64,000 bases of DNA from Candidatus Latescibacterota bacterium (GTDB lineage Bacteria > Latescibacterota > UBA2968). The translations under genes were made by a program, and so were the position numbers. The notes beneath the pieces were generated by a model. It made no database searches. It was not told where the DNA came from and worked only from the letters and a program-made list of their open reading frames with translations. Below, one piece after another: positions 1 through 64,000 of the stretch. Every line of letters starts with the position of its first letter. Position 1 is the stretch's first letter. The stretch is taken from NCBI GenBank assembly GCA_965208125.1, contig OZ242320.1:5024001-5088000 (forward strand), given 5' to 3'.

Positions 1-476
1 TAGCTGCAACCAATGAGCCTGATATCGTTGTCTTTCTCGATGGCGACTACAGCGATCATCCCAACGAAATGCCAGATCTGATTGCACCCATCCTGGAAAA
101 TCGCGCTGACCTCGTGATTGGCTCGCGCGTTCAGGGCAATAGCGAACCCGGTGCGCTGATGATTCAGGCGCGCCTTGGCAACCGTCTGGCTACCAGCCTT
201 ATCAAAATCCTCTTTGGCGTATCCTATACAGACCTGGGACCTTTTCGGGCGATTCGCTATCTGGCGCTCTTGAACTTAAATATGCGGGATAAAACTTTTG
301 GGTGGACAGTAGAAATGCAGGTCAAAGCAGCAAAACAGGCGTTAAAAATACAAGAAGTGCCAGTAAGTTATAGAAAACGCATCGGCGTTTCCAAAATTAC
401 CGGCACTCTAAAAGGCACCCTCAAGGCAGGATGGAAAATTTTATTTACGATTTTTAAGTACTGGTTTACAAGGTGA
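1..476 (+). CDS. GT2 glycosyltransferase (DPM1-like), 5' end truncated by window edge
   Basis: Frame is open upstream of 69 and contains VVFLDGDYSD (DxD), ADLVIGSR, YTDLGPFRAIR, FGWTVEMQVKA. Confidence 0.85.
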   Translation, partial: AATNEPDIVVFLDGDYSDHPNEMPDLIAPILENRADLVIGSRVQGNSEPGALMIQARLGNRLATSLIKILFGVSYTDLGPFRAIRYLALLNLNMRDKTFGWTVEMQVKAAKQALKIQEVPVSYRKRIGVSKITGTLKGTLKAGWKILFTIFKYWFTR

Positions 477-480
477 TATG

Positions 481-505
481 TGAGAGGGGTCCCTCTCATT
501 TTTTT
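481..505. terminator. Short palindrome plus T-run between convergent genes
   Basis: tgagaggggtccctctca followed by ttttttt; overlaps the zapA stop. Confidence 0.4.
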
Positions 506-792
506 GCGCTATCTATATGCTGCTCCAAACGTCTGAGTGCTTCATCGACGCGAATGTGGTCTTCTCTGCGCCGAGTGCGTTGACGCACAATTTGATTGGC
601 AATATCAAATGCAGCCATCAGTGCAATCCGGGTGGTATCACCCGTATTTTCGGTCTCGGAAATCTGGTGCATCTTTTGATTGACAAAATTTGAAATTTTA
701 GAGGTATATTCCTTCGATTCCTCACTGCTGAGTACATACTCAGAGCCAAAGATCGTCACTTTCGTCTTATGTAAATCATCAGAATGCGACAT
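496..792 (-). CDS. zapA: Cell division protein ZapA
   Basis: KVTIFGSEYVL...FVNQKMHQI...RIALMAAFDIA followed by a coiled-coil C-terminus. Confidence 0.8.
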   Translation of the reverse strand: MSHSDDLHKTKVTIFGSEYVLSSEESKEYTSKISNFVNQKMHQISETENTGDTTRIALMAAFDIANQIVRQRTRRREDHIRVDEALRRLEQHIDSAKK

Positions 793-877
793 AATATAAT
801 CAGCTTTCAGCGATTAGCGGAATGGTGTACAACTGGTTCAGGCCAGTTCATCAGCAGTCAGCAAAACAAGCAGTATA

Positions 878-1129
878 TCACGGCTTTGCCACAAGGTCCA
901 TGCGAACCACGCCATCAGTTGCGGGCACTTCCAATTCCACGATCCATCCTTTGACGGCCTCATCTCTCACAACAATTTCTTTGGCTTCTTTTGAAAGGAT
1001 TTTGGCATCTTCTGATACGCGCGCCAGCGCGTGACACTTGTCATCATCCACACAGAAATAACGCTGAATCCGCGCTTCGGGCATTCCTCCAAGTCTGGGA
1101 CATTCGGCTTCGTGTTTTTCTACGCTCAT
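878..1129 (-). CDS. Hypothetical protein (83 aa)
   Basis: Co-oriented between nadD and zapA, ATG at 1129, protein-like composition; family not recognised. Confidence 0.5.
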   Translation of the reverse strand: MSVEKHEAECPRLGGMPEARIQRYFCVDDDKCHALARVSEDAKILSKEAKEIVVRDEAVKGWIVELEVPATDGVVRMDLVAKP

Positions 1130-1169
1130 AACAAAACCCGTCAAAAGTTGTGGGTTCTCGTTTCTACTT

Positions 1170-1751
1170 CTAAAGATATAACCCCTGGGTTCTAATATAA
1201 TCTACGACAGCATCGGGAACCAAAAAAGAAATCGGTCTTCTGGTGCGCACGCGTTCCCTAATCGCCGTTGATGAAATATCCAGCAGAGGCGTTTCAACAA
1301 ACTGCATCCTGGATTGGAAAGCTGGATCAACGCGCTCTCGCTCAAAACCCGGACGTTCAGCTACGAGCACATGAGCCAGATCCAACACGCCTTCTGGATT
1401 GAACCAGTCGCCCATTTCAACGGCATTATCAGCGCCAATGATCAAGAATATCTTTGGTTTCTCGCTCATATTCCGACGCAAGTGACGCAAGGTATCAATC
1501 GTATAGGATTTCCCGGGGCGCGACAATTCAAATCGACTCAGCTCAAATCCCGGATAATCGCGCACGGCCAGGCTGACCATCATCGCGCGGTCTTCAGCCG
1601 AAGCCATAGTGCGTTTGAGCGGCGGATCCCCCGACGGCATAAAAACAACCCGATTGAGCGCACATTGGAGCATAATTTCTTGCCCGATAATTAAATGCCC
1701 AATGTGAATGGGATCAAATGTCCCGCCAAAAATACCAACGCGCTTTGTCAT
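1170..1751 (-). CDS. nadD: Nicotinate-nucleotide adenylyltransferase
   Basis: GIFGGTFDPIHIGH, SYTIDTL, IIGAD, ISSTAIR motifs. Confidence 0.95.
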   Translation of the reverse strand: MTKRVGIFGGTFDPIHIGHLIIGQEIMLQCALNRVVFMPSGDPPLKRTMASAEDRAMMVSLAVRDYPGFELSRFELSRPGKSYTIDTLRHLRRNMSEKPKIFLIIGADNAVEMGDWFNPEGVLDLAHVLVAERPGFERERVDPAFQSRMQFVETPLLDISSTAIRERVRTRRPISFLVPDAVVDYIRTQGLYL

Positions 1752-1752
1752 C

Positions 1753-2526
1753 CTAAGGTTTTTCAACGCGCAATTTGGACTGCGCTTTTTTTATTTTTTC
1801 CATCTCTTCAATGACTTTTGCTTTCAACTTCTCGGACAAGTTCTGCCCTATCAGCAATGTAAGCTCATTGAGCGCCTCATCAAGTGCCCCGGTCTTAAAA
1901 TTGACCTGTGCAATAATAAAGCGCGCCTCCAAAGCAGACTCTGTATCGGGATATTCCTTCAATACGCCTTTAGCGTAGAGTTTGGCCGAGGTATAATATT
2001 TCCACAGAATATAATCGTATGCAATCATGATTTCCTTGCGGGCCAGTTGATTGCGCAACGCTTTAATTTTTCCCTCTGCCTGAGATACGAGATCGCTTTG
2101 TGGATAGTCTTCGATAAACCGCGCAAATTCTCGAATCGCCTTGTGCGTTTCATCCTGGTCGTGATGAATATCGCGTGCATCCTGATAATAACACTCGCCA
2201 ATCTGGAACCGCGCTTCGGCGGCATAAGGACTCACGGGATATTCGTTGAGCAGGCGTTCGTATTCGAAAATAGCTGTCACATAATCTTTTTGACACTGAA
2301 AAGCTTTGCCCAATCCAAACTGTGCTTCATCTGACAAATGAGATCCGGGAAAATCCGATAGCATATTTCTAAACAACAACTCTGCGTCGTAGCACTTTTT
2401 ATTATCGAGTGCTTCTTGCGCGTCTTTGTAATAAACCTCTGGGCTCAATCGTCGATATTTTTTTTGTGCACACCCCAAATCCAACACCATCAGACACGCA
2501 CAACAGATATATAAAAATCGTCTCAT
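1753..2526 (-). CDS. bamD: Outer membrane protein assembly factor BamD (TPR lipoprotein)
   Basis: Lipobox-like LDLGC, TPR repeats, DQDETHKAIREF, QLARKEIMIAYDY. Confidence 0.85.
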   Translation of the reverse strand: MRRFLYICCACLMVLDLGCAQKKYRRLSPEVYYKDAQEALDNKKCYDAELLFRNMLSDFPGSHLSDEAQFGLGKAFQCQKDYVTAIFEYERLLNEYPVSPYAAEARFQIGECYYQDARDIHHDQDETHKAIREFARFIEDYPQSDLVSQAEGKIKALRNQLARKEIMIAYDYILWKYYTSAKLYAKGVLKEYPDTESALEARFIIAQVNFKTGALDEALNELTLLIGQNLSEKLKAKVIEEMEKIKKAQSKLRVEKP

Positions 2527-2679
2527 AATCCGCCAATCTGCATAATTCAAAGAATCGTTAACATATCGTCCTGTCTGATAAACGATGCAGATTATGTAAT
2601 GTTCCCCAGTTTCTAAAATAAAAAGGGCGCGTTTTTCCCGCGCTTCGTCTCAAAATCCTCAAACATATAAGACTTTCAC

Positions 2680-2708
2680 AACATAAGCAAACCCACCTAT
2701 CAAGTCAA
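2680..2708 (-). promoter_or_regulatory. Putative sigma70 promoter for bamD-nadD
   Basis: Minus strand TTGACT-17 nt-TATGTT. Confidence 0.45.
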
Positions 2709-2909
2709 GAATGACGCACGCACAAGTAGTAGAAAAAAGAAAAAAGACAGCTGTAAATACAATGCCCCTTTTTGCTCAAACGGAGCTTTCGGTCAAAAAC
2801 GACAAAGCCCATGAAAAATCTATGGGATTTTTTAATAGATTTTCAGGTCATATTGGTATTATATTGGGCGATATATATGTTATTGGTATAATATTTTGAG
2901 AGGTTCTCC

Positions 2910-3824
2910 ATGTCTCGCGTCCTCGTCATCGGGAGTTCCAACACCGATCTGGTTATTCGCGCCAATAAATTGCCATCGCCGGGTGAAACAGTGCTCGGCG
3001 GCGCGTTTTTTACCGCAGCAGGTGGCAAAGGCGCCAACCAGGCCGTTGCTGCAGCTCGCGCAGGAGCGCAGGTCACATTTATAGCGCGTACGGGTAGCGA
3101 TGATTTTGGCGCGCAAGCGCTATCGGCCTTCCAACGCGAAGGGATCGACACCCGATGGATTGTGTCCGATCCCCATTTACCATCAGGCGTTGCATTTATC
3201 CTCGTTGATGAGCACGGAGAAAACAGCATTGTGGTTGCTTCAGGCGCAAATGCAGCCCTGTTGTCCGATCAAATCCAGGATCAGGTCTATAAAAACGCAG
3301 AAATATGCTTGCTTCAACTCGAAATCCCGATTGAAACCGTCATCCATGCCGCATATCTATCGACAAAAAACAAAACCCGCGTCGTACTCAATCCAGCACC
3401 AGCAGCAGACCTGCCAGAAGAAATCTGGCCTCATCTATTTCTCATTACGCCCAATCAAACCGAGGCCGAACACCTCACGGGCATCCCTCCCAATAGCCCC
3501 CAAAATATAGCAAAAGCAGCCGCGAAACTCCTCCAAAAAGGTGCTCAAAACGCCATTATCACTCTGGGAGCACAAGGCGCGTTTTTGGCGACGCCAGATC
3601 AAACTTTACACATACCGGCTTTTAAAGCCACAGCAATAGATACCACAGGTGCCGGTGATGCCTTCAATGGCGCGCTGTCCTGCGCTTTAAGCGAAAACCA
3701 ATCCTTTGAAACCGCCATCCGCTTTGCGTGTGCTGCTGGCGCTCTCACCGTCGGCAAAGCAAGTGCCCAACCCGCGATTCCCACAAGAGATGAAATCGAC
3801 GTGCTGTTGACGAATCTCCCTTGA
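2910..3824 (+). CDS. rbsK: Ribokinase
   Basis: GSSNTDL, GGKGANQAVAAAR, DTTGAGDAFNG PfkB signatures. Confidence 0.93.
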   Translation: MSRVLVIGSSNTDLVIRANKLPSPGETVLGGAFFTAAGGKGANQAVAAARAGAQVTFIARTGSDDFGAQALSAFQREGIDTRWIVSDPHLPSGVAFILVDEHGENSIVVASGANAALLSDQIQDQVYKNAEICLLQLEIPIETVIHAAYLSTKNKTRVVLNPAPAADLPEEIWPHLFLITPNQTEAEHLTGIPPNSPQNIAKAAAKLLQKGAQNAIITLGAQGAFLATPDQTLHIPAFKATAIDTTGAGDAFNGALSCALSENQSFETAIRFACAAGALTVGKASAQPAIPTRDEIDVLLTNLP

Positions 3825-3849
3825 CGTCATCTCCACCTTGTCCTATATT
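3821..3849 (+). promoter_or_regulatory. Putative sigma70 promoter for the 58-aa gene
   Basis: TTGACG-17 nt-TATATT. Confidence 0.5.
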
Positions 3850-3916
3850 CCTATTCCCTTTCCCAGACTCCCACCCCCTCTCCCCTGATGCCATCCCGTA
3901 TCAGAAAGGAAATCTA

Positions 3917-4093
3917 ATGGGTTTGAGGAAGGCGAACGCGATCAGGCTCGATTTCGATGACCTCGTCAAAGAACTCGACGATTTCGAGCAAGACATTAGA
4001 ACCCTTCAGGACCGTATAGACCAACTCATCACCAACGCGCGACAAAAACCAATCAAAGCCGTTACGAGCGAAGGCGATATGGGCACGACCTGA
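3917..4093 (+). CDS. Small coiled-coil hypothetical protein (58 aa)
   Basis: RBS AAAGGA before ATG 3917, own promoter-like site and terminator; heptad pattern FDDLVKELDDFEQDIRTLQDRIDQL. Confidence 0.65.
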   Translation: MGLRKANAIRLDFDDLVKELDDFEQDIRTLQDRIDQLITNARQKPIKAVTSEGDMGTT

Positions 4094-4104
4094 ACACACA
4101 AATA

Positions 4105-4140
4105 AACAGGCGGGAAAATTCCCCGCCTGTTATTTTTTTT
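4105..4140 (+). terminator. Rho-independent terminator
   Basis: aacaggcggg-aaaattc-cccgcctgtt followed by a T-run. Confidence 0.8.
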
Positions 4141-4144
4141 CGCA

Positions 4145-4339
4145 ATGTTCTACACCACCATATTTGCCATCGTCCTCATCATAGTTATACTGACCAAATA
4201 TCTCTACAAACCCGTTGAACGCTGTCCCGAATGCAACACGCCGCGCGAATCCGATCATCCGATATGCCCGTGTGGCTATGTTTTTGAATTTCCCGACGAT
4301 GACGATCCCCTCGAATACGGTGACCCTGAAGATCAGTAA
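4145..4339 (+). CDS. Small membrane-anchored zinc-ribbon-like protein
   Basis: N-terminal TM helix, CPEC...CPCG, acidic tail. Confidence 0.6.
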   Translation: MFYTTIFAIVLIIVILTKYLYKPVERCPECNTPRESDHPICPCGYVFEFPDDDDPLEYGDPEDQ

Positions 4340-4349
4340 AGGATTCCCC

Positions 4350-5708
4350 ATGACCCTCACCGCACTCTCTCCCCTCGACAATCGCTACACGAGCCGCTTG
4401 ATAGACCTCATACCCTGCCTTTCGCATTTTGCACTAATAGCCTACCGCGTTCAGATTGAAATCGAATGGTTGCGCTTTCAATCAGAGCGCCCCGAACTCA
4501 CACACGTCCGCGCATTTACCGATGCTGAACACCAGATGTTGAAATCATGGATAGACACTTTCGATGAACAGCAGGCTCAACGCGTTATCGCAATCGAAAA
4601 AGTCACCAATCACGATGTCAAATCCGTCGAATACTATGTACGAGAACGCCTCGCTGAAACATCACTCGCCGACGTATGTGAAGCCGTGCATTTTTGCTGC
4701 ACCTCTGAAGACATTAACAATCTCGCCCACGCGCTCATGCTCAAATCCGCTATCGAAGATGTCTTTCTTCCACTGGCACAGGAAGTTACACAAATCACTT
4801 TAAAACTTTCACAAGACACGAAAAACCTTTCTATACTCGCACGAACACATGGGCAACCTGCCACCCCGACCACGATGGGCAAAGAACTCGCCGTATTTGT
4901 CTATCGCTGGCAGAGACAAATCAAACAGATTATACAACTCGAATATCTCGGCAAATTCAATGGCGCTACCGGCAATTACAACGCGCATGTCGCGGCCTAT
5001 CCCAATGTCTCATGGCATGACCTCGCCCGTGATTTCGTCAAGCGTCTCGGCCTCACATTCAACCCCCTCACCACGCAGATTGAATCGCATGATTATATGG
5101 CCGAAGCCTTTCACATGATTATCCGTTTCAATACCATCTCGCTCGACTTTGCCCGCGACATGTGGACCTATATATCTCTATCCTATTTTCGTCAGAAAAC
5201 TGTCACCACAGAAGTCGGGTCCTCGACTATGCCCCACAAAGTCAATCCCATTGACTTTGAAAATGCCGAAGCCAATCTGGGCATCAGCACGGCCCTGCTC
5301 GAACATCTATCGATCAAATTACCCGTCTCACGCCTTCAGCGTGACCTGTCTGACTCTTCTGCCAGTCGCAATATTGGCCCGGCCATCGGCCATGCGTGTC
5401 TCGCCTTGAAATCCCTCCTGAATGGCATGGGCAAGGTCGCCATTGATAAACAGGCCATTGCCAGCGATCTCGAAAACGCCTGGGAAATCCTCGGCGAAGC
5501 CGTGCAAACCGTCATGCGAAAAAACGGATATGAAAACGCCTATGAACTTATGAAAGACCTCACCCGGGGCACGGAGATTACAAAGGACGGTCTCGATAAC
5601 TTTCTCAATACCCTCAACCTCCCACAAGCAGACTTCAAATACCTGAAAAATCTAACACCTCAATCGTACATAGGACTTGCCCCACAACTTGTGGATGATA
5701 TCTTGTAA
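4350..5708 (+). CDS. purB: Adenylosuccinate lyase
   Basis: LTALSPLDNRY, TNHDVKSVEY, GSSTMPHKVNPIDFENAE; start placed at ATG 4350. Confidence 0.96.
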   Translation: MTLTALSPLDNRYTSRLIDLIPCLSHFALIAYRVQIEIEWLRFQSERPELTHVRAFTDAEHQMLKSWIDTFDEQQAQRVIAIEKVTNHDVKSVEYYVRERLAETSLADVCEAVHFCCTSEDINNLAHALMLKSAIEDVFLPLAQEVTQITLKLSQDTKNLSILARTHGQPATPTTMGKELAVFVYRWQRQIKQIIQLEYLGKFNGATGNYNAHVAAYPNVSWHDLARDFVKRLGLTFNPLTTQIESHDYMAEAFHMIIRFNTISLDFARDMWTYISLSYFRQKTVTTEVGSSTMPHKVNPIDFENAEANLGISTALLEHLSIKLPVSRLQRDLSDSSASRNIGPAIGHACLALKSLLNGMGKVAIDKQAIASDLENAWEILGEAVQTVMRKNGYENAYELMKDLTRGTEITKDGLDNFLNTLNLPQADFKYLKNLTPQSYIGLAPQLVDDIL

Positions 5709-5796
5709 TGGTAAAATGTGACCGACTTAAGGGAGGGGCTACCTGCTTGCCCCTCCCCCGGTCTGTTCATCCTGATTATTTTTTTATTCTGATCCT

Positions 5797-6351
5797 ATGC
5801 CCTTTGAATTTGAGCACCTCGACATCCCCGGCGTCATCCTCGTTCGCGCAAAGCGATTTTCCGATGATCGCGGTTTTTTTGTTGAAACGTACAAACGAGA
5901 CGACTTCGCGGCTAATGGCATCTTAGATACATTCGTTCAGGACAACTACTCTCACTCTGCCCGCGGGGTGCTGCGCGGATTGCACTACCAAAAAACCCCT
6001 CGCGCACAGGGCAAACTCATCCAAGTGCTCAAAGGCGAAATATACGATGTTGCCGTGGATATTCGCCGAGGATCCCCCACTTATGGTCAGTCGATCGGCA
6101 TTCATCTTTCCGAAGTGCGATCCGAACTTCTGTATGTCCCTCCCGGCTTCGCACACGGCTTCTGTGTTCTCAGCGAGGTAGCGGACTTCACATACAAATG
6201 TACAGATATTTACGCACCAGAGACCTATCGCGGTATTTCCTGGGACGATCCCGACTTAGACATTTCCTGGCCCATAAAAAATCCAATCCTTTCCAGGCGC
6301 GATCAAAATCTCCCCCCGCTCAAAGAAGCAGACAACAACTTTATTTATTGA
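5797..6351 (+). CDS. rfbC: dTDP-4-dehydrorhamnose 3,5-epimerase
   Basis: DDRGFFVE, FVQDNYSHS, GVLRGLHYQ, PPGFAHGF. Confidence 0.95.
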   Translation: MPFEFEHLDIPGVILVRAKRFSDDRGFFVETYKRDDFAANGILDTFVQDNYSHSARGVLRGLHYQKTPRAQGKLIQVLKGEIYDVAVDIRRGSPTYGQSIGIHLSEVRSELLYVPPGFAHGFCVLSEVADFTYKCTDIYAPETYRGISWDDPDLDISWPIKNPILSRRDQNLPPLKEADNNFIY

Positions 6352-6358
6352 GGACTCC

Positions 6359-9300
6359 ATGAGCTTGAAGCATTTCTTTCGCATATTCCCCACGCAGCAA
6401 CACACCCTGCTCCAATTGTCACAGCAACACGTCTCCGCACATATTCAAAAAATCGAAACTGAATACTGTTTCAACGTACAAATCGACAGACCGCTTTCTG
6501 CCGACCAGCAAAACCGACTCATCTATCTGTTATCCGAAACTTTTGAGGCAGATCGGTTTGCAGAACAGTCCTTTCTTACAGGGCATGGCACAATCCTCGA
6601 AGTAGGGCCGCGCATGAATTTTTCCACAGCATGGTCCACAAATGCTACGGCAATATGCCACGCCTGCGGTCTCACGCAAATTTCGCGCATCGAACGGTCG
6701 CGACGTTACCTCATCAAACCCGCCCTGAGCATGGATCAGCAGAATATCTTTTTGTCCCTCGTTCACGACCGCATGACCGAATGCCCATACCCTCACCCTC
6801 TCACCTCCTTTGACTCCGACGCAAAACCAGAACCCGTATCCGAGATTCCTCTCATAGAAGAAGGCCGCCGCGCCCTCGAAAAAATCAATCGTACCATGGG
6901 CCTGGCGTTCGATGAATGGGATCTCAATTATTACACAGACCTATTCCTCGACCAGATCGGCCGTAACCCCACCAATGTCGAATGCTTTGATATTGCCCAA
7001 TCCAATAGCGAACATTGTAGGCACTGGTTTTTTAAAGGCCGCCTTATCATTGACGGCGAAGAGATGACCGATCACCTCATCGCCATGATCCAATCGACAC
7101 TCAAAGCCAATCCCAACAACAGCACCATCGCCTTCAAAGACAATTCTAGTGCCATCCAGGGGTATCCGATACGCACTATTGTACCCACTACTATCGGTAG
7201 TCCTTCTCCATTTGCATTCTCAGACCGCAACTGCGACATCATCTTCACCGCAGAAACTCACAACTTCCCATCGGGTGTTGCCCCTTTTCCCGGAGCAGAA
7301 ACAGGTACGGGCGGGCGCATCCGAGATGTGCAGGCCACGGGTCGCGGCGCGCTCGTCATAGCGGGTACGGCGGCGTATTGCGTGGGCAATTTGTATATTC
7401 CCGGATACGACCTGCCCTGGGAAAATCCCGAATTTCAATATCCCGATAACCTCGCTACCCCCTTGCAAATCGCAATTGAAGCCAGCAATGGGGCTTCAGA
7501 TTACGGCAACAAATTCGGTGAACCTCTTATACAGGGCTACACGCGATCCTATGGTCTGCGCCTGCCCAATGGGGAACGCAGAGAATGGATTAAACCCATT
7601 ATGTTTAGTGGCGGAATCGGTCAAATGGACGCGCGTCATACAAATAAAGAGAAGCCCGAATCCCAAATGCTTATTACCAAAATCGGCGGGCCAGCGTATC
7701 GCATTGGCATGGGTGGTGGCGCTGCGTCGAGCATGGTACAGGGCGAAAACGAAGCCGAACTCGATTTCAATGCCGTGCAGCGCGGTGACGCAGAAATGGA
7801 ACAAAAACTCAATCGCGTGATCCGCGCTTGTGTTGAACTCGGCGATCAAAACCCCATTGTCAGTATCCACGATCAGGGCGCTGGTGGCAACTGCAATGTC
7901 CTCAAAGAAATCGTTGAGCCTGCAGGTGCCCGCATCGATATTCGCGCTGTGCCCGTTGGAGATAAAACCCTGTCAGTACTCGAAATCTGGGGTGCCGAAT
8001 ATCAGGAAAACAATGCCCTGCTCATCCGCCCTGAACACGCCTGTCTTTTCGACGCCCTCTGCAAACGCGAAAAGGTCATTTACGCTTTTGTCGGCAAAGT
8101 AACCGGCGATGGGCGGGTGGTAGTCTTCGACAGCAAAGACAACACCACACCCGTTGACCTCGACCTGGAAAAAGTCCTCGGCGATATGCCTCAAAAGCCA
8201 TTCAAACTCGACCGCTTTCCCCTTCGCACAGAACCGCTCACCCTCCCCGATAATCTGACCGTTAAAAAAGCGCTCGACCGCGTGCTTCGCCTCGTTTCTG
8301 TTGGTTCCAAACGATTTCTCACCAACAAAGTTGACCGCTGTGTAACCGGGCTTGTCGCACAACAGCAATGCGTGGGACCACTCCAGCTAACCGCAGCAGA
8401 CGTCGCTGTCATTGCACAAAGTCATTTTGGCGCGACTGGCGCCGCCACCGCCATTGGCGAACAACCCATCAAAGGTCTCATCGATCCTGCGGCTATGGGA
8501 CGCCTGTGCGTGGGCGAAATGCTCACCAATATCGCCTGGGCACGGCTGAGTGCTATAGAAGACATCAAATGCTCTGGCAACTGGATGTGGGCGGCCAAAT
8601 TGCCCGGAGAAGGCGCGGCACTTTACGATGCGGCCCGCGCCCTTACGGATATTCTGCTCGAATTGGGCATTGCCATAGATGGCGGCAAAGACAGCCTCTC
8701 GATGGCTGCGATCGCGCCGGGTAATGATGGCGACGAAACTGTCAAAACACCCGGCACACTCGTCATATCGGGCTATGTCACCAGTCCCGACATTACGCAG
8801 ACCGTCACGCCCGACTTAAAAAATCCCGATGAAGGCCTCATACTTTACGTCGATCTCGGCGCAGACAAACATCGCCTCGGCGGGTCTTCTCTTGCCCATG
8901 TGTACGAGCAACTCGGCAACGAGTCACCAGATGTGGATGATCCGGCCCTGCTCAAACGCGCGATTGGCGCCCTCCAATCCTGCATCGCAAAAAATTATAT
9001 TACCTCGGGACACGACCGCAGCGATGGCGGTCTTATCACTGCGCTTTTGGAAATGGCTTTTGCCGGCAACTGTGGTATTCAGATCGATCTTCAAACCCGC
9101 GCCAATGAGATTCCCGCGCTCTTTTCCGAAGAACTCGGCCTCGTCTTTGAAGTGCGTCCCAAAAATCTGACGATTGTGCGAGAAATTTTTGAAAAAGCTG
9201 CCGTGCCTATCCAGACCATTGGAACAGTAACATCCAGTCCCGACATCCAAATTTCTGTCAACAATCAGTGCATTCTCAAAAGTCCCATGCCCGAATTGCG

Positions 9301-10264
9301 CGACTTATGGGAAGCTACGAGTTTCCAACTCGAACGCCAGCAGACCAATCCGTCCTGCGTCGCACAAGAAGAGACTTCCCTACACGCGCGCACAGGCCCC
9401 AAATTTATCGTGCCCTTCGCGCCAACCCCCACGCTACCCGCCATTCTCAATGCCAGTCGCAAGCCCGCAGTCGCCATCGTGCGCGAAGAGGGTAGCAATG
9501 GGGATCGCGAAATGACCTCTGCATTTTTTGCAGCGGGCTTTGAACCCTGGGATGTGACCACCAGCGATCTCTTATCTGGCACTATCGCACTTGACCATCG
9601 GTTCAGAGGCGTCGTATTTGTAGGCGGATTCAGCTATGCCGATGTGCTCGACTCGGCCAAAGGCTGGGCTGGCGTGATTCGCTTCAACGACGGCCTACGT
9701 GTCCAGTTCGATGCCTTCTACAACCGCTCCGATACTTTCAGCCTCGGCGTGTGCAATGGCTGTCAACTTATGGCCCTGCTCGGCTGGGTTCCATTCCCCG
9801 GCCTTGCCAATGCGGTACAACCCCGGTTTATTTGCAACGAATCCGCGCGTTTTGAATCCCGTTTTTCCACTGTGCAAATTCAAGACAGTCCAGCGATTAT
9901 GCTTAAAAACATGGCCGGTGCATCCCTCGGCGTGTGGGTCGCGCATGGAGAAGGCCGCGCATTTTTTCCCTGCACAGACGTACTCGACCGCGTCATAGAC
10001 GAAAATCTCTCCCCCGTGCGCTATGTCGATGACAATAATACCGCGACCGAAGCCTATCCCTTTAACCCAAATGGTTCCCCGCACGGGATAGCCAGTCTTT
10101 GCTCCCCCGATGGTCGCCACCTCGCCATGATGCCCCACCCCGAACGCACCTTTCTCAAATGGCAATGGGGCTATATGCCAGAGAACTGGAAACGCGATCT
10201 TAAAGCTTCTCCGTGGCTTCAAATATTCCAAAACGCTCGCGAGTGGTGTGAGGGTAAAACGTAA
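6359..10264 (+). CDS. purL: Phosphoribosylformylglycinamidine synthase, large single-chain form
   Basis: AQSNSEHCRH, ETHNFPS, GAETGTGGRIRD, GGKDSLSM; glutaminase LGVCNGCQ and MPHPER. Confidence 0.97.
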   Translation: MSLKHFFRIFPTQQHTLLQLSQQHVSAHIQKIETEYCFNVQIDRPLSADQQNRLIYLLSETFEADRFAEQSFLTGHGTILEVGPRMNFSTAWSTNATAICHACGLTQISRIERSRRYLIKPALSMDQQNIFLSLVHDRMTECPYPHPLTSFDSDAKPEPVSEIPLIEEGRRALEKINRTMGLAFDEWDLNYYTDLFLDQIGRNPTNVECFDIAQSNSEHCRHWFFKGRLIIDGEEMTDHLIAMIQSTLKANPNNSTIAFKDNSSAIQGYPIRTIVPTTIGSPSPFAFSDRNCDIIFTAETHNFPSGVAPFPGAETGTGGRIRDVQATGRGALVIAGTAAYCVGNLYIPGYDLPWENPEFQYPDNLATPLQIAIEASNGASDYGNKFGEPLIQGYTRSYGLRLPNGERREWIKPIMFSGGIGQMDARHTNKEKPESQMLITKIGGPAYRIGMGGGAASSMVQGENEAELDFNAVQRGDAEMEQKLNRVIRACVELGDQNPIVSIHDQGAGGNCNVLKEIVEPAGARIDIRAVPVGDKTLSVLEIWGAEYQENNALLIRPEHACLFDALCKREKVIYAFVGKVTGDGRVVVFDSKDNTTPVDLDLEKVLGDMPQKPFKLDRFPLRTEPLTLPDNLTVKKALDRVLRLVSVGSKRFLTNKVDRCVTGLVAQQQCVGPLQLTAADVAVIAQSHFGATGAATAIGEQPIKGLIDPAAMGRLCVGEMLTNIAWARLSAIEDIKCSGNWMWAAKLPGEGAALYDAARALTDILLELGIAIDGGKDSLSMAAIAPGNDGDETVKTPGTLVISGYVTSPDITQTVTPDLKNPDEGLILYVDLGADKHRLGGSSLAHVYEQLGNESPDVDDPALLKRAIGALQSCIAKNYITSGHDRSDGGLITALLEMAFAGNCGIQIDLQTRANEIPALFSEELGLVFEVRPKNLTIVREIFEKAAVPIQTIGTVTSSPDIQISVNNQCILKSPMPELRDLWEATSFQLERQQTNPSCVAQEETSLHARTGPKFIVPFAPTPTLPAILNASRKPAVAIVREEGSNGDREMTSAFFAAGFEPWDVTTSDLLSGTIALDHRFRGVVFVGGFSYADVLDSAKGWAGVIRFNDGLRVQFDAFYNRSDTFSLGVCNGCQLMALLGWVPFPGLANAVQPRFICNESARFESRFSTVQIQDSPAIMLKNMAGASLGVWVAHGEGRAFFPCTDVLDRVIDENLSPVRYVDDNNTATEAYPFNPNGSPHGIASLCSPDGRHLAMMPHPERTFLKWQWGYMPENWKRDLKASPWLQIFQNAREWCEGKT

Positions 10265-10275
10265 AAGGAGACACC

Positions 10276-12597
10276 ATGGACCTCTCCAAATTCCAGGACG
10301 ATACCATTCTCGCTGAATGGATGCTCTCAGACGCCGAACAGGGGACACAAATTGACCTTCCTATGGTAATTGGCGACTGGAACTGCGCCAACGAGATTCG
10401 CGCTGAAATCTTCCTTCCGGACAATGTCGATGACCAGATCTACTGCACTCTCACCTCGGGTCACCGAACAGAAGGCATGAGCGAAGACGATGGCTATCGC
10501 TTCAACGCCATTGCCTCCCCGCGGGGGGGCAACATCTGGCAGGGCTGGCGAGAATTTCGATTTCCCACCGAATGCTTTTACACTCTGGGCATACCCTCTG
10601 GGTGGAGCCAGATGGTCTCGGGCACCATCCACCTCCCATCGGGCAGTCGCATCCGAAATATCCGCCTGGTCCAGCGCGAAATCGCGCGTGGGCCTCGGAT
10701 GACTGACAAAGCTCTGATCAACGCTCTAAACCTGAACTATCCCGGCCTCAAAGCTGTGGCGCAGGCCGGTACAATCCCGGCTCAACTTGCAGAAATCGCG
10801 GCCTACTTTCGGCGTAGCACCTTCAATCGACGTCACGTTATACCCGATCCTCTACCCAGAGCCAATATAGAAGAGGCGGATCGGATTCTCGACGGGCATA
10901 TCATGGACCATTACTGGCCCAATGGCGTCGATTGGGATGCCAATCCGTATGGATATATCGAATGGTCTATCCGTATCCACGGCTTTCCCTATTTCACGCC
11001 GCTCGCACTCGCCTGGGAAGAAACGCGCGACTCTAAATACGCAAAAGCCATCGAAAACATCTTGCGCGACTGGATGCAGAAAACCCCTATGCCCTACGGC
11101 GTGCGCGCCGGTGGCCTGGCCTGGGGGCATTCTCTAATCGTGAGCCAGCGGGCATTCTCCACACTTGTCGATACATTCACTGTACTCTGCGACTGTGCAG
11201 ACACGGAAGACCAGACCATCATAGACCTGCTCAAATCAATCTATGAACACGAAGCCTACCTCTTAAAATTCGAATCCTTCCCTCCCTCCAACAAAACCAT
11301 CTCGGAAGGCCGATCCATGCTTGCAACCGCCTGCTCATTCCCCGAATTTCGGGAATCAGAAGCGTGGTATCAGGCGGCCAGCCAGCAACTCCTGAACGAC
11401 ATGAACATTCAGGTCATGAGAGATGGTGCTTCTTACGAACTCACACCCGGTTACCAGATAGCCATTGCTGCCTGGTTTTTAGAAGTCTTTGAAGTCGCCC
11501 AAAAATTTGGTCGACCTCTGAATCCGGAAATAGAAGCCGGTATCCGGCGGATGTACAACTGGAGTGCCTCTATCAATCGCCCCGATTTCTCCTGTCCCTC
11601 TGTTTCTGACGCCGGCAGCCTGGATGGAAAATTCGCGCGCCGTCTTATCAAACCGGGGCAGGTACTCGGCAATCCAATCGCTTTATGGGTCGGCACGGAA
11701 GGAGAAGAAGGACGTCCTCCTGACTACACCTCTATCGCTCACCGCGACTCTGGCTATTTCGTCATGCGAAGTGGATGGGACCGCGATGCCCGATATTGCC
11801 TCTTTGAAGGCGGTCCCTATGGACGGTTTCACCAGCATGAAGACATGCTTTCCTTCGATCTCTACGCATATGGCCTGCCCTTCATCGTAGATCCCGGCAT
11901 CACTTCCTATTTCCCCAATGAATGGACGTCATTTTACCGCACCACCGAAGCGCACAACACCGTGCTCGTAGATGGTTGCGGACAAAAACGCCGCGAACAG
12001 ACCATCGCCGAATGGATCGAATCCGCCCGCGACAAAACCATCTGGCGAAGTGATGGTCGCGCCGATGTCGCCATCGCCACTTACGATGCCGGATACGCCG
12101 GACTGGACGCAGATATCGCCCACCGCCGCGCCGTCATGTTCGTCAAACCCAATTATTTTCTCATCTTCGACGAACTCACCGGCGAAGGTCAACACACCTA
12201 TGAAGCGTTCTTTCACTTCATGCCCTACCGCGTCCTGATTGATCCCGATACCAGAGCCGTGCGTACAGGGCGTATGACTCCGCCTAATCTCGAGATCCTG
12301 CCCCTTGTCAACATGACGCCCCGGCTTATTTGCGGACAAAACGATCCCGTACAGGGCTGGCTCGCCATCAGCGGTCAGGATGTGCCCGCACCAGTCGCCA
12401 TTTACAAAAAACGCGCAACTCTGCCCTTCCGAACCGGCTATGCTCTCGTCCCCTTCACAGATGGCACTACCGCCAGCGTTACTACCAAAATCACCCGCCG
12501 CGGCGACACCTGGAACGTGCGCATCACCCATCTAGATGCTCATACGGATCACATCAAAATGGACTGGAGTGATACACAGGGGCCGGTACTCATCTAA
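10276..12597 (+). CDS. Heparinase II/III family protein (alginate lyase-like N-domain)
   Basis: DGASYELTPGYQ, SGYFVMRSGW, HQHEDMLSF, DPG, AHNTVLVDG. Confidence 0.85.
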   Translation: MDLSKFQDDTILAEWMLSDAEQGTQIDLPMVIGDWNCANEIRAEIFLPDNVDDQIYCTLTSGHRTEGMSEDDGYRFNAIASPRGGNIWQGWREFRFPTECFYTLGIPSGWSQMVSGTIHLPSGSRIRNIRLVQREIARGPRMTDKALINALNLNYPGLKAVAQAGTIPAQLAEIAAYFRRSTFNRRHVIPDPLPRANIEEADRILDGHIMDHYWPNGVDWDANPYGYIEWSIRIHGFPYFTPLALAWEETRDSKYAKAIENILRDWMQKTPMPYGVRAGGLAWGHSLIVSQRAFSTLVDTFTVLCDCADTEDQTIIDLLKSIYEHEAYLLKFESFPPSNKTISEGRSMLATACSFPEFRESEAWYQAASQQLLNDMNIQVMRDGASYELTPGYQIAIAAWFLEVFEVAQKFGRPLNPEIEAGIRRMYNWSASINRPDFSCPSVSDAGSLDGKFARRLIKPGQVLGNPIALWVGTEGEEGRPPDYTSIAHRDSGYFVMRSGWDRDARYCLFEGGPYGRFHQHEDMLSFDLYAYGLPFIVDPGITSYFPNEWTSFYRTTEAHNTVLVDGCGQKRREQTIAEWIESARDKTIWRSDGRADVAIATYDAGYAGLDADIAHRRAVMFVKPNYFLIFDELTGEGQHTYEAFFHFMPYRVLIDPDTRAVRTGRMTPPNLEILPLVNMTPRLICGQNDPVQGWLAISGQDVPAPVAIYKKRATLPFRTGYALVPFTDGTTASVTTKITRRGDTWNVRITHLDAHTDHIKMDWSDTQGPVLI

Positions 12598-12622
12598 TTT
12601 CTCTCCACTGTAGGAGATTTTC

Positions 12623-14317
12623 ATGCAGACCAACTACGACGTCAACATGCAATTAGACGTAAAAGTGCCCATGCGAGATGGCATCAATCTCTCCGCCGAT
12701 ATCTATCTGCCTCGAGCGCGCGGTAAATTCCCCACCGTGCTCATGCGAACGCCTTATGACAACAATGCCGACAACATGGTGGAAAAAGCCCGACGGCTTG
12801 CCAACAATGGTTATGCCTGTATTATTCAAGACTGCCGCGGGCGGTGGGACTCAGAAGGAGAATATTACGCTTTTCGGGAAGGCGAAGACGGGTACGACAC
12901 TCAGGAATGGATCGGCAAACGGGAATGGTGCAATGGCAACATCGGCATGGCCGGTAGTTCCTATGGCGGCACAGTCCAGTGGCGCAGCGCGCCGTATCGC
13001 AGCCAGTACCTCAAATGCATCACGCCTCGCGTTATATGCACGGACTATTACTCGGGCTTGGTCCACCCCGGCGGCGCTTTCCAGCTCAATGTCATGATGA
13101 CCTGGGGCATGCGCACCAATGCCCGCACCGCGCAGACCATTGAATTCCACAACTGGACCGAAGCCTTCCGCGCACTCCCCCTCATCGAAATGGACGAACA
13201 GGCGGGCCGAAACCTGAATTTCTGGAAAGACTGGGTTGAACACGCCGCTTACGACGACTATTGGGAGCAATTCAACGACGAAACCAAATGGGGTGAAATC
13301 GCCGTCCCCGCGTTCAACATGGGCGGCTGGTACGATCTTTACGCGGCACAGACCTTCACCAACTTCAACGGCTTGCGCCTGCACGGTCGCACCGAAGAAG
13401 CCAAAAAGAGCAAACTCATCGTCGGTCCCTGGCCACATTCTCTCAGCCTATCGCCCAAAACCGGCGACATTGACTTCGGGGCACCGTCAATGGTCGATCT
13501 GGAAAGTCTCGAACAGCGCTGGTTCGACCACTGGCTCAAGGGTATTGATAACGGCATCGCGGATGAACCGCCTTTGCGTCTCTTCATCATGGGCATCAAC
13601 CAGTGGCGCGACGAACGCGAATGGCCGCTTGCGAGAACCCAATGGCAAAAATGGCACCTGCACTCGGGCGGCAGTGCCAACACACTACTCGGCAATGGCA
13701 CGCTCTCCACAGCCTCGCCAGAGAACGAATCGCCTGATCACTACACTTACGACCCGCACTACCCCGTCCCGACAATGGGCGGCAACAACTGTTGCTCACC
13801 GCACATCGTACCGTGGGGTCCCTATGACCAGCGTCCCGTAGAGATGCGAAGCGACGTCCTCTGTTACACTAGCGATCCCCTTGATACAGATCTGGAAGTC
13901 ACGGGTCCCATCAAAGCCGTCATCTATGCCGCTACCGACTGTACAGACACGGACTGGACCGCCAAACTCGTCGATGTATCGCCCACCGGATATGCTATGA
14001 ACCTCTGTGACGGCATTTTGCGAGCGCGCTTTCGAGAAAGCCTCACCAACCCCACCCTGCTCAAACCCGGCAGCATCTATGCCTATGAAATTGACCTTGG
14101 CGTAACCGGAAACGTCTTTAAAAAGGGCCACCGCATTCGCCTCGAAATATCTTCTTCCAATTTTCCTCGGTTTGACCGAAATCTCAATACAGGTGGCTCG
14201 CTGGGACGTGAGACCGAGATGCGCCAGGCCCATCAGACCGTCTATCATTCAAAAGCATATCCTTCTCATATCACGCTACCCGTCATTCCCTCTGGATCAG
14301 GATGGGCAGGATGTTAG
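12623..14317 (+). CDS. CocE/NonD family serine hydrolase
   Basis: PMRDG, LMRTPY, QDCRGR, GSSYGG nucleophile, GGWYD, GPWPH, SSSNFPRFDRN. Confidence 0.92.
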   Translation: MQTNYDVNMQLDVKVPMRDGINLSADIYLPRARGKFPTVLMRTPYDNNADNMVEKARRLANNGYACIIQDCRGRWDSEGEYYAFREGEDGYDTQEWIGKREWCNGNIGMAGSSYGGTVQWRSAPYRSQYLKCITPRVICTDYYSGLVHPGGAFQLNVMMTWGMRTNARTAQTIEFHNWTEAFRALPLIEMDEQAGRNLNFWKDWVEHAAYDDYWEQFNDETKWGEIAVPAFNMGGWYDLYAAQTFTNFNGLRLHGRTEEAKKSKLIVGPWPHSLSLSPKTGDIDFGAPSMVDLESLEQRWFDHWLKGIDNGIADEPPLRLFIMGINQWRDEREWPLARTQWQKWHLHSGGSANTLLGNGTLSTASPENESPDHYTYDPHYPVPTMGGNNCCSPHIVPWGPYDQRPVEMRSDVLCYTSDPLDTDLEVTGPIKAVIYAATDCTDTDWTAKLVDVSPTGYAMNLCDGILRARFRESLTNPTLLKPGSIYAYEIDLGVTGNVFKKGHRIRLEISSSNFPRFDRNLNTGGSLGRETEMRQAHQTVYHSKAYPSHITLPVIPSGSGWAGC

Positions 14318-14330
14318 GATTTACAGGATA
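14294..14330 (+). repeat. Imperfect 9-mer (xxxCAGGAT) tandem repeat overlapping the cocE stop
   Basis: ggatcaggatgggcaggatgttaggatttacaggata. Confidence 0.6.
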
Positions 14331-14381
14331 CCTCCTCGCCCAGCCAGCCACCCGCGTTAAACCCATCGAGCGGAGGATAAT

Positions 14382-15827
14382 ATGCCAGACTCCCGACCAA
14401 ATATCCTGCTCATCATGACCGACCAGCAACGCGGCGACTGTATAGGTCTCGACTCGTGTAGTCCCCCGTGTCTGCAAACACCCAACCTGGACTGGATTGC
14501 CCGCACGGGCACGCACTTTCACCGCGGATACTCCGAATGCCCCAGTTGTATCCCCGCTCGCCGGTGCCTGATGACCGGCACTGCACCCGCAGCAAATGGT
14601 GTTGTCGGATTCAAAAGTGCCCAGTGGCATCCGCCTCACACCCTCGCCGGCGAATTGTCCAGGGCTGGGTATCAAACAGAAATGATCGGCAAACTCCACT
14701 TAAATCCCAAACGCAAGCGCTATGGCTTCGATCACATGCAACTGGCCGATGCCACCCGGGGCGACCACAACGACTATGTCGAATGGCTACAGCAATACCA
14801 CAACCGGAACGAAGTGCATCCCGGTATGGCCCACGGTATTTCCTCCAATGGATGGGTTGGTCGGCCACACCACTTGCCCGAAGAACAGATGCACACCTTC
14901 TGGTGTATCGACAGAGCAATGGACTTTCTCCAAAAACGCGATCCCACAGTCCCGTTTTTTCTCAACATATCCCTTATTGATCCCCATCCTCCTCTTACGC
15001 CTCCTGCCCTCTATTACGACCGCTATATCCAGCGGAACTTACCCGATCCAGTCATTGGGGACTGGGCACCTGAATTTGACGGTCCCCAAAAAGGTCTCGA
15101 TCCCAACGCCTGGCAAATTTGCCTTGACGAACACGACATGCGCTGTTCTCGTGCGGCTTATTACGGTATGATCAACTTTATAGACGACCAGATCGGTCGC
15201 CTCATCCAATATACCGGTGGTCTCAACAACTGCCTGACCATCTTCACATCTGATCACGGCGAAATGCTGGGTGACCACAATCTCTTTCGCAAAACCTGGC
15301 CCTATGAAGCGTCTGCTCGAATTCCATTTCTCATACGCGCCCCTAAAAAATGGGGATACCCCAAAGAAATAACTTGCAAAAGTCCCGTCGGCATCCAGGA
15401 CATCATGCCCACTATCCTCGATGTGGCTGGCATCGACATCCCCGATACCTGCACTGGCAAAAGTCTCCTGCCCGTCATGCAAGGCGACACTGATCGCGTG
15501 CGGGAATTTCTACACGGAGAACACGCTGGCTGCTACGAATACGACCACGGCAACCACTATGTCACAGATGGACACCACAAATACATCTGGTATTCTCAAA
15601 CGGGTGAAGAACACCTTTTCAACCTGAACGAAGACCCTCATGAAACGCGCGATATCGCACGCGAGCACGATGCGGAAAAGAGAATACAACTCTGGCGAAA
15701 TCGTCTCATCGAATTCCTCAAAGACCGTCCAGAAGGTTTTACCGATGGCACGCGCTTAATCCCCAGTCAGCCCCATAAAGAACTCCTGCCGGGCTATGAC
15801 CCCGAAGCGACCTACCCGTATTTGTGA
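14382..15827 (+). CDS. Formylglycine-dependent sulfatase
   Basis: PNILLIMTDQQR, CIPAR (CxPxR), GKLH, FTSDHGEMLGDH. Confidence 0.93.
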   Translation: MPDSRPNILLIMTDQQRGDCIGLDSCSPPCLQTPNLDWIARTGTHFHRGYSECPSCIPARRCLMTGTAPAANGVVGFKSAQWHPPHTLAGELSRAGYQTEMIGKLHLNPKRKRYGFDHMQLADATRGDHNDYVEWLQQYHNRNEVHPGMAHGISSNGWVGRPHHLPEEQMHTFWCIDRAMDFLQKRDPTVPFFLNISLIDPHPPLTPPALYYDRYIQRNLPDPVIGDWAPEFDGPQKGLDPNAWQICLDEHDMRCSRAAYYGMINFIDDQIGRLIQYTGGLNNCLTIFTSDHGEMLGDHNLFRKTWPYEASARIPFLIRAPKKWGYPKEITCKSPVGIQDIMPTILDVAGIDIPDTCTGKSLLPVMQGDTDRVREFLHGEHAGCYEYDHGNHYVTDGHHKYIWYSQTGEEHLFNLNEDPHETRDIAREHDAEKRIQLWRNRLIEFLKDRPEGFTDGTRLIPSQPHKELLPGYDPEATYPYL

Positions 15828-15850
15828 GGAATCATCAATCTGTTTATCCC

Positions 15851-15880
15851 AACCGCCCGACACAACGGGCGGTTTTTTTT
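15851..15880 (+). terminator. Rho-independent terminator
   Basis: aaccgccc-gacacaac-gggcggtt followed by T-run. Confidence 0.85.
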
Positions 15881-15921
15881 ATATCTTTTGAAGCAACTTC
15901 TGTGCATCTTAGCGGTTGAAA

Positions 15922-16026
15922 AAGAAGTAAGAAGTGAGAAGTAAGAAGTGAGAAGTCCACCCAACACTACCCCAAAGGCTGGTACTTCATCATCCTTCAT
16001 CCTTCACACTTCACCCTTCACACTTC
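15922..16026. repeat. Heptamer tandem repeats arranged as inverted arms
   Basis: (RAGAAGT)x5 at 15922-15956, a spacer, then (mCTTCAy)n at about 15984-16026. Confidence 0.8.
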
Positions 16027-16042
16027 CTACCGGAGACACCAA

Positions 16043-18136
16043 ATGATATTGCGAATGCTATTAATTCTCATATTCGTCGCATCAACAAATGCCGCTTGGG
16101 CAAATATCGATTCTTTGCTCATTGCAGCCTCAGATACAACGCGTGCGTTTGATGAACGCGAGTCGCTGTTAAAAGCGGCTGTTAAAAGCGACCCATTGGG
16201 ACGTGCAGCCCACGCGCTGGGGGCATTGTATATGTTGCAGGGCAAAAGTCATGTACACGATGCCGAGCGGTGGTTGAAAAGGGCGATGCAAAAACAGCCG
16301 AATAATGGAAATATCTTGACCTCGCTGGCCGAGTATTACTGGCGCATCGGGCGGCGAACAACCGCCATAGTATATGCAAAACGGGGTATTGAACGCGATC
16401 CCGACAATGTGGGACCATTGTATTGGGCGGCGCGTTTTGAGATGTGGAACATGACCCGGTATCTCAATGCCGAGCGCAAAATTGTGAATTATGGTTCGGA
16501 TTTCGATAGATACAGGAGAACGGTCAGAACATTGAGTTTGGAAAATTACGGCATTGAGGCACGCGATGCTGCCATTGGATATTTGACGCGTGCAATTGAC
16601 AAACATCCAGATCACTGGCCCTCGCATCACTTATTGGGGCTGGTCTATTACGAAGGCCGAATGGCTCATGAATTGATTTCCCTATTTGAAAATTATGTGC
16701 AACGGCATTCCAACGACGCCCATGCACATTTTTTTTTGGGATTGGGTTATCAAGCTGAGGACCGATTGCAAGATGCGTATGCCTCTTATACCAGAGGACT
16801 TGCACGTCTGGTAGAAGAAGAACAACGCTTTATGATGGGCGTGTTTGTGCTCGCCGATCCCGACTCAACTGCGCCAGATTACGCAGCCATTCGCAAATTC
16901 TGGACGGGGCGCGATCCATTGTTTTTAACCGAATACAACGAGCGATTACTCGAACACTGTCGGCGCGTGGCTTATGCTAATTTGCGATTTGGCGATCCTC
17001 TCAAAGGCATTCCCGGATGGACAACAGATAAAGGCCAGGTTTATATCCGCTATGGGCATCCAGTATCTCTGGTTGCGCGGCCTGCGGAATTTCATACCGG
17101 CGTGGATCTGCCCGGGTATATGCAGGATTATCTGGCCTGGCGGGCACGGTGGCAGATGATGTCGCATAATTACGAGCATCGGAAGGAATTGTGGCGATAC
17201 GAAGGCTTTACTATCATTTTTGAAAATACGGACACGCGCGATCACTGGAATTTCCGTCTGGGCTGGTTGGATTCTGAAATGAGTCCCCTGGGCTTTAAGA
17301 TGTTTGTCGAGCGCAAACCCGACCATTTTCGAGACCCGTACTGGCACGAGCGGTACGACGCGCCACATCAGGTAGCGCAATTTCGCGGAGAAAATGATAA
17401 AGCGCGTGTTGAAGTGTATTATGCTCTGGACGCCGATGAGGTCGAAACAAAAGACCTCCGCCCAGGCGTAAAAAGCGTTAATTTGCGCCAGGGCCTGTTC
17501 CTCTTTGACGCCCAATGGGATACTTTGCGCCGGGATATAGGTCGGGTGCAACGCATGCCCATTGTGAAGTACGATGCACTCGGCACGGGCTATTTGCTGG
17601 CAGGTGACCGGCTCAATTTAAAAGCCGGACGTTATTATCTATCGGCAGAAGTTGAGGATCGCATAACAAAATCAGTGGGCGCATTTCGAGATACGCTCGA
17701 TGTAAGACAATTTTCAAAAGAGCAACTGGACGTCAGCGATTTGTTGATCGCGAGGCGTATAGTTGAGCGCGAAGACCGTCCCTTTGGGCGCAATCGTTTT
17801 CTCGTATTATCAAATCCCCTGCGGCAATATGAACACAACGGTCAAGCCGTGGTGTATTTTGAGGTTTACAATTTACAGCGCGACAATTTTGGATCAACCC
17901 ATTACAAGCTCACCTTTCAAGTGCGAGCGCTGAGTGATGCTGGCGATGTAGAGCAGGCAGATTGGGTAACAGCTGTATCTTACGAACAACGTGGCAATCG
18001 CGACTGGGAGCCATTGTTTTTAGCTCTGGCACTGGAAAAAACCATGCCGGGACCCAAAGCACTGCGCGTGGTGGTCGAAGATTTGCAAACTCTGGAAACA
18101 GCGCGTTCTACAACGCAGTTTCGCGTGATGTGGTAA
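16043..18136 (+). CDS. GWxTD domain protein with TPR repeats, secreted
   Basis: Signal peptide, TPR-like helices, RVAYANLRF...PGWTTDKGQVYIRYGHP. Confidence 0.88.
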   Translation: MILRMLLILIFVASTNAAWANIDSLLIAASDTTRAFDERESLLKAAVKSDPLGRAAHALGALYMLQGKSHVHDAERWLKRAMQKQPNNGNILTSLAEYYWRIGRRTTAIVYAKRGIERDPDNVGPLYWAARFEMWNMTRYLNAERKIVNYGSDFDRYRRTVRTLSLENYGIEARDAAIGYLTRAIDKHPDHWPSHHLLGLVYYEGRMAHELISLFENYVQRHSNDAHAHFFLGLGYQAEDRLQDAYASYTRGLARLVEEEQRFMMGVFVLADPDSTAPDYAAIRKFWTGRDPLFLTEYNERLLEHCRRVAYANLRFGDPLKGIPGWTTDKGQVYIRYGHPVSLVARPAEFHTGVDLPGYMQDYLAWRARWQMMSHNYEHRKELWRYEGFTIIFENTDTRDHWNFRLGWLDSEMSPLGFKMFVERKPDHFRDPYWHERYDAPHQVAQFRGENDKARVEVYYALDADEVETKDLRPGVKSVNLRQGLFLFDAQWDTLRRDIGRVQRMPIVKYDALGTGYLLAGDRLNLKAGRYYLSAEVEDRITKSVGAFRDTLDVRQFSKEQLDVSDLLIARRIVEREDRPFGRNRFLVLSNPLRQYEHNGQAVVYFEVYNLQRDNFGSTHYKLTFQVRALSDAGDVEQADWVTAVSYEQRGNRDWEPLFLALALEKTMPGPKALRVVVEDLQTLETARSTTQFRVMW

Positions 18137-18323
18137 CCTCACCACTAAAAGCTCAACTCGGCTTTTGCCGCAGCAATTAAAGCCACCCAAATCAATTTTT
18201 TTTATTTTTTCTTTTTCCATTTGATTGTAACCCAATCTTCACTCGCGCTTAATACCATAGAAACAATGATACCTTATTTTTATGTGTCATTATTCTGCGT
18301 CTCGTTCAGCAAGGAGTTGGATT

Positions 18324-19172
18324 ATGGTCAACGCCTCATCTAAACAATCAGATATCAGTCTCGAATACTACCTCAAAGAACTCTCCCATTCTCACCCCCT
18401 CTCTGCAGCAGAAGAATTTGAACTCGCCGTCAAAATGAAGCGCGGTAACCTCAAAGCGCGCAATCGCCTGATCAAAGCCAACCTGCGTTTTGTGGTCAAC
18501 GTGGCTCTGAAATACCGCAATCAAGGCGTGGCCCTGGCCGATCTGATCAGTGCTGGCAATATTGGCCTCATCACAGCTACCGAACGATTTGACGAAACGC
18601 GCGGTTTCAAATTTATCTCGTATGCTGTCTGGTGGATTCGCCAGTCTATTTTACAAACGCTCGCCGAACAAGGACGCATGATCCGCTTGCCCATCAACAG
18701 ACTGGATATGCTGCGTCGGATTAAAAATTTCAGCGATCAGTATCAGTGCAATGAAGGCCGCATGCCTACAGAGGCAGAAATCGCCAATGAATTTCACATC
18801 ACCGAAGATCAGGTCAGCGATATGCTGTCTCACAGCCCGATCGTATTTTCTCTGGACAAACCGATTCAGGACGAAGATACAACCCTCATCGATTTGATGC
18901 ACGACGAAGATCAGGCCCCACCAGATGCTGCTATGTTTCACAATGCCCTGAGAGATGAAGTCAACGACCTGCTCCATACCCTGGATAATCGTGAAGCCGA
19001 CGTTATCCGTCTCTATTTTGGTCTCGATGGTTCCAGTTGGACACTTCAGGCCATAGCCAACAAATATAGCCTCACGCGCGAGCGCGTGCGCCAAATCAAA
19101 GAAAAAGCCCTGCGCAAATTGCGTCACCCCTCTCGGGGACGCAAGCTCATTGCGTATGCAGAAGCCAGCTAA
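18324..19172 (+). CDS. RpoD/SigA-family sigma factor lacking region 1.1
   Basis: ANLRFVVNVA, DLISAGNIGL, GFKFISYAVWWIRQSI, LTRERVRQIKEKAL; RBS AAGGAG before ATG 18324. Confidence 0.93.
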   Translation: MVNASSKQSDISLEYYLKELSHSHPLSAAEEFELAVKMKRGNLKARNRLIKANLRFVVNVALKYRNQGVALADLISAGNIGLITATERFDETRGFKFISYAVWWIRQSILQTLAEQGRMIRLPINRLDMLRRIKNFSDQYQCNEGRMPTEAEIANEFHITEDQVSDMLSHSPIVFSLDKPIQDEDTTLIDLMHDEDQAPPDAAMFHNALRDEVNDLLHTLDNREADVIRLYFGLDGSSWTLQAIANKYSLTRERVRQIKEKALRKLRHPSRGRKLIAYAEAS

Positions 19173-19193
19173 CGCATTATCTGATAAAAAATG

Positions 19194-19232
19194 AAAAAGC
19201 CTTTGAAGCGCATATCTTCAGAGGCTTTTTTT
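19194..19232 (+). terminator. Rho-independent terminator
   Basis: aaaaagcctttgaag-cgcatat-cttcagaggcttttttt. Confidence 0.8.
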
Positions 19233-19250
19233 AATATCTAACGCCAAAAC

Positions 19251-19279
19251 TTGATTTGTCTGAGGTTGTTATGTACATT
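19251..19279 (+). promoter_or_regulatory. Putative sigma70 promoter of the nitroreductase-dsrMK-desulfurase-dsrC operon
   Basis: TTGATT-17 nt-TACATT immediately after the sigma-gene terminator. Confidence 0.5.
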
Positions 19280-19322
19280 GCTGTACATTTCCTTTTTATC
19301 GAGACCCTACAGGAGGCAAGCG

Positions 19323-19892
19323 ATGGACGTTTTGGAAGCTATTCACACGCGGCGCACAATTTTTAAGTTCAAACCGGGTGGTGTGCCCAAAGATGTGATT
19401 GAAAAAACTTTTGAGGCCGGTCTATGGGCGCCCAATCACCATTTGACAGAACCATGGCGATTTGTAGTCCTGGGAGAAGAAACCAAAGAAATACTGGCGC
19501 AACGCTACAGCGAAATTCAGGAAGAAAAAGCGGCTGAAAGTGCCAGCGACGAGGCCAGGCGCATATTAAAAGAAGCCGGTTATGCCAAGTTCATGTCAAA
19601 GCCCACAATTATTGCAGTGGCCTGTTTGCAAGATGGCGATGAGATCAAGAATAGAGAAGATTATGCGGCCGCGTGTTGCGCCATGCAAAATGTACAGTTG
19701 GCTGCCTGGGCAGAAGGGGTTGGCATGCAGTGGAGCACGGGGCCGATCACGCTGGAAGAAAACACCTACAAATTGTTGGGTGTAGATACCGAGACCGAAT
19801 ACATCATCGGATTTTTCTATACTGGATATCCCGATGAGATTCCAGAACCGAGGCGCAAACCCCTCGAAGAGGTGCTGAGCTGGACGGATTGA
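19323..19892 (+). CDS. Nitroreductase family flavoprotein (YdjA-like)
   Basis: AIHTRRTI, WAPNHHLTEPWRF, QNVQLAAWAEGVG; RBS AGGAGG before ATG 19323. Confidence 0.88.
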   Translation: MDVLEAIHTRRTIFKFKPGGVPKDVIEKTFEAGLWAPNHHLTEPWRFVVLGEETKEILAQRYSEIQEEKAAESASDEARRILKEAGYAKFMSKPTIIAVACLQDGDEIKNREDYAAACCAMQNVQLAAWAEGVGMQWSTGPITLEENTYKLLGVDTETEYIIGFFYTGYPDEIPEPRRKPLEEVLSWTD

Positions 19893-20722
19893 TTCCGCTA
19901 ACCATGAATGGCTTTGAATTTTTTGTTCTCTATCGCCTGCCCTATTTCGCATTGCCTTTTTATTTCATCATGTTGGGCGTGCGAATATGGGTGTGGATGC
20001 GGTTTTACAACCCCGCGCTCAAGCTATTGCCACGAGCCAGGGGATCTGTATATGGCGTGTGGAAGCAGCAGTACCGGCCAACCATCCACATTTTTCCCGG
20101 ATCGCGCTCACAAAGCACAGAATGGAAGCGCGCGATAAAGGGCTTTGTTTTCTTTACCGGTCTCTATAAGCGAGATAAAATACTATGGCTGGGGTCCTGG
20201 TCGCTCCATTTAGGGCTATTCCTGGTAATTGTTGCCCATGTCCGCGTGATTTTGCCGCTTGACCTGGACCTGACCTGTTTACGCGTCGCATTGATCGGCA
20301 GTGGACTGATGACAGTGTCGGGCACTTATTTGTTGCTGCGTCGAATAATCGTTCAGCGCGTGCGGGAAATTACGGACTTTCGGGACTATCTGGCGGAACT
20401 CATCCTCCTGTTCTTCTCTGCGACGGCATTTCTCGTCGTATTATATGGTGGCGTGTCATCTGAAGTCTTGCGCCACTATGTGTCTGGCCTATTGACGGGC
20501 ACAACGACAGTTATTGAAGTACAACTCATTTTTGTCTGGCACATGCTCGCTGCACAGCTCTTATTGATCGTGATCCCATTTTCCCATCTATTGCATCTGG
20601 GGGGAATTTTTTTGAGCCGCGAATTTTTGGGCACATCCGATACATTTGCAGGGGAATTTGGATCGGGATTTTCAGGATTAAAGGATGAACAAGATGAAAA
20701 ACCACTAACCACTAACCACTAA
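19889..20722 (+). CDS. DsrM-like membrane di-heme cytochrome b (NarI family)
   Basis: Multiple TM helices; four His (WSLH, VAH, VWH, LLH); LLLRRI..RVREIT; IPFSHLLHLGGIFLS resembles the DsrM C-terminal motif. Confidence 0.8.
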   Translation: MIPLTMNGFEFFVLYRLPYFALPFYFIMLGVRIWVWMRFYNPALKLLPRARGSVYGVWKQQYRPTIHIFPGSRSQSTEWKRAIKGFVFFTGLYKRDKILWLGSWSLHLGLFLVIVAHVRVILPLDLDLTCLRVALIGSGLMTVSGTYLLLRRIIVQRVREITDFRDYLAELILLFFSATAFLVVLYGGVSSEVLRHYVSGLLTGTTTVIEVQLIFVWHMLAAQLLLIVIPFSHLLHLGGIFLSREFLGTSDTFAGEFGSGFSGLKDEQDEKPLTTNH

Positions 20723-20727
20723 CCACT
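20660..20727 (+). repeat. 9-mer GGAT repeats followed by (AACCACT)x4
   Basis: ggatcgggattttcaggattaaaggatgaacaagatga, then aaccact x4 at 20700-20727. Confidence 0.75.
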
Positions 20728-22094
20728 TGAGAATCAGAAAATTGGAAAAGCCAGATCAAATAGAACGAGAGAAAAAATACATTCCAACAGGCCTGGTTGG
20801 CACGTATATGCGGCGCATTGCCGAATCGGATCCGTTTGTCCGCGAGATCCAGGATGAACCATCGGCATTGCGTTTGTACATGGATACGTGTACCAAATGT
20901 GGGGTGTGCGCGCAGGAATGCCCGGTGTATTACGGGCAGCCCGATAAGCGTATGCATCCGGTGGAACGCTCTCGGCAAGTGATTCGTTTATACAAAAAGT
21001 ACACGACATTTTGGGGGCGATTTTGGAATGCCATTTTTCCAAAACCAGATTTCGAAAATAACGATGCCGAGTTATTTGCCGAGCGCATGTACGAGTGTCT
21101 GACGTGTCGGCGGTGTGCGGCATTTTGTCCTGTGGGGATCGATCATTCGGTGATCTCGCGCGTTGGACGCTCGCTTGTCGATTTAATGGGTTTGACGCCG
21201 CCATCCCTTGCACAGGGCACGCACAATTCGTTTGAAACAGGCAATTTGGAAGGCGCGTCAGCCGAGGCATTTTTAGATGCGATTCAATTTATCGAAGACG
21301 AACTCAAGGAAGAAACGGGACGGGATATTGCCATTCCCTTAGACCGCGAAGGCGCGGAAATTTTCTTTTTGCCACCGTCTGGCGATGTGCTGGTTTATGC
21401 TGAAAATTTAATGGGCATGGCGAAAATTTTTCACGCCATCGGTGCCGATTGGACGATGAGTTCGCGGGCATTTGACGGATCGAATTTTGGATTTACGACC
21501 GGCAATAACTTTTCAATGAAATACGAGAACAAGCACTACATCGACGCGTGCGAAAATTTGGGATGTGAGCTTCTGGTAATGGGTGAATGCGGGCATGCGT
21601 ATCGGGTGATGAAGTTTATGGCCAGCGAAGGACGCTGGTGGGGCGCATTGCCTTTTGAGATTACCAGTGGCTTTGAATATACGGCACAACTTATTCGCAC
21701 AGGCAAATTGAAATTAGATCCGGGTAAAAATCCCGATCCCGTGACCTATCACGACGCCTGCCAATTTGCTGCCGGGTGTGGGATTGTCGAGGAACCCAGA
21801 GCGATTTTAAAAGCTGCCTGTGCCGATTACCGCGAGATGCCCGATGGCGGATATACGCAGTGGTGTTGCGGTGGTGGCGGTGGGTTATCGGCTCTGCGCT
21901 CGGTGCGCGCGTTTCGGATGGAGGTCTCGGGCAAAAAGAAAGCAGAGCAAATGCGCGAGACCGATGCGAAAATCGTATCGACCTCGTGTTTGCAGTGCCG
22001 CACACAACTCAAAGAAATCGCGCGCCATCACAAAATGCCACTAAGAATTACGGGTGTACACGAGTTGGTAAACAATGCGATTGTACTGGAATAG
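20727..22094 (+). CDS. DsrK-like heterodisulfide-reductase-type Fe-S protein (HdrD family)
   Basis: CTKCGVCAQECP, CLTCRRCAAFCPVGID, PSGD, GECGHAYR, TYHDAC, CCGGGGG, CLQC; start codon uncertain (TTG). Confidence 0.85.
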   Translation: MRIRKLEKPDQIEREKKYIPTGLVGTYMRRIAESDPFVREIQDEPSALRLYMDTCTKCGVCAQECPVYYGQPDKRMHPVERSRQVIRLYKKYTTFWGRFWNAIFPKPDFENNDAELFAERMYECLTCRRCAAFCPVGIDHSVISRVGRSLVDLMGLTPPSLAQGTHNSFETGNLEGASAEAFLDAIQFIEDELKEETGRDIAIPLDREGAEIFFLPPSGDVLVYAENLMGMAKIFHAIGADWTMSSRAFDGSNFGFTTGNNFSMKYENKHYIDACENLGCELLVMGECGHAYRVMKFMASEGRWWGALPFEITSGFEYTAQLIRTGKLKLDPGKNPDPVTYHDACQFAAGCGIVEEPRAILKAACADYREMPDGGYTQWCCGGGGGLSALRSVRAFRMEVSGKKKAEQMRETDAKIVSTSCLQCRTQLKEIARHHKMPLRITGVHELVNNAIVLE

Positions 22095-22104
22095 CCGATA
22101 GCTC

Positions 22105-23322
22105 ATGTCTCATTTAATTTACATGGACAACGCGGCGACGACGTTTCCAAAGCCCCCTACTGTGCTGGAAGACGCGCTGGCGTTCTATCGAAAATACGGG
22201 GTAAACCCCGGGCGCAGTGGCACAGATCTGGCGAGAGAGGCCGAGGATATGGTTGCCGAGACGCGGGCATCGCTCGCTTCGTTTTTTGGCGCCACGGGCA
22301 GTCCCGATCGGCTTGTGTTTACACACAATGCCTCGGATGCGCTGAATATTGCGATTCAGGGCACGTTGAAATCCGGCGATCATGTAATTACAACATGTCT
22401 GGATCACAATTCGGTTTTGCGCCCGATTTACCATCTCTCAAAATACGAGGGAATTGAGGCGACTTATGTGGGCTTTGGGACAAATGGCTTTATCGACCCG
22501 GAGGATATTGCCAGGGCGATCAGGCCAAACACAAAACTCGTAGTGATGACCCATGCATCCAATGTATTGGGCACTGTGCAACCCGTAGCGGCAGTCGGCG
22601 CGATCTGCCGCGCACGCGGCGTAATTTTCTGCGTTGATGTGGCGCAAACAGCGGGCATGTTGCCCATTGATATGGAGGCGATGCACGCCGATATTCTGTG
22701 TTTTACCGGCCACAAGTCACTCATGGGACCAACGGGTACTGGTGGGATGTACGTGCGCGAAGGCGTGACAATTGCACCGTTGCGATACGGCGGAACGGGT
22801 GTGCGGTCGGAGTATCCCGATCACCTCGACGAGTATCCCTGGCGGTTGGAGTGTGGCACGGGCAATCTGATGGGCATTGCGGGGTTGTTATACGCGCAAA
22901 AATGGATGCTACGAGAAGGCGTGAAAAATATTCATGCACGCGAGATGGCTTTGTTTAAACAACTGGTCAATGGTCTGCACGAAGTCGATGGGACCATTTT
23001 GTATTGCGCTGAAAATCACGAACAACACGTGCCAGTATTGTCGGTCAATATCGAAGGGATGACAGCAAATAATGTGGGTACATTGCTGGATGTGAAGTTC
23101 AATGTGGCAACGCGCACGGGGTTGCTATGCGCGCCAAAGGTACATGAAACCCTGGGCACGAAAGCATTGAAGGGTACGGTGCGCCTTTCGTTGGGTCCCT
23201 TCAATACTGAAGCACAGATTGAGACTGTGATCGAAGGCTTGAGCGATATTTCCCAACGGCACGGACGACGCGATGTACAATTGCACCAGCAGGTAAAAGG
23301 TCAGGTGCGGAATGGCGTATGA
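22105..23322 (+). CDS. Class V PLP cysteine desulfurase / selenocysteine lyase family protein
   Basis: YMDNAATTFPKP, HNSVLRP, HASNVLG, FTGHKSLMGPTGTGG, RTGLLCAP active-site Cys. Confidence 0.9.
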   Translation: MSHLIYMDNAATTFPKPPTVLEDALAFYRKYGVNPGRSGTDLAREAEDMVAETRASLASFFGATGSPDRLVFTHNASDALNIAIQGTLKSGDHVITTCLDHNSVLRPIYHLSKYEGIEATYVGFGTNGFIDPEDIARAIRPNTKLVVMTHASNVLGTVQPVAAVGAICRARGVIFCVDVAQTAGMLPIDMEAMHADILCFTGHKSLMGPTGTGGMYVREGVTIAPLRYGGTGVRSEYPDHLDEYPWRLECGTGNLMGIAGLLYAQKWMLREGVKNIHAREMALFKQLVNGLHEVDGTILYCAENHEQHVPVLSVNIEGMTANNVGTLLDVKFNVATRTGLLCAPKVHETLGTKALKGTVRLSLGPFNTEAQIETVIEGLSDISQRHGRRDVQLHQQVKGQVRNGV

Positions 23323-23635
23323 GATTGTGACGTTGGGCGGCAAAGAAATTGAGGTGGATGAGGATGGGTTTATCCAACAGCCCGAGCGTTGGGACGAAGA
23401 TGTGGCGCGCGATCTGGCCCGGCAAGATGGTATTGAAGAGATGACCAAAGATCATTGGCAGGTAGTGTATTATATCCGCAATTATTGGTTGAAATTCGAA
23501 ATCGCTCCATTGATCCGCCGCCTGTGCAAAGAGACAGAGAAAGATATCGATACGATTTACGATCTGTTTTCCGCAGGTCCTGCAGATGGCGCGTGTAAAA
23601 TCGCGGGTTTGCCAACGCCAACGGGGTGTACGTGA
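23312..23635 (+). CDS. dsrC: DsrC/TusE family sulfur carrier with both C-terminal Cys
   Basis: DEDGFI, HWQVVYYIR, DLFSAGPADGACKIAGLPTPTGCT (C-X10-C). Confidence 0.88.
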   Translation: MAYEIVTLGGKEIEVDEDGFIQQPERWDEDVARDLARQDGIEEMTKDHWQVVYYIRNYWLKFEIAPLIRRLCKETEKDIDTIYDLFSAGPADGACKIAGLPTPTGCT

Positions 23636-23651
23636 CCGATAAAAATAAGTA

Positions 23652-23694
23652 AAAAAAATGAGGCGATTCCAATAGGAAATCGCCTCATTTTTTT
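23652..23694. terminator. Bidirectional rho-independent terminator
   Basis: aaaaaaatgaggcgatt-ccaatagga-aatcgcctcattttttt. Confidence 0.9.
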
Positions 23695-23709
23695 AAGCTT
23701 CAATCAACT

Positions 23710-24606
23710 CTATCCCGTACGCGCTTGAATATTCGACATATCTTCAATAACCGTGAGCAAACCCGAGTGGTCAAGTTCGCCGCGGCCTTTGACCATTGCG
23801 GTCTTGAAAAGTTCAAAAACCTCGCTGGTAACGGGCAAGGGCACGTCGAAATCATTACTCGTTTTCTGGATGATATTGAGGTCTTTGTAGTGCAGGCGAA
23901 TGCGAAAGCCGGGATCAAAATCGCCATTGACCATGCGCTCCCCCCTGTTTTCAAGTACACCGCAGCGCGCAAGTCCCCCACTGAGCACTTGAACGATTTT
24001 GATTGGATCAACGCCCGCTTTAGTCCCCATTGTGAGGGCTTCTGATACGCCAGCAATGGTGACAGCAACGAGAATTTGATTGCACGCTTTCACGGTTTGC
24101 CCCGCGCCGAGAGGTCCACACAAAATCGCACTTTGGCCCATAACGTCAAAGAGCGGTTTGACCGTGTTGAAAGTATCTGCATCGCCGCCAACCATAATGG
24201 AAAGAGTGGCGTTTTGAGCGCCGATGTCGCCGCCACTGACGGGTGCATCGAGGCTTTGAACGCCTTTTTCTGAGAGCACCTCCCCCACCTGTGTGGTGAC
24301 ACTGGGTGCAATCGTGCTCATATCGACGAAAATCAGACCTTCGTGCGCACCTTCAATAATCCCGCCTTCGCCCAAAGCGACACTCTTAACATCGGGCGAA
24401 TCGGGCAACATAGTGATAACAATATCGCTTTGTTCCGCCACCTCTTTGCCAGAGTGCGCTTCTACTGCTCCTTTGCCGACGAGTTCATCAACCGCATCTC
24501 GATTGCGGTTGTGTACGACGAGTTCATATCCGGCATCTATTAAATGACCGGCCATCGGCTTGCCCATAATCCCGAGACCGATAAACCCAATTTTTGGCTT
24601 CGACAT
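23710..24606 (-). CDS. garR: 2-hydroxy-3-oxopropionate (tartronate semialdehyde) reductase
   Basis: IGFIGLGIMGKPMA, DAPVSGG, GAGQTVKACNQ, LHYKDL. Confidence 0.85.
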   Translation of the reverse strand: MSKPKIGFIGLGIMGKPMAGHLIDAGYELVVHNRNRDAVDELVGKGAVEAHSGKEVAEQSDIVITMLPDSPDVKSVALGEGGIIEGAHEGLIFVDMSTIAPSVTTQVGEVLSEKGVQSLDAPVSGGDIGAQNATLSIMVGGDADTFNTVKPLFDVMGQSAILCGPLGAGQTVKACNQILVAVTIAGVSEALTMGTKAGVDPIKIVQVLSGGLARCGVLENRGERMVNGDFDPGFRIRLHYKDLNIIQKTSNDFDVPLPVTSEVFELFKTAMVKGRGELDHSGLLTVIEDMSNIQARTG

Positions 24607-24681
24607 GTGTTAAATCCCTTTCAATAGATAGTTTCTCTTTTTCTGCGGTCAGCGATAAATATAATCGCTTTTAAAGATTTT

Positions 24682-25605
24682 CTACAATTTCTTCAACTCT
24701 GCAAGCGAGGGAAAGGCGTGGCGTTCCCACACCCGCACGATCACCCCATCCACGATATAAGCCAGCCGCGGGTACCCATGCCCGTGGGTCAAACGCTTGA
24801 AATCAGCGAGAGAAATTGTAGCGATGGTAAAACGCGGTCGGAACTGCATTTTGAATTGCGCGGTCACGGGATGATCTTTGGGATACTGGCTCAAAGCAAT
24901 TAACCTGGGCACCTCTGGATCGGCAGCCCAGACATTGAGCTTGGGCACGGCGACCTGGCAATAGTGACAACTTGGACTGAACAACTCAATCAGATAGGCT
25001 CCCCGCGTCAAATCGATGTTCGTATCTAGCAGGGATAACCCTTTCAGATAATCACCCACCTGCAAGTCTGAATCAACCATCCGATCGCGCTCGGGCATAT
25101 ATCGAAAACCCAGTACGGTTAGAGAAACCAATCCCCCGACCAGGACCACCCATCGTCCCCAGACCCATAGCGCAACAGATCGTCGCCGCAGACCCCACCA
25201 AGAAAAGACCAGCAACCCCAGCATGAGAAAATTTTCCACCATCGCTTCACTCGGCGATCGATCGACCAGAGTGCCAAAACACCCGCAACTCTCCCCCATT
25301 CCCCGATGTAAGGCATGGGCGGTAATCGCAAGAAAAAAAACCATCATCACCACACCTATAGGCAAAACGAGACGCGGCTTCCAATCGACCAGAAGCGCGA
25401 AACCCACCATACATTCCAGCGGACCGAGCAACAGAGCCAATTTGGCGACCATTTCCACTGTCTCGCGCCCGACAAAAATTTGGGCAGGCATCATAGCCTC
25501 CCAAAAAAAGAGCACGGGATCCCATATCTTAGCCAGGCCAGCCACCAGAAAAACCACACCCATAATCCGCTGGCTTATCCACAAGCTCTTTTCTAATCTA
25601 TTCAT
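24682..25605 (-). CDS. MauE/DoxX membrane protein fused to a thioredoxin-like domain
   Basis: TM helices, GLAKIWDP, SCGCFG, C-terminal FSPSCHYC and YPR. Confidence 0.75.
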   Translation of the reverse strand: MNRLEKSLWISQRIMGVVFLVAGLAKIWDPVLFFWEAMMPAQIFVGRETVEMVAKLALLLGPLECMVGFALLVDWKPRLVLPIGVVMMVFFLAITAHALHRGMGESCGCFGTLVDRSPSEAMVENFLMLGLLVFSWWGLRRRSVALWVWGRWVVLVGGLVSLTVLGFRYMPERDRMVDSDLQVGDYLKGLSLLDTNIDLTRGAYLIELFSPSCHYCQVAVPKLNVWAADPEVPRLIALSQYPKDHPVTAQFKMQFRPRFTIATISLADFKRLTHGHGYPRLAYIVDGVIVRVWERHAFPSLAELKKL

Positions 25606-25619
25606 AGCTGTATCCTCTT

Positions 25620-26450
25620 TTAGCTCACAAACAACGGTTGATCGGATCTCGGTACAATACCCGCTTCTTCTGCTCGATCAAAAAGATCGACCAGCGCAGT
25701 CTCGCCATCTGCGCCATAATCCAACGTGTATTCATTGACGTAGAGATCGATGTGTTGCTGCATCACGGATTCGTCCATCTCCTGCGCATGCTCGCGGATA
25801 TAATTTTTAACTTCATCGGGATTTGAATGTGCATATTCCACACTGGCACAAAGAGATACATCAATCTGTTGAATTATTTCTACGCCGAGATCGCGTCGGG
25901 CGAGAATACCCCCAAGCGGAATGGGATGTCCCGTAGATGCCTCCCACCATTCGCCCAGATCAATGACTTTGTGCAAACCATAATCGGGATAGGTAAATCG
26001 CGATTCGTGGATGATCACGCCCGCATCGACATCGCCTTTTTGCGTGGCCCCCATAATCTCGTGAAAAGGCATCGCCACGAGGTTGTCAAGCGCGGGATTA
26101 AAGAGGCGCAACAAGAGCGCGGCCGTAGTGAGTTTGCCGGGAATGGCGATGCGTTTGTCCAACAGATCGCGCGGATCAAGGGCGTCAGCCGCGACAACGA
26201 GCGGGCCACACCCGCGTCCCAATGCCCCCCCCGAATGCAGCAGACAATACCGGTCACGCATAAATGCGAGCGCGTGGAATGATATTTTGGTCATATCCAA
26301 TTTACCTGCCATAGCCATGCGATTCAGGGTCTCGATATCCTCGAGAATCTCGCGGCATTGGGGTGCGCCATCTATTTTTCCATGAACCAGACCGTAAAAA
26401 ATATATGTGTCATTAGGACAGGGGGAATAACCGAGAGAAATACGGGACAT
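25620..26450 (-). CDS. mqnD: 1,4-dihydroxy-6-naphthoate synthase
   Basis: LGYSPCPNDT, DIETLN, GALGRGCGP, IIHESRFTY, DLGEWWE, HIDLYVNEY; start placed at 26450. Confidence 0.95.
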   Translation of the reverse strand: MSRISLGYSPCPNDTYIFYGLVHGKIDGAPQCREILEDIETLNRMAMAGKLDMTKISFHALAFMRDRYCLLHSGGALGRGCGPLVVAADALDPRDLLDKRIAIPGKLTTAALLLRLFNPALDNLVAMPFHEIMGATQKGDVDAGVIIHESRFTYPDYGLHKVIDLGEWWEASTGHPIPLGGILARRDLGVEIIQQIDVSLCASVEYAHSNPDEVKNYIREHAQEMDESVMQQHIDLYVNEYTLDYGADGETALVDLFDRAEEAGIVPRSDQPLFVS

Positions 26451-26463
26451 GGTGAACCTCGTG

Positions 26464-27183
26464 TCATAGAGCCTCAATGAATTTTCGCGCTGCAATTTGC
26501 ACCCTCTGGGCAGCGCGTGGAATATCCCAGGAGTCTTTATTGCGGTCTTCCACGCGATTGCTGATAGCGCGCAATTCGAGAAATGGAACCTCATAGAGCT
26601 TACAGATATGCGCCGCAGCCGCGCCCTCCATATTTTCACATATCGCATTGAACCGCGCTGCCAGTTCATTGCCAATATCCTCGCGTCCTGTACATTGTTG
26701 CACCGTAACAAAAGGACCTTGCACAACGCATTCGCCCAATTGCTCGAGTATGTGTTGCGCTCTGGCGACAAGCGCGGGATCGAGAGAATACGTATTGTAA
26801 TAATCGCGATCTGTTGACAGGACGGGAATGCCAATCTCATCAGCAGGAGACCAGCCAGCAGGTGTGATAATGCCTAAATCTCCATAATTTTCTTCAGTCG
26901 CAAGTGCAAGACCGCCTTTATCCAGGCCACTACCGAGATAAGCACCACCAATGCCGATTTGCAGAACGAGTTCGGGATCGATTTCTTGCAGTGCAACAGT
27001 CAGCGCCTGCGCTGTATTGACTGCTCCAATACCCGTTTCAAGCAGGACAACGGGTCTGATGCCAATCATACTGTGAACCCAGGCGCGATGCCCCCTGCGC
27101 TGTGTTGTCATCTGTTGAAGGCTATCGCGCAAACGCTGTTGCTCATAGGCTGTAGCTGTCAGGATGAGCAGAGTATCGGGCAT
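26464..27183 (-). CDS. mqnB: Futalosine hydrolase
   Basis: TGIGAVN, GIGGAY, ENYGDLG, ENMEGAAAA, ELRAISNRV; adjacent to mqnD. Confidence 0.9.
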   Translation of the reverse strand: MPDTLLILTATAYEQQRLRDSLQQMTTQRRGHRAWVHSMIGIRPVVLLETGIGAVNTAQALTVALQEIDPELVLQIGIGGAYLGSGLDKGGLALATEENYGDLGIITPAGWSPADEIGIPVLSTDRDYYNTYSLDPALVARAQHILEQLGECVVQGPFVTVQQCTGREDIGNELAARFNAICENMEGAAAAHICKLYEVPFLELRAISNRVEDRNKDSWDIPRAAQRVQIAARKFIEAL

Positions 27184-27193
27184 GGTCGAGCAC

Positions 27194-28213
27194 CTAAAAA
27201 GAAAAGGGCATCTTCAGAGGCACGGTTCGCTGTGCGGGTTCGTACCATCCCTGAGGAGCGAAATGATCTGAATGCAAATAGCATTTTACATCTACTTTGT
27301 CGCACCCTTCTGTAAAGGTCAAAATCCGACTCATCGGCACGTTCTTTTGCCCGTGAAACTTTGAAATCGCAGCGACGTTGATAAATGTCGCGCCCCACTT
27401 CTGTTCCACATGCGAGCGCCCGCTGGTCGTATCTTCGGGATTTGTGTGCGTGTGCCCGCCCAGCCATATATCACAAACACTGGGATTATCTGCCAGAACG
27501 CCTTCAAATTGTCCGCTATCTGGTTTTCCACCCACCCAGTAGAGATACGACGCCCCAATAGGCGCGCCATCGTCAAAACGACCGTGATAGCCTTCATCCA
27601 CCCCCACCCAATCGAGTGAAGCAACCGTCGTCTCTTTTAACATATGGTGATGTGCAGAAATGATAATTTTATCCCGATTGGAAAGCACCATATCGCGCCA
27701 CCATTCAAATGTCTCCTGCGTGACTGCGCCTGCGGGATAACCGCCCCTTTTCCCCCGTCCTACAGGCGGCCCACCGTCATTGCGATCACCCATACACAGG
27801 AACAGGATATTGCCCACCTCAAAAGAATACCGATCCCACTGTCCTGTTACGGGATATGGTCGTTGGGCTGCATAAACACCCGAATATCCGGAGTTCACAC
27901 CCATCGGGTCCACCCACTTTTGAAACCACCACTGAGTCTCCTCATCAGGACCACTCGCATCGTGATTGCCCACGATATTGTAAAAATGCGACCGCGGATG
28001 CTTGGTCGATACACTGTATTGCCGAACCACCTCCTCGCCTTCATCATCGTCGGGCGGTTCCTGCGCACCGGATAGATCGCCAATATCGAGCATTATATCC
28101 CATTCAAAATCCCGCTCTGCTTGCAAAATGGCTGTTTCCAAACTCTTTCGCCCATGCCGCAAATCCGTTCCCACATGTGCATCCCCACCGGCCCAGAGTG
28201 TAAATGCGTTCAT
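27194..28213 (-). CDS. Calcineurin-like metallophosphoesterase
   Basis: DAHVG, GDL, GNHD, AHHH, GGHTH. Confidence 0.85.
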   Translation of the reverse strand: MNAFTLWAGGDAHVGTDLRHGRKSLETAILQAERDFEWDIMLDIGDLSGAQEPPDDDEGEEVVRQYSVSTKHPRSHFYNIVGNHDASGPDEETQWWFQKWVDPMGVNSGYSGVYAAQRPYPVTGQWDRYSFEVGNILFLCMGDRNDGGPPVGRGKRGGYPAGAVTQETFEWWRDMVLSNRDKIIISAHHHMLKETTVASLDWVGVDEGYHGRFDDGAPIGASYLYWVGGKPDSGQFEGVLADNPSVCDIWLGGHTHTNPEDTTSGRSHVEQKWGATFINVAAISKFHGQKNVPMSRILTFTEGCDKVDVKCYLHSDHFAPQGWYEPAQRTVPLKMPFSF

Positions 28214-29085
28214 TGCGACCCCCGCCAACCGATATCAATACTCGTGTACCTATCAGTATATCGCTTCAAATGGTCCGGTATATTTTTCAAAAACCACTGG
28301 CCCGATTCCGGTATCTCCCACGGAATATCAATCCTGTGATTGCGATCTCTAAACCCAATTGCGCACGAAAGGCGTGTCTCGTCCAACCGATTGGGAAATG
28401 CGCCGTGGTACGTGCGGTGGGCAAATACAATCATATCTCCCCCATTTGTGAACAGAGGCACCAACCCCGGAATATCAAACCCCGCGTAGCGATGTTCTTC
28501 CTCACCTTCGGGATAAAACGAGCGTCGATCTGCCGTCAACTTAAATCCTTCGGGGCCTTCCCAGCCCTCCACATGAGAATCTTCGATCACGCACAGACCG
28601 CCGTGAACCGGGCGCGACCCCGTCAGATAAAACCACTTGCCCGACGGCCAGAGTCCGCGGTTCAACACATCTCCCGAGTTCAAAACTTTATTGGAAAAAC
28701 CGCACCAATCCGTATGCCACCCCACGGGCTGAGACCCCGACATGCGGATAATCGCCGCGGAACGATGGACGGTCATATCATCTGTCCCAATCAAATGTCG
28801 GTGAATATCCATGAATGGCTCGTATTCCAAAAGCTTCCATGCACCTGGTCCAGATTCGATCCACGCATGTCGCGTACGACTCTGTCCACCCTTTAACGTC
28901 CCGTCTGGATCTGTGCCGTCATATACTGCCTGTTTGAGCTTTTCGACAATCTCATCCGGCAACACATCTTTAACAATCGCAAATCCGTGCGCCTCCAGGC
29001 ATTCGGACATTGCATCGAGTTCATCTGTAGCAAACTCATAGCGATAGCCCAAGTCAGGCTTTTTAATATGTGAGTAGTCTGCCAT
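28210..29085 (-). CDS. Phytanoyl-CoA dioxygenase family Fe/2OG enzyme
   Basis: HGFAIVKDVL, WHTD, GGLCVIEDSH, GDMIVF...YHGAFPN. Confidence 0.8.
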   Translation of the reverse strand: MADYSHIKKPDLGYRYEFATDELDAMSECLEAHGFAIVKDVLPDEIVEKLKQAVYDGTDPDGTLKGGQSRTRHAWIESGPGAWKLLEYEPFMDIHRHLIGTDDMTVHRSAAIIRMSGSQPVGWHTDWCGFSNKVLNSGDVLNRGLWPSGKWFYLTGSRPVHGGLCVIEDSHVEGWEGPEGFKLTADRRSFYPEGEEEHRYAGFDIPGLVPLFTNGGDMIVFAHRTYHGAFPNRLDETRLSCAIGFRDRNHRIDIPWEIPESGQWFLKNIPDHLKRYTDRYTSIDIGWRGSQ

Positions 29086-29132
29086 TTTTTCCTCCATTGA
29101 TCGTATAAGCACCTTCCTACTCTGTGCGCTCC

Positions 29133-30146
29133 TTATCCAGGTGGATCAGAAGACAGGGCATTACCATCTGTCACCTGGCACCCGGCCAACAACACTTCTT
29201 GCACGGTCAAATCGTGTGCCTGAGAATAATCCGGTTCTTTCGCGCCATTCATACACGCCCTCAACTCCCTCAACAGTGTTGGAAAACTATCGGGAGGTTC
29301 AATCTCCAATTCCTGCCAGCCGCTCTGATACCCTTCTGCTTCCTCTTCTAAACACAAACTCAGATTATTGGAGCCAATGGGCGCGTGAAGCGCTGTTCCC
29401 AACGTCCCGTGTACCTCAATCCGCCGCGCCATACCCACCTGCATCGCGGCCATGTCAATCGTGCCAAGACCGCGTTCAAAATCGTGTACCACAACCGCAT
29501 TGTCAACGACAGTTCGTTTGCCATAATGTTTTCTGAGAATGGGATGTACATCTGTTGGACATCCCATCAGAGCTACCATAATATCTACGAGATGACCCGC
29601 CATCTCAAAATAAATACCCCCGTGATAAATGCCATTCTCTTCTTCCAGCTCTGTGCGCCAACTGTGGGGCTTTGGGATATGCCCGCGGTAAGCGTAAATA
29701 TCACCCAACACACCCAGCTTTGCCAATCGAATAATCTCGTGAACAGCCGGATTATAACGCCACATATAGGCCAAATTGAGGACCAATTGTTTGTCCGATG
29801 CCAATTTTTGGATGCGCTTAAACTGGTCCAGATTGACACCCGCGGGCTTTTCCAGCAAGACATGCTTGCCTGCGGTGAGTGCTTGTTCGGCATAATCTAA
29901 ATTCTGATAGACATGCCCTTCGACAATAACGGCATCGACCTCACTGTTTAACACCGCGTCAACCGAATCAAAAACGGGAATATCCAGCCCCTCTTCCGCA
30001 CTCTTTTCCCGCCTGATCGCAATCACTTCTGGATCGGGATCGTATAGGCCAATGAACTCAACCTCATCGGGCGATCGCGCAGCTTCGCGCAAGTGCATAC
30101 CCGTATGGCTGTGCCAACAACCCAAGAAAGCAACTTTTAATGCCAT
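29133..30146 (-). CDS. Gfo/Idh/MocA oxidoreductase
   Basis: ALTAGKHVLLEKP, EMAGHLVD. Confidence 0.88.
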   Translation of the reverse strand: MALKVAFLGCWHSHTGMHLREAARSPDEVEFIGLYDPDPEVIAIRREKSAEEGLDIPVFDSVDAVLNSEVDAVIVEGHVYQNLDYAEQALTAGKHVLLEKPAGVNLDQFKRIQKLASDKQLVLNLAYMWRYNPAVHEIIRLAKLGVLGDIYAYRGHIPKPHSWRTELEEENGIYHGGIYFEMAGHLVDIMVALMGCPTDVHPILRKHYGKRTVVDNAVVVHDFERGLGTIDMAAMQVGMARRIEVHGTLGTALHAPIGSNNLSLCLEEEAEGYQSGWQELEIEPPDSFPTLLRELRACMNGAKEPDYSQAHDLTVQEVLLAGCQVTDGNALSSDPPG

Positions 30147-30160
30147 AGAAAACCCCTTTG

Positions 30161-32854
30161 CTATTTCATTTCAAAATCTCCTGGTCCAACCGCACGGTGT
30201 TCCCCCCCCCCATCTCGAATGGTCACAAACGCCGATGTCCGAATCTGCAACTGCACTGTGCCCTCAATTTCCCGAAGCGGAAAAAAGCAATGCGCCATTC
30301 CCGTATTTGTAATGCGAAAACCGGGATCGTCTTTGAGAATGATCTCCCTACCCACCACGCGTTGAACGCGCAACCCGCGCGTTGTACCATCGCCAAATGT
30401 CACCACAGCAACAGCGCCATCTATATCACCCATTTCAGGCACACCATTCACGACCAATGCCTGGTACGGCGCACCATCCTCTATTCGCAATACATCTGTA
30501 ACCTGCCCCGTATAGATACCGCCACCTGTTAATTGCGCTGTTTTCCATTGCACCTTCTCCCCGCCCCATAAACCCAGAACTCGCGCCTCACCATCCTGTT
30601 CACGCACAAAACCAACTTCGCCTTGAAATGAAAGATCGCCCATGCGAAAAACTTCTGTCCCTGGTTGCAGGACAATATGATCCGTACCCTCCCGATGGCG
30701 CACTTTCAGGTACACGCCACGCTCGCCAATATCTACCACCTCAACAGAATCGATAAACGCCTTATCCCGAAATGGTTCGTGAACAGCCATGAATCGACTC
30801 GGTGATTGACCTTTTTCTCGAACCATCAACATGGGCATGCGAAAGCGATCAATCAGTGTTTCATCTTCATCTGCACGCCGCACAGAGGGCGCGTCCCCCA
30901 CAAAAAGTTTGCTGTCCTTCAATCCTACAAGATGAATACGCACGGCAACATCATCACCGTGAAAGGTGACACGCCCATCCTCTGCATGATCGCTATGTAA
31001 CACATTCTGAAAAAATGCAAGCGCGACATTCCGCCCCTCTGCATCCCCCTGGTCGCGCTCGTGTTCTGGGAATCGTACCTTCACACCCGGTAACAAATTT
31101 TCACCATAGTGCTGCAAAGGCACATTGGCCTCTGTCCGCATATCGCCATCCGCGCTTCCGTGCATTACCCAATCGCGCTGATCGCCGCCCCGAACGCGAA
31201 ACAGATCGATTACATAGTGATCCTCTCCTCCCGCATTTACAAGCATGACCAGACGCCGATATTCTTCGGCAAGCTCGGGATACACACCTTCCCCACTCGC
31301 TTCTACCCATTGTACCGGGTCATAAGCGGCTTCAAACGCCAGCAAAGAGCCATCTATAATACCTTTTCGGTTGGAGCGTTCCTGTTCTTCTTCATCGATC
31401 AACACAGTGTTGTGGCACAAGGTGCTGACCGTCCAACTTCGGTATTGGGTATGGGTATAGCCCACATCGGAGAGCAGTTCCTGTCCCCTGGCAAAAAGCA
31501 TCAGATTCAAATTATCCGCATGGGCATGTCCATAAGCCCCCGAAAAGTGCAGATGCACCTGCACCTGATGTTCGCCTTTTCCCCTCCCCAACCAGGCATG
31601 CCCAACGCCCGACAGCAGTGTCGAATGCGATTGTTCAAGCGGTTTGACATTGGGATCAACCCGCCGACTATCCCGATATGCCCAGGCATCGTGCATGGGA
31701 ATCCATCGCCCATCGGGATACCTGCAAATATCCAGAAGCCGACTTGCCTTTTTTACAATGGCAATATCGCGCTCCAAATCGAGATTGTCATATCCCACGC
31801 CATCATCCGATACATAACCCAATGGGTCGGAATACCCTTTCAGCGCATCAAATACCACTTGCATACCCGCCATTGTCATTCGGTGATACCCCAAACTGCC
31901 CTCGTGCCAGAATCCATCCGCATAAAACTGGCTCTCAAACAGACCAATACTGCGACGAACCGCTTCATGTACCAGTTTGGGATCGCCCAAAACGCGGCCA
32001 ATCACCGCATACCCGCGATAGATATGGGGACTCGCATTCGTATAGAGAATCCCGTGATATCTATCCTGCCGAATGGCCCCGCGAAAGAAATCGTCCTCAA
32101 TCCGCTTTTTTACATCTACCCCAACCGCATCGGACAATCGCTCCAGTTCACCACTCGTATAAATCGCATCATAGGCCATAACCAGATTGGTCGGCATTTC
32201 ATCGTGCCGCCACCGCCCCCACTTTCCCCCATTATTTGGATAGGGCGGTTCAAACACAAATCCCTTTTGTTCGTGTGGCCGGTCATAACTCACCAGAAAA
32301 CCCGGATAATACCGCGCGAATGCATCCAGAATCAGCGCCGCGCGTCGCGCATACGTCGCATCTCCTGTTGCCTGGTACAATTCTCCCAAATCTTCGGCAA
32401 TCGCCGCAAAATACACACGCGCTTCTCGCCACGCCTTTGCCCGAAAGTAATACCGAAATCCCGTCTCGTCTTCCCAAAATGGATATGTCACCGTCTCCCC
32501 CACCGGATTGACGACCGTTAGTATCTGGTCATCGGGATACGCCTCATTGGGAAACACCATCTCGCAATAGCGGCACTGCACGCGATGTGGATCTCTGATT
32601 GACCACCGCAACTGCCCCTCCTGAGCACCCGCATCACAATCGGGACATCCCACAAATCGAAACCCCGTCTTATCGGGGATCAACGCCACCATCTCCGCTT
32701 CAGAAAAAGCCATCACTGTTCGCACGCGCCGTTTCAAACGCGCGACTTCCTTCTCGGTTAAGCTCACCTGGTAAACCGGGCGTTCAATGGCTTGCATAGC
32801 CGATACTCCTGTGAAAATTTGTATGGTAATTAGAAGAAATATACGTATTGACAT
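30161..32854 (-). CDS. Heparinase II/III family protein, probably secreted
   Basis: Signal-like N-terminus, DGFWHEGSLGYH, GHAHADNLN, SDVGY, CHNTVLID; N-terminal CPDC/CRYC pair. Confidence 0.82.
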   Translation of the reverse strand: MSIRIFLLITIQIFTGVSAMQAIERPVYQVSLTEKEVARLKRRVRTVMAFSEAEMVALIPDKTGFRFVGCPDCDAGAQEGQLRWSIRDPHRVQCRYCEMVFPNEAYPDDQILTVVNPVGETVTYPFWEDETGFRYYFRAKAWREARVYFAAIAEDLGELYQATGDATYARRAALILDAFARYYPGFLVSYDRPHEQKGFVFEPPYPNNGGKWGRWRHDEMPTNLVMAYDAIYTSGELERLSDAVGVDVKKRIEDDFFRGAIRQDRYHGILYTNASPHIYRGYAVIGRVLGDPKLVHEAVRRSIGLFESQFYADGFWHEGSLGYHRMTMAGMQVVFDALKGYSDPLGYVSDDGVGYDNLDLERDIAIVKKASRLLDICRYPDGRWIPMHDAWAYRDSRRVDPNVKPLEQSHSTLLSGVGHAWLGRGKGEHQVQVHLHFSGAYGHAHADNLNLMLFARGQELLSDVGYTHTQYRSWTVSTLCHNTVLIDEEEQERSNRKGIIDGSLLAFEAAYDPVQWVEASGEGVYPELAEEYRRLVMLVNAGGEDHYVIDLFRVRGGDQRDWVMHGSADGDMRTEANVPLQHYGENLLPGVKVRFPEHERDQGDAEGRNVALAFFQNVLHSDHAEDGRVTFHGDDVAVRIHLVGLKDSKLFVGDAPSVRRADEDETLIDRFRMPMLMVREKGQSPSRFMAVHEPFRDKAFIDSVEVVDIGERGVYLKVRHREGTDHIVLQPGTEVFRMGDLSFQGEVGFVREQDGEARVLGLWGGEKVQWKTAQLTGGGIYTGQVTDVLRIEDGAPYQALVVNGVPEMGDIDGAVAVVTFGDGTTRGLRVQRVVGREIILKDDPGFRITNTGMAHCFFPLREIEGTVQLQIRTSAFVTIRDGGGEHRAVGPGDFEMK

Positions 32855-32855
32855 T

Positions 32856-34148
32856 TTAATTTTCACCCTCATCCAAACGCGCGCGAAACCTGGGCAAAAG
32901 AGCTGTTACCAGGGCGGTTGTAACCAGGGCGACACTGGTGTGCAAGCCGAGGGCGATAGGCGCGCCATAAACTTCGGTGAGTTTGCCAATTTGCAGGCTA
33001 CCAAGCGGTCCTGCGCCAATGGCGAGGACGAGAGTACCCATTGCGCGGTCTCTCATATCATCGCGGGCAGCGATAAGCATAATTGAGCTTTGCATCACGG
33101 TAAAAAATGCATGCCCCAGGCCGGCAAGTATGAGAAGAAAGATGGCGAGTGGAAATGCAACCGACGTGCCGAACAGAGTAAGCGCACCAACCCAGGACGT
33201 GCTAAAGGCAAAGACAAACAGCGCAAGAGACTGGAAAAGAGATCCAGCGGAAAATATCCAACCGCGACTGAGGCGCGAGCGCAACACACTGACCGCGTAA
33301 AGGCCAAAAAACGCCCCAATACCATTGCACGCGCCCAGCACACCGTATTCAAGTGGCCCCTTGTGAAGAATATCGTGTGTAAAAATGGGCAGGATGATCT
33401 GGTAGGGAAACGCCAGAAAATTCATGATTACGGTAATGAGTAGCGTCCCCATAATCGGCTGACTGGTACGTATGTATTGCAAGCCTTCGCGCATCAGCGT
33501 CCACGGAGAGGTTTTGAGAATCGCGGGATGACGCGGCACTTTGACACGCAGCATGACCAGGAATGAAATAAGGGAGATGAAAAAAATAGTGATATAACAG
33601 TCCAGTACGCCAAATAAAGCGTAAATATATCCGCTCAAAAAAGGACCAATCATGCGAGCGATATTTTGGGTAACGCTTTCGAGCATCATCGCTTCAACTG
33701 TGCGCTGCTTGCCGACCAGATCGGGCACCAGGGCGCGGCGAGCAGTCCAATTGAGAGACCACGAGATGCCAAATAACACCGCGCCAATCGCAAGATGCCA
33801 GAATGCCAGTCGGTTGGTCCAGATCAACATGCCTATCGTTGCGAGGACCAGTACGCTGAGCCACTGCGAAAAAATCACGATGCGAACGCGCCCAACGCTA
33901 TTGATCACTGGCCCGGCGATAAAACCGATGAGCACCAGAGGGATAGATCGGTAAAATCCAATCAGTGCGACGTCAAATGCAGAGTGGGTAATCTCAAAAA
34001 CGAGCCATCCCACGACAATCATTTCCATCCACATGGCCTGCCACCAGAGCATATTGCTCAGGATCAGGTAGCGAAAGCCGCGATTGCCCAAAGGGGCAAG
34101 AGACCCTCGAAAGGAAATGACAAATTTTCCCGTTCTTCTGATGCGCAT
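32856..34148 (-). CDS. MFS transporter
   Basis: About 12 TM helices, ARRALVPDLV, ARMIGP, MRDRAMG. Confidence 0.9.
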   Translation of the reverse strand: MRIRRTGKFVISFRGSLAPLGNRGFRYLILSNMLWWQAMWMEMIVVGWLVFEITHSAFDVALIGFYRSIPLVLIGFIAGPVINSVGRVRIVIFSQWLSVLVLATIGMLIWTNRLAFWHLAIGAVLFGISWSLNWTARRALVPDLVGKQRTVEAMMLESVTQNIARMIGPFLSGYIYALFGVLDCYITIFFISLISFLVMLRVKVPRHPAILKTSPWTLMREGLQYIRTSQPIMGTLLITVIMNFLAFPYQIILPIFTHDILHKGPLEYGVLGACNGIGAFFGLYAVSVLRSRLSRGWIFSAGSLFQSLALFVFAFSTSWVGALTLFGTSVAFPLAIFLLILAGLGHAFFTVMQSSIMLIAARDDMRDRAMGTLVLAIGAGPLGSLQIGKLTEVYGAPIALGLHTSVALVTTALVTALLPRFRARLDEGEN

Positions 34149-34224
34149 AGCCGAGTTTCAAACTCAAAATAATCCAATTTTCAGAGTGTGGAGAATGTCA
34201 CCGATCGCAATAGCCTCTGCTCTT

Positions 34225-34797
34225 TTACCGCCCAATCTCAAAATCACGCGCCACCGCCCGTGCCATGGTCACGAGCACATCGCTATCGATGCGCTCGCGA
34301 TAATTGGGATTAATATATTGAAATTGGATCTTGCGATTGGGTGCTATCACAAAGACCGACGGCACGGGCAAAGAGCGTTTTCTATTGTTCGTAAACACAA
34401 CGCCATAAGCCTTTGCTGCCTCAAATTCCACATCGGATAATAGCGCAAAATCGAGGCCCACGCGATCGCGCACCTCAGCCAATTTTTCAGGCGGGTCGGG
34501 CGCAATAGCAATAATTTCAAAACCCAAACCATCCAACTGTGACTTCAGTTCTTGCAGTTGTCCCAACTGCCGTCGGCAATGCGGTCACCAGTATCCGCGA
34601 TAAAAAATCAGAATCGTCGGTTTCTTGTGCGCACCCAGGTCAAAATCCCGTCCACTCGCATCGACGAGCGTCAGCGCGGGAACTTCATCGCCAACCATCA
34701 AGGGACGCACCTTATTCGGCGCATCGGGCAATTGCGCGTGCCCCCATCCAAAAGTACCAAACACCACCAACAACGCGATCCAGATTATTTTTTTCAT
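34225..34797 (-). CDS. Secreted AhpC/TSA (peroxiredoxin-like) selenoprotein, UxxC motif
   Basis: ORFs 34585-34917 and 34225-34566 are in the same frame across TGA 34585-34587, giving FYRGYW-U-PHCRRQL; signal peptide MKKIIWIALL with RBS AGGAGG; C-terminal PVPSVFVI. Confidence 0.85.
34554..34570 (-). promoter_or_regulatory. Putative bacterial SECIS hairpin
   Basis: GCAGTTG-GGA-CAACTGC starting 14 nt 3' of the in-frame TGA. Confidence 0.65.
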
Positions 34798-34913
34798 AAA
34801 AACCTCCTGTATATTAACATAAGCGGTCAGTTCATCTATCCCTTCTCCGAGTTCTTGAAACTGCTGGTGAGGCGTCGCAGTTGTACACCGTCCGTACCTT
34901 TGTGTAACTCCTT

Positions 34914-36440
34914 TCACTTATCTGAGAAAAGTAGTAATTGATCAACTTCTGGCTCTCCCAATGATAGAATCTTCCTGATCTTCCCCGGCTGCGCCCAGTT
35001 GCTTTTTCCCTCTCCGTTGAGTTGTCTCAACAAAGCGGGAATACCCGGATGTTGAAGTGCAGAACAAACTCGTCTGGCATCGGCCTCATTCCAACAGGGA
35101 ATAAACGCTTGCAGGGCCTGGTTTGCTTGCCACACTTGCCCCTTCTCACTGCTCAAGATTATGGGATGAAAATCGCTCTTACCATAAGCCTCCCAAATAA
35201 CCTTATAGGACGCAAAAGAATACGGGCCAACGCCGAGCAACGACCACCAGACGCCTTTGGCAATGGCAGATCGGATCAAAGTGCCTTTCCGGCCTTCAAG
35301 TTTGTCTTTAACCTCAATAAGATATTGTTTGAGATCGGCATATTGCTCAATGGTATCCCACGAAAGCGGTTGTCCTGTATCTCTATTATAGGGAAGCAAA
35401 ACCCATTTATGCGGAACCCCGTCCCCATTCTTCCAGATCTCCTTTGTCGCGAGCGGAAATAGGAACTCCTCTGGCAGGTACGCTGGCTTATCCTCGAACA
35501 TGAAAATCGCATTTGCACCACACGTATTCACGCCCTGACGCGGTTTTTGGTCAGAAGACAGTTCGACTGTTATGGGGCTCTCGAGATCCTCTGTATCCCC
35601 GCGTTGAAGAACCCGCCACTGATCATCAGGGACCTTTAGGGGAACCGCACGGTGTTCAATCCACTCTCCTCCTCGCTCTCTGAAATACCTGACGGGGAAT
35701 TTATGCGGCACATCCATGCAAAACTTAGCACAGCAGTACGATGTGCCTATCCCTTCGAACACTTTTGTCGTGGTAAATTCACAGACCTCATCCACCGCAA
35801 ATCTCCGATGGTTCGCAATATAGTCTCTGAACCCTTTATGGGCATCGCCACCCGAGAAAAGAGAAAGTGGCAGATAGAAACACCCTATCCCATTCTCACG
35901 CAGTAAGTTGCCCAGCACAACCTTCAATACCAAAGCCGCTATATCGGTGCGAGAGGAACCGAGAAGAACCTGTTTTTTATCAGGAACCAGACCTTCTGAT
36001 TCAAAATAAGGCTTGAGTTTTTCCTTATATGAATCGCACAGATCCGTGAAATTTGCCCACGGCGGGTTGCCGAACAAGATGTCGTAATCGGTATTCGGAG
36101 GATTAGTAATCACATCTAAAGCGAGAAGTTGCGATGAGGGAAAATCAATCGCGAATTTCTGACGCGCTTTGTGCTGAAATGCTTGGAGATGCGACGACTC
36201 TACCTCTATCAAAGTCAGCCCCGAAAGAAGCTCTGGCGAAACCCGAACGCCTCTTGATCTGGCGAGACGGAACAGCGCGAGCGCGAAAGCGCCCTGTCCT
36301 GCAGTCGGGTCACAAATAGAAGCCCCATCAATCCACGCATCGAAAATACCCCACCGCTCGATAAGCCATTCTGCCCATTTAATCGGAGTAAAGACCTGCC
36401 CGACTTCAACGACGTGAGAATGTGAAATATTTGTATCCAT
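34914..36440 (-). CDS. Type II amino-DNA methyltransferase (gamma-class motif order)
   Basis: GQVFTP, CDPTAGQGAF (motif I), FGNPPW (motif IV), C-terminal TRD-like region. Confidence 0.88.
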   Translation of the reverse strand: MDTNISHSHVVEVGQVFTPIKWAEWLIERWGIFDAWIDGASICDPTAGQGAFALALFRLARSRGVRVSPELLSGLTLIEVESSHLQAFQHKARQKFAIDFPSSQLLALDVITNPPNTDYDILFGNPPWANFTDLCDSYKEKLKPYFESEGLVPDKKQVLLGSSRTDIAALVLKVVLGNLLRENGIGCFYLPLSLFSGGDAHKGFRDYIANHRRFAVDEVCEFTTTKVFEGIGTSYCCAKFCMDVPHKFPVRYFRERGGEWIEHRAVPLKVPDDQWRVLQRGDTEDLESPITVELSSDQKPRQGVNTCGANAIFMFEDKPAYLPEEFLFPLATKEIWKNGDGVPHKWVLLPYNRDTGQPLSWDTIEQYADLKQYLIEVKDKLEGRKGTLIRSAIAKGVWWSLLGVGPYSFASYKVIWEAYGKSDFHPIILSSEKGQVWQANQALQAFIPCWNEADARRVCSALQHPGIPALLRQLNGEGKSNWAQPGKIRKILSLGEPEVDQLLLFSDK

Positions 36441-37077
36441 TATTCCTAAACTCTTCTAGTGATGCGATTCGCTTCATGGCGTCACTACTTACTCTCAGGT
36501 AATGCCGAATCGCAAGATTAATAAATAGCTCATAAAATTCCGTGATATCCCGATCCCAAGCGATTTCATCCCAAACTTGATTGACTGTGTAGTTGAGACG
36601 GACCTGACCAGTGCCAAGATTCTCGATTCTGTAGGCATCTTGAGGAAGCATGATGAAAGGTACAACACGGATGTATTCAATATCACGCGTGTTGCTTCGT
36701 TCTGACGACTTGTTGTGTCCAAACTCGGCGATCAGAAAGACTCCATTGTCATTGGCTAGAAACTTGAGAAGGTTTCCAACAGCACAGATACCTCCATCAG
36801 AATAGCGGGTCGAGTCCAAGTCCTTAGTCTTAACATCGATACCAACAAGAAAACCAGCCTCTTGAAAGGCGAAGTCAAAGATAGTACGTCTGCCTGGTCG
36901 ATCGAGAGCAGTATAACCAAGTTCTGAGCAGATACGCTCCCAGTTGTCAGTGATTCTTTTCTCGATCATCGCACCGAAGGCTCGGGAATCTTCGCGCTCG
37001 GATATGCCCGAGCGTAATTCCCCAAAAAGGTCAGATAGCTTTCCCTCAACTTCATCAGATACTATTTTTAGATCCAT
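36406..37077 (-). CDS. Putative type II restriction endonuclease (PD-(D/E)XK)
   Basis: RAFGAMIE...RTIFDFAF...IDVKTKD; overlaps the MTase start. Confidence 0.7.
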   Translation of the reverse strand: MDLKIVSDEVEGKLSDLFGELRSGISEREDSRAFGAMIEKRITDNWERICSELGYTALDRPGRRTIFDFAFQEAGFLVGIDVKTKDLDSTRYSDGGICAVGNLLKFLANDNGVFLIAEFGHNKSSERSNTRDIEYIRVVPFIMLPQDAYRIENLGTGQVRLNYTVNQVWDEIAWDRDITEFYELFINLAIRHYLRVSSDAMKRIASLEEFRNNGYKYFTFSRR

Positions 37078-37387
37078 GGCTACCCCTTTCATCATTTAAA
37101 TACGCATAAATACGCACATACTCGTATGTCAAAATCCAAACCGATTATACCCGCATGATAAATACCTGTCAACCGATTTGTAAAATTATCACCCGTTGTC
37201 CAAACTTCAGTAATATTATCCAAAATCAAGAAAACTTTTTGAGTTATGAAACGTCTATTGTAATAGAAAAAACACTTGACAAGCTTTATTCCTTGTTTCA
37301 CCTTGTTGCCGACTTTCTTCTTTCTATTCCAATCATAAGCTATTTTTTTAAATTTTCAAAAAATATTCATTTGTCTTTCATTAAACC

Positions 37388-38149
37388 ATGGAACAGCGAT
37401 ATCTTGATGACTTTTGGCAGATTGAAAGGCTGAGATTTACAGCCTTCATCCGGCCAGAGGCCGATACTCAATCTTACAAGTCTTGGATAGACCTTTTGGG
37501 GGAAGAGCCAGACAGGTTTTTCTTTTCCAAAAAAGAGAATCAGCTACAGGGAGAAGGTATATTCAACAATGGTAAACTTATTTCTCAGGTCCAACCGAAT
37601 CGATTTGACTGGCATTTTAGTTTTTTAGAAGCAGAGAAAGAAATTGAGGTAAAGGGAGAGAAAGCAGCAAAAATCTTACAAGAGCCTAATTTTCTAACGG
37701 TCGGGCCATTAAAAGAAGAAATCGTAAATCCTTTTAAGGAGTTGATGTTTTTCTGGCTGGAAGGTAGCGAGCAGATCATCAGATTGGCGTTTGGTGCAGT
37801 TTTACTGTGGAGAGTAGAAGACCAAACTGCCGGATATAAGAAGATCAACCGTTTTCTTCCCAACATCCATATAGATGTTGAATCCAGAGATTTTTTCTAC
37901 CAAATAAACCGACGTAGGCTCTCCAGAACAAAAATTTCAAGACTAGAGATCAATAGGCTTAGTAAGTGGTCTGTGGCGCGATTATTTCGTAGAGAAGCCA
38001 CATCTGGAAGTTCTGCATGTCGATTGGAACTGGATATTAACACAATTCAGGAGTTCGAAGAAACACTGCCAGTCAATAAATTATCAGATATTTTTCAGGA
38101 ATTACTTGATTTAGGAGTAGAAATCGCCCAGAAAGGGGACATACCATGA
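37388..38149 (+). CDS. Hypothetical protein, first gene of a three-gene HEPN operon
   Basis: 253-aa AT-rich ORF; IIRLAFG and RLELDINT motifs loosely recall TIGR04255-like proteins (unverified). Confidence 0.7.
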   Translation: MEQRYLDDFWQIERLRFTAFIRPEADTQSYKSWIDLLGEEPDRFFFSKKENQLQGEGIFNNGKLISQVQPNRFDWHFSFLEAEKEIEVKGEKAAKILQEPNFLTVGPLKEEIVNPFKELMFFWLEGSEQIIRLAFGAVLLWRVEDQTAGYKKINRFLPNIHIDVESRDFFYQINRRRLSRTKISRLEINRLSKWSVARLFRREATSGSSACRLELDINTIQEFEETLPVNKLSDIFQELLDLGVEIAQKGDIP

Positions 38150-38721
38150 GTTCGCCAGAAGTTGTTCTTGAGTATGAACTGGCCTGGGAACATCAAGAAC
38201 GGTTTGTTTCCCAAACCGCTACTCAAATAGACTCCCGTCCGTCAAGAATACTCTCTTTCCCCGGCAATCAGGACAGTTTGGAAGATACCACTACAACGGA
38301 TATTAAAGTACAAAATAATCTGTGGGTTGCTACTCAAATTTTAACTGATGCTACGTTTTTCTATTCTAAGCCTTTAGTAAGAGATACTGAGAAGTCTATA
38401 GAGTTACTATCAGTGTTAAGAGCGAAGGATCAAGGGATAGGAATCCCTTATGATGTTCTCCAATTTTGTATAGAGAACAATCTATCAAAGTCATTGGCCT
38501 TGGCGCGGAAATTTGTTAACCAATGCTTCTCAGGGATCCAAGCACTTAAGTTACAGTTTGTTGTAGATCCAGAAGATGACGAGAAATGGGTTGAAATAAA
38601 TATTACAGTTCCAGATACTGCTAACTTTTTGACTGAGTATAATAACTACACTCGCCTATTGGTCGCCGAGATCCCTTGGCCCGAAAGAAATATGTTACGG
38701 TTCAATTTTAATTTTTCCTAA
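38146..38721 (+). CDS. Hypothetical protein, possible degenerate MNT-like antitoxin
   Basis: ATGA overlap with the upstream gene; S/T-rich N-terminus; C-terminal LQFVVDPEDDEKWVEINITV alpha/beta domain. Confidence 0.65.
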   Translation: MSSPEVVLEYELAWEHQERFVSQTATQIDSRPSRILSFPGNQDSLEDTTTTDIKVQNNLWVATQILTDATFFYSKPLVRDTEKSIELLSVLRAKDQGIGIPYDVLQFCIENNLSKSLALARKFVNQCFSGIQALKLQFVVDPEDDEKWVEINITVPDTANFLTEYNNYTRLLVAEIPWPERNMLRFNFNFS

Positions 38722-38724
38722 CAC

Positions 38725-39159
38725 ATGGATCCAAAAGATTTTTTACGAGTAGCAAACGACTTGGCCCAATCGAATAAGGCAGCAGAATTGCGGTCTGCTG
38801 TAAGTCGTGCTTATTATGCAGCTTTTCATGTTGCTCGCAAACTCCTTGTTGATATGGGATTTGAGATTTCGAAAGGGTCTGGGGCGCACGGTGATATTTG
38901 TAACTATCTAGGGAATGCCGCCAATCCCACGGTGGAACACGCAGGAAACAATATCGGAGATTTAAAGGGGTGGAGAAACCAGGCTGATTATGAACTTAAT
39001 TCAGTCGAACACGAAAATTCGGGAAGTGTACAGAAGATAGTTTTCATTACCGAGCAAATTATAGAAGACCTAGAACAGTGCTGTAACGGATCAGACCGCG
39101 ACCAAATCAAGGGTGCAATTAGCAGCTATATCACAAAAATGGAGGGAGACACCGTTTAG
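38725..39159 (+). CDS. HEPN domain protein
   Basis: RSAVSRAYYAAFH, H in GAHG, WRNQADY. Confidence 0.85.
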   Translation: MDPKDFLRVANDLAQSNKAAELRSAVSRAYYAAFHVARKLLVDMGFEISKGSGAHGDICNYLGNAANPTVEHAGNNIGDLKGWRNQADYELNSVEHENSGSVQKIVFITEQIIEDLEQCCNGSDRDQIKGAISSYITKMEGDTV

Positions 39160-39185
39160 CATAGGGTTTCCCATACCCATTCTTG

Positions 39186-39245
39186 CAAAAAAAGAACCGC
39201 GCTCAGACATCCATAAGTGGCGTCTAATTGCGGTTTTATTTTTTT
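39186..39245. terminator. Long terminator-like hairpin after the HEPN gene
   Basis: aaaagaaccgc...agac...gtct...gcggttttattttttt. Confidence 0.55.
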
Positions 39246-39472
39246 ACCGACGCCCACCGAATCTCGACCACGCCGGTTTGCCCGACGATCCAAATCGCAA
39301 AGTAAACGGATGTCTCTGAGTCTGGACAGAGTATATCCGCATCAGGCCATCGCATCAGGGGCAGTGATGAATATGGACAGGATACTGGTACCTGTAGTAT
39401 TATCCTCACTGCCCTCAATTTAGCGGATTACCGCAACGCCCAGCTATTTAAAAAGAACAAGGAGATATTGGA

Positions 39473-39940
39473 ATGCAGCAGAAATTCATGGGCAGAGCCA
39501 TAGAGCTCTCCCGGATTCATATGAGGGCGAGAGCAGGAGGTCCATTCGGTGCGGTCATTGTCAAGGATGGAAAAATTATTTCGGAGGGATATAATGAGGT
39601 GATCTCCAGCAAAGACCCCACGGCCCACGCGGAGATCATGGCCATCAGAAAGGCGACATCCAAGCTCGACACCTTCCACCTTACTGGATGCGAAATCTAT
39701 ACCAGTTGCGAACCCTGCCCCATGTGTCTCGCCGCCATCTACTGGGCCAGAATCGAGAAAATTTATTTTGCCAATACCGCTGAAGACGCCAGGAATATTG
39801 GCTTCGACGACAAATTCTTTTACCAGGAATTACAACTGCCACGAGCCAAACGTCAAATCCCCTCCCATCAATTGCTGCGCGATCAGGCATTAGCGGTCTT
39901 CAGGGAGTGGCAAAAAAAGGTGGATCGCATTGAATACTAA
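39473..39940 (+). CDS. guaD: CDA-fold nucleoside/guanine deaminase
   Basis: GGPFGAVIVK, DPTAHAE, SCEPCPMCLAAIYWA, GFDD. Confidence 0.85.
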   Translation: MQQKFMGRAIELSRIHMRARAGGPFGAVIVKDGKIISEGYNEVISSKDPTAHAEIMAIRKATSKLDTFHLTGCEIYTSCEPCPMCLAAIYWARIEKIYFANTAEDARNIGFDDKFFYQELQLPRAKRQIPSHQLLRDQALAVFREWQKKVDRIEY

Positions 39941-39981
39941 GGCGATTCCGCCGAATAAAAATCAGCCTTCAGTAATGCCCC

Positions 39982-40560
39982 TCAATTGTTAATTGCCTGT
40001 TGTGCTGCTTCCAGGAAAGTCGCATAGCTTCGTGTACCGCGAAACTTTCGGACAATCACACCTTTGGCATCAATAAAAATAGAAGTGGGAATGGCCGCAA
40101 CTTCATATTCCTTGGCAACATCTCCGTTTGAATCGAGAACAAAAGTCCAGGTGAATCCGCGGTATCGGAGAAAATTCTGCACAGTGGAAAGCGATTCTCT
40201 AATATCAATACCAACGATCAGGATATGATCGCCCATAGCCTGTTGCAGCTTTTCCATGTCGGGCATTTCGACACGACAAGGCCCACACCATGTCGCCCAA
40301 AAATTGAGGAAGACGGGCTTGCCGCGTTGTTCAGAAAGTTTGAAAGACTCACCGGTGATAGTTTTAAGGGTAAAATCGGGTGCTCTCTGACCCATTTGAA
40401 TACCAATAGGAACGGATGTAGCTGTTGTTTCCTGACTGGGAGATGAGACTGTTTGGCTGTCAGAAGACAGGTCGGGAGATCGGGTCGGTTTCTGGTTTTT
40501 GCCACAGGCCACGACAAAAAACGCCAGCACAAGGATTAAACCGATGGATAGATATTTCAT
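39982..40560 (-). CDS. TlpA/ResA-family thiol-disulfide oxidoreductase lipoprotein
   Basis: Lipobox VVAC, APDFTL, NFWATWCGPCRVEMP, IPT. Confidence 0.92.
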   Translation of the reverse strand: MKYLSIGLILVLAFFVVACGKNQKPTRSPDLSSDSQTVSSPSQETTATSVPIGIQMGQRAPDFTLKTITGESFKLSEQRGKPVFLNFWATWCGPCRVEMPDMEKLQQAMGDHILIVGIDIRESLSTVQNFLRYRGFTWTFVLDSNGDVAKEYEVAAIPTSIFIDAKGVIVRKFRGTRSYATFLEAAQQAINN

Positions 40561-40710
40561 GGCGTTCTCCTTCGGTCAAGCGGTTTGAAAAATGGCATCG
40601 GCTACGTTTGTGAATAGATTGGGCGACCTCTACCAGTCTATGCTCTGACGAGACAAATACCATAAATAGTTTGTAATGCATACCACATCCCTTCTACCTT
40701 TACTGTGATA

Positions 40711-40726
40711 TGCAATATGCGTGCCA
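40711..40726 (-). promoter_or_regulatory. Sigma54 -24/-12 promoter upstream of the tlpA-like gene
   Basis: Minus strand TGGCAC-GCATA-TTGCA, exact consensus spacing. Confidence 0.75.
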
Positions 40727-40893
40727 ACGTAAATTTTTCTGGCAACTGTACTCATAAGATGTTATTTCTATTCAAAGTATAACTTTTTTAAAAAAATCCC
40801 AAGCGAATTTTATGTCTTTTGGCGGCTATAAAGTCTTAAAGGCTTTATATCGTCCTTTTAGAGCCGCCTCTCTGTCCTGTTAATATTGACCTC

Positions 40894-41991
40894 ATGAATG
40901 ACCTTGCAATCTATCTCACCACAAGCCTTTGCGTTGTGTACATTACGCTGGTCGCCATTTTTGTATTTGGCCTTTTTCGCAGATCGCGGCCAGTAAATGC
41001 TCAGTGCCTATCTGTCTCCATTGTTGTGCCCGCTCGCAATGAAGCCACCAACATCGATGCATGTTTGCAGGCATTGGCCGCACAGACCTATCCTGCCGAC
41101 CATCTGGAAATTATCGTTGTAGATGACCGATCCACCGATGATACCGCCGCTCGAATTGATCAATGGACGCATCGTTTACCCAACCTGAGCCGCGTATCTG
41201 TCACACAGCAGAACTACGCTTGTCCTAAAAAAAACGCCCTGTGGCAGGGCATCAAATACGCGCGTGGAGATATTATTTTCACAACGGACGCCGATTGTCA
41301 GCCAGGTCCCAATTGGATGACCTCAAACCTCGCGCACTTTGCGCCCGATGTCGGCATGGTCATCGGTCACGCTCCCCTGCTGCAAAACGAAAAAGCTCTA
41401 TCGGGCCTGCTATCTCTCCAGGCACTCATTGTCTCAACTCTCGCAGCGGGCAGCGCGGGCATTGGCTTTCCGCTCACCTGTTCGGGGCGCAACATGGCCT
41501 ATCGCAGAAAAGCCTTTGATGAAGTCAACGGTTTTGACAACATCGGACACATTATCGGCGGCGACGACGTGTTACTCATGCGCCAATTCGCGCAAAAAAG
41601 CGCGTGGAAAATTCGGTTCAACGCAGACAGCGATGCATTTGTCCCCTCGGCATCTCACCCAGACAACCTCATCAATCGACAGGTTCGCTATCAATCCAAA
41701 ACCATTCACTACGGCATTCCCGCCTTGATTCTGGCTCTTGCGGTATATATATTCCATGTCATTCTGGCGGCATTGCCCATTTTTTTCTGGACTGACGCAG
41801 AATTATTTTATCTGCTCGGCTCTTGCCTGGGGATAAAAATAATCGCCGATGCTGTTTTTTTGCTCTTCGGCGGTATCCGGTTCAAAAGCCTGAAATTACT
41901 CCTGTGGTTTCCTGTTCTCGAAATCCTGATCATACCCTATATTGTCATCATCTGCGCGCTCGGCACATTTACACCATTCAAATGGAAATAA
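40894..41991 (+). CDS. Membrane GT2 glycosyltransferase
   Basis: VPARNEA, VDDRSTD, TDADC, GDD, degenerate RQVRY, flanking TMs. Confidence 0.9.
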   Translation: MNDLAIYLTTSLCVVYITLVAIFVFGLFRRSRPVNAQCLSVSIVVPARNEATNIDACLQALAAQTYPADHLEIIVVDDRSTDDTAARIDQWTHRLPNLSRVSVTQQNYACPKKNALWQGIKYARGDIIFTTDADCQPGPNWMTSNLAHFAPDVGMVIGHAPLLQNEKALSGLLSLQALIVSTLAAGSAGIGFPLTCSGRNMAYRRKAFDEVNGFDNIGHIIGGDDVLLMRQFAQKSAWKIRFNADSDAFVPSASHPDNLINRQVRYQSKTIHYGIPALILALAVYIFHVILAALPIFFWTDAELFYLLGSCLGIKIIADAVFLLFGGIRFKSLKLLLWFPVLEILIIPYIVIICALGTFTPFKWK

Positions 41992-41992
41992 T

Positions 41993-43051
41993 ATGTTATC
42001 AATCAAACTGCTACCCGAAACCTTCATGCGATACCGTCGCGCGATCACGCCCCGGCGGATATGGAATGCCTCAAAAGTGGTCGCGTCCTATGCCCTCTCC
42101 AATCTGTTTCGACGAGATATTCGCATGGGCAAACCCTTTGTGCTCATGGTCGAACCCACCAATTTATGCAACCTCAAATGTCCGCTCTGCCCCTCTGGCA
42201 ATGGCGACATGACCCGCGAGCGCGGCATTATGCCGTTTGAACACTTCAAGCATGTCTTCGAACAACAGGCCGATCATCTCCTGCTCCTCATGTTGTGGAA
42301 TCAGGGCGAACCCTTTATCAACAAGCACCTCACCGACATGATCCGATTGGCCTCCGCGCACAATGTTCCCACGCTGACCAGCACCAATGTCCATTACATC
42401 AAAAACCGGGAAACCGCCCGGGATATCGTCGATTCCGGCCTGTCCGAACTCGTGGTCTCTCTGGACGGCGTCACACCCGAAAGCTATGTCAAATACCGCG
42501 TGGGGGGTAATTTTGACCGCGTGCTCAACGGCATCCGCCTGCTCGTTCAGGCCAAACGCGATCTACAAAGTAGCCATCCCCTGATCCACCTGCAATTTAT
42601 CATCATGAAACACAACGAGCATGAAATAGAGGCTGCGCGCAAATTCGCTCGGGAATTAGGCGTGGATCGCCTTTCGCTCAAAACAGCCCAGGTTTATACC
42701 GAATCCGATGCAGAGACCTTTTTGCCTTCTGACGAGAAATTCAGCCGCTACGATTACACAGCTGACCACCTCTCGACCAAAAGCAAAATCAGCAACACCT
42801 GTCGCCACCTGTGGTACAGCACCGTCATCAATTGGGACGGCGCTGTATCGCCCTGCTGCTTTGACAAAGATGTTCACTACGGCCTCGGCGACGCCCTCAA
42901 TGAATCGGACTTCGACCAGATCTGGACCGGTCAAAAATACACGGACTTCCGCAATGCCATCCTCAAAGACCGCAAATCTGTCCCGATATGCAACAACTGC
43001 TCAGAAGGCGTAAAAGGCATGTTTTACGACATAGAAAAAGTCGAGCAATAA
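41993..43051 (+). CDS. Radical SAM protein with SPASM/Twitch domain
   Basis: EPTNLCNLKCPLCP, GEPF, SLDG, C..LW...INWDG.VSPCCFD...CNNC; start placed at ATG 41993. Confidence 0.92.
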   Translation: MLSIKLLPETFMRYRRAITPRRIWNASKVVASYALSNLFRRDIRMGKPFVLMVEPTNLCNLKCPLCPSGNGDMTRERGIMPFEHFKHVFEQQADHLLLLMLWNQGEPFINKHLTDMIRLASAHNVPTLTSTNVHYIKNRETARDIVDSGLSELVVSLDGVTPESYVKYRVGGNFDRVLNGIRLLVQAKRDLQSSHPLIHLQFIIMKHNEHEIEAARKFARELGVDRLSLKTAQVYTESDAETFLPSDEKFSRYDYTADHLSTKSKISNTCRHLWYSTVINWDGAVSPCCFDKDVHYGLGDALNESDFDQIWTGQKYTDFRNAILKDRKSVPICNNCSEGVKGMFYDIEKVEQ

Positions 43052-43123
43052 GGAATTAAAAATTAAGAATGGTTTGGCGGTGTAATCACTTCACATTTCT
43101 TCCATCTCACTTCACACTTCTAA

Positions 43124-44239
43124 ATGGATATCGTCCACCACTTATTGCTGCTCTCTACAGTCCTCTACGCCCTCGTCGCGCTGTGTTTTTTTTTCGGATT
43201 ATTCCGCCTGAACAACCAGCCGCGCACTACTGAAACGCCATTTATATCCATCGTTATTGCCGCGCGCAATGAAGCGAATTATATCGGCCTGTGCCTCGAT
43301 TCCCTGAAAAAACAGACCTATCCAACCGACCGATTTGAAATCTTGATCGTTGACGACGACTCGACAGATAAGACATCCCAAATAGTCGCCTCCACGCCCC
43401 TGGACAATCTCCACCTTTTGTCTGTGGATAACAGCTTTCCAGAAATGACGGCAAAGAAACGCCCGATGTCCGTTGGTATTCACCGTGCGCGGGGCGAATG
43501 GATTCTCACCACCGATGCCGACTGCACAGTGCCACCTACCTGGATTGCCAGCATGGCGTCTTATATGGCGGCTGATATCGGCATTGTCATTGGATTTTCT
43601 CAACTTACATCGCGCTCATTTTTCGACCAATTGCAGGCTTATGATTTTCTCACCCTCATGGCCGCTGCAGCCGGTGCCGTTGGGATGGGCATGCCCCTTG
43701 CTACTTCGGGACAAAATTTCGCCTATCGCAAATGTCTTTTTGAAAAAGTCGGCGGTTTCCGCGACATCGCACACCGCCCGTCTGGCGACGACGTGCTATT
43801 GCTCCAGTTGCTGCGCCGGGCATGGGATGGACGCATCGCGTTCGCCGCTGATCCCGGCGCTTATGCAACCACCCATCGCCCCGAAACACCGTCATCGCTG
43901 TGGCAGCAACGCAAGCGGTGGGCATCTAACGCCGCGTATCAACTGCGTCTCAATCCCGTTTTTTTTTCTTATATTGCAGTGGTATTTTTGATCAACGCGC
44001 TCATTCCTGCTGCTTTTCTCATCTCAATAACAGACGGCACATACACACTACCCCTGATTTGCTGGGGCGCAAAAATACTTGTAGATCTGCTCGTAGCGGG
44101 AAAAGGCGTTCATATCTTCAAGCGTGCGGATCTACTCATCATGTTTCCATTCTGGGAGATCGTGCAAATCCCCTACACCATTCTCATCGGCCTCGCGGGA
44201 ACCCTGCGTGGATTTACGTGGAAAGACCGAGATCATTGA
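43124..44239 (+). CDS. Membrane GT2 glycosyltransferase (paralog of 40894)
   Basis: IAARNEA, VDDDSTD, TDADC, SGDD, QRKRW. Confidence 0.9.
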   Translation: MDIVHHLLLLSTVLYALVALCFFFGLFRLNNQPRTTETPFISIVIAARNEANYIGLCLDSLKKQTYPTDRFEILIVDDDSTDKTSQIVASTPLDNLHLLSVDNSFPEMTAKKRPMSVGIHRARGEWILTTDADCTVPPTWIASMASYMAADIGIVIGFSQLTSRSFFDQLQAYDFLTLMAAAAGAVGMGMPLATSGQNFAYRKCLFEKVGGFRDIAHRPSGDDVLLLQLLRRAWDGRIAFAADPGAYATTHRPETPSSLWQQRKRWASNAAYQLRLNPVFFSYIAVVFLINALIPAAFLISITDGTYTLPLICWGAKILVDLLVAGKGVHIFKRADLLIMFPFWEIVQIPYTILIGLAGTLRGFTWKDRDH

Positions 44240-44262
44240 AGTATGAAGTGTGAAGTGTGAAA
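44237..44262 (+). repeat. (TGAAGTR) heptamer tandem repeat at a stop codon
   Basis: tgaagta tgaagtg tgaagtg tgaa. Confidence 0.7.
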
Positions 44263-44312
44263 CGGTTTACAACTGGTTGCTGCCCAAAGACCATTGCCCT
44301 ATGAGGTGCCCT

Positions 44313-45443
44313 ATGATCACCAAAACCCTGTTCTGCCTCCTCAGCTTGCTGATCGCAATGCCATCTTATGCACAGCGTCCGCGTGCTCGGGATCTCGGCA
44401 TTCAGATTGGCACATTGCCCACGGGCACATACAACGCCATTACCGATGTTAAAGGCGTTCTCGTCGGTCACGTCACATTAATCGAAGGGAGTGGCGAACT
44501 TGTCGTGGGCAAAGGTCCCGTGCGAACGGGTGTCACAGCCATTGTCCCGCACGGCGAGGACATCTTCAGAAATAATATATTCGCCGCGGCCGAAGCCCTC
44601 AATGGCAATGGAGAAATGACGGGCATGGCATGGATTAACGAACGCGGACAACTCGAAGTGCCCGTTGTACTTACAAATACGCTCTCCGTGGGCGAAGGCT
44701 ATAGTGGCGTGGTCGCATACATGCTCAAACAAGGCGCAGGAAGGGTTCCCCTGCCCGTAGTCGCCGAATGTTATGACGGCGGTCTCAACGATATTGCCGG
44801 ACGACACGTCACAGTCGATCACGTTGTCGAAGCCATTGAAACCGCCACAGGTGGCGCAGTGCCCGAAGGCTCTGTTGGCGCGGGCACGGGAATGCGCGCA
44901 TATCGGTTTAAAGCAGGCATCGGCACAGCCTCGCGCATTGTCCCAGATGGACATACCGTAGGTGTGCTCGTCAATGCCAACTGTGGACGCAGGCCGGAAC
45001 TCCTCATTGCTGGCGTTCCCGTAGGACGCGAATTGCCCGTTCAGGCCTCCCCAACGCGCGATGGTTCGATCATTGTGGTCATAGCCACCGACGCGCCCCT
45101 CGTGCCACATCAATTGCGCCGCCTCTGCAAACGCGCCGCCATAGGCATTGGCCGCACGGGCACAGTTTCCCGCACCAGCAGCGGAGATTTTGCCATTGCC
45201 TTTTCAACCGCCTATCGCCTACCTCGTACCCGCGCTGACCGCGATACAATTACCACCCTGCGCGATGGTCGGCTAACCGCTATCTTCCAGGCCACTATTG
45301 AAGCAACTGAAGAAGCCATTGTCAACGCCATGTGCGTAGCAGAACCCATGACGGGCCGAGACAATCGCACAATGCCCGCTTTGCCGCATGACAAATTGAT
45401 TGAGGTAATGAAAAAATACGGTCGGAGATACATTCAAGAATAG
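44313..45443 (+). CDS. DmpA/P1 family (S58) aminopeptidase, secreted
   Basis: RPRARDLG, NAITDV.GV.VGH, RTGVTA, GSVGAGTGM, autocleavage site DG|SIIVVIATDAP. Confidence 0.92.
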   Translation: MITKTLFCLLSLLIAMPSYAQRPRARDLGIQIGTLPTGTYNAITDVKGVLVGHVTLIEGSGELVVGKGPVRTGVTAIVPHGEDIFRNNIFAAAEALNGNGEMTGMAWINERGQLEVPVVLTNTLSVGEGYSGVVAYMLKQGAGRVPLPVVAECYDGGLNDIAGRHVTVDHVVEAIETATGGAVPEGSVGAGTGMRAYRFKAGIGTASRIVPDGHTVGVLVNANCGRRPELLIAGVPVGRELPVQASPTRDGSIIVVIATDAPLVPHQLRRLCKRAAIGIGRTGTVSRTSSGDFAIAFSTAYRLPRTRADRDTITTLRDGRLTAIFQATIEATEEAIVNAMCVAEPMTGRDNRTMPALPHDKLIEVMKKYGRRYIQE

Positions 45444-46283
45444 TTATTGATGCGTGAGGCGCCGAATGACAAATCCCCTTTCCTCGTCGGCAATATTCTC
45501 GTGGTAATCTACGAAGAACTGTTCCGGATAGCCGAACTCCTTGTTGTACGTGACATCGATGCGGGCTGCGTTCTCGTCTATCGCGGTCTGCAATAGGACG
45601 AACAGAGCCTTGATCGGTAAGAACCGCTCTGGCTCGGGAATATTGAGCACGGCCGGATCGGCGGAGGCGACGCTTGCGACTGCACCGCCGCTCACGGTTA
45701 CCTCCGCGTCAACGGTATATTCTATCGGACAGAAGCAATTCCACGCGCCCGTATAGACGTAGTTCGCAACGCGTCTTCGCTCCCAACGACCCTGATGACG
45801 GAGCAAGTCCGCCTGCAGGGAGCCGGGATCGCGCACGAGAAGGACGTCCTCGAAGATCGGTATGTCGATCTCCCTACCGCCAGCGGTGATACCGGTTACA
45901 GTGCGGGCGTACCTGCCCTCAGGCAAATCTACGTCAATCAGCGGCAGATTGACGATTCTGTGGAAAGACACGGGCAGTATGCGCGTTGGATCAGGCAGAT
46001 CCACAACCACTGTCTGCGAACCCCCGTTGCCGATTAGCTGGACGCGCACTGCGATAATGGTCCCGTCAAACTCGCAACTGCCAGTGTTGATGGCGTCAAC
46101 CGATGTGGGTACGGCATCTTTGCCAATCACCGCCATGAGGTAGTCGTCCGAGTAAGCCTCTGTAACCCCGCACGCCACTTCCGAGGCATCCGGGAAAGTA
46201 GGCGATGGATCGATGCTACAGGCAACCGTGAGCCCGAGAACCAATAGCGCACCGGATCTTGCAATATGTCGTCTGATGTTCAT
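45444..46283 (-). CDS. Lipoprotein with DUF6174-like C-terminal domain
   Basis: Lipobox TVAC; RWE...NYVY..NCFCP...VTY..EFGYP...IADEE. Confidence 0.65.
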   Translation of the reverse strand: MNIRRHIARSGALLVLGLTVACSIDPSPTFPDASEVACGVTEAYSDDYLMAVIGKDAVPTSVDAINTGSCEFDGTIIAVRVQLIGNGGSQTVVVDLPDPTRILPVSFHRIVNLPLIDVDLPEGRYARTVTGITAGGREIDIPIFEDVLLVRDPGSLQADLLRHQGRWERRRVANYVYTGAWNCFCPIEYTVDAEVTVSGGAVASVASADPAVLNIPEPERFLPIKALFVLLQTAIDENAARIDVTYNKEFGYPEQFFVDYHENIADEERGFVIRRLTHQ

Positions 46284-46392
46284 TCATCCCCCTCCGATGA
46301 TAATTTTACCATTCGCTGTCTATAAAACGCGCAGAGAGCCTCGATAGTTCCTCGCTATACGCATCCGATAGAGGCGTTTATAGCAATAGGTG

Positions 46393-46421
46393 TTGACAGA
46401 CGCCAGACAGGGTGCGATACT
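46393..46421 (+). promoter_or_regulatory. Putative sigma70 promoter with extended -10
   Basis: TTGACA-17 nt-GATACT preceded by TGn. Confidence 0.6.
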
Positions 46422-46468
46422 TCTCGCGTATCGATAAGTTCGAATATACACATCCCGGAGGACCAGAT

Positions 46469-47944
46469 ATGTCTCAAATGCCCGTCATCATTGGCCTTTG
46501 CGCCTATGTTTTTCTCACCTTATTGGTCGGTGTCTATGCCGGCAGGCGCGTCAAAGATTCCGCTGATTTTGTCGTTGCTGGCCGGCGTCTGGGCATCTTG
46601 CTGGCCACGGGTACCCTTGCCGCCACCTGGTTTGGCACGGGCACTGTGCTCGGCGCAGCAGGCGCGGCTTACAAAGGTGGCTTTTTAGCCATTATAGCCG
46701 ATCCCTTTGGCGCAGCCCTGTGTCTATTTCTCGCGGGCCTTTTTTACGTACGGATGATGCGACGAATGGGTGTTTCTACCATTGCCGAGTTTTTTGAACG
46801 GAGATTTGGCAAAACAGCCGGTGTGGTAGCCGCTGCGTGTACGATTCCGGCCTATCTGGGCTGGGTTGCATCGCTGATGGTGGGATTTGGGAAAATTATC
46901 CACGCGCTCACGGGATTGGATGCGGTATTAGGCACCTGTCTGGGCGCTGCTATTGTGCTGATCTATACAACTGTAGGCGGCATGTGGGCGGTAACACTGA
47001 CAGACTTTATCCAGGTGGCTGTCTTAACCCTTGGACTGATCTTTATGACGCCCGTTCTTCTGAGCGACATGGGGGGATGGGCCGCCATACGAGCGCAACT
47101 GCCCGATGACCAATTTTATCTCTATCCCCGCGATGCAGACATGACCACCTGGTTTAATTATGCGCGCGCCTGGTTGGTAATTGGCCTGGGCAATCTCGCA
47201 GGGCAGGACCTTTTGCAACGCAGCCTATCCAGCCGAAACGAATCCGTCGCCCAGAACAGTGCGTATCTCTCTGGTATTATTTACCTGACCGTTGGCCTCT
47301 TGCCCGTTTTCCTGGGCATTGCGGCTACCCTCACATTTCCCAATCTGGCCGACCCCGAGCAGGTGATGATGAAACTCGCTGAAACCTATCTCCCCCCACT
47401 CGGCATGGCCGTTTTTATCGGTGCTTTGATCTCCGCACTGATGAGCAGTGCCGACAGTGCCTTGCTCGCCCCTGCCAGCGTGATTGGCAACGATCTGATT
47501 CGCTACTTGCGCCCCGATATAGACGCGAGAACCCAACTGCGCCTGTGCCGCTTGAGTGTCCCCATCCTCGGCGTCATCGCGCTTTATCTCGCCCTTTCAC
47601 ACGACACGGTTTACACGCTGATGGTCGATTCCTGGTCCATCTTACTGGCGACCCTCTTTGTCCCTCTCACAGCGGGTATCTGGTGGCGCAACGCCAATCG
47701 CTCTGGCGCGCTCTGGTCGATGATTTCAGGTGCTATCGCCTATCTCATCCTGCTCCAAATCGCGCCCGATCACCCCGCCGACCTCCTCGCAGTACCCATC
47801 GGCTTTCTCGCACTTGTCATCATAACCAAAGCGACCACAAAAACAGATCCACCCTTGCCTCTGAGCGATACGTCAGGAGTTCCCCTCCCCTATGAAAATC
47901 GCCTGGGTGCTCTAAACCCACTTCGAGGTTCATCCGATGAGTAA
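46469..47944 (+). CDS. Sodium:solute symporter family transporter
   Basis: DFVVAGRRL, ATWFG, YTTVGGMWAVTLTDFIQ, SALMSSADS; RBS GGAGG before ATG 46469. Confidence 0.92.
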   Translation: MSQMPVIIGLCAYVFLTLLVGVYAGRRVKDSADFVVAGRRLGILLATGTLAATWFGTGTVLGAAGAAYKGGFLAIIADPFGAALCLFLAGLFYVRMMRRMGVSTIAEFFERRFGKTAGVVAAACTIPAYLGWVASLMVGFGKIIHALTGLDAVLGTCLGAAIVLIYTTVGGMWAVTLTDFIQVAVLTLGLIFMTPVLLSDMGGWAAIRAQLPDDQFYLYPRDADMTTWFNYARAWLVIGLGNLAGQDLLQRSLSSRNESVAQNSAYLSGIIYLTVGLLPVFLGIAATLTFPNLADPEQVMMKLAETYLPPLGMAVFIGALISALMSSADSALLAPASVIGNDLIRYLRPDIDARTQLRLCRLSVPILGVIALYLALSHDTVYTLMVDSWSILLATLFVPLTAGIWWRNANRSGALWSMISGAIAYLILLQIAPDHPADLLAVPIGFLALVIITKATTKTDPPLPLSDTSGVPLPYENRLGALNPLRGSSDE

Positions 47945-47989
47945 ATTCACGGTTGCAAAAACGGAGTTGCTTCTGAAAAGAGATAACTT

Positions 47990-48934
47990 ATGCACAATAA
48001 CTTGTTTTCTACTTATCGCCAAGGCGAGAACCGCGTCACCGCTACATTCTTAGCTGTCCTTCAACGGTTGAGCTTACCCAACATAGACCGAATTCTTGGA
48101 ACACTTATTGGGGATACTGCTTTCAGTCTTGTCTCTTTCGAGAATCAGCCAAGAAGAGAGAGGTCGACACCTGACGCCAGAATTAGGACGGGATCTGCTA
48201 TCTGGATTGAGACCAAGACAGCCTCTAACGCGGTACGATCCGAACAGATCAGAAGACATTTGGAAAGTCTCAAAGATGGCGAACGCCTATTATTGCTGAC
48301 GCCAGACGACGATCAGCCAAAAGATATCGAAAATGGGGTTATCTGGTCGAACTTCAGAACTCTGATCACAGCTATTGAAGAAATCCTCGAGGATGAAAGT
48401 GAGCCTCCTTCCGAGAAAGAGGCATTTCTCCTGAGGGAGTTCATATTGATGATCCAAGAAGACGGACTTACAGGCTCTAACGAATCCAGAGTCCTCGTGG
48501 TCGCCGCCAGAGAGGCGTGGCCGGTATACAAGAAACTTAATGCATATATATGCCAGTCTAACCGTGGTTTCCAGCCTTCCGGACATCTGGCATTCTACGC
48601 AGAAGGCGCAGTCCAGCCACTTGTGCCCAAGATCAAGGCGGTAGTTGAATCGGTAAATCTAACGCGAGAAGGAATCGAATCTCTTGAGGGCGATCAGAAA
48701 GACCTTGCAGAAGAATTGCTGACACAGATTGAGAAGCTTCACTATAGCTGGCAGACTCAAAAAGTTATGTTTCTGAGCGAGCCTGATGATGATGAGACAG
48801 TAAAGCTGAAACAGAAGATTATCAATGACCAGAAAGATAAGAGTGGAAAGAATGTCGCGTTTGTAATGGGCCAGAGATACGTGACCTTAGAGTCACTTAA
48901 AACGGCAAGCAAGACCAGTGAATTAAAGCAGTGA
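47990..48934 (+). CDS. Putative PD-(D/E)XK nuclease with a second C-terminal domain
   Basis: ENRVT...TPDARI...IWIETK...QIRRH. Confidence 0.65.
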   Translation: MHNNLFSTYRQGENRVTATFLAVLQRLSLPNIDRILGTLIGDTAFSLVSFENQPRRERSTPDARIRTGSAIWIETKTASNAVRSEQIRRHLESLKDGERLLLLTPDDDQPKDIENGVIWSNFRTLITAIEEILEDESEPPSEKEAFLLREFILMIQEDGLTGSNESRVLVVAAREAWPVYKKLNAYICQSNRGFQPSGHLAFYAEGAVQPLVPKIKAVVESVNLTREGIESLEGDQKDLAEELLTQIEKLHYSWQTQKVMFLSEPDDDETVKLKQKIINDQKDKSGKNVAFVMGQRYVTLESLKTASKTSELKQ

Positions 48935-49074
48935 GAATAGTGAATTTTAAAAAAATCTTGACAGAACAATCAGGTTGCCCTTTTTATTTATCCATGGCTG
49001 AGAAATGCCACCGCAGATCTTTTTGTTCACAGAGACTACAAAAAAGGAATAACGCCACTGGGAGGTGATTCTTT

Positions 49075-49779
49075 ATGAACAACGAAAAATTTGATGCGCG
49101 CTTCGCACCTGCTTATGGTGTCTCAGAAGCGGCTCGCTATCTAAATATTCCACCTTCTACGCTCAGGTCCTGGATATCAGGAGTACAGTATCGTTCAGAT
49201 CGAAGCAACTTTGAACCTGTTATTAGTGTACCACCAGCAGAAATCGTGCAACTATCCTTTGTCAACTTAGTGGAGGCCTATGTCCTGGTGGCACTTCGCA
49301 GAGTCCACAAGGTGCGTTTGCAGGATATCCGGGTGGCACTGGATACACTTGAAAAACAGTTTCCTGAGCAACCTCACCCTCTGGCTTTTGAGACTTTCGC
49401 AACGGATGGAAAAGATCTGTTCTTAGAACATATCGGGCAGCTTATCAATCTCTCCAAGCGCGGACAACTGGAAATGGAAGAGGTCATTGACATGTATCTT
49501 CATCGTATTGAGTATGATACAAGTGGACCCGTTATCTTGTATCCCTTTACACGAGGCTCATTCCAGGAAGATGATCAACCGAAAGCCGTCTTGATGAATC
49601 CTTATATTTCTTTTGGCCGTCCTGTGCTTGCGGGAAGAGGTGTGCCGACCGAATTGGTCTTTGAGCGGTTCAACGCAGGTGAGTTAATGGGCACACTGGC
49701 TGAAGATTATGGCCGTAAGAGATGGGAGATTGAAGAGGTTATCAGGTATGAGTCAGCCAGAAGCAGAAAAGCAGCTTGA
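49075..49779 (+). CDS. DUF433/HTH antitoxin (VapB45-like)
   Basis: YGVSEAARYL..PPSTLRSW, LSFVNLVEA, ISFGRPVL.G.GVPT. Confidence 0.85.
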   Translation: MNNEKFDARFAPAYGVSEAARYLNIPPSTLRSWISGVQYRSDRSNFEPVISVPPAEIVQLSFVNLVEAYVLVALRRVHKVRLQDIRVALDTLEKQFPEQPHPLAFETFATDGKDLFLEHIGQLINLSKRGQLEMEEVIDMYLHRIEYDTSGPVILYPFTRGSFQEDDQPKAVLMNPYISFGRPVLAGRGVPTELVFERFNAGELMGTLAEDYGRKRWEIEEVIRYESARSRKAA

Positions 49780-50197
49780 CCTTCCACCCATTTTTGTAGA
49801 TCGCGCTCTTGACAGTCCTCTTTTTGTTGATCCATTGCGGATAGCACAGGTCATAATTGGGCATCTCACAGGGTTCCTGGAGGTCCACGCGCACAATGAC
49901 CTTTTCGATCCGGATACGCCCGATGAAACATGGATCAGGCATTGCGGACAAAACGGATGGATTGTATTTACAAAGGATAGCAGGATCAGATATCGGCAAA
50001 TGGAGAGACAGGCTGTTCAAACATATAACGCACGGCTTTTTAACTTAGCAACGCGCAAGAATATGACAGCTGAGGAAAATGCCCAAGCGTTTATTAAGGC
50101 GATTCCGCGAATTGCTCAATTCGTAAGGCGACATAAGCCACCTTTTATCGCAAAAGTCTCCCGATACGGCCAAGTTGAAATGGTTCTCAATCTGTAA
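49748..50197 (+). CDS. PIN-domain toxin (VapC45-like)
   Basis: FVDRAL, PDETWI..CG..GWIVFTKDSRIRY...E. Confidence 0.85.
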   Translation: MSQPEAEKQLDLPPIFVDRALDSPLFVDPLRIAQVIIGHLTGFLEVHAHNDLFDPDTPDETWIRHCGQNGWIVFTKDSRIRYRQMERQAVQTYNARLFNLATRKNMTAEENAQAFIKAIPRIAQFVRRHKPPFIAKVSRYGQVEMVLNL

Positions 50198-50202
50198 AAG
50201 TC

Positions 50203-50244
50203 AAAAAGCGCAGTTCCTTTGCAAAGGAACTGCGCCTATTTTAT
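50203..50244. terminator. Bidirectional terminator
   Basis: Perfect palindrome gcgcagttcctttgcaaaggaactgcgc (50208-50235) with flanking A and T runs. Confidence 0.85.
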
Positions 50245-50261
50245 TTATATGCGAGCAAACA

Positions 50262-51020
50262 TCACCCAGTCCGAACGCGATTGATCTTACTCGCTGCGAC
50301 ACCAGCACCAAATCCATTGTCGATATTGACCACCGTCACGCCCGACGCGCAACTGTTCAACATGCCCAGCAATGCTGCCAATCCCTTAAAACTCGCCCCA
50401 TATCCCACGCTGGTCGGCACGGCAATAAGCGGTACATTGACCAGACCGCCAACCACACTGGGCAGCGCTCCTTCCATACCGGCCACCACAATAATCACAC
50501 TCGCATCCAATAGACGGTCCTTGCACGCCAGCAAACGGTGAATTCCGGCAACCCCCACATCGTAAAGTGTTTCGACTTCATTGCCCATCACCCGCGCGGT
50601 TTCCACGGCTTCTTCTGCCACGGGCAAATCAGATGTCCCCGCAGACACAACCAGAATTTTACCCACAGTTTCCGCAGCGGGGATCTCTCCTGCAACTACC
50701 ACTGTGCGAGCGAGCGCATTGACATTTGCTTCGGGATATTTTGCGACCAGAGCGTCCCGCATCTCTGCATTTGTCCGCGTCGCCAGCAGTGTCGCACCCG
50801 ATGACACAATGCGATCTGCTATAGCGGTCACTTGTTCGACTGTCTTTCCCTCACAAAAAATAACTTCGGGAAACCCTTGTCTCAGTGTGCGATGGTGGTC
50901 AATGCGCGCAAAACCAAGCTCTTCAAAAGGCAGGTGTGCGAGGTGTGCAAACGCCTCATCCACATCCGTTTGCCCCTGTGCAACAGCCTCTAACAACGCG
51001 CGTATGCGTTCAGGTGTCAC
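50262..51020 (-). CDS. larB: Nickel pincer cofactor biosynthesis carboxylase LarB family
   Basis: [65 protein letters not shown]. Confidence 0.93.
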
Positions 51021-52000
51021 GCCGCCACCCCCGCTTTGATCTGTCTCAGCAAATCCATGAGATAATTCGGATCGTCTTCTGTCATCAATGTGCGACGATA
51101 AGGAGTAGCACCGGGCACACCCTTGATATATGCCGCGAGATGCCGGCGCATTTCCAGGACGCCATAGCGCAACCCCTTAAACGCTATAGACGCCTTGAGA
51201 TGGTGAACAGCCATTTCCAGACGATCCCTATCCGTTGGTCCGGGCAATAATTCTCCCGTATTCAGAAAGGCTTCCATGCGCTTAAAAAGCCATGGATTGC
51301 CAATAGCCCATCGCCCCACCATCACCAGATCGCAACCCGTTTTTTGCATCATCTCCTTTGCAGCCTCTGGCCCGCGCACATCGCCATTGCCGATTACGGG
51401 AATCGAAACCGCGTTTTTAACTTCCGCAATAATATCCCAGTCTGCTCTACCCGCAAATTTCGCCTCGCGCGTGCGCCCATGCACGGCAATTGCCGCTGCA
51501 CCAGAATCTTCAGCAATTCGCGCAACTGCAACTGCCTGATTGGCTTGCGCCCATCCACTTCTAATTTTCAGCGTCACGGGAATATCCACAGTACGCACCA
51601 TTGCGGCAATGATCTGTCCCAATTTTTCAGGTGTTTTGAGCAGAGCCGCACCCGCATTTCGCGTCACGATTTTTTTAACCGGACACCCGCAATTGATGTC
51701 GATAATATCCGGATTTCGCTCTGCCACAACCCGGGCACCTTCGGCCATGATCTCGGGTTCTGCACCGAACAACTGCGCGGAAATCGGAAACTCATCGGCT
51801 TCAAAATCGAGATATTGATTCGACCGCTCACTGCCCTCGGCCAATCCTTTGGCACTGACCATCTCCGTGACCGCAAAACTCGCGCCCTGTTGCCTGCACA
51901 ACATGCGGAATGACCGGTCTGTAATACCGGCCAATGGTGCCAGCGCTGTCCGTCCGGGAATATTTACATTGCCGATTTGTACACCCATAGCGTCATTCAT
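51017..52000 (-). CDS. dusB: tRNA-dihydrouridine synthase B
   Basis: [41 protein letters not shown]. Confidence 0.92.
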
Positions 52001-52845
52001 CCCGATTTTTCTCGCGCTTCTAACAATACTTTTGACAATTGTTCGGCAAATTTCACCTGACTATTGTCCTCGGGTTCATAGCCGATTTTCTTTCGCGCAT
52101 TGGAGATCGTCCAGAAATTGTGCGAATTGCCGCTAATACCGTAAAAAATCTGAAATGGGATACCATATTCATCTTCGATATTTTCAGCCTCAATGCTCTT
52201 CACAATCAACTGCACCTGATCCCGAATGCTCAAATACGCGCCCAAACCCCGATGCATGCTTTTCAAATTCGTGGATTTTGCGCGATCCATATCCGTCTCG
52301 CGCGGCCCACCTATTCGAATCTGCACATTTTCCAACTTCTTGCCGTCATTCATCAATCCCGTTGCAAAGGTAAAGCCCAACAATTCGTATTGCGCCTTTG
52401 CCCAGCCGTAATAATTGTCGGAAAGCGGGTACATCTCTGGCGTCACAAATTCCTGCTTGCCCGCCCAGATCAGATTTTCGTAATAATCTGCCGCGTGATT
52501 TGAACTGATGATCACAGCGCGTCGAACATTTTCCTCCACACACGTCTGATACACATTGTGCGCCATATCGATATTCGTCATCTCTGCCCAGAAGCGATCC
52601 GCATCATCTTTTGTCCGCACGAATCCGCAGTGGATAATCGCATCCTGCCCCCTGAAATATTCCCGATACGTATCCCGGTTCCGATTCGTCAAATCCGCAA
52701 TCGCCACATCGCTTACTTCCTCGCCTTCGCGATTGGTCGTCTTCACGTCTAAAACCGTCAGATCATATCGCTCGCGCAATGCAGGCAACATCCGCCCGGC
52801 CACATAACCCGTACCCCCCGTAATAAGTACCTTTCTCTTCGCCAT
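51997..52845 (-). CDS. NAD-dependent epimerase/dehydratase (uronate dehydrogenase-like)
   Basis: LITGGTGYVA, SSNHA, YGWAK. Confidence 0.8.
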   Translation of the reverse strand: MAKRKVLITGGTGYVAGRMLPALRERYDLTVLDVKTTNREGEEVSDVAIADLTNRNRDTYREYFRGQDAIIHCGFVRTKDDADRFWAEMTNIDMAHNVYQTCVEENVRRAVIISSNHAADYYENLIWAGKQEFVTPEMYPLSDNYYGWAKAQYELLGFTFATGLMNDGKKLENVQIRIGGPRETDMDRAKSTNLKSMHRGLGAYLSIRDQVQLIVKSIEAENIEDEYGIPFQIFYGISGNSHNFWTISNARKKIGYEPEDNSQVKFAEQLSKVLLEAREKSG

Positions 52846-52867
52846 ATCTGCTCCTCAGAATCAATCC

Positions 52868-53626
52868 TCACGACAATGGAAATGGCATCCCGACTTTTGG
52901 AAAATGCCCAAATTGATCTTCACCCCGCAACACAATGGGTTGCCATGATTGCTTGTGTGAATTGAGCGTGGTCTGTTTGACATGTGGGGGAATGAACCGA
53001 ACCGTCAGCCCGCATCGCCGCCGGTTTGATTGATTGGGATTACTCGCGTGAAATAATTGCCCGTCGTGAACCGACATCTGCCCGGCCCTCAACACAATAT
53101 CGACCGCCGCGCTATCATCGACATATTCATCGGGAATCTCCTGGTTAATACTCAGCAAATTGCCTTCCCGCGCGGATTTGTCGTGTACTGCAATTCCATT
53201 TTTGTGCGACCCCGGAATAAAGCGCATACACCCATTCTCCACATCCGCATCATCAATAGCAATCCATGCCGTATGTGCAATGGGTGGTTTAAGCCCCCAG
53301 TACGTAATATCCTGATGCCACGCCACAAATACCTTTGCCTCAGGATCGGGATATTTGCAAAAAAAGTGTGTGGACAACAGCATCACATTGTCGCCCATCA
53401 CGGCCTGCATCACGTCTAAGATCCGCTTATCCGTTGCCAGTTGCCAGATAAACACCTCGTCAAAATGCCGCCCCTGCAAGCCGATCTGGCATTTCTCCTT
53501 GCCTTCGCGCACTTCCAAATCGTCGAATAACGCGCGAAAATGCCCGATCTCGCGTTCTGAAAACACATCGACCTCTGTTAAAAATCCCTGCGTCTCATAA
53601 GTTTCGACCATAGAGTCTAAAGGCAT
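52868..53626 (-). CDS. Phytanoyl-CoA dioxygenase family protein
   Basis: WHQDITYW, TAWIAID, ENGCMRFIPGSH, FHAS.PN...RRCG. Confidence 0.9.
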   Translation of the reverse strand: MPLDSMVETYETQGFLTEVDVFSEREIGHFRALFDDLEVREGKEKCQIGLQGRHFDEVFIWQLATDKRILDVMQAVMGDNVMLLSTHFFCKYPDPEAKVFVAWHQDITYWGLKPPIAHTAWIAIDDADVENGCMRFIPGSHKNGIAVHDKSAREGNLLSINQEIPDEYVDDSAAVDIVLRAGQMSVHDGQLFHASNPNQSNRRRCGLTVRFIPPHVKQTTLNSHKQSWQPIVLRGEDQFGHFPKVGMPFPLS

Positions 53627-53711
53627 AGTACGTTCCTTTCGTGAGCATTGGTGAACAGTATATAAACTATATCGGCTGTCTTTTTTGCGCAACTCGTTTT
53701 CCAAATTGCTT

Positions 53712-53786
53712 AAAAAAGAACCGGTTCAAAAGCGATACCACGCGGAGCTTACCCCGCGCAGTGTTCGCATATCAAACCGGCTTTTA
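53712..53786 (-). terminator. Long multi-bulge hairpin with U-tract after the dapF-like gene
   Basis: Minus strand AAGCCGGTTTGA...GCGA...CGCGG-GGTAAGCT-CCGCG...TCGC...TGAACCGGTTC TTTTTT. Confidence 0.55.
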
Positions 53787-53803
53787 ACTGTTTGTTCACT
53801 TGC

Positions 53804-54676
53804 TCAGACGCCGATCTCGCGCAAAAAAGACGGACTCAGCGTACCGCGTACCACCTCTGCCACAGGTCCCGCCATTGTCAGGTTAAACGCTTCATCCACA
53901 TCGATCATCAACGTGCCTCCAGGCGCTTCTACCGTCACAGGTGATGCGACCAGTCCCAAACGCACCGCAGCACTTGCCGCAGCACAAGACGAAGAACCCG
54001 ACGCCTGCGTTTCACCTGCGCCGCGTTCCCATATCAAAATGAAAATTTTTTGATCCCCCGTGGGCACAACCAACTGCACATTGGTTCGTCTCGGAAAAAT
54101 CTCGTGGTTCTCCAACTCAGGTCCAAGACGCAACAAATCATCTCGCGACCACGCCTCGCCCCTGGGCTTAAACACCACGCAATGGGGATTGCCCACGCTC
54201 ACACCCGTAAATACCATATCCTCGCCAGCAGCAGTAATCGGCTGTTCGATCAGTTCTTCCACCTCGAGAGAACAGGGCAATGCCCCTGGTTCAAACGTCG
54301 CCTCCCCCATCTCTACAGTCGCCGCACTCGCATCACCCCATTTGTCGATATGCAAATCAATATGAACCAGCCCCCCTGGCGTATCGACTGAAAATGACGT
54401 TTTATCTACCTTACCAGTAGCATGCAAATACCTCGCAAAAATCCTCAATCCATTGCCCGATTTCTCTGCCTCACTGCCATCTGGATTCCATATCCGCAAC
54501 CCAAAATCCGCACGGTCAGACGCTTCCAATGTCAAAATGCCATCACTCCCCACTCCCCAATTGCGATCACAAATTTTCTCAATGCGCTCTGGCGTCAATT
54601 CAAATGTCAGTTCTTTTGGATCCATCACCAGATAATCATTGCCCAATCCATGACCCTTAAAAAATCCATTCTCCAT
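53804..54676 (-). CDS. dapF: Diaminopimelate epimerase-like protein with Ser at both catalytic positions
   Basis: FFKGHGLGNDY, GVGSDG, NPDGSEAEKSGNGLR, VGNPH, WERGAGETQASGSS. Confidence 0.8.
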   Translation of the reverse strand: MENGFFKGHGLGNDYLVMDPKELTFELTPERIEKICDRNWGVGSDGILTLEASDRADFGLRIWNPDGSEAEKSGNGLRIFARYLHATGKVDKTSFSVDTPGGLVHIDLHIDKWGDASAATVEMGEATFEPGALPCSLEVEELIEQPITAAGEDMVFTGVSVGNPHCVVFKPRGEAWSRDDLLRLGPELENHEIFPRRTNVQLVVPTGDQKIFILIWERGAGETQASGSSSCAAASAAVRLGLVASPVTVEAPGGTLMIDVDEAFNLTMAGPVAEVVRGTLSPSFLREIGV

Positions 54677-54710
54677 AACTGCTCCTGTTTTTTCGTAGTA
54701 ATCTGAAACC

Positions 54711-56006
54711 CTAACTGACGACCACCGCAATCCGATGCATTGAATTATTGAGATACCCCTTCGGATTCCAGGTAATGGCGTGCGGTTGGCTTATCCCTTG
54801 TGAATCGGTCGCCCTTGCCCAGATCTCGTAATACCCCGCTTTGGGAAATGCAATCTTCGCCCGCCAGTTCTGCCACGCATACGCATTCACTGGCTCGTCG
54901 AGCTTCGCATCAATCCATGTTGCGCCAAAGTCGATTGACAGATGGACAGCATCAACCTTCCGGTCTCCTGCCCAGGCGTGCCCACGCACTTCCAAAGTCC
55001 TCTCGCTCATCTTGTGACCAGTAGCTGGATTGGTAATTAACGACTTAACCTTCATAGCGTGGATAATCTCGAAGTCCTTCTCATCTACTTTTTCCCCAGG
55101 CGCTATCATCCGATTGGGTACCCGATAATCCATTCCCGTCATCTTCGGTCCATCGTGAACCCGATCTCGCAGCCAGATGCGAGTCAACCATTTCTGCGAG
55201 CAGGACCCCGACCAACCGGGAATGACCAGGCGCAACGGCGCACCGTTCATAGGATGGATCGGTTTGCCATTCTGGGCAAAAGCGATAAGGTTATGTTCGT
55301 CCATCGCCTTCTCAATCGGCACCCCGCGCGAAATGGGAAGCCGGCCCTCCTCACCAGAAACATGGGTATCAGCACCTACATGCGCGGTATAAACTACATT
55401 GTCTTTTACCTCAGCAGCCTTGAGAACATCGGCCAAGCGAACACCGGTCCACTCCGAGCAGGCCACAGCGCCATAGGTCCATTGACTACCGTCCGCAGAA
55501 GGCTCAAAAAAGGCGCGTCCATTGCCCCCGCACTCCAGTGTCAGTGCCCTATTAACGACTTCAAAGCGCTGCTTGAGGTCTTCGATGCTGAGTGTCATGG
55601 GATTATCCACCAGACCATCAATCGTCAGTTTCCAACCCACTGCATCCGTATTCTCCGGCGGAATGCCATTGTTGCGGATAAAATGCCTCTCAGTCGGGGT
55701 AATAGCATCATCGAGCAAGTGCGGTGGCGTTTCGGCATTCAATGGCCGGTCGTTGAGCACCGTCAAGCCATCCTTGCCCTGAATCATATCCTCCGCAGCG
55801 AGCGCGACAGGAATAAAATGAGCCGGAATATTCCGATGAAACGGGATCGCTGCCCCGACCATTGCCCCCATCACCGCCAACCCGGCCTTCTTCAAAAATC
55901 CCCGCCTATCGGGATACGTCTCGCGGCCAAACAATAAGTAATCAGCCTCATCGGGATCGCTCTGATAGAGTTCAAATAATCCCCGTACTGTATTTTTCTT
56001 GTGCAT
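54711..56006 (-). CDS. Tat-exported sulfite oxidase-family molybdoenzyme
   Basis: DRRGFLK, NAETP, HFIRNNG, LECGGNGR (Mo-ligand Cys), GAPLRLVIPGW, KWL, WNPKGYLNN. Confidence 0.92.
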   Translation of the reverse strand: MHKKNTVRGLFELYQSDPDEADYLLFGRETYPDRRGFLKKAGLAVMGAMVGAAIPFHRNIPAHFIPVALAAEDMIQGKDGLTVLNDRPLNAETPPHLLDDAITPTERHFIRNNGIPPENTDAVGWKLTIDGLVDNPMTLSIEDLKQRFEVVNRALTLECGGNGRAFFEPSADGSQWTYGAVACSEWTGVRLADVLKAAEVKDNVVYTAHVGADTHVSGEEGRLPISRGVPIEKAMDEHNLIAFAQNGKPIHPMNGAPLRLVIPGWSGSCSQKWLTRIWLRDRVHDGPKMTGMDYRVPNRMIAPGEKVDEKDFEIIHAMKVKSLITNPATGHKMSERTLEVRGHAWAGDRKVDAVHLSIDFGATWIDAKLDEPVNAYAWQNWRAKIAFPKAGYYEIWARATDSQGISQPHAITWNPKGYLNNSMHRIAVVVS

Positions 56007-56011
56007 TGTTA

Positions 56012-56239
56012 CTACCTCTTTTCCGCTGCCAGCATCAACCGCTCGCCTTTGGGTTCCGGTATTGGATCACCAAACTCTTTTGCGGTACCAATCTAGAGAG
56101 CTATCGCTTGATTGACGTTCTTGAGAGTGGCTTCTTGCGTGTCACCATGAGCCATGCATCCGGGAAGTTCGGGCACTTCAGCCACAAAAGCATCATCCTC
56201 GTTGCTCCAATAGAGAATGATCGCGTACTTGTACATCAT
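56012..56239 (-). pseudogene. hicB: hicB antitoxin interrupted by TAG at codon 49
   Basis: MMYKYAIILYWSNEDDAFVAEVPELPGCMAHGDTQEATLKNVNQAIAL*IGTAKEFGDPIPEPKGERLMLAAEKR; TAG at 56093-56095; absent from the ORF track. Confidence 0.85.
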
Positions 56240-56268
56240 TCATACTTCTCCACATTCACCGCAGCGGT

Positions 56269-56889
56269 TCAATCTGTATTCCCCAACGACTCCAAGTGCG
56301 TCACCCATTTGTCAAACCGAGGGCATTCAGCGCAAATCGTATCCAAACCTATCTCCATCGCTATCAGAGAACCATAAAGGACCTTTTCGTACTGAGGTAT
56401 AACCTTCACGATCCGTTTGCTCGGAGCCGTTTCACTATTGTCATTAATATCCTCAGGCGTTGGAAACTTTTCTCGGATACTCCGCAATTCCTCAATAGAC
56501 TCTTCCGACGCATCAATCGCATTAGCAAAGGCATCCACATTTGAGAATAACAACCCCTCGAACTCATATTGTTGGACATAGGGAATAACACGCGATTGAT
56601 CCCAAGAATGATTTATCTTGCTGTCAACCTTTTCGAATATGCGCAGTTCTAACTGTTGAGTAGTTGCAGTATTTTTGTCACGAAACCCGTAAAAATCGAC
56701 CAACGAAGTCACACGGTTAAAACTCCTAATCAGCCTTACTATATCCGAGGCTAACCGCTCTATCGTTACGTCACCATTGAGTAAGATGGGATATGGTTCG
56801 ACGCCCTTGGCCCGCAGATGGTCTGCAAGCACATTTTTTACGAATTCCTCTTCGGTTAGCCCCTCCACTGATATGGCGAGTCGTATCAC
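56269..56889 (-). CDS. DUF4276-like (TOPRIM-related) protein
   Basis: ISVEGLTEEEFVK, LVDFYG, YEFEGLLFS, PEDIND...APSKRI, CPRF..W; GTG start overlaps the ATPase stop. Confidence 0.85.
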   Translation of the reverse strand: MIRLAISVEGLTEEEFVKNVLADHLRAKGVEPYPILLNGDVTIERLASDIVRLIRSFNRVTSLVDFYGFRDKNTATTQQLELRIFEKVDSKINHSWDQSRVIPYVQQYEFEGLLFSNVDAFANAIDASEESIEELRSIREKFPTPEDINDNSETAPSKRIVKVIPQYEKVLYGSLIAMEIGLDTICAECPRFDKWVTHLESLGNTD

Positions 56890-58034
56890 GGGCGTCCCCC
56901 GAGCAGATTCTTCTGCCAAAGTTCACCTGAGGTGAAGCTTTCGTCGAGCCATACGCGATAGTCATTCGGTGCCAATTTGCGAAACTCAGTGCGTCCATTC
57001 TCTATATCCGACACAAATATTTCGTCGAGATCGAACGCATCAACAAGTAAAGGCGATTGCGTTGCTACAATGACCTGTCTTTCCCTGGAAAGGGCCTTTA
57101 TCATACCTCCAATCAAGGCGATTGCTGCCGGATGCAAACCCAGTTCTGGCTCATCTAAAAGAAGGACATCGGGTAACATCTCCGGAGGAAGATTGAGTAG
57201 TGTCACCAGGGCGAAGAACCGCAGTGAGCCATCAGATGTGAGATGTGCGCCAAAGGTTTTGTCCATTCCTCTGGCCTTCCAGCGCAACAACACTTTTCCA
57301 TAGCTCTCCTCAATCACAAAACGATCAAAGCCAGGCAGGATCCGACCAATGTGCTTACAGATCAGCTCAAAGCGCTTGATGTCTTCCCGCTCTAACCGGT
57401 GCAACACGGCCGCCAGGTTGCCCCCGTGGCTGAGGAGCTGATTGTTGTCCTCCATATCCCAGCTCGTTTTGAATTTCGAGCCATCGGAAGTGTCGTGAAA
57501 CTGATATACCGAACACCTCCGCAGCAGGTTGACGATGTACTGAGTGGTCAAGTGATAATTCGCCAACGGCGTATAGGGTGGTATCTCCTCAACTATCTTT
57601 GCTTCTGTGTGACCACTTCCGAGATATTGCCAGTTTACCTCAGCGTGGCGGCGAAATGCCTCTTTCGTGAATATAAGACGGTCAGGCTGAGCATGAGCGA
57701 GTGAGATATGATAATCATACTGGGTTTCAGTGGGTTGCATGGTTACCATATCAATAGCTGTGGTTCGCATAGTTACCGTGGCACTCATTTCCGGACTACG
57801 CCTTCTGCCGCCAAATAATTGATCATCGGCCCCTCCTTGCATCGCGACGAATTCACCGAGTCTGCGAGGCCCAAGCATCCAACTCAGCATTTCAAAAAAA
57901 CGAATAAAATTGGACTTGCCCGAGCCATTAGCACCAATTAAGACCGCCGCTTTGGGAATACTCAAAAGCTCGACATCTGCTAATGATCGGAATCCCTGAA
58001 TACGGACCTGATCTATGAAGGTTGTTTTATTCAT
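56886..58034 (-). CDS. ABC/SMC-like AAA_21 ATPase
   Basis: GFRSL, LIGANGSGKSN, SDGSLRF, LLDEPELGLHP, ATQSP. Confidence 0.92.
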   Translation of the reverse strand: MNKTTFIDQVRIQGFRSLADVELLSIPKAAVLIGANGSGKSNFIRFFEMLSWMLGPRRLGEFVAMQGGADDQLFGGRRRSPEMSATVTMRTTAIDMVTMQPTETQYDYHISLAHAQPDRLIFTKEAFRRHAEVNWQYLGSGHTEAKIVEEIPPYTPLANYHLTTQYIVNLLRRCSVYQFHDTSDGSKFKTSWDMEDNNQLLSHGGNLAAVLHRLEREDIKRFELICKHIGRILPGFDRFVIEESYGKVLLRWKARGMDKTFGAHLTSDGSLRFFALVTLLNLPPEMLPDVLLLDEPELGLHPAAIALIGGMIKALSRERQVIVATQSPLLVDAFDLDEIFVSDIENGRTEFRKLAPNDYRVWLDESFTSGELWQKNLLGGRP

Positions 58035-58106
58035 CGCATATTCTCCATACCCGGAAGCCTCCAGCAGCACATCGGTCAATGAAAAATCTCATTGCTCATC
58101 ACTCCA

Positions 58107-58403
58107 TCAAACCGTTGGCTGTGGTTCATAGCGATTAACCCGGATCTGATCTTCTCTCTTGCGTGCTTGCACCAGATTATAGGCACTCTGACGACGCAGC
58201 CAGAACTCGGCGTTAGACCATCCGGCCTTCTCCAACCGAATAGCCATCTCCGGAGAAATAGCCGCGTGACCATTTAGTACGCGTGAAAGCGTGTGACGGG
58301 CTACGCCCAATACCTTCGCTGCTTCGGTAATATTCAGACCAAGGGGTTCCAGACAGTTCTTTTTGATACTGAGACCCGGATGAGGTGGTTTCTTCATAGC
58401 CAT
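58107..58403 (-). CDS. higA: HigA-family antitoxin (no toxin adjacent)
   Basis: [39 protein letters not shown]. Confidence 0.9.
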
Positions 58404-58436
58404 CGATATCTCTGATCGCCCTTCAATGGATATTTA

Positions 58437-58757
58437 CTATTGGTTCAAGCTTTTCTGGATGGTTCCCAGGTCTCGATTGAGATCTTCGAGATCGTATTGG
58501 GCTGGTACTTTTCTGGCACGCGCATAGTCCATCATCTCCCACAAGGAAACACCAGCATCGCGAGCCGCGCGTGCGAGTGTAAGCTTTCCATCCCCGTATA
58601 GACGGGCGTAGTGCTCCAACTTCCATTGCTGGATTGCTTTTGACAGCAGGCGCCTCACAGTAGTCGAGCGGTCAGACTGCTCGACATCCTCAATGAGTTC
58701 CAATTCGCGCACTAAATCCAGGGGGAGCCTGGTGCTTATCATACGTTCCTTCTTCAT
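58437..58757 (-). CDS. UPF0175-family antitoxin-like protein (RHH plus HTH; no toxin adjacent)
   Basis: ISTRL...DRSTTVRRLL...LYGDGKLTLARAARDAGVSLWEM. Confidence 0.75.
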   Translation of the reverse strand: MKKERMISTRLPLDLVRELELIEDVEQSDRSTTVRRLLSKAIQQWKLEHYARLYGDGKLTLARAARDAGVSLWEMMDYARARKVPAQYDLEDLNRDLGTIQKSLNQ

Positions 58758-58813
58758 TACTTCGCCTCCCATGCTCCTACCTGATTGCTCTGACTATAGC
58801 CTGCTCAGATCCT

Positions 58814-59716
58814 TCACTTCATCACTCCGAACAGCGCGAAGGAGAAATTTGGTGCGGGATCAACCAGATCGCTTCTGTCCTTTAGATAACGGCATTTTTG
58901 CTCCTCGGGCGGAATAGTCTCTATCTCCACAAAGCCAATTTGCGACATCTCCACATTCAATTCCTCGGGCGTAAATACGGACAACATCGGCTCCCCGCGG
59001 CGGGCTACGAATCGGTCCAACCTGTCGGCAAAAGGCAAGCTCTCCTCGGGGATAAGATGCCTGGCGAGCTTATAATCGAAAACAATGCGACTACCCGGCC
59101 CGGCAACATCTGCAACACGCCCCATTGTCTCCCGTATCGCATCCTTCGTGAGATAATAAGTCGTTCCCAACCAGGAAAAAAAGGCCGGCTTCTCTGGATC
59201 GAATCCCGCCCGGATAAGTGCCTCATTTAGCAGGTCGGTCTCAAAATCAATGGGAACAAAGACCAGATTGGACGGAACATCGCCGTTGACCGCGCGCACC
59301 TGTTTCTCTTTTGTCGCCTGAGTCGCGGGATGATCCAGCTCGAATATCCGCACGCTATCTACGAGTTCCTTGTGGCGCATGGAAAACGTATCGAGACCAG
59401 CACCGAGGATCACATACTGTCCGACACCCTCCGAAATCGCCTCCATGAGACGGTCTTCGGCATATCTCGCCCGCAGGATAACCTCGGTATGTACGGGACG
59501 GAACGATTGGAACACTGTGTGAACAACGAATCGGCCAAGCATTCTGTTCTTAGCGATCACGCGCCAGATAAACGGCACCATGTCAACCGCATAATCATCG
59601 GCAAAAACCGGAGATTTACTCTGCTGAAAATGATACGCACGTACACTTGCTGCGAGTGCCGCTGTCTTGCTCGTCCTGTGCTTGTGTGCAGATATTCCAG
59701 ATTGAGGTGAAGACAT
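58814..59716 (-). CDS. Class I SAM methyltransferase (LCM/TIGR00027-like)
   Basis: TAALAA..RA, F.DDYA, RARYAED, QYVILGAGLDT, ELDHP.TQ, WLG.TYYL. Confidence 0.88.
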   Translation of the reverse strand: MSSPQSGISAHKHRTSKTAALAASVRAYHFQQSKSPVFADDYAVDMVPFIWRVIAKNRMLGRFVVHTVFQSFRPVHTEVILRARYAEDRLMEAISEGVGQYVILGAGLDTFSMRHKELVDSVRIFELDHPATQATKEKQVRAVNGDVPSNLVFVPIDFETDLLNEALIRAGFDPEKPAFFSWLGTTYYLTKDAIRETMGRVADVAGPGSRIVFDYKLARHLIPEESLPFADRLDRFVARRGEPMLSVFTPEELNVEMSQIGFVEIETIPPEEQKCRYLKDRSDLVDPAPNFSFALFGVMK

Positions 59717-59717
59717 A

Positions 59718-60689
59718 CTAATCCTTCCAAACCATCACCACGGCCATTGCTTCATCAAGACGCGTGTACAACAAATCAAATGCTTCTGCAGCGTCCTCAT
59801 AATTAAAACGATGGGTCACCATTGTATGAGTCTGGATTTTATCTTCCATCAACAACTGGATCGCCGTATCCGACCCCTGTGGCCGGTACGCGCTATTCAG
59901 ATATCCTCCAATCAGGCGTTTGCCCTGAATTTTTGACGAATCCAGAGGCAGTGGTTCGCCTTCATACAATCCCACAACCTGCAATAATCCACCTCGCCGC
60001 ACCATATCTTGCGCCTGTGCAAATGCTTGCGCACCCGCACGTCCTCCTACCGCTTCAACCACAACATCTGCGCCCTGGCCATCGGTAAGCTCTTTCACCG
60101 CTGCAATCGGATCGGTCTCAGCCGCATTCACCACAGCACTCGCACCCAACTGTTCCGCCAAATCACAACGCAGGGACAAGGCATCGACCGCGATCACACG
60201 GCAATCGTGCAAATGCCGCGCAACCTGCATACAGCAACTCCCCACCAGACCCTGTCCCAAAATCACCATGGTATCGTCTGGACCAGCCCCAGTGTCCCGC
60301 ATCCACAGCACCGAACTCGTAGTCAGGGGCCAAAAAGTTGCCGCCTCGGATGTAACCCCATCGGGTAGCGAAACCACTGCTGGTTTATGGCGCGAATTGA
60401 CAACCTCAACAGCCACATACTCGGCATGCGGTGCCAGAGCCGCTACCCTTTCTCCCATCGAAAAATCATCGACCTGCGCGCCCACCTGCACAATCGTTCC
60501 AGCGAGCGAATATCCCATCATCTGGTGATCAATCGCTTCTTCTCGCACATACCGCCGCCAGATCTCAGACCCTCTGCTAATCAGCGTGCGTTCCGTTCTG
60601 ATGAGCACCTCTGTCTGTCGAATCTCTGGCAAAGGCACATCTTCAATCTCGACATGGTACGCGCCTTCGGGTTTAATCACGCGCTTCAT
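59718..60689 (-). CDS. MDR-family (zinc-binding ADH-like) dehydrogenase
   Basis: TLISRGSE, GYS, GQGLVG, GADVVVEAVG, VTHRF. Confidence 0.85.
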   Translation of the reverse strand: MKRVIKPEGAYHVEIEDVPLPEIRQTEVLIRTERTLISRGSEIWRRYVREEAIDHQMMGYSLAGTIVQVGAQVDDFSMGERVAALAPHAEYVAVEVVNSRHKPAVVSLPDGVTSEAATFWPLTTSSVLWMRDTGAGPDDTMVILGQGLVGSCCMQVARHLHDCRVIAVDALSLRCDLAEQLGASAVVNAAETDPIAAVKELTDGQGADVVVEAVGGRAGAQAFAQAQDMVRRGGLLQVVGLYEGEPLPLDSSKIQGKRLIGGYLNSAYRPQGSDTAIQLLMEDKIQTHTMVTHRFNYEDAAEAFDLLYTRLDEAMAVVMVWKD

Positions 60690-60726
60690 GGAACACCTCC
60701 CGATGGTAGTGGTTTGTAGCAATCCC

Positions 60727-62646
60727 TCAGTCTCCAACCCCCATCATCACCCAATCGTACATCTCCCCAGCCCGTTCGACAGCGCGATCTACATCTTCGC
60801 GCAACATCAACTGCTCCTCCACCAGTTCCCGAGCTGCTCGCGCCACACAGTCCAAATACACTTCGCGGCTGCCATAGCGTTTAGCAATCGATAGTCGCGA
60901 ATCACCATCGCGCCCATCCTCATCGCGCGCAAATGGCACCCACATCCCATCCAGGCCAACAAGCGCATCGGTCGCGCCGCGTTGACGATATCGCCATCCC
61001 GTAAACGTACCCAGAGGCACGACCACCTCGGGCATACGAATACCAGCAATCTCATTGCCATCGCGATCGACCTGAGGCACGCGCACCCCAAAAGGACGCC
61101 CTTTTTCGGGCGGCTCGATATCGATAATACCCGCATCCCATCTGCTCCCCCAGTTCAATCGCAGGGGCCGCCGCATGCGAACAGGACTTCGCAAATCTGG
61201 AATAGTGGGAAATTTCAAATCGTCCGCATCAACCAGAGAACCATCCGCAATGCGACCATACCTGCTCTCGGGAGGATCAACGCCTTTGCGCACCCAGCGG
61301 TCTAACGCAACGAGAAGCGCGCGTTCTGCATAGCGAAAATTCACGGGATTTGGGGGCACTGCTCGCCCCGGTTTTGTGGGCACATCGCCCGGACCGTGTT
61401 TTGTACTTGCAAAATGATAAACGCGGACTGAAGGATGAATCTCGACATCCTCCTGCCCGCGTACATCTGTGTGAATCAAAGACGCACCGCGATTCCAGTA
61501 TTCGGTTGAGGTATTGGTATAAAAAATGCGAGGTGTTACCCCTGCAACATCACAGCGATCCAACAAACCACCTTTTTTTTTGGTTTCGGAATCTACCTGT
61601 GGCAAATCCGTAAAAGGAAACTGCTCCGTGGGATATAACGCATCAAAATGCGCGCTGGCATGCCGCGAAGGCTGTGCAAATCGATGGTTAAACGATCCCT
61701 GCGCGCCGCCTGCAACATTGGCAAATACCCCATCAAAAACCTTTCGTCCAGCCTCATCCTCATTAAAGCCCTCATACAACATGTGCCGCAAAAAACGTCC
61801 ACTTTGCGATGACCCAAAAGCATAAGTCCGCTCAATCGCATTGCCCAGCGGATTGCCATCCGTCCCGTATTTCAAAAATGACACAAAATCCCGGGTTGCG
61901 GCAAAACCCGTTCCCATCACAGTCGGATTTTTGCCCGTATAAATTAGATTGTAAATACGCCCCGGTTCAAATCCCTGTGGAAATCGGATCGCAGCGCGCC
62001 CATCTTCCAATCGATCAAACGCCCATTGATTGCGCCCAATCTCCTCGGCTTCATCATACGGATACGCCCGCACAGTGAGTACCGCATCGCTATCTTCTAC
62101 AGGTTCATAGGGATCGTGATAGCGACTCCCCAGAGAATGCAAATCCGTCTTTGTATCAATGACAATCTCACACGATACGGGACCCATAACATCAACTATG
62201 GGCGCATCCAGAGTCATCAAATTGGTAGCGCCCTCTGCTTCAGGCGGCACATCGGCCTGCCAACCACACGCGGCAATCGTATAACCCTGCCGCATCAAAA
62301 AACCATCGCCAAAATGTGCGGCGGTCTGGGGCATATTCGCCCCAGTTGCCAGATTAAACATCGGCAAAATATTTTTGCGCCCGCGATTGACCACATTGTA
62401 AAACACAGTACTGTTGCCCCGAGCGACATCAACCGGCTTGAGCAAATGCACATCAGCTCGAAAAATCACCCGCCCGCTCTCGTCAACTGGCACGAGATTT
62501 AAATCGACAATTGCCCCGTTTTGTTTGTGATTGGGATCAAGCGCGAACCACGCGCTGCCACACAGTGCTTCATAAGCACCCACAGCACCGTATAACTTGC
62601 CATCGAGCACGGTTTTCCGAGAAGTAATTTCCAATTGCGTGAGCAT
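60727..62646 (-). CDS. Alpha/beta hydrolase domain protein
   Basis: VVNRG, GWQAD, GFAATRD, GSSQSGRFLR nucleophile elbow, STEYW, D.DGNE..GIR. Confidence 0.8.
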   Translation of the reverse strand: MLTQLEITSRKTVLDGKLYGAVGAYEALCGSAWFALDPNHKQNGAIVDLNLVPVDESGRVIFRADVHLLKPVDVARGNSTVFYNVVNRGRKNILPMFNLATGANMPQTAAHFGDGFLMRQGYTIAACGWQADVPPEAEGATNLMTLDAPIVDVMGPVSCEIVIDTKTDLHSLGSRYHDPYEPVEDSDAVLTVRAYPYDEAEEIGRNQWAFDRLEDGRAAIRFPQGFEPGRIYNLIYTGKNPTVMGTGFAATRDFVSFLKYGTDGNPLGNAIERTYAFGSSQSGRFLRHMLYEGFNEDEAGRKVFDGVFANVAGGAQGSFNHRFAQPSRHASAHFDALYPTEQFPFTDLPQVDSETKKKGGLLDRCDVAGVTPRIFYTNTSTEYWNRGASLIHTDVRGQEDVEIHPSVRVYHFASTKHGPGDVPTKPGRAVPPNPVNFRYAERALLVALDRWVRKGVDPPESRYGRIADGSLVDADDLKFPTIPDLRSPVRMRRPLRLNWGSRWDAGIIDIEPPEKGRPFGVRVPQVDRDGNEIAGIRMPEVVVPLGTFTGWRYRQRGATDALVGLDGMWVPFARDEDGRDGDSRLSIAKRYGSREVYLDCVARAARELVEEQLMLREDVDRAVERAGEMYDWVMMGVGD

Positions 62647-62658
62647 AATTCAAAAGCT

Positions 62659-62685
62659 TTCAGTTATCAGTTGTCAGTTGTCAGT
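62659..62685 (+). repeat. (TCAGTTR) heptamer repeat next to a GC hairpin
   Basis: ttcagttatcagttgtcagttgtcagt followed by accgccc...gggcggt. Confidence 0.6.
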
Positions 62686-62749
62686 CCCACCCCACACCGC
62701 CCTCCCAAGCGGGCGGTCTCCTGAATATCCGTTCCATAAATCCCATGAC

Positions 62750-63685
62750 CTAAAGCGCAGTGAGATCAAAGGGATTGGACCACGCCTTGTCGCCATTTGG
62801 TGCAATAATCTCAAAACGCACGTGTTTTGAGCCGGGGCGTAGCTTAAAAGTGGCGGTATCAAACAGCTTACCGCCCTCGTGGTATTCGGTACCCCTTGAA
62901 TCTAATACCGCGGCAATGCGCTGTGCAGGTGAACATTTTACTGTGACTTCAACCGTGCGACCTTCTCCACTATGCAACTGAATATCAAAAATTTGCGGCC
63001 CCGTTGACGCATAACCCGCGCCAGATTCCAGTGCTTCAACAATGGCTTCGGGTGACCGTTCCTTCACGCGCACCATAGTCCAGCCCTGATACGTATCGCG
63101 ATCTTCTGATTCAGCCGCGTGGGAATCGTCATTACCCAGTGCAGGGAGCAATTGTCCGGACAAATCCATCCAATCGTCCCAGTGTACAGAAGACTCACCC
63201 CGCCCGGCGCACCGACATGTCGTATTAAAAACTTCTATTCCTGCCAAACCCGTCAGCGGCATTGTATCGCGCAAAATATTGACCCCACTCCAGTGCGGAT
63301 GTGCGAGCCAGATTGAACCACCCTGTTTTTTTACTTCATCAATCACATGTTGCGGAGGCATAGCCCGCGCATCCATATCCTCTGAAATATTGAGTGCCAC
63401 AAAATGGTGGCGGTCGCCGCCAAAGGGATTGTCAGGATGCAATTCTGCACCTTGAATAAGCGTAAAATTTTCAGGACAGGTCAGCGTTTTGACAAATGTG
63501 ATATTGTTGTGATCTGACACACACAAATAATCGTAGCCCTGATTTACATACCCATCCACGCGTTCTTGAGGCGAAACCTTCCCATCTGAATTTGTCGAGT
63601 GGCTGTGCAAATTCCCCTTCAGCCACATATAACCATCGCCATCAGATAAAACAAACGGATTTACCAACCCATTTTCCCCGGACAT
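62750..63685 (-). CDS. CehA/McbA-like PHP metallohydrolase
   Basis: KGNLHSHSTNSDG, SDHN, GAE, AHPHW, IEVFN, NDDSH, AWSNP. Confidence 0.85.
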   Translation of the reverse strand: MSGENGLVNPFVLSDGDGYMWLKGNLHSHSTNSDGKVSPQERVDGYVNQGYDYLCVSDHNNITFVKTLTCPENFTLIQGAELHPDNPFGGDRHHFVALNISEDMDARAMPPQHVIDEVKKQGGSIWLAHPHWSGVNILRDTMPLTGLAGIEVFNTTCRCAGRGESSVHWDDWMDLSGQLLPALGNDDSHAAESEDRDTYQGWTMVRVKERSPEAIVEALESGAGYASTGPQIFDIQLHSGEGRTVEVTVKCSPAQRIAAVLDSRGTEYHEGGKLFDTATFKLRPGSKHVRFEIIAPNGDKAWSNPFDLTAL

Positions 63686-63694
63686 AATAAACTC

Positions 63695-63724
63695 CTTTGA
63701 GTTAATTCCTTTGAGTTAATTCCT
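63695..63724. repeat. 14-bp direct duplication
   Basis: ctttgagttaattc x2. Confidence 0.7.
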
Positions 63725-64000
63725 TACTCCTCCCACCAGACCTTCCCATCTCGAACAGACGCGCGACAAACCAACCGCTGCTCCCCCATCAACACCTGCT
63801 GCATCGCATCGGTTAATTCAAATTTCCCCTTTTCCAATTCAAATACAGCGACATCGCCTGCAGCACCAATCCCCAGATGTCCGAGATCATCCTCTCGATC
63901 AATTACCTGCGCTGGTTCAATGGTTGAACGTTGAATCACTTCCTCGAGCGACATGCCCAAATTCAAAAACTTGGACATCGTCGTCGGCAAATCGTAAACA
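63724..64000 (-). CDS. Amidohydrolase/deacetylase (dihydroorotase-like), 5' end truncated by window edge
   Basis: DLPTTMSKFL.LGMSLEEVI..ST..PA, LG.LG.GA.GDVAVF. Confidence 0.8.
   Translation of the reverse strand, partial: VYDLPTTMSKFLNLGMSLEEVIQRSTIEPAQVIDREDDLGHLGIGAAGDVAVFELEKGKFELTDAMQQVLMGEQRLVCRASVRDGKVWWEE

Follow-up and report, generated by a model that had tools for sequence, protein, structure and literature searches.

A candidate DsrAB-independent operon of DsrMK-like, cysteine desulfurase, and DsrC genes in a Latescibacterota bacterium

Introduction

The sulfur relay of Escherichia coli runs from IscS through TusA, TusBCD, and TusE to MnmA, and in the heterodisulfide reductase HdrDE of methanogens a membrane cytochrome b works with a CCG-domain subunit to reduce a substrate of the disulfide type by way of a membrane carrier. 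DsrC and DsrMK, by comparison, are commonly treated as markers or parts of DsrAB-based dissimilatory sulfur metabolism. Sections of one study (PMC10504309) give the minimal Dsr set as DsrABCMK and describe a basal clade with DsrMK only, and two-subunit DsrMK is referred to as the 'DsrM-1' type in parts of a preprint (10.64898/2026.08.25.746951). [quoted passage not shown] According to portions of the same preprint, DsrK has a single CCG/non-cubane site, the non-ligating C329 and H331, which in Archaeoglobus fulgidus DsrK form a strictly conserved and catalytic Cys-x-His pair, and an acidic residue, D500, that replaces the supernumerary Cys; DsrMK-only complexes contain a DsrM with an open NarI-like quinol site. 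How sulfane sulfur is handled by the single non-cubane cluster of the canonical complex is left open in those parts of PMC10861901 and of the preprint (10.64898/2026.08.25.746951) on which we draw.

Here, a locus was analyzed in which a DsrMK-like pair and a two-cysteine DsrC are encoded together with a cysteine desulfurase and without DsrAB, an arrangement to which an earlier note on this DNA had drawn attention. No description of a DsrMK-like/desulfurase/DsrC operon was found in literature searches.

Results

The host genome consists of one contig of 5.75 Mb and is 96% complete. Within the window, the 64,000-nucleotide stretch of this contig that was analyzed and to which all plain positions below refer, five ORFs on the + strand run in one direction from 19323 to 23635 and encode a nitroreductase-family flavoprotein, a DsrM-like protein, a DsrK-like protein, a cysteine desulfurase, and DsrC. 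The earlier note had described five co-oriented genes with overlaps or gaps of 10 nt or less, and this layout was confirmed with one adjustment at the first junction, where an overlap of 4 nt becomes a gap of 11 nt if translation of the DsrM-like protein begins with the ATG at 19904, the likely true start and the one used in relatives. The DsrM-like and DsrK-like genes are 4 nt apart, the DsrK-like and desulfurase genes 10 nt apart, and the last 11 nt of the desulfurase gene overlap the start of dsrC. Purifying selection acts on each of the five genes, with dN/dS values of 0.04–0.18 against the loci L004, L015, and L018 (nitroreductase, 0.05–0.06; DsrM-like, 0.12–0.18; DsrK-like, 0.04–0.06; desulfurase, 0.09–0.13; DsrC, 0.04–0.09).

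Two strong hairpins bracket the operon. The first (19193–19231, + strand), which carries a T-run, ends the upstream gene at 18282–19172, a sigma-70-family gene with sigma-factor matches in the family search, and bounds the operon's transcription unit on the 5' side; it folds at −19.7 kcal/mol (z −5.57), and none of 200 shuffles folded equally well. The second (23652–23694) is palindromic, with a 19-pair stem and A/T runs on both sides, and can terminate transcripts arriving from either side, from dsrC (+ strand) and from a convergent reductase gene (− strand). With a folding energy of −25.9 kcal/mol (z −8.32; 0 of 200 shuffles folding equally well), it bears out the strong terminator that had been claimed at this position. 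The promoter-like site that had been named at 19251–19279 (+ strand; TTGATT, 17 nt, TACATT) did not fare as well: it is a weak candidate that matches 8 of 12 consensus positions by eye, a promoter scan that listed 5 sites did not pick it up, and the scan itself returned fewer sites than the mean of 7.0 for shuffled sequence.

The first gene (19323–19892, + strand) encodes a protein of 189 aa (PF00881, 95 bits) that reached no NCBIfam equivalog, the best match being PRK10828 at 81 bits against a cut-off of 183. In 14 of 23 loci it directly adjoins the DsrM-like gene; in 4 the two are 116–327 nt apart, in another 4 they are 1.2–3.1 kb apart, and in 1 the nitroreductase gene is absent; in L020, L075, and L021, a PhyH-family gene on the opposite strand is found between the two. 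The flavoprotein gene is the first of the operon in the host genus and a loose neighbor in other genera.

The second gene (19889–20722, + strand) encodes a DsrM/NarI-like dihaem cytochrome b membrane anchor (PF02665, 43 bits against a cut-off of 22.9) whose top NCBIfam match, the DsrM equivalog NF038037, scored 44 bits against a cut-off of 300. Four haem-ligand His residues (H102, H112, H213, and H231, with the ATG at 19904 as residue 1) show no variation across an alignment of 11 DsrM-type proteins that takes in canonical DsrMs as well. The third gene (20727–22094, + strand), the only DsrK-like gene in the host genome, encodes a cytoplasmic Fe-S catalytic subunit of 455 aa with Fer4 and one CCG domain. 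Its top NCBIfam match is the DsrK equivalog NF045796 at 311 bits, below the cut-off of 400, and ten homologues at 50–81% identity score 324–383 bits, whereas the canonical DsrKs of loci L152, L028, and L029 score 664, 468, and 469 bits. Two CxxCxxCxxxCP motifs, PSGD, GECGH, and CCG are shared without change by all 23 family members compared, and GECGH (C288 and H290) is likewise invariant in all 12 aligned sequences, 3 canonical DsrKs among them. The CCG-domain cysteines C345, C380, C381, C421, and C424 are conserved in the DsrK-like alignment, in which E446 aligns with Asp or Glu of the other proteins; E446 may be equivalent to D500, as judged from an alignment made without the A. fulgidus sequence.

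In a tree of 89 rows, the Latescibacterota DsrK-like clade falls inside a widespread short paralogue family (SH-aLRT 96; 47–54% identity), sits on a long stem of 1.22 changes per column, and is separate from the three canonical DsrKs. Tree and scores agree in placing the protein outside canonical DsrK, which answers the DsrK part of the phylogenetic check named in the earlier note. As judged from sequence, the pair appears not to be canonical DsrMK and to belong instead to this distinct short paralogue family. At large, loci of the short paralogue family encode a MerR/HTH_17 regulator, a one-Cys DsrC-like protein, M', K', and often a double DsrC-like protein. The upstream DsrC-like protein has no arm Cys but the terminal one in 42 of 46 copies, and C-X10-C occurs in none. 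The usual partner of this family is a one-Cys DsrC-like protein, and DsrC-trisulfide chemistry is therefore not simply transferable to it. Among 43 loci of the family, none has a desulfurase as the next gene downstream, and only 2 of 73 have one anywhere in the locus.

The fourth gene (22105–23322, + strand) encodes an EF2568-type PLP-dependent cysteine desulfurase of 405 aa (TIGR01977, 422 bits against a cut-off of 377; Aminotran_5, 294 bits), with PLP Lys204 and Cys342 invariant in 45 of 45 sequences. The genome encodes two other desulfurases, one of them a SufS within a suf cluster and the second NifS/IscS-like. The second-best match was SclA (NF040779), the selenocysteine lyase model held within the TIGR01977 family, and a SelD with an in-frame TGA is encoded in the genome; on these grounds the enzyme could be a selenocysteine lyase, with DsrC carrying selenium and the DsrMK-like pair freeing selenide for SelD, an option raised in the title of the earlier note. 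This option is highly improbable and was set aside, given that SclA was matched with 329 bits against a cut-off of 525, that selD lies ~4 Mb from the operon, and that SelD occurs in 133 of 168 genomes irrespective of the module, including families that lack it altogether (f2, 22 of 22; f4, 71 of 76).

The fifth gene (23312–23635, + strand) encodes a DsrC of 107 aa (PF04358, 115 bits; TIGR03342, 111 bits against a cut-off of 53.5), which is the sole DsrC of the host genome. The two cysteines of its C-terminal arm, C95 and the penultimate residue C106, are invariant in 41 of 41 sequences, in agreement with the earlier reading that both are retained (C-X10-C); the arm aligns with those of the canonical DsrCs of L152, L028, and L029, and the protein is 58–68% identical to ordinary 105-aa DsrC. 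By these features it is DsrC proper, of the ordinary two-Cys type.

Solved complexes between a desulfurase and its acceptor are available for other kinds of partner (IscS–TusA and SufS–SufE/SufU). A model of the desulfurase dimer with DsrC scored 0.66, and the best of 3 controls scored 0.01. In calibration, 58 of 80 solved complexes attained the mark of 0.66, as did 2 of 110 mismatched pairs; the present model differs from that set in using its own alignments and two desulfurase copies. At least 75% of contacts recur between runs, and the pLDDT of the partner is at least 86. The predicted interface joins desulfurase residues 320–331 and 385–386 of one copy and 39–44 of the other to DsrC residues 67–92, and lies beside the Cys342 loop of the desulfurase and shortly before the arm of DsrC; the arm itself lies outside the confident contacts. 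The model thus supports binding of DsrC by the desulfurase.

Such binding would also suit a biosynthetic relay, in which DsrC, loaded by the desulfurase, delivers persulfide in the manner of TusE to an enzyme that thiolates tRNA, a cofactor, or a metabolite, and the DsrMK-like pair merely rescues oxidised DsrC. DsrC and TusE form one family in TIGR03342, TusA and TusBCD are missing from the genome, so another relay could be needed, and an aerobic-capable host suits a housekeeping role. Yet the TusE equivalog (NF008562) was matched with 77 bits against a cut-off of 191, both arm cysteines are kept as in a redox-cycling DsrC, the operon encodes no thiolation enzyme, and most of the phylum is without the module, which would be odd for core biosynthesis. 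The tight coupling to a quinone-linked reductase would also be left unexplained, and a biosynthetic relay is considered unlikely.

A phyletic survey covered 168 genomes of the phylum, over which the DsrK-like protein, the TIGR01977 desulfurase, and DsrC follow one common pattern. The trio is present throughout genera g1 (20 of 20), g3 (3 of 3), g4 (1 of 1), and g5 (3 of 3) and missing from g6 (0 of 2) and from families f2 (0 of 22), f3 (0 of 3), and f4 (0 of 76). It is thus found in four genera of one family, in 27–28 of 30 genomes, and is almost absent outside; these genomes are kin rather than independent, and the pattern may stem from a single gain event. Of 23 loci in relatives, 21 keep the order M–K–desulfurase–DsrC and 2 are cut contigs; 3 of 3 metagenome loci of the same type with enough downstream DNA keep it as well. 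Linkage of the desulfurase is conserved in these loci in a family with dsrA in 0 of 30 genomes, an outcome in favor of the earlier note, which had named this check. A member of the same desulfurase family also lies close to the DsrMK-like pair of L089 and of L129, two metagenome loci that are unrelated. There is weak evidence that heterotrophs of the host's type occur in sponge samples.

The absence of dsrAB, dsrEFH, and tusBCD, previously noted for the window, extends to the host genome. The best genome-wide matches to dsrA and dsrB were 33 bits (cut-off 393) and 38 bits (cut-off 341.5), which places the genome outside the DsrAB-defined pathway of dissimilatory sulfite reduction and sulfur oxidation; no member of the DsrE/DsrF/TusD family PF02635 and no TusA were found in the whole genome, and no dsrJOP in the operon flanks. 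A separate sulfite-reducing or sulfur-producing enzyme could still be what DsrC and the DsrMK-like pair serve, the desulfurase being a mere neighbor; the genome encodes a protein of 742 aa in which the NIR_SIR domain pair occurs twice (C1:3446241–3448469), and in other phyla a DsrMK-like pair lies beside dsrAB (L146) or canonical dsrC-dsrMKJ (L152). The gene for the 742-aa protein is 1.6 Mb from the operon, however, and to our knowledge assimilatory-type sulfite reductases do not use DsrC. The desulfurase, moreover, has the exact phyletic pattern of the module, its gene shares 11 nt with dsrC, and the complex model predicts that it contacts DsrC, all of which makes service to another enzyme a very remote prospect.

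Two menaquinone genes of the futalosine pathway lie 2.0–3.5 kb downstream of the operon, one for MqnB (TIGR03664, 221 bits against a cut-off of 125) and one of the MqnA/MqnD family (25665–26441; PF02621, 274 bits); the earlier statement that mqnBD lie about 2 kb away holds for their presence, with these refinements of distance and family. The host also encodes a haem-copper oxidase and is therefore not an obligate anaerobe. With an oxidase and menaquinone at hand, the DsrK-like protein could instead oxidise the desulfurase-made DsrC persulfide, passing electrons to menaquinone and on to the oxidase and the oxidised sulfur to some acceptor, and Dsr proteins do run in reverse in sulfur oxidisers, as sections of PMC10504309 describe. 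In this host, though, there is no rDsrAB, DsrEFH, or DsrL-type partner for a DsrC trisulfide, which would make the trisulfide a dead end, and the oxidative direction is accordingly quite improbable.

Discussion

The reading that we prefer, to which we give an even chance, is that the operon is a self-contained, DsrAB-independent module that would pass cysteine sulfur to sulfide by way of membrane quinol. Gene content, catalytic residues, co-inheritance, purifying selection, the absence of DsrAB, DsrEFH, and TusA, and, at the level of a model, the desulfurase–DsrC interface are what the analysis shows; each chemical step, the direction of electron flow, the transfer of sulfur, the release of sulfide, and the physiological purpose are what we infer. 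The PLP desulfurase would turn L-cysteine into L-alanine and hold the sulfur as a persulfide on Cys342; DsrC would dock by the active-site loop and accept the sulfane sulfur on its terminal Cys106. Cys95 of DsrC would then resolve the persulfide, giving sulfide and an oxidised DsrC (a disulfide or a DsrK-bound sulfur intermediate), which the DsrK-like subunit would re-reduce at its single non-cubane [4Fe-4S] site, the electrons coming through the dihaem DsrM-like anchor, where menaquinol would be oxidised. The net reaction would be cysteine + menaquinol → alanine + H2S + menaquinone.

Such a module could serve as an electron sink under anoxia, or it could supply or remove sulfane sulfur in a controlled way. 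For a host with a haem-copper oxidase, the need for an anaerobic sink is not obvious. A bolder version, which we hold as a tentative and somewhat doubtful possibility, is a quinol-driven 'cysteine sulfane reductase', a new respiratory or redox-balancing reductase in which cysteine is the terminal electron acceptor (cysteine + 2e− + 2H+ → alanine + H2S) and DsrC the catalytic sulfur shuttle. For menaquinol, reducing sulfane sulfur may be an uphill step, going by passages of PMC10861901.

If the module works as proposed, DsrC could be loaded straight from cysteine, metagenome matches to dsrC or dsrMK could not be read as sulfate or sulfite reduction or as sulfur oxidation, and an unrecognised quinone-linked production of sulfide from organic sulfur may exist. 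Were cysteine truly the acceptor, machinery of the DsrC/DsrMK type would live independently of sulfite reductase, and aerobic-capable heterotrophs would hold an unrecognised source of sulfide. The operon also offers a simple three-protein system for testing what a single non-cubane cluster of the DsrK type does with sulfane sulfur bound to a protein.

Among known systems, DsrC with the two-subunit DsrMK of sulfite and sulfate reducers likewise has a dihaem NarI-like anchor, an HdrD-like subunit with one CCG and the Cys-x-His pair, and a two-Cys DsrC without DsrJOP. In the present operon, however, there is no DsrAB to make the DsrC trisulfide, a cysteine desulfurase replaces the sulfur-supplying enzyme, and the DsrK-like protein, below the DsrK cut-off, forms a clade apart from the three canonical DsrKs. 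The short paralogue family found here in metagenomes has its CCG, GECGH, and His features in common with the Latescibacterota pair, which differs in having a canonical-type two-Cys DsrC and a desulfurase downstream of K. As in the IscS–Tus relay of E. coli, a desulfurase would feed a carrier of the DsrC/TusE family, but here TusA and TusBCD are lacking, the carrier scores below the TusE cut-off and retains its second arm Cys, and a redox partner in the membrane is present. Compared with HdrDE, the DsrK-type subunit has one non-cubane cluster site rather than two, and its substrate would be protein-bound sulfur.

Composition and boundaries of the operon

The five tightly packed, co-oriented genes described in the earlier note were recovered by ORF reading at window positions 19323–23635 (+ strand), neighbouring genes overlapping or standing apart by no more than 11 nt. 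The first encodes a nitroreductase-family protein (PF00881, 95 bits). The second encodes a membrane protein of the NarI/DsrM-like type (PF02665, 43 bits); its top NCBIfam match, DsrM NF038037, has a cut-off of 300 bits and gave 44. The product of the third gene is DsrK-like and combines one CCG domain with two ferredoxin-type motifs; here the top family, DsrK NF045796, gave 311 bits, below the cut-off of 400. These are followed by a class-V PLP enzyme of the EF2568-type cysteine desulfurases (TIGR01977, 422 bits against 377) and by DsrC (PF04358, 115 bits).

Alignment bore out the motifs previously read from the DNA. In all 11 DsrM-type sequences compared, two of them canonical, four His of the DsrM-like protein do not vary. 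The DsrK-like protein retains PSGD, GECGH, the cysteines of its CCG domain and the two CxxCxxCxxxCP motifs. Within GECGH, Cys and His match the Cys329/His331 pair of A. fulgidus DsrK; a preprint presenting the DsrMKJOP structure of this species (10.64898/2026.08.25.746951) reports strict conservation of the pair and a probable catalytic role. A search of a PDB copy found no DsrK chain, the sole match being the CCG domain of 9ojn_A (E 8.6e-12). In the desulfurase, K204 (the PLP lysine) and C342 (the catalytic cysteine) are retained, and both cysteines of the DsrC C-terminal arm (C95 and C106) are present, as had been claimed, in an arm that aligns with canonical DsrC of dsr loci.

The unit is bracketed on the 5′ side by a strong hairpin at 19193–19231, after the upstream sigma-factor gene, and on the 3′ side by a palindromic strong hairpin at 23652–23694, where a terminator had been placed, ahead of a convergent 2-hydroxy-3-oxopropionate-reductase-type gene. 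The promoter-like site proposed at 19251–19279 fared less well: it agrees with 8 of 12 consensus positions and is missing from the promoter scan's list, leaving a sigma-70 promoter there unsupported. Other promoter types may be in use in this phylum. Further downstream (24682–25605, − strand), a 307-aa protein with a MauE/DoxX-like membrane domain (PF07291), a CxxC motif in its C-terminal part and weak likeness to the BT_3928 family lies beside the operon across the genus and is a candidate membrane thiol-disulfide protein.

RNA-library contigs from four runs of two studies, all belonging to relatives, were compared with positions 18200–24700. Two runs contained a 12–13 kb contig, ~90–95% alike, over 19294–24624, covering genes of both strands, and the other two contained contigs of 159–534 nt on the nitroreductase, DsrM-like, DsrK-like, desulfurase and downstream reductase genes. 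Because DNA carry-over is possible in these contigs of relatives and there was no silent-stretch control, neither expression nor co-transcription is claimed. The relatives' contigs lack 24 nt of the desulfurase C-terminal tail (23269–23294) and have 22 other letters in place of the DsrM-like/DsrK-like junction (20670–20759). Desulfurases of relatives are mostly 389 aa, and the tail overlapping dsrC and the intergenic joints vary even between close kin. The run records read sponge metagenome, a weak hint of sponge as the habitat.

The host genome

The host genome is a single 5.75 Mb contig, 96% complete. In the genome collection, the MAGs nearest to it carry the name Candidatus Latescibacterota. 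It contains one DsrC gene and one DsrK-like gene. The lack of dsrAB and of dsrEFH/tusBCD-family genes, first seen in the window, was extended by family searches to the whole genome: no dsrA or dsrB exceeded its cut-off, the matches being limited to one 742-aa protein with two NIR_SIR domain pairs, and neither a DsrE/DsrF/TusD family member nor TusA was found. That the module serves another sulfite reductase, in a host where those searches hit this one protein, is the least probable of the readings considered. A biosynthetic relay in the manner of TusE, with DsrMK as a repair system, is regarded as unlikely; this DsrC scored 77 against the TusE equivalog's cut-off of 191. The host also carries a haem-copper oxidase gene and is able to respire oxygen, placing the operon in an aerobic-capable Latescibacterota lineage; operation of the module in the oxidative direction, alongside an oxidase and in a genome with no DsrE/DsrF family member, is judged quite improbable.

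SufS, within a suf cluster, and a NifS/IscS-like gene are already encoded in the genome, and the operon desulfurase is therefore a third, dedicated one. The menaquinone genes reported about 2 kb away are indeed of the futalosine pathway: MqnB is encoded there, and a gene of the MqnA/D family sits 2 kb downstream of the operon. Within 25620–27183 (− strand), the 406-aa ORF listed at 25620–26840 shares 377 nt with the MqnB gene; since its PF02621 match spans 25665–26441 only, the true MqnA/D-family start is probably near 26450.

Conservation and co-inheritance in the phylum

Gene order was compared across 23 Latescibacterota loci from the genome collection. The order DsrM-like, DsrK-like, desulfurase, DsrC was kept in 21, and the remaining two are contigs ending inside the cluster, so that linkage of the desulfurase in genomes without dsrAB is upheld. 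The nitroreductase proved the loose member of the proposed five-gene order. It abuts the DsrM-like gene in 14 of the 23 loci, lies 116–327 nt away in 4 and 1.2–3.1 kb away in another 4 (three of which, L020, L021 and L019, have an intervening PhyH-family gene on the opposite strand), and is absent from 1. This variable spacing led us to reject it as a core part for the whole family; it may be co-transcribed with the operon in the window's genus. Against three relatives, dN/dS was 0.04–0.18 for all five genes.

In a survey of 168 genomes from the phylum, the DsrK-like protein was found in 28 of the 30 genomes of the window's family, with just two weak matches elsewhere (28–29% identity). DsrC was present in 27 of the 30 and in 6 genomes outside the family, and the TIGR01977 desulfurase in 27 of the 30, with one sub-cut-off match elsewhere. 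The three patterns coincide by genus (g1 20/20, g3 3/3, g4 1/1, g5 3/3, g6 0/2), the sole discordant genome being G062 of genus g2, which is 82% complete and whose contig ends within the DsrK-like gene. DsrA exceeded its cut-off in 1 of the 168 genomes, which belongs to another family, and in none of the 30. The DsrK-like, desulfurase and DsrC genes thus travel as a unit, without DsrAB; because the surveyed genomes are kin, the pattern may reflect a single gain. In G014, from another family of the phylum, DsrC (C63:20845–21144) and a near-cut-off TIGR01977-like desulfurase (367 bits, C318:25696–26811) lie on different contigs, and searching at E 1e-20 gave no DsrK-like match.

The same survey bears on the selenium relay that the earlier note had offered beside the sulfur one. 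SelD occurs in 133 of the 168 genomes irrespective of the module, so a selenium link is unsupported by co-distribution, and the operon desulfurase scored 329 against the selenocysteine-lyase SclA cut-off of 525; this reading is now very improbable. The host's SelD gene, outside the window (G000, C1:1005559–1006482), contains one in-frame TGA, as do those of 132 other genomes, nearly all the Latescibacterota searched. This is consistent with a SelD that contains selenocysteine and with selenium being widely used across the phylum.

Phylogenetic placement of the DsrK-like protein

Homologues of the DsrK-like protein at ~50% identity are very numerous. The few named sources are KSB1, Zixibacteria, Planctomycetota, Deltaproteobacteria and Pseudomonadota, and Atlas clusters of DsrK-like proteins are commonest in Bacteroidota and Ignavibacteriota. 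Ten homologues (50–81% identical, nine at ~50%) scored 324–383 bits, likewise under the DsrK cut-off, and canonical DsrKs, taken from loci with dsrC, dsrN, dsrA or dsrJ, scored 468–664 bits and share only 32–35% identity with the window's protein. A tree of 95 rows was built by quick search with SH-aLRT support only; in it the desulfurase-linked clade (11 rows, support 100) falls inside a DsrMK-like paralogue family, here called the short family, whose 89 rows have a support of 96. The stem leading to the clade is long, at 1.22 changes per column. The clade's exact sister within the short family is weakly supported (82). Three canonical DsrKs cluster separately (support 98). The module thus does hold a DsrM-like/DsrK-like pair, as proposed, but not a canonical DsrMK. 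The short family may correspond to the basal clade that Neukirchen et al. label 'DsrMK only', in which, by their account, 7 of 74 bacterial assemblies are without DsrAB (PMC10504309).

Desulfurase–DsrC model and proposed mechanism

Structures of cysteine desulfurases in complex with other acceptors have been solved. Two desulfurase chains and one DsrC were modelled with a separate alignment each, in three runs and with three controls. The desulfurase–DsrC model scored 0.66, against 0.01 for the best control. In the tool's calibration, 58 of 80 solved complexes and 2 of 110 mismatched pairs attained its mark; our own alignments and the use of two copies depart from that calibration. At least 75% of contacts agree between runs, with a partner pLDDT of at least 86. 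Confident contacts join desulfurase residues 320–331 and 385–386 of one chain and 39–44 of the other to DsrC residues 67–92, positions that place DsrC, in the model, at the dimer interface beside the Cys342 loop. The DsrC C-terminal arm is absent from these contacts and begins just past the patch. The prediction supports binding of the two proteins.

The most likely mechanism, to which we give roughly an even chance, is transfer of sulfur from the desulfurase to DsrC and on to sulfide, with DsrC re-reduced by the quinol-fed DsrMK-like pair. The desulfurase would convert cysteine to a persulfide and hand it to DsrC Cys106; Cys95 would resolve the persulfide, releasing sulfide; and the DsrK-like subunit would, by analogy, re-reduce DsrC with electrons from menaquinol via the DsrM-like anchor. 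This last step is proposed because menadiol:DsrC-trisulfide oxidoreductase activity is demonstrated for DsrMKJOP (PMC10861901) and because DsrM of DsrMK-only complexes retains, in the preprint's view, an open quinol site (10.64898/2026.08.25.746951). Its weak points are the redox potential of oxidised DsrC, against which reduction by menaquinol may be uphill (PMC10861901), the non-canonical pair and a host that can respire oxygen.

Comparison with the wider short family

Among the papers listed by full-text searches of the open literature, none describes a DsrC/DsrMK/desulfurase operon in its title or abstract; DsrC/DsrMK genomes that lack DsrAB may be tabulated in the supplement to PMC10504309. 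The parts themselves are known; new are the desulfurase partner in place of DsrAB, the distinct gene order and the divergent DsrK clade.

Partners of the ~50% clade were surveyed in 73 metagenome loci. Of the 58 loci whose upstream DNA is long enough, 53 have a DsrM-like gene before K; a DsrC-like gene lies ahead of the DsrM-like one in 42 of 51, and a MerR/HTH_17 regulator is often first. These upstream DsrC-like copies have the terminal cysteine only in 42 of 46 cases and no end cysteine in 4, and none has C-X10-C; a ~217-aa protein of two DsrC-like domains, with a cysteine at the CysB-type position and no terminal cysteine, often follows K. The two DsrC cysteines seem to be divided between the upstream and downstream proteins in this clade; among loci L081–L153, L148:5745–10136 and L129:1268–5324 are examples of the split. 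No desulfurase is adjacent downstream in 43 loci, and one occurs anywhere in just 2 of the 73 (L089 and L129), both of TIGR01977 type. Classical dsr genes accompany the short pair in two loci. L146 has DsrA, DsrB and a DsrN-like gene nearby, and L152:3857–11020 carries canonical dsrC-dsrM-dsrK-dsrJ and, directly after these genes with dsrOP absent between, the short pair together with a siroheme-synthase-like gene. A trio of a Macro-domain protein, a ~230-aa membrane protein without a Pfam family and an HmcF/TmcB-like CCG protein (~580 aa, 324–335 bits, below cut-off, with a C-terminal extension) recurs near DsrMK-like loci (L089:3120–6105, L106:11735–14992, L137:2513–3741).

Whereas the short family has an upstream one-Cys DsrC-like protein, the Latescibacterota operon has a two-Cys DsrC, whose nearest relatives outside its own clade are ordinary 105-aa DsrCs (58–68% identity). 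Because its DsrC is ordinary and two-Cys, unlike the usual partners of the short family, the operon looks, from its sequences, like a three-part mosaic in which this DsrC and a TIGR01977 desulfurase stand beside a DsrMK-like pair of the short type.
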